Positions 1-13,542 of a stretch of 13,542 bases of DNA are shown in pieces. The DNA is from a virus. The DNA is taken from the IMG/VR virus record IMGVR_UViG_3300038465_000133; one strand, written 5' to 3'. A program made the position numbers and the translations under genes. The notes under the pieces are model-generated. The model was not told where the DNA came from. It made no database searches and saw nothing but the letters and a program-made list of their open reading frames with translations. How positions within the stretch are numbered: the stretch's first letter is position 1; every line of letters starts with the position of its first letter.

Positions 1-522
1 ACTCACCAGTTCAGCTATTTCCTTTGTTGCCTGTCGGCGGCAGACCGAGCCAAGTCCTACAAGAGGTTCAGTCGTAAGGTCAACTCCGCGCTTTCGGTAC
101 ATCTCCAAATGCGCATGATAATCAGCAATGTTCCAGCCTTGCAATACCGGAATGAATGGCAGATCAGGAGCCAGAATAGTCAAAGCAATGTAGTTACTGA
201 TCGTGTGCTGCTGATGCTTTTTCACCGTGAGCCCGGTCTGTTTCAAGATCTGAGGCTCACACATCCAATCCTGCGGAGAAGCGAAGTCCAACTGCCCAAG
301 TTCAAACTGGTAACGATAAACGCTGTCAATATACTCAACCTCGCCAGTCTTCCAACCGCCGTACATAGAAAGTTCAGTGAAACCTCCCGAATCGAGAGCC
401 CATGAGCATTTTGCTGGAGTAAATGGCTTCACTTTGGTGCGCAGTGTCCGGTGACTTACGAACAGAGGAAATCTTGCCTGCTGCAGCCATGACCCATGGT
501 GAGCCCCTAGGTAAAACTTCAC
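1..522 (-). CDS. TGT-superfamily (DpdA-like) guanine transglycosylase; partial, C-terminus outside the window
   Basis: A minus-strand frame stays open from the in-frame stop at 532-534 down to position 1. Candidate starts are GTG at 520-522 and ATG at 364-366, the latter preceded by GGAGG. The translation ...KCSWALDSGGFTELSMYGGW...ASPQDWMCEPQIL...LPFIPVLQGWNIADYH...EPLVGLGSVCRRQATKEIAELVS... parallels the TDSGGFQ / FDEC(T)P / (I)QGG / GGLSVGE blocks of tRNA-guanine transglycosylases. Phage and bacterial DNA-acting members of this superfamily are called DpdA. G+C is lower than in the rest of the window. Confidence 0.55.
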   Translation of the reverse strand, partial: MKFYLGAHHGSWLQQARFPLFVSHRTLRTKVKPFTPAKCSWALDSGGFTELSMYGGWKTGEVEYIDSVYRYQFELGQLDFASPQDWMCEPQILKQTGLTVKKHQQHTISNYIALTILAPDLPFIPVLQGWNIADYHAHLEMYRKRGVDLTTEPLVGLGSVCRRQATKEIAELVS

Positions 523-549
523 CCTGGCATCTTAGCGAGGTTTCAACCC

Positions 550-663
550 TTAGGCAGAACGATCCCGCTCATCTAGTTCCATGTTCACTTCGGCGATCTC
601 TGGGGCAGTGTGGTGATAGAGGTCGACAAACTGATCACCACTGAGGTGCTCTTCAGCCGCCAT
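550..663 (-). CDS. hypothetical small acidic protein (37 aa)
   Basis: ATG at 661-663 and TAA at 550-552. It fills the gap between the 675..920 gene and the DpdA-like gene. No clear RBS, and it is very short. Confidence 0.25.
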   Translation of the reverse strand: MAAEEHLSGDQFVDLYHHTAPEIAEVNMELDERDRSA

Positions 664-674
664 TAGATCGCCGA

Positions 675-920
675 TTACCCGTGACGCTCGGTCTTCGAGC
701 GATTGTTCACGACGCTGCGGATCCGCAGGGCCACGTGCGCCATGGCCTGGCGCTGGGTTTGCGGCATCGACCCGCCGTAAGGCACAGCGCCCATGGCGCC
801 GTTGGAGGTCTCCCAGGAGTACTCGCCGCCGTTTTGGCTGGCGGAATGCTTGACCTTGTAATCGTCGGCCAACACCGCTCCGTTCGGATGGAGGGTCCTG
901 AGGTTCTTGGCGATTCCCAT
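675..920 (-). CDS. hypothetical protein (81 aa)
   Basis: ATG at 918-920 sits directly after the TAA of the upstream mini-gene (…AGGAGAGAAGTAAATG). Residue composition is diverse. The overlapping R/P-rich ORFs 550..978 and 707..988 look like off-frame artefacts. Confidence 0.5.
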   Translation of the reverse strand: MGIAKNLRTLHPNGAVLADDYKVKHSASQNGGEYSWETSNGAMGAVPYGGSMPQTQRQAMAHVALRIRSVVNNRSKTERHG

Positions 921-1061
921 TTACTTCTCTCCTCTGCGGTCGCGAAATACTGACGTCGGGCAGTCGGGGTTTGGACACTGGCCCTCATCCCCTACAGTCA
1001 GTTTGGCATTACAAGCCTTACAGTGTCCTGCAGGAGCGAAGTCTCCGTCTTTCCTCGCCAT
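921..1061 (-). CDS. zinc-ribbon mini-protein (46 aa) with C-terminal F-R-D-R-R-G-E-K tail
   Basis: Not in the ORF track because it is under 60 aa. ATG at 1059-1061 overlaps the TAA of the 1061..1300 gene (TAATG), and TAA lies at 921-923. Translation: MARKDGDFAPAGHCKACNAKLTVGDEGQCPNPDCPTSVFRDRRGEK. It has a CxxC…CxxxxC zinc ribbon and is paralogous to the 1592..1774 product. Confidence 0.5.
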   Translation of the reverse strand: MARKDGDFAPAGHCKACNAKLTVGDEGQCPNPDCPTSVFRDRRGEK

Positions 1062-1300
1062 TACTTCTCTCCTTTGGCAGCGCATCCAGGGCAGGATTTG
1101 GCGAACACCTCATTGTGGCCGACGTAATAGCCGTGCTCGCAGAAATAGCGTTGGTGGGCGGCGGGCTGCTTGGCGGCCCACTTGTTGTGGCGGTTTACGA
1201 AGGCGGGTTCAGCGGCGTCGCCCTTAATGTCGTGATAGATGGGATCACTTGGATCTCTGCTGCGCATGTCGGTGCCCTTGAACTGTCGGCTGAACTGCAT
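1061..1300 (-). CDS. hypothetical protein (79 aa) ending in CPGCAAKGEK
   Basis: ATG at 1298-1300 overlaps the TAA of the upstream gene by 1 nt (TAATG). The 3' end, …AAAGGAGAGAAGTAA, is identical to the 3' end of the 921..1061 gene. Confidence 0.5.
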   Translation of the reverse strand: MQFSRQFKGTDMRSRDPSDPIYHDIKGDAAEPAFVNRHNKWAAKQPAAHQRYFCEHGYYVGHNEVFAKSCPGCAAKGEK

Positions 1301-1500
1301 TACTCACCCCGCCGATCATGGAAGATCATCTGCCCGTGTTGATCGTGGGTATGCGTAATCATGGTGGGGTTGTTCTCGTACTCATCGTGCGCCCACTCAT
1401 GGAAGGTGCGCAGGGAGTGGCCCTCGCGCTCGGCGAAGTTGCCCTCGTAGAGGGTGCCGGGCGGGTGCTCCTTCTCTAGGTGCTTGGTAATGGAGCCCAC
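1300..1500 (-). CDS. hypothetical His-rich mini-protein (66 aa) ending in …MIFHDRRGE
   Basis: GTG at 1498-1500 is the first start after an in-frame stop. A weak RBS is present. The C-terminal FHDRRGE motif is shared with three other small genes. Confidence 0.4.
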   Translation of the reverse strand: MGSITKHLEKEHPPGTLYEGNFAEREGHSLRTFHEWAHDEYENNPTMITHTHDQHGQMIFHDRRGE

Positions 1501-1591
1501 GATGGCCGAGGGATTACCCGGCTCTGCGGGTTATAAACGACTGGGTGAACTGCTTGGCGTTCCCCAGGTTCGAGTCGGACATGCCTAGAGG

Positions 1592-1774
1592 CTAGCTGCG
1601 CCGGTCATGAAAGAGAATGTCATAGACATTATGCTCATTCTCAGGGCAAGTGGGATTTGTACACTCCCCGTCCCTGAGAGTTTGCTCACACGCTCCACAC
1701 TTGTTCATTCCAGGATGTTCGCTCAGCGGCTTCATGTAGCCACTACTAGCGTCGTAGTAATGGTCTTTAGCCAT
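1592..1774 (-). CDS. zinc-ribbon mini-protein (60 aa) ending in …LFHDRRS
   Basis: ATG at 1772-1774 is preceded by GAGGAGA at a 7-nt spacing. The track's GTG at 1810 is less likely. The gene overlaps the 3' end of the 1767..2687 gene by 8 nt (ATGGCTAA). Translation: MAKDHYYDASSGYMKPLSEHPGMNKCGACEQTLRDGECTNPTCPENEHNVYDILFHDRRS. It is paralogous to 921..1061. Confidence 0.5.
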   Translation of the reverse strand: MAKDHYYDASSGYMKPLSEHPGMNKCGACEQTLRDGECTNPTCPENEHNVYDILFHDRRS

Positions 1775-2687
1775 TGATAGTCTCCTCGGCGATCTCGCAC
1801 ATTGGTCCACATTGTATGACAGGCTCGGTCTTGAAGTTGCCGCGCTTGGGATCCAGTTCGTCGAGGAAAACTGGACTCTTCACCCGGGATCCCTCAGTGA
1901 TCTCCTCGGAGTTGATGGCATGGCCGATGGTACGCTCAAGCCGGGCCATGCGATCGAACGTCTCGGGGAAATCGACCCGGATCTTGTTCCAGTAGCCCAT
2001 CTTGCCCTTGACGCAGCCGATGCAGTTGTTATGGTCGTAACCGAGGTCATACATGATCGGTAACTTGATCCCGGCCCGATCGATCATGGCAAGACAGTCT
2101 GATTTGGTCAGTCCCATTTCAATGAGGTTCCACCAAAAAACCTCACCCGGATTACGCTCGACAAAGTCGGCGGCTCGCTTCTTCTCCTCGAAGGTGTAAC
2201 CAAAGATCTGACGGTCTGTCGGGCGCATGAACTCATAACGAAGTCGACGCTTTAGCTCTGCCGTACAACGAGCCCCGTCTGGACCGGCCAAGAATCTGGT
2301 CTGCTCAAAGACGTCCCAAGTGTCCTTATAGCGATCGCTCTTCAAAACGGTGACCTCTTGACCGAACCACTCTTCACAGTCATGGAGGAACCGAAAGTTG
2401 TCCTCATGTTCGGACCCAGGGTCGGTGTAAACGATTTCACACGGTCCTTTGGCGATCGCCAACTTTGCCGCAACTGCTGAGGACGCTCCGCACGAGAACC
2501 ACACCACAGTTCTAGGTCTATTAATCTTCCGTCGCGGGGACGGCGATCCGAATCCGATTGCCGCCGGTGCTTCCATCGAGCCCATCCTTCTTTGGGCGGC
2601 CCGCCACTGATCGTTATCAGTGGTGTTCTTTTCGCGAAAAGATCGAAGCACGCTCTTTTTATGGTCGGGAACTTCTTCCTCTGCCAT
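1767..2687 (-). CDS. PAPS-reductase-family PP-loop protein (DndC/CysH-like fold)
   Basis: …RTVVWFSCGASSAVAAKL… is a variant of the SGGKDS PP-loop of the PAPS reductase family. A downstream …ARCTAELKRRL… block resembles the CCxxRK motif, and there is a C-terminal CIGC pair. The start is uncertain: ATG at 2687 (TAATG-coupled to the upstream gene), or ATG at 2576 preceded by GAAGG at a 9-nt spacing. The second option would leave 2577-2686 intergenic. G+C is moderately lower than in the flanking genes. Confidence 0.6.
   Translation of the reverse strand: MAEEEVPDHKKSVLRSFREKNTTDNDQWRAAQRRMGSMEAPAAIGFGSPSPRRKINRPRTVVWFSCGASSAVAAKLAIAKGPCEIVYTDPGSEHEDNFRFLHDCEEWFGQEVTVLKSDRYKDTWDVFEQTRFLAGPDGARCTAELKRRLRYEFMRPTDRQIFGYTFEEKKRAADFVERNPGEVFWWNLIEMGLTKSDCLAMIDRAGIKLPIMYDLGYDHNNCIGCVKGKMGYWNKIRVDFPETFDRMARLERTIGHAINSEEITEGSRVKSPVFLDELDPKRGNFKTEPVIQCGPMCEIAEETING
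2604..2641. promoter_or_regulatory. two adjacent perfect inverted repeats: CCACTGAT-cgtt-ATCAGTGG (2604-2623) and CTTTTCG|CGAAAAG (2628-2641)
   Basis: Read directly from the sequence. On the plus strand the first hairpin is followed by TGTTCTTTTCG, giving an intrinsic-terminator-like shape. The pair lies just upstream of the PAPS-reductase-like PP-loop region, and is intergenic if that gene starts at 2576. Confidence 0.3.
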
Positions 2688-3073
2688 TATCGTCTCTTTC
2701 CACTCGCTTTGCGGGCTAATGATGCAAATGACTTGGCCCGCTGCTGTGATGCTCTGATCTCTGCGCCGGGCCGTGGTGCTCTTGATTGGCGGGGCTGGCG
2801 GGGCATGTCCTTGCGCAGCGGATTATCGAGGTCGCCCCGCTTTGGGCGGTCATCTTGCTTGAGGCCCTCGCGGATCCCTCGCATGTACTCGTTCTTGGCC
2901 GCCTGGCCCTTGAGGCTCTTGAGCTTCTCACGATGCTCGGCGCCCTCACGAGAGCCCTTGTAGTAGGCCTCTTGCTCAGGGGGGAGGCCGAAGTCGTCGG
3001 GCGGCTCTTCAGGGGCCTTGGCCGGGCCGAGGTAGTTGCTAATCGATTCTCTGAAGCTTTGGCCCCTACCCAT
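2687..3073 (-). CDS. hypothetical highly charged, low-complexity protein (128 aa)
   Basis: ATG at 3071-3073 is preceded by GAGGTGAGG at an 8-nt spacing. The track's GTG at 3085 has no spacer. TAA at 2687-2689 overlaps the next ATG. The product is K/R/E/P-rich and looks disordered. The antisense ORF 2786..3115(+) is L/A-rich and is rejected. Confidence 0.45.
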   Translation of the reverse strand: MGRGQSFRESISNYLGPAKAPEEPPDDFGLPPEQEAYYKGSREGAEHREKLKSLKGQAAKNEYMRGIREGLKQDDRPKRGDLDNPLRKDMPRQPRQSRAPRPGAEIRASQQRAKSFASLARKASGKRR

Positions 3074-3314
3074 CAGAATCCTCACCTCTACGGTCGTGAA
3101 ACACGTCGAGCATGAAGGCGGGGTGACGCCCAGTGGAAGGACCTATTGGACCGTCGTGCCAATCAACCGTGGCCTGAAAATGCGGACCCTTGCCCTTATT
3201 CACCTTGCGAACGGTGCCAATAGGTGAACCTTCTTTGGCAGGAAGACCTGAACCAGGGCGGCGGCGAACTTGATCACCAACCTTGACCTTAGGAGTAACC
3301 ACCTTCCTCGCCAT
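3066..3314 (-). CDS. hypothetical basic protein (82 aa) ending in …LDVFHDRRGEDSDG
   Basis: ATG at 3312-3314 and TAG at 3066-3068. Fourth member of the C-terminal FHDRRGE set. The N-terminus MARK… matches that of 921..1061. Confidence 0.5.
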   Translation of the reverse strand: MARKVVTPKVKVGDQVRRRPGSGLPAKEGSPIGTVRKVNKGKGPHFQATVDWHDGPIGPSTGRHPAFMLDVFHDRRGEDSDG

Positions 3315-3336
3315 GTAATCAGTGTACCGTGATTAC

Positions 3337-3642
3337 TCAGCCAAAGCCAAAGTCTTTGGTGCTCCGATTTAGCTTCTCGGCCACGCCTGAAGGCTTCCAG
3401 GTGGCCAGATAGCTCACGGCGGCGGAGAGATAGGTCATCAGGATCTGCAGGGCGATGTGGGCCCAGCCCGAGAGGGAGGGCGGAGATGCGCCCACCTGGC
3501 TGGCCACGACGCCCGAGGCGGTCGTCAGCAAGAGGGAGATCAGGACCTTCCAGGGGGCACTGAGGCGGGCCTTGGTCACCAGCGCCACCAAGAGCGGGAT
3601 CCCGAGCCCGATCAGCATGGTGACGATCGTCGAGGTGGTCAC
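3337..3642 (-). CDS. small membrane protein, 2-3 predicted TM helices (101 aa)
   Basis: GTG at 3640-3642 is preceded by AGGAG at a 6-nt spacing. Hydrophobic stretches: LIGLGIPLLVALV, LISLLLTTASGVVA, ALQILMTYLSAAVSYLA. The overlapping R-rich ORF 3200..3769 is rejected. Confidence 0.55.
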   Translation of the reverse strand: MTTSTIVTMLIGLGIPLLVALVTKARLSAPWKVLISLLLTTASGVVASQVGASPPSLSGWAHIALQILMTYLSAAVSYLATWKPSGVAEKLNRSTKDFGFG

Positions 3643-3650
3643 GATTACTC

Positions 3651-3971
3651 CTATCGCAAAGGTACGGGGCAGCCCTCGGGGTAAGAGTCGGCCACCCCGG
3701 CGCCGAAGTTGCCCTCAGAGACCGGGAAAGCGCCCACGTGGCCCGCCATGACGGCCGGAGCGATGGCATCGGGGCCCGGCACCATGCCCCCGAGGGGCGT
3801 CAGGGTGATGGCGGGGTCGACCTTCTCCATGGACCCGTGACGCCCGGCCACAGACGGCATGAGGTAGGGCTGCAGGGGCACAGCTGGCTCTCCCCGACCG
3901 CTGTGGGCCATGGTCACCGAGATCCCGCAGCGCGGGCCCATGCACTCCCTCGTGATGTTCGGGCCGCCCAT
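3651..3971 (-). CDS. hypothetical protein (106 aa)
   Basis: ATG at 3969-3971 follows a weak GAGG. This is the C-terminal part of the track ORF 3651..4157. The 5' portion of that ORF is R/S/P-rich low complexity and overlaps the better-supported 4003..4269 gene, so the later start is preferred. Confidence 0.35.
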   Translation of the reverse strand: MGGPNITRECMGPRCGISVTMAHSGRGEPAVPLQPYLMPSVAGRHGSMEKVDPAITLTPLGGMVPGPDAIAPAVMAGHVGAFPVSEGNFGAGVADSYPEGCPVPLR

Positions 3972-4002
3972 ATCGGCCTCAGACTCGCCGACGGCGAAGT
4001 TG

Positions 4003-4269
4003 TCAGACACTGGTGCCGTCCAGATAGGTCGGGCCCTTGGGCTGGAAGGCGTACGCTCGATTCCAACAGATCCGGCCGCGGGCCTGGACCGGCTGGGCGT
4101 CGTGCTCATAGGCCGGGTACGAGGCCACGATCTTGTGCTTGGCCCCGAGGGTCTCATTGATCCGGGTGTGGGGCTGTAAGAGGGTGTCGAGGATGTCGCT
4201 CTGGTTCTTGTCGAGCTTGGCGTCCAGCTCGGGCATGTACTTGGTCCCTACGCGCTGAGACTTGCGCAT
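4003..4269 (-). CDS. hypothetical protein (88 aa)
   Basis: ATG at 4267-4269 is preceded by GAGGAGG at a 9-nt spacing and lies 1 nt after the TAG of the upstream gene. Composition is diverse. Confidence 0.5.
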   Translation of the reverse strand: MRKSQRVGTKYMPELDAKLDKNQSDILDTLLQPHTRINETLGAKHKIVASYPAYEHDAQPVQARGRICWNRAYAFQPKGPTYLDGTSV

Positions 4270-4270
4270 C

Positions 4271-4567
4271 CTAAATCGCCTCCTCTTGGCCCATCTCAAA
4301 GGGCCGCAGCTCGCCAGAGAGGTGGACGGTGACCCGCCCGCCCTTGCCACCCGAGACCTCGTAGGAATGGCCGTCGCTCTCTCGGCCGGGCCGGGTGGTG
4401 TTGGGCATGACGGCGGTCACCGTCTGCACCCCGTATCTCCCTGGAGCCTTGACTGTGTCGCCGGGCGCATAGGAGGGCGGCTTCATGGTGTCAGCGTAAA
4501 CATTGCTCGGAGCGCCCATCCGGCGGCGCTGTGCGTGCCCTACTCTGCGTGGGTCGGTCATGGCCAC
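4271..4567 (-). CDS. hypothetical protein (98 aa)
   Basis: GTG at 4567 or ATG at 4561 lies immediately downstream of the SpoVS-like stop at 4574-4576. Translation ends …SYEVSGGKGGRVTVHLSGELRPFEMGQEEAI. Confidence 0.45.
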   Translation of the reverse strand: MAMTDPRRVGHAQRRRMGAPSNVYADTMKPPSYAPGDTVKAPGRYGVQTVTAVMPNTTRPGRESDGHSYEVSGGKGGRVTVHLSGELRPFEMGQEEAI

Positions 4568-4573
4568 AGGGTA

Positions 4574-4891
4574 CTAGCGGCCCCAATCCTTCAGTAGGCA
4601 TCTCAGGACAATGGCCGTGATCTCCTCACCGTTGCCGCCGGTGACGGTCTGGCAGCCCGGGATCAGGTACATATCCTCTCCCTGACCGGCCAAGAGCTGG
4701 CGGGCCCGAACGGTACCTTTGACAGCCTGATTTACCGCTCCGGCACCGATGGCCCGCAGAGTAATGCACTTCTCTTCGGCGATCGATGAGACCAGTAATG
4801 CAGCAATCCCGCCGACATCAGACCCGGGGCGGATCTTAATGGGCTCTAGGGGCTTTCTTGGTTCGTCGGACGGCAGCGGCAGCAGTGTCAC
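4574..4891 (-). CDS. SpoVS-like (stage V sporulation protein S family, Alba-like fold) protein
   Basis: …ITLRAIGAGAVNQAVKGTVRARQLLAGQGEDMYLIPGCQTVTGGNGEEITAIVLRCL… aligns by eye with SpoVS …IQAIGAGALNQAVKAVAIARGFVAPSGVDLICIPAFTDIQIDGEERTAIKLIV…. The start is uncertain. GTG at 4891 gives about 20 extra N-terminal residues and a 56-nt overlap with the upstream gene. No ATG lies near the expected N-terminus. Confidence 0.6.
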   Translation of the reverse strand: MTLLPLPSDEPRKPLEPIKIRPGSDVGGIAALLVSSIAEEKCITLRAIGAGAVNQAVKGTVRARQLLAGQGEDMYLIPGCQTVTGGNGEEITAIVLRCLLKDWGR

Positions 4892-5414
4892 GGGAGTGCA
4901 TCATGGCCGATTTTTCCTCCCGCTCTAAGTCAACCCCTTTCATGGCGTATTTGTACATGCGGGCCCACTGCTCTGGAGTTTGCACAACGATCCACTTGGG
5001 GCCCTTCCTCACACGTGGCCGTTTTACAAAGAGAGCGCCGAACCTCACCCGCTTGTTTTTACGCTGACGCTCGACGTCTTCGATCTTGGCGTTGATGGCA
5101 ACCATTGGATTTGCCCACCAGGCCACTTGAAGTGCAGTCTGGGGAACGCCATCGATATCGCCGACGTCATCTTTACGGCCCGCTCCGAGTGCTCTGCGTA
5201 TATGCGGGAGATCGAGCAGTCGTCGGAGGAGGGCTTGGACCTCTCGCTCACCTTCATCACCTTTATTCTTTTGCGGATTACTCACTGGTGTTCCGTCCAT
5301 AGCCAAGAGCATCCGACAACGGTAAAGACCGCACAGGCAGTGGTTCGCCTCGGCCCAGTCCTTGCTCTTGACGTGGCCATGGATTACCTCTGGCGGCGGT
5401 TGATTGCGACCCAT
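4836..5414 (-). CDS. hypothetical protein (192 aa); weak resemblance to YraN/Hjc-type PD-(D/E)xK nucleases
   Basis: ATG at 5412-5414 follows AAGG at a 6-nt spacing. …GDEGEREVQALLRRL…GAGRKDDVGDIDGV…VAINAK… loosely follows the GxxGE…GEID…EVK pattern. The assignment is tentative. The antisense ORF 4980..5693(+) is rejected. Confidence 0.4.
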   Translation of the reverse strand: MGRNQPPPEVIHGHVKSKDWAEANHCLCGLYRCRMLLAMDGTPVSNPQKNKGDEGEREVQALLRRLLDLPHIRRALGAGRKDDVGDIDGVPQTALQVAWWANPMVAINAKIEDVERQRKNKRVRFGALFVKRPRVRKGPKWIVVQTPEQWARMYKYAMKGVDLEREEKSAMMHSRDTAAAAVRRTKKAPRAH

Positions 5415-5566
5415 GCACGCCTTGCTGCCACTACGACAAAAAGTTCAGTGAGCACGATAAGCCAGATCGGATACCCAAACACCCCGATCAAAATACAGAG
5501 CAAACAGACAACAACCACTTCTGGCAAGAGGCTGTTTTGTGAGTACCACTTTATTGAGTGTCGCAT
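5384..5566 (-). CDS. hypothetical single-pass membrane mini-protein (60 aa)
   Basis: ATG at 5564-5566 and TAA at 5384-5386. Hydrophobic core VVVVCLLCILIGVFGYPIWLIVLTELFVVVAA. Lies in the lower-G+C stretch and has a weak RBS. Confidence 0.3.
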   Translation of the reverse strand: MRHSIKWYSQNSLLPEVVVVCLLCILIGVFGYPIWLIVLTELFVVVAARRAWVAINRRQR

Positions 5567-5576
5567 GATTACTACT

Positions 5577-5771
5577 TTACTCGCTCTGACTCCAGAAACC
5601 GCGGTTATTCCTCGCCTCCTCGGCATACCCCTCGCACTCGTCAATCGCCTGGAGGGCGGCGAACTTGATGAAGTCCTTATGGCTGGTGCGTAGGGCCCGG
5701 CAGACCAGGCGCAAGCGCTCTCGCTCCTCGTCGTCAAATGCGTCACTGAGGTCAAGATCCGCTCTGGCCAT
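5577..5771 (-). CDS. hypothetical acidic protein (64 aa)
   Basis: ATG at 5769-5771 overlaps the HNH gene's 3' end by 20 nt. The track's GTG at 5873 would place 100 nt inside the HNH gene. No clear RBS. Confidence 0.3.
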   Translation of the reverse strand: MARADLDLSDAFDDEERERLRLVCRALRTSHKDFIKFAALQAIDECEGYAEEARNNRGFWSQSE

Positions 5772-6240
5772 AACAGTTCGGTTTGTTAGTGACCGAGACC
5801 AACGAGCGCTTCCGTTCAGTCGGAATAACCCGAGAAAGTCCTTTCGGTCCTGACGATTCTTCCTCTCGCTCACATTTCTTTATCCAGTTACAGTTCGCAC
5901 ACAGTACTTGATAGTGCTGCTTGTTCGCCAAAACATGGGCTCGATACTTAGCAGTAGAACTGCCCATTATTTTGCTTTCTGCGCGACCTCCTCCATTTAC
6001 GTGATCGACTTGAAGGGCACGCCAATCTGCAAATCCACATCGTGCACACTTACATCCACCGAGTGCTGTTAAGAAAGCGATGCGCGTCTTCTCATGAGTC
6101 TGCTTCTGATACAACTTTCGATGATAGACGCAGACATTGCGCAAACCATCCGGGTTTACTCTTGATATGTAGAACTCTTCTACGGGCCTGAACTCGCCAC
6201 AGTTTGGGCACCATTTCTTGGTGGAGTCAAACTCGTACAT
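5752..6240 (-). CDS. HNH endonuclease with N-terminal zinc ribbon
   Basis: …GGCKCARCGFADWRALQVDHVNGGG…HYQVLCANCNWIKK… gives the HNH signature (C-x2-C…DH…N…C-x2-C). An N-terminal CPNCGEF ribbon is present. ATG at 6238-6240 overlaps the upstream gene by 14 nt. G+C is clearly lower than the window average (about 45-47% by hand count of 120 nt). Confidence 0.75.
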   Translation of the reverse strand: MYEFDSTKKWCPNCGEFRPVEEFYISRVNPDGLRNVCVYHRKLYQKQTHEKTRIAFLTALGGCKCARCGFADWRALQVDHVNGGGRAESKIMGSSTAKYRAHVLANKQHYQVLCANCNWIKKCEREEESSGPKGLSRVIPTERKRSLVSVTNKPNCYGQSGS

Positions 6241-7141
6241 CGCGCTCTATTCCGTAACATACTGAATAATACGGACACGCCTTACAGGAAGCATGTGTTT
6301 CGTCGGCCCACATCGGGCGCTTGGGTGGGCGCTGCTTGTCGATGGCCGATTTGACCTTGAGGCACTCGTCGAGGATGTCCTCGATAAATAATCGATTGAA
6401 CTTGATCTCGAACTCTTTGGGGTAGGCGGTAATGAACTTGGGATCGTAAATATAGATGATCTCTTTGCGGTCGTAACAAAAACAGTAGACCATCCCCTGG
6501 CGCAAATGACTTGGGAAGGGCCGACGGATCCCCGACCACAGGGCGTACCAGTCGACCCCGGTGTGCGTCTTGCCGTCCTCGTCGGTGTGGGTATAGGTGT
6601 AGCGCTCTTGAAGCTTGGGAGCCTCGATACGGATGGTGCCGGTGCCGATCGTCTTGATCTCGATGAGCACGCTGCCGCCCTCGCGCACCACATCGCCGTC
6701 GGCGTTGCCAAAAAGAAGATACTCCTCGTTTTTAACAGGCACCTCGGCGTAATAGAGGAGATTACGCCCGACCTCGCAGCGCTGGCAGAACTGTGGCGAC
6801 TGATCCCACCAGCGCAGATCGCAGTTCAAACAGGCGAAGACCCCCTTGAGCAGCCCCATGTCCCAGAACCAGTGCTGCCATTTGCGGTGAGCGTCGTGGC
6901 CGGTTTCGAAGGCCATCTCGAAAGCGAGTTTGCGGGGCTGGATTTCGGCTGGCGTGCCGATTATCCGGTAATAGGTGGACCGCGGGCACCAGCCCTCATG
7001 CGACGCCTCGGAGGGATGAATACAGTCACTACGCCGGTCGGTGTCTTCTTCAGTCTTCATAAGATGCCGGGCCACGCCGGAGACGAGCTTGTCCTTGTCC
7101 CGATACGTGGCCCCAAGGATCTTGGAGAGATCAGTCGTCAT
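6227..7141 (-). CDS. Cas4/RecB-family PD-(D/E)xK nuclease with Fe-S cluster cysteines
   Basis: An N-terminal Cys (…SDCIHPSEAS…), …GNADGDVV…LIEIKT… (D…ExK), QGMVY (QxxxY) and the C-terminal C-x2-C-x5-C (HASCKACPYYSVC) make up the Cas4/AddB-nuclease arrangement. ATG at 7139-7141 overlaps the WhiB-like stop by 11 nt. Confidence 0.7.
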   Translation of the reverse strand: MTTDLSKILGATYRDKDKLVSGVARHLMKTEEDTDRRSDCIHPSEASHEGWCPRSTYYRIIGTPAEIQPRKLAFEMAFETGHDAHRKWQHWFWDMGLLKGVFACLNCDLRWWDQSPQFCQRCEVGRNLLYYAEVPVKNEEYLLFGNADGDVVREGGSVLIEIKTIGTGTIRIEAPKLQERYTYTHTDEDGKTHTGVDWYALWSGIRRPFPSHLRQGMVYCFCYDRKEIIYIYDPKFITAYPKEFEIKFNRLFIEDILDECLKVKSAIDKQRPPKRPMWADETHASCKACPYYSVCYGIERDVRV

Positions 7142-7586
7142 TAGGGACCAGGGCGAGCCTCCGTTTGACGAAGATTACCCGGCGGCGCTCGATCTCAACG
7201 GCCTGGGGGAACTTGACGTCTTCCATTTGGTAGATGCTCGTGTTCTTAAAGAGATTTCGAGCCCTCTGTATCTTGCGTCGATCACGCTCAGACGTCCCGC
7301 CCCACACCCCGTACGCCTCGTGATTGTCGATGGCGTGGCGGAGACAGACAGAGCGTAATGGGCACGGCGATGTGCCGTCTAATCCATTACAGAGCGCCTT
7401 CGCCTTGGACACCTCTGAGCTTGGCTGATTCGGATACATGAATCTGGTGACTCCCTTGCACTTCACCCGAGGATCGTCCATCCAGGCCGGGAGAAAGGCA
7501 AAGAGCGACCGTCGTGTAGTCGCCATAGGATAAAAGGCCCCTTCGTAGTTCCGATACGGAAGGGCTACAGCTGCCCCGCTACTCAT
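7131..7586 (-). CDS. WhiB-like (Wbl) Fe-S transcription regulator
   Basis: Four Cys (…VKCKGV…AKALCNGLDGTSPCPLRSVCLRH…) are followed by the hallmark …YGVWGGTSERDRRKIQR… (G[V/I]WGG plus a basic tail). ATG at 7584-7586 is preceded by AGGGAGA at a 7-nt spacing. Confidence 0.7.
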   Translation of the reverse strand: MSSGAAVALPYRNYEGAFYPMATTRRSLFAFLPAWMDDPRVKCKGVTRFMYPNQPSSEVSKAKALCNGLDGTSPCPLRSVCLRHAIDNHEAYGVWGGTSERDRRKIQRARNLFKNTSIYQMEDVKFPQAVEIERRRVIFVKRRLALVPNDD

Positions 7587-7797
7587 TAGTTTCTCCCTTT
7601 AGGTCACGAAGTTCGATGTAATCGTCTTCCAACTGCATTATCCAGCGCCGTCCATTGAACTCGATGGACAGTACCGGAGAACGATCTTGCTGCCAGGCCT
7701 CTTTGATGAGACCCTCCAGATATGCGCCCGACAATGTAATGCTCTTTTTGCCCAGTAAAACGGTCTTGCACTCGATGAGGGCGTCCTGCGTGTGCAT
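7579..7797 (-). CDS. hypothetical protein (72 aa)
   Basis: ATG at 7795-7797 lies 1 nt after the recA TGA. The track's start at 7908 would overlap 110 nt of the recA tail coding region in another frame and yields low-complexity sequence. An …ALIECKT… segment is present, but no family is assigned. Confidence 0.3.
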   Translation of the reverse strand: MHTQDALIECKTVLLGKKSITLSGAYLEGLIKEAWQQDRSPVLSIEFNGRRWIMQLEDDYIELRDLKGETNE

Positions 7798-7798
7798 G

Positions 7799-8965
7799 TC
7801 ATGCTTCTTGTTCCCGCTGCCGGACCCTTTGTGCTGCTGGGCCCCGAGACTTTTTGACACTCGCCGCTCTTGTGAGGCCGACACTTTTGCTCGCTGATCT
7901 CTTGGCAACAGTCTTCTTCCTTACCTGATCGGTCGGCGGCATCGGAGCCGCAGCTGCTGTGAGAACCGCCCTCTTTACTCGACCCCGCAGTTTGGCGTCG
8001 GCCTTCAGGGCCTTCTCGACATTCGGGCGGCCGTACCACTTGTCGCCCTCAAAGAGGTAATGAGATCCCTGCTTCACAAAGACCCCGTACGCCATAGCGG
8101 CCGAGACGATGTCCTTGGTGACATCGAAAGTCCCAGCCTTATGGTTTCGATGGTCAACCACGTATGCGTCGACCTCACCAGTGAGTCCGGGCCGGGCAAA
8201 CTTGTTCTTGATGTTCTTGAGCTTCATGGTCTGGCCGACCGGCTTGCTCTTAGTGTCAGTAATCCACTCGACCCGGGAGAGATCCACTCGCTGAAAGAAG
8301 ACAAAGTTCTTTCCCTTGCCACCAGGAGTAGTGCGCGGGTCCCCGTACTTCACGAACTTATCCCGCCAACCATTGATAATCAGTCCGGTGCAGTTACGTT
8401 CCTCGGCCAGATCAAGACGGCGCTTGATTGAGCCCATGGACTTGCGGAAGAACTTTCCTGTGAGAAGGGCCGGGTACCCAGGCTGGGTCTCGTCCATGTC
8501 CCCCTCGTCTTCACGGCCGGACACGAGGAAGGGCAGTGAGTCGATTACTATGCAGTCGACGCCTTTAGTCTGCAAAAACTGGATGCACTTGTCGTACACC
8601 CTCTCCATGATGTTCTCGTTGTAAACGATTACTCGATCGATATCGACCCCGAGCATTTCGGCGTACGTCTCAGAAAAGTCTTCAGTGGCCACCCACAGGG
8701 TCATCCAGTTAGGATCAAGGCGCTGGTTGGCGGCGATCGTCTTTAGGACCAGGAATGTTTTTCCCGCGCTCTCCCAGCCCGCTATTTCAGCCCAGTGATT
8801 AGTGGCCCAACCGCCGCCGAGTGCGGCATCAAGACTGAGCGAGCCCGTCGTAATCGTCGGGCGAAGGGGAGGGACGATCTGCGAACCCAAAAGGATTGCC
8901 CCCTCCCCCTGCTCCTTTCGGATCTTTGCCATCACAGCGCGGACCTTTGGGTCTAATGCTGCCAC
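7799..8965 (-). CDS. recA: RecA recombinase homologue with an unusual basic C-terminal tail
   Basis: …ITTGSLSLDAALGGGWATNHWAEIAGWESAGKTFLVLKTIAANQR… matches E. coli RecA …[46 protein letters not shown]…. MLGVDIDRVIV and VDCIVIDSLPFLV match the RecA blocks KLGVDID and VDVIVVDSVAAL. GTG at 8963-8965 is preceded by GAGAGG at a 9-nt spacing. The N-terminal length is consistent with RecA. Confidence 0.85.
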   Translation of the reverse strand: MAALDPKVRAVMAKIRKEQGEGAILLGSQIVPPLRPTITTGSLSLDAALGGGWATNHWAEIAGWESAGKTFLVLKTIAANQRLDPNWMTLWVATEDFSETYAEMLGVDIDRVIVYNENIMERVYDKCIQFLQTKGVDCIVIDSLPFLVSGREDEGDMDETQPGYPALLTGKFFRKSMGSIKRRLDLAEERNCTGLIINGWRDKFVKYGDPRTTPGGKGKNFVFFQRVDLSRVEWITDTKSKPVGQTMKLKNIKNKFARPGLTGEVDAYVVDHRNHKAGTFDVTKDIVSAAMAYGVFVKQGSHYLFEGDKWYGRPNVEKALKADAKLRGRVKRAVLTAAAAPMPPTDQVRKKTVAKRSASKSVGLTRAASVKKSRGPAAQRVRQREQEA

Positions 8966-8992
8966 TCGCCAACCTCTCGCCTGGTGTGGTCA

Positions 8993-9013
8993 GGGGGAGT
9001 CCCCCGAGTGGGG
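8993..9013. promoter_or_regulatory. overlapping mutually exclusive G/C hairpins (GGGGG-agt-CCCCC / CCCC-gagt-GGGG) in the 61-nt gap upstream of recA
   Basis: Read directly: cagGGGGGagtCCCCCgagtGGGGc. It lies between the stop of the zinc-ribbon gene (9027-9029) and the recA RBS and GTG (8965). Neither strand has a U/T tract after it. Confidence 0.2.
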
Positions 9014-9026
9014 CGAGATGTTACCC

Positions 9027-9554
9027 CTATCGCTTGATGAACGCCATAGAGCCAGCTGGGGCCGGTGCCTCCGAGGCCCGAGCGGCCTGGGCCGGGCCCG
9101 AAGTAACGGCCGCTCCGCCGACCATCCCCTGCTCATTGGGGTAGCCGCAGTCCCAGCACGTCGGGAACGGGTAGGCCACCACGCCGGTCTTTTCGTTCAT
9201 CACACTGCCGTACTTGCCCTGGACGTAGCGGGGCCCACCGCAGCCGGGGCACGGCCCTAGTCCCTCGCTGGCCGCCCCCTTCTTGTTGCCGCCCCACTGC
9301 CAGATGGGGAGCACCTCAGACATCTTGGTGGCCTCGGACGAGGACTTTTGGACCCACTGCTCCTGCTCGCGCTGGATGGCCTGCTGTTGCTCCCAGGGCT
9401 GCTGGTAGCCCTGCGGGGTCCGGTTCTCCATGTAGTGCTCGATCGCCCGGCCGTGGTCGACCCCCATGCCGCGGGGCAGATTCGGATTGCCGTACGCCGG
9501 TGCCGGTGGAGCGGCCGGTGCGCCCCCAAGCTTCTTACCCCAGTCCCATCCCAT
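9027..9554 (-). CDS. hypothetical Gln/Trp-rich protein with C-terminal zinc ribbon (175 aa)
   Basis: ATG at 9552-9554 is preceded by GAGGTGG at a 7-nt spacing and lies 11 nt after the polA TGA. The track's start at 9590 would overlap polA. …CPGCGGPRY…CWDCGY… gives a C-x2-C…C-x2-C ribbon. Confidence 0.45.
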   Translation of the reverse strand: MGWDWGKKLGGAPAAPPAPAYGNPNLPRGMGVDHGRAIEHYMENRTPQGYQQPWEQQQAIQREQEQWVQKSSSEATKMSEVLPIWQWGGNKKGAASEGLGPCPGCGGPRYVQGKYGSVMNEKTGVVAYPFPTCWDCGYPNEQGMVGGAAVTSGPAQAARASEAPAPAGSMAFIKR

Positions 9555-9564
9555 TAAGACCACC

Positions 9565-11499
9565 TCACTTAGCGTCTGACCATCTTTCAACGATCTTGGC
9601 GTCGGCCACCACCGGCAGCGATAATATCGGCTCCTCAGTGAACGGATTCACCACACTCTCCATGGCCGATTTGACCAGGACCAAACCCTCCTTGGCGTAG
9701 CGCTCGGGCACCTCGACCACCAGCTCGTCGTGGACGGTCATGATGATGTGGCCCTCCCAGGCCTGCTTCTGCAGTAGCTCATGGCAGTCGATCATGGCCA
9801 GCTTGAACAGATCGGCCGCCGATCCCTGGATAATCGAAGAGACGGCCTGGCGCTCGGCCCCGGCCCGCACCCCTCGAACAGAGGAGTTCAGTTCGGGCAA
9901 ACGACGCTTGCGGCCCAAGATGGTGGACACATACGGAGGGCTAACGCCCTTGCGGTATTTGCGCCGAGCGGTGTCAAGGATCTCTTCCTTCCAGGGCTCC
10001 ACTCTGCGGTAGGTGGCGTAAAAACCATCGATAACCTGTTGAGCCAGCCGGACATTAGGAAAGCCGTAACGACGAACAAGAGTAGGAGCGGCGGCGCCGA
10101 ACAAAACGCTGAAGTTGCCATTTTTTGCATAGAGGCGATCAATGGGCGTGAAGTCCTCGCCAAACACGCGAGCGGCCAAGAGGGCGTGCAGGTCGAGATT
10201 ATTACGGTAGGCCCGCAGCAGCTGCTTGTCCTGAGTAAAGTGCCCGAGCACCCGCAGCTCGATCTGCGAGAGGTCAGAGACGATGAGGAGGTGCCCGGGA
10301 CTGGCGACAAAGACCTCGCGCACTCTCTTACCGTCCTCGGAGCGCACAGGGATCTGCTGGATATTCGGCTCGCTGACCGAAGACCGCCCGGTGCGAGCGC
10401 CGACCTGATTAACGCTCGGATGAATCTTGTTCTCAAAGACCCGATTCTGCAGATTGATTACAAAGGAACTCTGCAGCTTGGAAAACTTGGCGTACTCGCC
10501 GATCTTTTTGACGATCGGATCCTTATGGAAGGATTCGAGGGTGTCCGATGCCGTGGACCGCTTGCCGCTCGGAGTAAAAACCTTGCACGGGTGCTTGCGC
10601 TTTTCATAAACCAGATCAGCCACCTGCTCATTGGCGTTGAGATTAATCGGCCCCTCATTCGCCTTCTCGATATCGATCATGAGGCGGGCCATCTCTTTGG
10701 AGAAAATCACCCCCAGTTCAGCCAAGCGCTCCTCGTCGAGGGTAATCCCCGCACGCTCCATGTCAAGGATTACTTCAAGAACGTCCATCTCAATGTCGAA
10801 GATGTGAGCGACGTTCTCCTTCTCCAAGAGCGGGCCGTACTTCTCCCAGAGCAGCCACTCGTATTTGGCGTCGTAATAGGAATACATATAGGCCTCGGAG
10901 TAAGGAAACTTCTCGGGCCCAGCCTTGCCGATTTTCTCGTACTCGAAATGGAACTCACGCTTAACCATCTCTCCAAGCTTGTAACCGAAATGATTCTCGT
11001 TGACGAGCTTGGCCGCCACGATTATGTCACCATAGGGAGGTGGTGGAAGAGCGTTGTAATACTTGGCCACTGATTCGAGATCGAAGCGCACGTTCTGACC
11101 AATCTTGCGCTTCTTCTTAGAAAAGAGGAGAGGACGCAGCGTCTCCATCACATCTGAGACCCAGAGCTGCGGAGGCGCTGGAGTGAACTGCGCTGGAATG
11201 TCGAACCATTTGAGTCGGCCGGAGGTCTCATTAATCCGGTGCTCTTGGTAATGGCCGTTCTTTGCTATGCGGTGTGTATCATCATCTGGGTCGTACTCAA
11301 CACGCTCACCCACTGGATGGCCACAGGGAATGGCGTCGGCCCTCCCGGGCCCTGCCAGTGAAATCCAGAACACCTCATTGCGATATGGATCGTCGCGGTG
11401 CTCGCCCATCGTCTCGACGTCAAAAACATATTCCTCAAACTGCATGTAATCATCGACGAGCACCTCTAGCTGGTCGAGAGTGAGGATGCCTTGGGCCAC
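9565..11499 (-). CDS. family-A DNA polymerase (Klenow-like: 3'-5' exonuclease plus polymerase, no 5' nuclease domain)
   Basis: Exo I VFDVETMGE, Exo II NVRFDLESV, motif A LLIVSDLSQIELRVLGHF, motif B RLYAKNGNFSVLFG, motif C IIMTVHDELVVEV. GTG at 11497-11499 lies 4 nt after the TAA of the HTH gene. Confidence 0.9.
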   Translation of the reverse strand: MAQGILTLDQLEVLVDDYMQFEEYVFDVETMGEHRDDPYRNEVFWISLAGPGRADAIPCGHPVGERVEYDPDDDTHRIAKNGHYQEHRINETSGRLKWFDIPAQFTPAPPQLWVSDVMETLRPLLFSKKKRKIGQNVRFDLESVAKYYNALPPPPYGDIIVAAKLVNENHFGYKLGEMVKREFHFEYEKIGKAGPEKFPYSEAYMYSYYDAKYEWLLWEKYGPLLEKENVAHIFDIEMDVLEVILDMERAGITLDEERLAELGVIFSKEMARLMIDIEKANEGPINLNANEQVADLVYEKRKHPCKVFTPSGKRSTASDTLESFHKDPIVKKIGEYAKFSKLQSSFVINLQNRVFENKIHPSVNQVGARTGRSSVSEPNIQQIPVRSEDGKRVREVFVASPGHLLIVSDLSQIELRVLGHFTQDKQLLRAYRNNLDLHALLAARVFGEDFTPIDRLYAKNGNFSVLFGAAAPTLVRRYGFPNVRLAQQVIDGFYATYRRVEPWKEEILDTARRKYRKGVSPPYVSTILGRKRRLPELNSSVRGVRAGAERQAVSSIIQGSAADLFKLAMIDCHELLQKQAWEGHIIMTVHDELVVEVPERYAKEGLVLVKSAMESVVNPFTEEPILSLPVVADAKIVERWSDAK

Positions 11500-11503
11500 C
11501 TAC

Positions 11504-11761
11504 TTACTCTGCACGATTTTCGTCGGTGGTTCCAATCAGGCTCAGTAAGTACTCGGGACTCTCGTCGAGCCAGTCGCATACCTTCTTGAAGTTGACAAGA
11601 GAGGGTAATCGCTCTGCCTTCTCCCACCCGCCCCAGGTCTCCCCTTCTACACCACACCCGAGGGCCGCCTGCCGCATGGTAATACCTCTCCCTTCTCTTT
11701 CCGCTTTGAGATAAGCGGCAAATCGAAAGATATCGGCACCGTCATGCAGCGGGCGGCCCAA
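11504..11761 (-). CDS. XRE/Cro-type helix-turn-helix DNA-binding protein
   Basis: …FAAYLKAEREGRGITMRQAALGCGVEGETWGGWEKAERLPSLVNFKKVCDWL… fits the HTH_3 pattern. TTG at 11759-11761 is 4 nt after the MVP-like TAG and keeps helix 1. An internal ATG at 11677 has a strong RBS (AGGGAGAGG, 8-nt spacing) but would delete helix 1. Confidence 0.55.
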   Translation of the reverse strand: MGRPLHDGADIFRFAAYLKAEREGRGITMRQAALGCGVEGETWGGWEKAERLPSLVNFKKVCDWLDESPEYLLSLIGTTDENRAE

Positions 11762-11765
11762 GGGT

Positions 11766-13542
11766 CTAAGCGTTTACAGCTGTGTGGGACGTGCCATTCA
11801 ACGGGCGACCCGCCAGGGTCTTGGCTGCGCTCTCTAAGGGCGTGCCCTCGAACACCCGGCTCAAAAGGTCTGCCGTCGTGACCCCGGCAGCCATAGCAGC
11901 GGGACCCATGGCCGTAATGATCGTAGCGGTCAGTGTCTGATCACCGAAGACCTCGATGGCCTTGATCATGTCGGGCGAAACAGCTTCGAGACGCCGAATG
12001 AACTCAGAGGTCTCAGCGACAAGGCGCTCCATCTCCATAGCGTCGGTCGCCGCCGTCTGATTAAGAACGCCAGCAAAGCGTTCCCACTCAAGCTCGATTT
12101 CCCGAGTAATGATCTTGGCCCGTTCTTCGAGCGTGAGCAGCCGGAGTTCTTCGTTGCGCTTATCCGCATTATGCTTTGCAGCGCCACGCTCCCACTCAAG
12201 CTCCGTCGCCTGTCGCCACGTGGACTGCCGCTCCAGCGAAGACTCGCGCTCTAACTCTTGGAGGCGGGCATCGCGCACCGTAGCGTCCTCAGCAATGGAG
12301 AGTTGAATAGCGCCAGCGAGCGCCTTGCCCTGTGCATCATTGAGGAGGGCGGCCACGTTCTGGTCCTGAATGTCGACGCTTAGGACTTCGACGTCGTAAA
12401 CGTGCATGCCGTTCTCTTCAAAGGTCAACCCGAGGCGGCCGTCTGCGCCGGGCGTACCAAGAAGTTCGTCGCGCACGATGTTAATCGTGTCGAGGTAAAA
12501 CGACCGAATGTCGTACTGCTTGGCCGCATTACGCAGCCGGGACCGGGCATGGTCAGTGAGGGCCTGGACATAGTTCTCCAGAGAGAACCACTGCAGCTCG
12601 TCGCCGATGAAGTTGACCCGGTAAGAGACGCCGATGGCCACACGCACGAGGTCACGAGTCTCGACCAGGATGCGATCGCTGACCACATTATTGAGCGTCC
12701 GCAGATAACCGGTGCGCAGGAGCTTCTCGTCGTTCTTCGGGCGGCCGGTCGACAGTGCCAAGGCCATAATCGTCTCGTCATATTCGAGCAAGACGGTGCG
12801 AGGGCCCATCTCCACTCGCCGGTCGCCGGTCTTGTTGGTCACCAGTACGGCATAGCCGGGCCAGATATTCAGCGAAACGGCTCCCTCGTACTTGGTGTCG
12901 AGGGTAATCGTGCGGGCCCCTCGATACGTGGTGCTGCGGCTCATGGCATCACCACCAAAGTTCTGGATGTCAGGGAGGGCTGAAGCACTAGCAAGACTTG
13001 CGCTGGCATAGTTCGTCGAAGTCAACCCTCTAATACTTCGCATCGTTCCGGCATCAAGAGCATCCATTGTGGCCGCCGCTGCCTCCTGTGCAGCACTCTC
13101 TTGCTGATAGCGCTGATTTACCTGCAGCGCCTCACTGTTGCCCGGATACATGAGAGTGACGTCGTGCGGATCAAGGATCCGGCGCACCACCACTTCAAAG
13201 CGCGGGTCGGGCAGGAACATGGCAGGACCACGCTCCAGATTGACCTGGCCGGTGCGGCGGTCGAGAACGTAGCGGCCCTCCCCAGCGGGAATGGCGATGG
13301 CGTGATGCTTGCGCTGATCGCCGTAGGTAATAATGCTGTGCTCGGGCCGGGGGAAGTAGATGGCCTGCTCTTTCCCGGTAATGAACAACTCTTCACCGAC
13401 CAGATGGGTCCCGTTACTGTCGGTGTATTCCTCGATTACTTTGACATAAAGCCCACTGCGCTCGTCAAGCTCGATGGCCTGGAAGTTACGACCACCTTGC
13501 TTGTTACGACGGAACGACTCGGTTGGCCGAGGGAACACGACG
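11766..13542 (-). CDS. major vault protein (MVP) homologue; 5'-partial, roughly 300 N-terminal residues expected outside the window
   Basis: The frame is open to the right edge and TAG lies at 11766-11768. The alignment with human MVP is by eye but collinear. Repeat hallmark …NGTHLVGEELFITGKEQAIYFP… matches GEEWLVxGPxxYxP. …GRYVLDRRTGQVNLERGPAMFLPDPRFEVV… matches [34 protein letters not shown]. …RRVEMGPRTVLLEYDETIMALALSTGRPKNDEKL… matches …[34 protein letters not shown]…. …ILVETRDLVRVAIGVSYRVNF… matches …[21 protein letters not shown]…. The shoulder WFSLENYVQALTDHARSRLRNAAKQYDIRSF matches [31 protein letters not shown]. The cap-helix coiled coil (…AIQLSIAEDATVRDARLQELERESSLERQ…) and the cap-ring region (…MIKAIEVFGDQTLTATIITAMGPAAMAAG…) follow in order. 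Confidence 0.8.
   Translation of the reverse strand, partial: VVFPRPTESFRRNKQGGRNFQAIELDERSGLYVKVIEEYTDSNGTHLVGEELFITGKEQAIYFPRPEHSIITYGDQRKHHAIAIPAGEGRYVLDRRTGQVNLERGPAMFLPDPRFEVVVRRILDPHDVTLMYPGNSEALQVNQRYQQESAAQEAAAATMDALDAGTMRSIRGLTSTNYASASLASASALPDIQNFGGDAMSRSTTYRGARTITLDTKYEGAVSLNIWPGYAVLVTNKTGDRRVEMGPRTVLLEYDETIMALALSTGRPKNDEKLLRTGYLRTLNNVVSDRILVETRDLVRVAIGVSYRVNFIGDELQWFSLENYVQALTDHARSRLRNAAKQYDIRSFYLDTINIVRDELLGTPGADGRLGLTFEENGMHVYDVEVLSVDIQDQNVAALLNDAQGKALAGAIQLSIAEDATVRDARLQELERESSLERQSTWRQATELEWERGAAKHNADKRNEELRLLTLEERAKIITREIELEWERFAGVLNQTAATDAMEMERLVAETSEFIRRLEAVSPDMIKAIEVFGDQTLTATIITAMGPAAMAAGVTTADLLSRVFEGTPLESAAKTLAGRPLNGTSHTAVNA

Follow-up and report, generated by a model that had tools for sequence, protein, structure and literature searches.

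A dpdA-queC-queD-queE cassette beside a PptA-family PP-loop gene in an uncultivated phage: two probably independent DNA-modification functions

Genes at the left end of the window

We analyzed a 13,542-nucleotide stretch of viral DNA (IMG/VR record IMGVR_UViG_3300038465_000133; hereafter, the window), the left end of which carries two genes that an earlier note had read as one candidate DNA-modification module (Table 1). The first of these genes runs off the left edge of the window and had been assigned to the tRNA-guanine transglycosylase (TGT) superfamily, as a phage member of the DpdA type, on account of four sequence blocks. All four were located in the protein (DSGGF, residues 44-48; DWMCEP, the DxxCxP block, residues 85-90; QG, residues 128-129; and GLGSVCRR, residues 156-163). 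Profile searches bore out the assignment: the protein matches the Pfam DpdA family PF23859 with 206.1 bits (E 7.5e-61; curated cut-off 27) and PHROG 1279 (E 2e-65), and no other Pfam family, tRNA TGT included, was found at E<0.01 in the Pfam search. By family, the left-edge gene is a predicted DpdA DNA-guanine transglycosylase and not a tRNA TGT.

The full-length gene has 244 codons, with the 5' 174 codons within the window and ~70 codons to its left, and its complete ORF was read in the metagenome contig L006 (positions 256-990). Three aspartates, D44 (DSGGF), D85 (QDWMCE), and D204 (DSMAW), do not vary among 10 members of this DpdA clade; in DpdA, the three active-site aspartates serve as general acid/base, in base recognition, and as nucleophile (PMC10164549). 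A compact Cys/His cluster (C221-x2-H224-x2-C227-x2-C230), which was read in L006 and lies outside the window, is likewise conserved across 10 clade members. Its spacing differs from that of the structural zinc site of bacterial DpdA (CXCX2CX22H), and metal binding is putative. Since bona fide DpdA keeps the zinc site of TGT together with the catalytic aspartates, retention of a zinc site, which the earlier note had named as a sign against DpdA, does not discriminate between DpdA and tRNA TGT (PMC10164549).

The second gene lies upstream of dpdA on the same strand, at a distance of 1,245 nt from the start of dpdA, and encodes the PP-loop protein with a PAPS-reductase-like fold that had been placed about 1.2 kb from dpdA.

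Table 1. Features at the left end of the window, with positions in the window.
Feature	Position	Strand	Basis and remarks
dpdA	1..522	(-)	GTG start, 522->1; runs off window edge; Pfam and PHROG profiles
37-aa ORF in indel block	663-550	(-)	Gene calls on contigs L001-L003, ORF list
81-aa ORF in indel block	920-675	(-)	Gene calls on contigs L001-L003, ORF list
46-aa ORF in indel block	1061-921	(-)	Gene calls on contigs L001-L003, ORF list
79-aa ORF in indel block	1300-1061	(-)	Gene calls on contigs L001-L003, ORF list
66-aa ORF in indel block	1500-1300	(-)	Gene calls on contigs L001-L003, ORF list
Truncated 5'-end duplicate of the gene after queE (MSDSN)	1490..1584	(-)	Peptide MSDSNLGNAKQFTQ...; upstream junction of the ~3.4-kb block
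60-aa zinc-ribbon-like ORF directly downstream of PP-loop gene	1592..1774	(-)	Gene calls; same protein in L025 3330-3512
PptA-family PP-loop protein, PAPS-reductase-like fold, 306 aa	1767..2687	(-)	PDB 21fy_C match, PADLOC SspD, AlphaFold/Foldseek

queC, queD, and queE follow dpdA in cis

L006 is a metagenome contig from another assembly, and its link to the window consists of 777 identical bases (777/777 nt, 100% identity, at window positions 1-777). Past the window edge, it shows the co-oriented gene order dpdA-queC-queD-queE, with the canonical preQ0 genes beginning ~70 codons beyond the edge. queC (L006 917-1642) adjoins dpdA and its product scores 166.9 bits against TIGR00364 (cut-off 150.3), while the top matches of QueD and QueE are TIGR03367 (E 2e-22) and TIGR04508 (Cx14CxxC type; E 1.5e-43), respectively, both under the strict NCBIfam equivalog cut-off. 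The view that DpdA is encoded here without QueC, QueD, and QueE in cis is overturned by this contig; the three genes had seemed absent because the window edge cuts the cassette. FolE (GTP cyclohydrolase I), the further partner looked for to the left of the window, did not turn up in the 15.8 kb of sequence that the analysis covered. Rosebush FolE as a tblastn query gave nothing significant in the window, no window ORF had a FolE Pfam match, and queE is followed by a gene that bears no relation to FolE. With queC, queD, and queE in cis, preQ0 synthesis is therefore short of nothing but FolE.

The same gene order is found in the dPreQ0 system of the Rosebush/CAjan type (DpdA, FolE, QueD, QueE, and QueC; Hutinet et al., 2019, PMC6884629), gp2-gp5 of Rosebush being dpdA-queC-queD-queE. 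In Rosebush and CAjan, DpdA and the preQ0 genes lead to about 28-32% dPreQ0 and to restriction resistance (PMC6884629). QueC of Rosebush is 47% identical to QueC of L006. However, Rosebush has folE (gp6) after queE, where the cassette of the window phage has none, and Rosebush gp2 belongs to a different DpdA clade that gives no BLAST match to the DpdA of the window phage. Unlike the Rosebush/CAjan type, the cassette described here is a low-G+C indel in the replication region and not at the genome end.

The DpdA of the window phage shares 49-53% identity over its full length, and the same active-site residues, with the "singleton" DpdA of mycobacteriophage clusters K and B1 (ZoeJ gp42, Thyatira gp86, PG1/Orion type). 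Phages of these clusters have no Que genes near dpdA, whereas queC, queD, and queE are adjacent to it in the window phage; Que adjacency, at least partial, also occurs in two of 80 metagenomic loci of the "singleton" DpdA clade.

The low-G+C cassette is an indel that leaves out the PP-loop gene

The dpdA-queC-queD-queE island has 48.9% G+C, whereas the remainder of the 15.8-kb composite has 58.1%. The part of dpdA within the window has 49.8% G+C (GC3 51.7%; window mean 57.8%), and the PP-loop gene has 54.3% (GC3 64.5%), a value at the 29th percentile (z = -0.53) among windows of its length. Low G+C is confined to the dpdA-queE block and the composition of the PP-loop gene is ordinary; of the two genes described earlier as low in G+C, this leaves dpdA.

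A close relative of the window phage, represented by the 5.2-kb contig L025 (88% nucleotide identity across the PP-loop gene), has the order C5 methylase, PptA-like gene, 60-aa ORF, and, directly after, an intact MSDSN gene, with no dpdA/que block at the corresponding site of this contig. The ~3.4-kb block with dpdA-queCDE is an indel between the window phage and L025. The truncated MSDSN duplicate at its upstream junction has 95% identity over 40 nt to L006 2627-2666, and in a three-way alignment with L025 homology ends near window position 1495. As read from these alignments, the dpdA-queCDE block is flanked by a duplicated gene 5' end and does not include the PP-loop gene. The small ORFs of the block were called on contigs L001-L003, which are identical to the window, and then mapped to it; the stretch that they occupy (550..1500) has 59% G+C, and parts of it (window 1047-685 and 664-590) are found elsewhere in L025, at a different position. 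The low G+C of the dpdA region, together with the indel relative to a close relative, fits acquisition of the cassette. Of the two genes for which horizontal acquisition had been proposed, the PP-loop gene lies outside both the island and the indel.

The PP-loop protein is a relative of PptA and resembles SspD

The PP-loop protein matches PHROG 424 ("PAPS reductase"; E 6e-55). The Pfam model that the earlier note had named for checking it, PAPS_reduct (PF01507), reached 19.8 bits over residues 60-120 only, under the cut-off of 22.5, and no NCBIfam CysH model matched. In the PDB, the protein matches 21fy_C, "PptA" (E 7.5e-73; residues 53-305 against 21-269 of 270), a protein of Vibrio phage VH-5 with 47% identity, and the match reaches E 5e-94 with a profile built from 37 homologues. 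Only two PDB entries, 1p3w and 21fy, contain the exact sequence of E. coli IscS; from the IscS chain in the latter we infer that PptA interacts with IscS. Our literature search found no paper describing PptA. PptA of VH-5 (vB_VhaP_VH-5) shares with the window protein a variant PP-loop (FSCGA.SAVA), an NNC.GC motif, and a C-terminal Cys tail. The window protein differs by ~50 extra N-terminal residues, which are not conserved among its more than 7,500 homologues, the conserved core being residues ~53-305. The phages differ as well: VH-5 is a T7-like vibriophage with the PptA gene after the RNA polymerase gene, whereas the window phage encodes WhiB and has a different host. Within the family, four cysteines (C141, C198, C222, and C225) are invariant and two (C293 and C297) nearly so, and the conserved cysteines include the flexible C-terminal Cys tail.

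With PADLOC, SspD was the sole match (E 1.5e-11, residues 61-254), with no match to DndC. The AlphaFold model (pLDDT 85.7) has [4Fe-4S] LarE, CysH, TtuA, and QueC among its Foldseek neighbours, which are sulfur transferases of the Fe-S or persulfide type. The earlier note had pointed to the fold of DndC, a DNA phosphorothioation enzyme; the relation in fold stands, with SspD closer and DndC unmatched. SspD and DndC belong to the PP-loop enzymes and receive their sulfur from a cysteine desulfurase (reviewed in PMC12707154). Whereas these are subunits of bacterial phosphorothioation systems, the window gene is stand-alone, with no SspA/B/C or DndA/D/E nearby and no Ssp/Dnd partner genes (desulfurase, ATPase, DNA-binding or nicking subunit) among the window ORFs. 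Judged by its sequence and neighbours, the enzyme resembles SspD but belongs to neither an Ssp nor a Dnd system.

In Vibrio crassostreae podoviruses, a fusion of a PAPS domain with Dam was shown genetically to counter Dnd defence (Piel et al., bioRxiv 10.1101/2021.05.05.442762). This fusion ties a PAPS-reductase-like domain to DNA methylation genes and anti-restriction, and PptA-family genes similarly often adjoin DNA methylases, C5 DNA methylase being their commonest large neighbour (9 of 141 neighbouring ORFs). The protein of Piel et al. is fused to its methylase, whereas the window gene is stand-alone and has no methylase neighbour; in L025 the C5 methylase abuts the PptA-like gene.

DpdA and PptA families occur apart in the loci surveyed

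Among 80 IMG/VR loci with PptA-family genes (982 kb), none had DpdA, QueC, QueD, QueE, or FolE within 10 kb, which sets an upper 95% bound of 3.7% on DpdA/Que co-occurrence; nor were DpdA/Que genes found in three long-contig and two further metagenome PptA contexts or in phage VH-5. Conversely, a close PptA-family gene was present in 0 of 80 DpdA-clade loci, where a PptA HMM gave four weak matches (best E 4.6e-8; six positive controls, E below 1e-96). In 6/80 of these loci, DpdA has a PAPS-superfamily gene at a distance of 0.06-3.6 kb, against 1/80 WhiB-anchored controls, but upon dereplication this enrichment falls short of significance (one-sided p = 0.18). The genes concerned occur in a few lineages and belong to at least four subfamilies, other than the PptA family, with no conserved third gene. 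In Streptomyces phage Gilgamesh, a PAPS_reduct-domain gene is found two genes from DpdA. We place the PP-loop gene outside the cassette because its G+C is ordinary, it lies outside the repeat-bounded indel, it is kept in L025, and its family has no co-occurrence with DpdA in the 80 loci.

Two probably independent functions

We consider it probable that two independent anti-restriction or DNA-modification functions stand side by side in this phage, the first a dPreQ0 base exchange and the second a sulfur transferase that depends on IscS. Both gene sets lie in its early/replication region. The phage is uncultivated, and the WhiB-family protein that it encodes suggests an actinobacterial host. 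In the low-G+C cassette, QueD, QueE, and QueC would turn a GTP-derived pterin into preQ0, with FolE, for the first step, presumably encoded by the host or by another part of the phage genome. preQ0 is the base predicted for the cassette, since no amidotransferase or QueF is visible. The PptA-family enzyme would probably accept persulfide sulfur from IscS, the cysteine desulfurase of the host, and pass it on to nucleic acid. By analogy with SspD and DndC, its likeliest product would be phosphorothioate in DNA, which might let the phage escape phosphorothioate-sensing or nuclease-dependent defences.

It is rather unlikely, by comparison, that the PptA-like enzyme acts on something other than DNA, either by tRNA thiolation (TtcA/TtuA-like) or by binding or diverting IscS and so starving a host phosphorothioate defence of sulfur. 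An IscS complex, suggested by the shared PDB entry, would also fit tRNA thiolation or IscS sequestration; TtuA and LarE are in the top fold matches; no equivalent of DndE, SspB, or the ATPase, as a DNA-recognition partner, adjoins the gene; and the genetic anti-Dnd role of the phage PAPS domain is silent on mechanism. However, the strong conservation of the PP-loop and the six cysteines argues for catalysis over mere binding, the sole defence-library match, SspD, acts on DNA, and the DNA methylases that often lie next to genes of this family suggest a context of DNA marking.

On the side of the cassette, we think it improbable that DpdA is inactive or has another substrate, like other members of the mycobacteriophage "singleton" clade to which it belongs, with the Que genes put to another use (e.g., supply of a nucleoside or tRNA precursor). 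Its ~50% identity to cluster K and B1 DpdAs, set against the missing BLAST match to Rosebush DpdA, would agree with this, as would Orion, a phage of that clade with DpdA but no preQ0 genes, whose DNA is unmodified and has no 7-deazaguanine (PMC6884629). Because of Orion, the putative activity of the window DpdA is deduced from the Que genes in cis. The unmodified DNA of Orion is nonetheless accounted for by its missing preQ0 source, whereas here queC-queD-queE directly follow dpdA in one co-oriented low-G+C block. In addition, little or no variation is seen in the three catalytic aspartates and the Cys/His cluster, and the clade loci L120 and L151 have an adjacent QueC, in L120 also QueE.

It is quite improbable that DpdA and the PAPS-reductase-like enzyme form a single acquired module in which the latter replaces or extends QueC, giving a variant, possibly sulfur-containing 7-deazaguanine. 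A distance of 1.25 kb separates the two genes, which share a strand on which no terminator-like site intervenes, and the Gilgamesh pair and the 6/80 against 1/80 count would agree with such a module. Against it, QueC, QueD, and QueE are encoded in cis, the PP-loop gene lies beyond the indel block and the G+C island, the 5.2-kb contig L025 has this gene without the dpdA/que block, and the 0/80 PptA-family loci leave at most 3.7% for co-occurrence; the PAPS-like genes next to DpdA, from at least four subfamilies and with no conserved third gene, are not significantly enriched once dereplicated. A new paired DpdA/PP-loop chemistry, with the PP-loop enzyme in place of QueC, QueD, and QueE, is not supported. 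Slimmer still is the chance that PAPS-superfamily PP-loop enzymes are recurrent partners of an "orphan" DpdA clade, the PptA-like IscS-dependent enzyme here adding sulfur to preQ0 or dPreQ0-DNA (e.g., nitrile to thioamide) or supplying an alternative substrate. If true, this would amount to a sulfur-containing 7-deazaguanine not yet described, and would explain why many mycobacteriophages keep DpdA without a preQ0 pathway.

CysH ends in a tail with the motif ECGLH. Although the tail consensus of the PP-loop family, IECSLLC, loosely resembles it, source annotations and PHROG 424 say PAPS reductase, and CysH structures are among the fold neighbours, we regard as highly implausible an auxiliary metabolic gene by which the phage would raise sulfur assimilation in the host through an assimilatory PAPS reductase of the CysH type: the PF01507 score stays below the gathering score and NCBIfam CysH models do not match, the neighbouring genes are DNA methylases and recombination genes with no sulfur-assimilation genes, identity to CysH structures is 13-16% only, the best defence-library match is SspD, and the nearest characterised relative, PptA, shares its PDB entry with IscS.

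A predicted dPreQ0 cassette truncated by the window edge

Our analysis showed that the two genes which the earlier note had joined into one acquired module correspond to separate systems. The first is a dPreQ0 cassette of the ordinary, horizontally mobile kind that runs off the window edge; the second, next to it but independent, is a gene for a predicted sulfur transferase of the PptA family. Protection of phage DNA is the probable role of both; the proposed modification or anti-restriction role is retained to that extent, but not the single joint module with a variant chemistry.

Features of the window and of comparison loci
Feature	Sequence	Coordinates	Strand	Remarks
Protein with major-vault shoulder and repeat domains	window	11766-13538	-	gene 1 from the right; 590 aa
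Family A DNA polymerase	window			gene 2
RecA/UvsX-like recombinase	window			gene 3
WhiB	window			gene 4
Cas4-like exonuclease	window			gene 5
HNH/EndoVII-like nuclease	window	5752-6240	-	gene 6
RusA-like resolvase	window			gene 7
SpoVS	window	4574-4891	-	gene 8; several small ORFs follow, then the PP-loop gene and dpdA
PP-loop (PptA-like) gene	window	2687-1767	-	306 aa; PHROG 424 "PAPS reductase", E = 6e-55
60-aa zinc-ribbon ORF	window	1774-1592	-
MSDSN-gene fragment	window	1584-1490
46-aa zinc-ribbon-like ORF	window	1061-921	-
dpdA	window	522-1	-	left-edge gene, cut off by the window
MSDSN gene, intact copy	L006	2627 onward
PAPS_reduct and DpdA span	L029 (Streptomyces phage Gilgamesh)	3002-5774
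PAPS_reduct and DpdA span	L186	2120-3753
PAPS_reduct and DpdA span	L124	446-3255
PAPS_reduct and DpdA span	L159	429-3314
PAPS_reduct and DpdA span	L112	6310-10723

The left-edge gene is DpdA-like, as had been proposed: it carries every motif listed in support of that assignment, scores 206 bits against the Pfam DpdA model (PF23859; cut-off 27) and had no match to tRNA-TGT families in the Pfam search. It is completed, at 244 amino acids, in L006, a metagenome contig from another assembly that is identical to window 1-777 at 777/777 positions and reaches 2.2 kb further to the left. After DpdA, L006 encodes in turn QueC (TIGR00364, 166.9 bits, above the equivalog cut-off), QueD (E = 2e-22) and a QueE of the Cx14CxxC type (E = 1.5e-43), the same order as dpdA-queC-queD-queE in gp2-gp5 of Rosebush; FolE was not found within the 15.8 kb of window and L006. 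In Rosebush and CAjan, DpdA and the preQ0 genes substitute dPreQ0 for ~28-32% of guanines and confer restriction resistance (PMC6884629). The supposed lack of QueC, QueD and QueE in cis was thus an artefact of the window edge, with queC-queD-queE lying directly after dpdA in L006. Since these canonical preQ0 genes are found just outside the window, no new chemistry is needed, which removes a false lead. A role of the PP-loop gene as a QueC substitute was rejected in view of the presence of QueC itself.

The DpdA protein is 49-53% identical to DpdAs of mycobacteriophage clusters K and B1 and has no BLAST similarity to that of Rosebush, and a scan of viral contigs with DpdA recovered mycobacteriophage-like loci only. 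Hutinet et al. place the cluster K/B1 proteins in a "singleton" group, in which neither phages nor hosts synthesize preQ0, and the DNA of one member, Orion, is unmodified (PMC6884629). The three aspartates to which catalysis has been assigned in DpdA (PMC10164549), here D44, D85 and D204, are invariant across the clade, which has a compact Cys/His cluster in place of the CXCX2CX22H spacing. Cluster K phages carry dpdA without Que neighbours, and QueC adjoins dpdA in 2/80 IMG/VR loci of the clade (L120 and L151 only, with QueE too in L120). The window phage is therefore an uncommon, though not unique, case of the "singleton" clade joined to the preQ0 pathway, and this physical linkage to queC-queD-queE offers material to test preQ0 insertion by the clade. 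Elsewhere, a metagenomic DpdA homologue (L011) is split, with its N-terminal ~90 residues ~2.1 kb from the remainder (1243-1495 and 3596-4103), which suggests an inserted mobile element; in six further contigs (L012-L017) DpdA is present as N-terminal fragments only.

Boundaries of the cassette

Low G+C content, which had been attributed to both genes, holds for dpdA (49.8%, GC3 52%, against a window mean of 57.8%) but not for the PP-loop gene (54.3%, GC3 64.5%, 29th percentile among same-length windows). Each of dpdA, queC, queD and queE has 47-50% G+C, and 60% is reached again immediately past queE.

A comparative analysis was performed with L025, a 5.2-kb contig of a close relative that shares 88% DNA identity with the window across the PP-loop gene (96% at the protein level). 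Its gene order is a C5 DNA methylase, the PptA-like gene, the 60-aa zinc-ribbon ORF and a 177-aa gene starting MSDSNLGNAKQF (MSDSN gene). Past the 60-aa ORF, the window retains only the first ~95 nt of the MSDSN gene, frameshifted, followed across window and L006 by five small ORFs and dpdA-queC-queD-queE; after queE the MSDSN gene occurs again, this time intact. This arrangement of fragment and intact copy places dpdA-queCDE inside a ~3.4-kb block with a direct duplication at its flanks, absent at the same site in L025. Both phages carry the PP-loop gene, which is not part of the block. Two near-identical genomes, only one of which has the block, thus capture the transfer of a deazaguanine cassette in one piece, and its junction can still be seen.

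Several small features were observed around these genes. In L025 (1859-2551), the C5 DNA methylase stops one base ahead of the start of the PptA-like gene. The 46-aa and 60-aa ORFs appear by eye to be paralogous zinc ribbons (C-x-A-C...L..G.C.NP.CP), one within the dpdA block and the other outside it, adjoining the PptA-like gene. A promoter and terminator scan of window 1-3400 remained at shuffle level and is uninformative on operon structure.

The PP-loop gene encodes a PptA-family protein

The PP-loop gene lies 1,245 nt from dpdA, in agreement with the ~1.2 kb first estimated. Its description as PAPS-reductase-like is borne out by PHROG 424 but not by Pfam PAPS_reduct (19.8 bits, below the 22.5 cut-off). 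Homologues of the protein number more than 7,500 (E<=1e-10) and are mostly 240-260 aa long, indicating that the first ~50 residues of the ORF are not conserved; an exact-protein look-up returned short contigs only. Sequence comparison with the PDB gave a single relative, PptA, which is chain C of entry 21fy (E = 7.5e-73; profile E = 5e-94). The T7-like Vibrio phage vB_VhaP_VH-5 has a hypothetical protein with 100% identity to this chain, encoded directly after the RNA polymerase. A full-text literature search for PptA and phage VH-5 found no publication on the protein. The partner in 21fy was recognized indirectly, via a PDB search with E. coli IscS, whose exact sequence occurs in two entries only, 1p3w and 21fy. 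Both proteins are hence present in 21fy, which presumably represents their complex; this very large phage family thereby has one member with a structure, from an entry shared with host IscS.

The AlphaFold model (pLDDT 85.7) resembles [4Fe-4S] LarE, CysH, TtuA and QueC at 13-17% identity. In PADLOC, SspD was the sole match (E = 1.5e-11), with none to DndC. The gene was rejected as a DndC orthologue; a CysH-type auxiliary metabolic gene was also considered and rejected. The family alignment contains four invariant cysteines, two nearly invariant ones in the flexible C-terminal tail, and a conserved variant PP-loop (consensus WFSAGAASAV). The presence of IscS in 21fy, the fold neighbors, the SspD match and these conserved elements indicate that the protein would act as a catalytic, IscS-fed sulfur transferase. 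By analogy with SspD and DndC (PMC12707154), the reaction is most likely DNA phosphorothioation, and it has been shown genetically that a phage PAPS domain counters Dnd defence (bioRxiv 10.1101/2021.05.05.442762). If the PptA family does write phosphorothioate, this phage would have both base and backbone modification.

Linkage of PptA-family and DpdA genes

Neither of two DpdA clades, nor QueC, QueD, QueE or FolE, had a match in 80 IMG/VR PptA-family loci (982 kb), giving an upper 95% bound of 3.7% on co-occurrence, and likewise none was found in five further metagenomic contexts and phage VH-5. Across these loci the PptA family is not linked to DpdA/Que genes, and with queCDE in cis a variant chemistry arising from the pairing is not supported. 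Among 141 large ORFs neighboring PptA-family genes, C5 DNA methylase was the commonest Pfam family (9), followed by recombination and replication genes. In L021 (10771-11667), a PptA-like gene is directly followed by a second, different PAPS_reduct-like gene, with several DNA methylases nearby.

PAPS-superfamily genes of other subfamilies do occur 0.06-3.6 kb from DpdA (L124, L159, L186/L187, L112/L116 and Streptomyces phage Gilgamesh), those near "orphan-clade" DpdA genes without Que genes nearby belonging to at least four subfamilies. Such a gene was present in 6/80 clade loci versus 1/80 control loci anchored on a WhiB alignment (a RecA anchor gave a single locus; one-sided Fisher p = 0.058), a difference that is not significant once near-identical loci are merged (p = 0.18). 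No conserved third gene was detected between the two in L124, L159, L186, L112 or Gilgamesh by greedy ORF picking, which is unreliable in high-G+C DNA. We read this weak signal as clustering of two kinds of anti-restriction genes in one variable region, a looser functional link at the superfamily level being the less likely alternative.

Gene content of the window

Nearly all coding capacity lies on the minus strand, and the WhiB gene points to an actinobacterial host. When window 1-3400 was compared by megablast with 50,697 phage records, no isolated phage matched it in DNA sequence. The vault-like ORF matches the shoulder domain PF11978, a eukaryotic family (E = 3e-22), and the vault repeat PF17795 (E = 1.5e-8), with no match in PHROG or PADLOC; it starts at the window edge, so its true length may be greater. 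Within the recombination module, the HNH/endonuclease VII-like gene stands out as another islet of low G+C (48.3%, GC3 49%) and is probably a mobile nuclease gene. The phage replication region also includes a gene for a protein of the SpoVS family (PF04232, E = 2.4e-15).

Finally, four otherwise unrelated small ORFs share a C-terminal peptide, [VIL]F[HR]DRR then G/S-E, 1-7 residues before the stop codon (minus-strand positions 947-927, 1323-1303, 1612-1592 and 3101-3081), which is also found in L025 around 1257, 1421 and 3492. The element TTYCRYGAYCG occurs four times (0.12 expected from shuffles), in each case on the coding strand and in one reading frame. Its purine-rich 3' part also serves the following gene as ribosome-binding site; the element could represent a peptide motif common to these C termini or a means of translational coupling.

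Follow-up and report, generated by a model that had tools for sequence, protein, structure and literature searches.

Short docking motifs have been catalogued thoroughly for eukaryotes, but only poorly for phages. Bacterial hub-binding motifs can sit at either terminus of a protein, and the ClpXP N- and C-degron classes are short, exposed terminal signals on unrelated proteins. Encapsulin cargo-loading peptides follow a GSL-type consensus, whilst known vault cargo docks through a domain of about 160 residues, the mINT domain of PARP4. The presence of PARP4 in the vault cage has been described (PMC12280208). The internal proteins of phage T4 are diverse and have only a capsid-targeting sequence (CTS) in common (PMC3012670). 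In P22 (gp2 residues 483-499), T3 (gp19) and lambda (gpA), the large terminase subunit (TerL) binds the portal through its C-terminal tail, a basic, flexible peptide that docks on the portal clip (PMC5290284, PMC5389665).

The window analysed here, that is, the whole 13,542-nucleotide stretch of viral DNA, encodes four mini-proteins, p1-p4, with a common F-[H/R]-D-R-R sequence close to their C-termini (Table 1). The ORF list and the sequence confirmed the four minus-strand reading frames, tails and codons reported in a preliminary description of this DNA, and each of the four is also predicted as a gene, by independent callers, on three further contigs of this phage (L033-L035). Six-frame translation of the window gave exactly four matches to F[HR]DRR, all of them on the minus strand, C-terminal and 1-6 residues from the stop codon. 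Given the residue frequencies of the window proteome (4177 amino acids), 0.005 copies are to be expected (Poisson P(>=4) = 3e-11), and none of 2000 first-order Markov simulations of the window produced more than one six-frame match (mean 0.046). Since p1 and p3 are paralogues with a zinc ribbon, CxxC…CxNPxCP (BLASTP E = 1e-5), whereas neither p2 nor p4 is related to any of the others, p1-p4 represent three independent protein families and not four. No Pfam domain was found in any of the four (46-82 aa), and a search of 5.8e9 proteins with p4 returned no homologue except p4 itself. The single-sequence AlphaFold2 model of p4 (mean pLDDT 60) has a beta core at residues 15-52 and a pLDDT below 50 at residues 74-82; the motif (residues 72-76) spans the start of this last stretch. 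In this weak, single-sequence model the end of p4 has low confidence, and the tails, which are 7-17 residues long, are probably flexible.

Table 1. The mini-protein genes, their motifs and the junctions with neighbouring genes (positions in the window; tails are written up to the stop codon; SD, Shine-Dalgarno sequence)
Feature	Position	Strand	Description	Basis
p1/g81 SD-stop-start cassette	918..935	-	AGAGGAGAGAAGTAAATG; R-G-E-K codons form the SD for g81, start ATG 918-920	
p1	921..1061	-	46-aa zinc-ribbon mini-protein, tail …TSVFRDRRGEK	ORF list and sequence; gene call on L033-L035
p1 F-R-D-R-R motif	933..947	-	codons TTT CGC GAC CGC AGA	
p79	1061..1300	-	79-aa neighbour, tail …AAKGEK; SD cassette present, F-x-D-R-R absent	orthologue on L130
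p2/p79 junction	1298..1308	-	GGT GAG TAA TG; G-E codons, p2 stop, overlapping p79 ATG	nucleotide-identical in orthologue
p2	1300..1500	-	66-aa His-rich mini-protein, tail …QMIFHDRRGE	ORF list, sequence, gene calls
p2 F-H-D-R-R motif	1309..1323	-	codons TTC CAT GAT CGG CGG	
p3	1592..1774	-	60-aa zinc-ribbon mini-protein, tail …DILFHDRRS	ORF list, sequence, gene calls
p3 F-H-D-R-R motif	1598..1612	-	codons TTT CAT GAC CGG CGC	
p4	3066..3314	-	82-aa mini-protein, ORFan, tail …DVFHDRRGEDSDG / …LDVFHDRRGEDSDG	ORF list, sequence, gene calls
p4/p132 junction	3071..3089	-	AGAGGTGAGG and overlapping ATG 3071-3073; R-G-E codons; p132 is the downstream 128-aa gene, 2687-3073	
p4 F-H-D-R-R motif	3087..3101	-	codons TTT CAC GAC CGT AGA	

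The core of the motif can be written Φ-F-[H/R/x]-D-R-R-(x-E). In related uncultured phages, which resemble the Streptomyces Borockvirus, a longer form, (P-D)-Φ-F-x-D-R-R-x-E-G-R-R-x-x-P, stands at the C- or N-terminus of many small, unrelated proteins; the window copies end right after G-E, lack the G-R-R-x-x-P half and keep only two arginines. The residues F, D, R and R are invariant in the aligned instances, with strict F-x-D-R-R spacing and acidic D and E within the motif. It is always terminal and flanked by G/N/D-rich linkers, and the C-terminal copies end at a variable distance, 1-11 residues, from the true C-terminus. At one locus (L043) the stretch from RecA to PolA contains three C-terminal copies, and syntenic relatives (L054 and L082/L083) also bear copies. 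N-terminal copies occur on proteins of 74-96 residues (P0002, P0004, P0007, P0008, P0013, P0019 and P0020), on a DUF7178 protein and on a protein of 485 residues. Another carrier, P0014, is a zinc-ribbon protein with an ArdC-like gene in its neighbourhood. The closest relative, L063 (PolA 56%), has the variants …QLFTDRRK and …GFKDRRQKNV at C-termini and MVDFNDRRKE… at an N-terminus. A carrier on the same locus looks ParB-like by eye, with no match in Pfam or NCBIfam. The carriers are hypervariable accessory genes, and BLAST between carrier families aligns the motif only.

Searches of Pfam, PHROGs and the full-text literature gave no match to the motif. Coding, terminal copies were found neither in relatives at 33% PolA identity (1.04 Mb) nor in phages with the PP-loop gene in common (306 kb and 385 kb), and a scan of 185,579 bacterial and archaeal genomes for one restricted codon pattern of the extended motif returned no coding terminal copy. 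The distribution of the motif is patchy, because PolA/RecA relatives at 46-49% RecA identity (L297-L375) are without it.

The preliminary description held that conservation acts on the peptide and not on a DNA repeat, and suggested comparing synonymous with non-synonymous change across the tail codons. In 17 motif instances the wobble positions are free and the arginine codons alternate between CGN and AGR. The only orthologue comparison found for the window tails is that of p2 with P0015 on L130, which retains …ILFHDRRGE; in this pair the F-H-D-R-R codons show four synonymous and no non-synonymous changes, whereas the remaining 57 aligned codons contain 16 non-synonymous ones. The free wobble positions, the CGN/AGR switches and the purely synonymous change in this one orthologue thus indicate that it is the peptide which is conserved. 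The same description proposed that the R-G-E part also supplies the SD of the following gene, and that F-x-D-R is not explained by translational coupling; both points are borne out. The sequences AGAGGAGAG, GGGGTGAG and AGAGGTGAGG stand 2-7 nt ahead of the starts of g81, p79 and p132, which overlap or adjoin the preceding gene; p132 has a conserved homologue on L130. In p1, p2, p4, L043 and L054 the SD of the overlapping next gene is made up of R-G-E codons. Between the p2 orthologues GGTGAGTAATG is identical, and since the G-E codons are nucleotide-identical together with the stop and start, G-E is dual-coded, for peptide and for SD. These last two codons of the motif also act as the ribosome-binding site of the overlapping next gene, a neat case of dual coding. 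The E is kept also where an SD is impossible, in N-terminal copies and in copies eight codons before the stop, and therefore belongs to the peptide motif too. The p79/p1 junction carries the GGAGAGAAGTAA cassette without the motif (p79 ends in …KGEK), whilst p3 has F-H-D-R-R with neither an SD cassette nor a coupled downstream gene; F-x-D-R-R and the SD cassette are therefore separable, with p79 as an internal control.

The position of the motif genes in the related phages is also informative. The gene order there is TerL, c138, a hypervariable gap and portal. At loci with a portal identity of at least 77%, 67 motif matches fall within 3 kb upstream of the portal gene (in 95.9 kb) and nine elsewhere on the same strand (in 442 kb), a concentration of about 34-fold in the gap between TerL and portal. 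Of these loci, 27 extend at least 2.5 kb upstream of portal, and every one of them has a match there; a regular-expression scan of the scaffold and capsid genes downstream of portal gave almost none. In the cultured Borockvirus phages BRock and Alone3 TerL itself ends in …NPFYDRRR, and in L192 in …NNPFYDRRRS; exact F-Y-D-R-R-R is limited to these. Other TerL tails in the group have an aromatic residue followed by RRR (…PFYSRRRN, …PFYRRRK), and that of the motif-rich metagenomic clade reads …TPW…RRA…RRR. In the window, p1-p4 lie in a DNA-modification and replication region of the 13.5 kb contig, between a PP-loop enzyme and DpdA, and do not adjoin TerL or portal.

In Borockvirus-related phages, then, the motif sits on the flexible C- or N-terminal ends of many unrelated, fast-evolving small proteins. 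We put at about even the chance that the four tails serve as a portable terminal docking tag, for which the packaging vertex (portal or procapsid) would be the leading candidate partner. Judging from the sequence pattern and gene position, the tag would recruit varied accessory proteins to a single shared partner. More speculatively, that partner would be the DNA-packaging vertex, i.e. the portal of the procapsid, and the tag would mimic the portal-docking C-terminal tail of TerL; the small proteins might thereby be loaded into, or parked at, the procapsid, much as the T4 CTS acts on diverse internal proteins. A bolder version, which we consider possible but doubtful, is that F-x-D-R-R-x-E(-G-R-R-x-x-P), about 8-17 residues in length, gives any carrier access to the packaging vertex, is usable at either protein end and is shared with the terminase tail. 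Tagged accessory proteins would then dock on the portal and enter the capsid or compete with terminase, as a swappable, co-injected and possibly anti-defence set. If so, this would be an independent invention of the T4 capsid-targeting function, and a ready-made tag for foreign proteins in actinophage heads.

A nucleic acid or a host protein could just as well be the ligand of this Arg-rich peptide. A tag by which the small proteins attach to a host hub protein, such as RNA polymerase, a protease adaptor or a protein of replication or division, would serve host takeover or anti-defence in the manner of clamp-binding or SSB-tail motifs; we think this unlikely, though with an appreciable chance. 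It accords with the hypervariable accessory nature of the carriers, and with the location of p1-p4, the L043 trio and P0014 (close to its ArdC-like gene) in early/accessory or replication regions with many tiny ORFs. Known hub motifs (beta-clamp QL[SD]LF, the SSB C-terminal DDDIPF, T4 gp45-binding tails) likewise present a hydrophobic or aromatic anchor (…D-L-F…) at either terminus of unrelated carriers. However, the invariant F-x-D-R-R, with no Q at -4 in the aligned instances, does not fit the clamp motif (Q-L-[SD]-L-F / Q-x-x-L-x-F), and its F is not the terminal residue, unlike that of the SSB tip. The clustering of motif genes in the TerL-portal gap, which lies within the late/structural operon, and the motif on TerL in cultured relatives also argue against a host hub, and within its one restricted codon pattern the genome scan found no cellular protein with the extended motif to mimic. 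Binding of phage DNA or an RNA element by the motif as an arginine-rich arm is improbable. Up to four arginines and an aromatic residue in 12 positions would suit such an arm, the carriers include the zinc-ribbon proteins p1, p3 and P0014 and the L063 protein that is ParB-like by eye only, and a TerL tail could contact DNA; but the invariant acidic residues and strict spacing are unusual for simple arginine-rich arms, and the window version retains only two arginines. A degron function, with timed removal of the small proteins by a host or phage protease, is very improbable: the motif is short, exposed, terminal at either end and common to unrelated proteins, as ClpXP degrons are, but it resembles no known actinobacterial or ClpX/ssrA-type degron, its distance from the true C-terminus varies, and its presence on TerL is hard to reconcile with a degradation signal.

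Two further readings have still less in their favour. An action of the tail in cis on the ribosome, at termination or re-initiation, or its origin as a by-product of the SD cassette plus chance, would account for the SD role of the R-G-E codons and for the identity of the G-E codons between the p2 orthologues. It is highly unlikely and is largely refuted by p3, by p79, by the N-terminal copies and those eight codons before the stop, for which a role at termination or as an SD is impossible, and by the synonymous-only change of F-H-D-R-R in the p2 orthologue; the chance probability is about 3e-11. The preliminary description likened the shared tail to a targeting tag and linked it to the MVP-like protein encoded at 11766-13538. 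The general idea of such a tag on diverse small proteins is strengthened, but the link is not supported, and we find loading into a compartment of that protein the least credible of all the readings. There is a genuine MVP-like gene (Pfam MVP_shoulder 3.3e-22, Vault_3 1.5e-8), on the same strand as p1-p4, and the tails are terminal and probably flexible. However, tblastn with its product found no match in any fetched locus, motif-bearing relatives included (about 2.1 Mb and later-fetched related loci), nor at the syntenic position upstream of PolA in the closest relative (L063/L296), and no close relative was found in IMG/VR. Because tblastn was blank in motif-bearing relatives, many genomes appear to keep the motif with no MVP-like gene seen, the large contigs having been read in part. 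Vault cargo, moreover, uses an INT-type domain of about 160 aa and not a short peptide, against tails of 7-17 residues on proteins of 46-82 aa. The analogy originally drawn with encapsulin and vault cargo holds in that a terminal tag targets varied cargo to a protein shell, but GSL-type peptides are unlike F-x-D-R-R, and the window contains no encapsulin (HK97-fold) shell gene. For any compartment, the evidence points to the capsid or portal over a vault-like shell.

In conclusion, the motif is clean, statistically solid and limited to one phage group, and it would mark dozens of otherwise unannotatable mini-proteins as working with one common partner. If the docking tag has the portal or procapsid as its partner, the hypervariable terminase-portal cluster of Borockvirus-like phages would be explained, candidate injected proteins would be identified, and a small tag would be at hand to package foreign proteins into Streptomyces phage capsids. 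The T4 CTS has no sequence similarity to the motif; it is N-terminal, is cleaved by the prohead protease and binds the scaffolding core, whereas the motif occurs at either end, all four window copies are C-terminal, and no prohead protease site or protease link was identified for it. Unlike the terminase tails, the motif is carried by small non-terminase proteins and may be N-terminal, p1-p4 at most mimic such a tail, and the TerL tails of the motif-rich clade differ from it. The likeness lies in the basic peptide at the extreme C-terminus of TerL in BRock, Alone3 and L192, in the match of the BRock and Alone3 tails to the F-x-D-R-R core, portal docking by the Borockvirus tail being an analogy, and in the clustering of motif genes beside those for TerL and portal. 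As with the CTS of IPI, IPII and IPIII, a short terminal peptide is the sole similarity among diverse, fast-evolving small phage proteins, here including three unrelated families in the window. The CTS directs its carriers to one assembly (PMC3012670), and it is by this pattern of carriers that the motif is likened to it.

The four minus-strand open reading frames named in the preliminary description (p1–p4, see table) are present where they were placed, with the quoted codons correct, and independent gene callers predict all four on three other, shorter contigs from this phage. They lie in a phage-like contig of 58% GC, 13,542 bp long and spanned entirely by the window, in which the minus strand carries nearly all genes. 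A six-frame translation of the window contains the pattern F[HR]DRR exactly four times, each time at the C-terminus of one of these mini-proteins and one to six residues before the stop codon. The composition of the minus-strand-encoded residues (4177) predicts 0.005 copies (Poisson P(≥4) = 3e-11), and none of 2000 first-order Markov simulations gave a six-frame count above one. Both p1 and p3 are zinc-ribbon mini-proteins and paralogues of each other (BLASTP E = 1e-5), and p2 and p4 are each unrelated to these and to one another, so the tail is common to three independent families. Pfam matches are lacking for all four proteins, and a search for p4 homologues among 5.8e9 proteins returned nothing but p4 itself, making it an ORFan; megablast of the window against cultured phages gave no match. 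An AlphaFold2 model of p4 from the single sequence, with no alignment (mean pLDDT 60; below 50 for residues 74–82, from mid-motif to the C-terminus), faintly hints at a floppy tail.

Features of the window and of related contigs (C-termini are written up to the stop codon)
Feature	Position	Strand	Length	Remark
p1	921–1061	minus	46 aa	C-terminus …TSVFRDRRGEK
p2	1300–1500	minus	66 aa	C-terminus …QMIFHDRRGE
p3	1592–1774	minus	60 aa	C-terminus …DILFHDRRS
p4	3066–3314	minus	82 aa	C-terminus …LDVFHDRRGEDSDG
g81	start 918–920	minus
p79	1061–1300	minus		C-terminus …KGEK
p132	2687–3073	minus		C-terminus …ARKASGKRR
p79/p1 junction cassette	1058–1078	minus
p1/g81 junction cassette	918–935	minus
Segment before p4 ATG	3315–3336	minus		contains TACACT
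ORF in p3–p2 gap	1511–1582	minus	23 codons	MSDSNLGNAKQFTQSFITRRAG
DpdA gene	1–522	minus		runs off left end
PP-loop gene	1767–2687	minus	306 aa
SpoVS-like gene	4574–4891	minus
MVP-like gene	11766–13538	minus	590 aa
JGI call (L033/L034) opposite p132	2786–3115	plus	109 aa
L063 conserved protein	18182–18724		180 aa	begins MSDSNFGGGKAMSQLYTAGPSG…
L060, example of the TerL-to-portal architecture	4205–10440
L060, N-terminal-motif family	8413–8679

Conservation had been attributed to the peptide and not to a DNA repeat, and a comparison of synonymous with non-synonymous change was proposed. We made it between p2 and P0015, its homologue on a 996-bp contig (L130; 71% nucleotide identity), the sole orthologue found for any of the four. 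The five F-H-D-R-R codons differ by four synonymous and no non-synonymous changes, against 17 synonymous and 16 non-synonymous in the 57 other aligned codons before the last eight, a result that favours selection on the peptide. When 17 copies of the motif, taken from the window and from relatives identified afterwards, are aligned as DNA, the information content is periodic, with codon positions 1 and 2 fixed and the wobble position free, and the arginine codons alternate between CGN and AGR. What is under purifying selection is a short peptide.

The R-G-E codons of p1, p2 and p4 (AGAGGAGAG, GGGGTGAG and AGAGGTGAGG) lie 2–7 nt upstream of the adjacent or overlapping starts of the neighbouring genes g81, p79 and p132, and the earlier suggestion that they supply the Shine-Dalgarno (SD) sequence of the next gene holds at all three junctions; G-E is dual-coded in the window. 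The stretch GGT GAG TAA TG is nucleotide-identical in p2 and P0015, and a junction cassette of SD, stop and start, A[A/G]AGGAGAGAAGTAA(A)TG, is near-identical at p79/p1 and p1/g81 and gives p79 and p1 their …GEK ends. The F-x-D-R residues were held to lie outside this explanation, and they do: p79 ends on the same GGAGAGAAGTAA cassette with no F-x-D-R-R, whilst p3 has F-H-D-R-R with neither the cassette nor a coupled downstream gene, so cassette and motif are separable. The glutamate is nearly invariant in motif copies at N-termini or eight codons before the stop, where an SD role is impossible, and thus also belongs to the peptide motif. The window motif stops short after G-E, and these codons are reused as SD.

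Several further features of this region may be recorded. Opposite p132, JGI calls on L033 and L034 place a plus-strand gene; p132 has a conserved homologue on L130 (ending …ARMASGKRR) and a coupled start within the p4 tail, and the minus-strand reading is probably the correct one. The gene for p4 has no SD, and TACACT plus 6 nt precede its ATG, which would fit a TANNNT −10 box positioned for a leaderless transcript; such transcripts are common in Actinobacteria. The sequence GTAATC(A/C)C recurs upstream of p4, p2 and the p2 orthologue on L130. The start of the short ORF between p3 and p2 resembles a conserved L063 protein with homologues in L043 and L054, and this ORF is possibly a truncated remnant. 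A small SpoVS-like protein (assigned to PF04232 in JGI's gene call on L033) has 60% identity in L063 and about 35% in the group with PolA at 33%.

To find carriers beyond the window, IMG/VR was scanned at the DNA level with a degenerate pattern of the F-H-D-R-R-G-E codons; this returned contigs with several in-frame terminal copies. L043 and L054 have the gene order exonuclease–WhiB–g109–RecA–PolA as in the window, at 36–42% identity; between RecA and PolA, L043 encodes three paralogues ending …AWRDIFHDRRGE, …EWQSVFHDRREE and …AWGDIFHDRRRGA, and the L054 carrier ends …NPRPDLFHDRRGERDA, the next ATG overlapping as in p4. A longer form, Φ-F-H-D-R-R-x-E-G-R-R-x-x-P (Φ, hydrophobic), lies on other contigs nine residues before the stop or near the N-terminus of 74–96-aa proteins. 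The closest relative, L063/L296 (PolA 56%, RecA 54%, gene order as in the window), has the variants …QGQLFTDRRK (the end of a 194-aa protein, ParB-like by eye and with no family match), …TGFKDRRQKNV (also at a stop), MVDFNDRRKEIKPRP… (N-terminal) and …GLFNDRRMRSG…, so the second motif position is free and the invariant core is F-x-D-R-R. BLAST alignments between carrier families cover the motif only. It is always terminal, flanked by G/N/D-rich linkers, and portable between unrelated proteins. A by-eye likeness of p2 to the N-terminal part of a 110-aa L043 carrier was dropped, the BLASTP alignment being limited to IFHDRR, and the 'FFSDRRK' that relatives show in their PolA exonuclease domain is conserved polymerase sequence and no copy of the motif.

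Statistically the pattern is solid; it reaches well beyond the window, and it is rare. A motif profile run on 5.8e9 proteins matched only 17, and only nine matched when 1.84e9 representative proteins were searched exhaustively with an HMM, in both cases small hypothetical proteins without Pfam domains; the representatives yielded no annotated domain context. When 185,579 bacterial and archaeal genomes were scanned for FHDRRxEG[RK]R with a single restricted codon pattern, no prophage or cellular carrier came up among 38 matches; 21 of these translate to the motif, every one out-of-frame GC-rich junk. Loci reached through the neighbouring PP-loop (PAPS-reductase-like) gene, 32 from IMG/VR (306 kb) and 80 from metagenomes (385 kb), contain neither homologues of p1–p4 nor a coding terminal motif and are of use solely as negative controls; the coding terminal motif is also absent from 1.04 Mb of loci with PolA–RecA–g109–exonuclease synteny (PolA 33%, RecA 46–49% to the window). 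These controls show a motif that is patchy and specific, not a general trait of GC-rich phages. About 80 IMG/VR contigs (L297–L375) have this gene order without WhiB and without the motif, and their RecA (46–49%) is closer to that of the window than is RecA of the Borockvirus-like group; judged from these sequences, the distribution of the motif does not simply follow replication-module phylogeny. The motif is absent from Pfam, PHROGs and a full-text literature search, and literature searches with peptide strings and DUF7178 returned nothing relevant.

Using the portal gene of one carrier contig as anchor, we obtained 80 loci with the backbone TerL (large terminase), c138 (a conserved protein of ~135 aa), a variable gap of 0.4–2.5 kb, portal and scaffold. 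At portal identities of at least 77% the gap holds small genes that differ between close relatives, most of which carry the motif: as C-terminal …FHDRRxEGRRxRPx, as N-terminal M…NPRPDLFHDRRxEGRRxAPY…, at the N-terminus of a DUF7178 protein and of a 485-aa protein, or in a conserved ~70-aa protein with …TLWNDRRDPHANP…. In these loci [FWY]xDRR has 67 coding-strand matches in the 95.9 kb within 3 kb upstream of the portal gene, versus 9 in 442 kb elsewhere, and each of the 27 loci that extend at least 2.5 kb upstream shows one. In distant portal relatives (54–58%) the gene directly upstream of the portal starts MVDFHDRR…. The same phages occur in both settings (L043 = L066 = L158; L051 = L082 = L137), with motif genes near RecA and near the portal, so within one genome the tag is used by more than a single module. 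The order TerL–c138–gap–portal is conserved in L131–L169 (for example L060), and gap content varies even between phages with 85% identical portals. The c138 protein has no Pfam or PHROG match and is retained throughout the relatives, for instance as gp155 in BRock and gp72 in Alone3. One N-terminal-motif family (P0002, P0004, P0007, P0008, P0010 and P0013) is conserved at its other end too, …[IVL]-T-[YF]-S (variants …PITYS, …PVTYS, …PLTFS and …APSYS), directly before the portal start codon.

The nearest cultured phages by portal and PolA are the Streptomyces phages BRock, Alone3, LuckySocke, GiJojo and pSt2308 (Borockvirus; portal 60% to L060, PolA 30–32% to the window), which have in common a module RecA … resolvase–WhiB–Cas4-exonuclease. 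Portal proteins of this group are BRock gp149, Alone3 gp78 and the product of L060 8680–10440. In Alone3, whose 116-kb genome is complete, [FWY]xDRR has just two coding matches, both C-terminal: TerL ends …NNPFYDRRR, an ending found also in the TerL of BRock and of L192, and gp181 (61 aa) ends …VNFRDRRVRSAGRPKKAS. Other TerL tails in the group read …NPFYSRRRN, …SPFYRRRK and …SPFHPRGR, and those of the motif-rich clade …TPW…RRA…RRR.

As to function, the tail had been likened, as speculation, to the peptides that target cargo to protein compartments, with a view to the Major Vault Protein (MVP)-like gene. That gene is real, with MVP shoulder and repeat domains (MVP_shoulder 3.3e-22, Vault_3 1.5e-8), and its product may be truncated at the right end of the window; the first viral MVPs are reported to occur in gut phages (bioRxiv 10.1101/2023.11.10.566534, a 2023 preprint). 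The cargo reading finds no backing in the distribution of the gene: motif and MVP-like gene co-occur in none of the fetched loci, none of which gave a relative of the gene, not even those rich in the motif or L063/L296 at the syntenic position, and a close-relative scan of IMG/VR gave none either. The mini-genes have as neighbours a member of the DpdA (DNA 7-deazaguanine transglycosylase) family (Pfam PF23859, E = 7.5e-61) and a PP-loop/PAPS-reductase-like enzyme (weak Pfam match, SCGASS loop), and thus probably lie inside a DNA-modification module. A RiPP leader or follower was rejected, since proteins of 194–485 aa, the DUF7178 protein and TerL carry the motif too. A reading of RR-x-E-G-R-R as the PilZ-like RxxxR of c-di-GMP binding was considered and dropped, as no carrier has a PilZ or other Pfam match.

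We infer that the peptide is a docking tag, by which hypervariable accessory proteins would be gathered at a single partner. The rival readings are that the tag binds a host hub protein or nucleic acid, that it is a degron, or that the tail acts in cis as a nascent peptide. More speculatively, the partner could be the portal or procapsid, and the packaging vertex is the leading candidate, because the tag is like the TerL tail and clusters beside the TerL and portal genes. This is a lead and no demonstration. Against a portal partner count the position of p1–p4, between the PP-loop enzyme and DpdA and not beside packaging genes, and the window tails, which lack the G-R-R-x-x-P half.

There are precedents for small phage proteins of diverse kinds that have a terminal tag in common, although this motif itself is new to the databases and literature searched. 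The same logic is seen in the capsid-targeting sequence of T4, the sole feature common to its diverse internal proteins (PMC3012670). In P22, T3 and lambda TerL's C-terminal tail is the portal-binding element, and the C-terminal tail of the P22 adaptor gp4 is inserted between portal protomers (PMC5290284, PMC5389665). The TerL ends of the motif-rich clade differ, but the tag resembles the TerL end …FYDRRR of BRock, Alone3 and L192.
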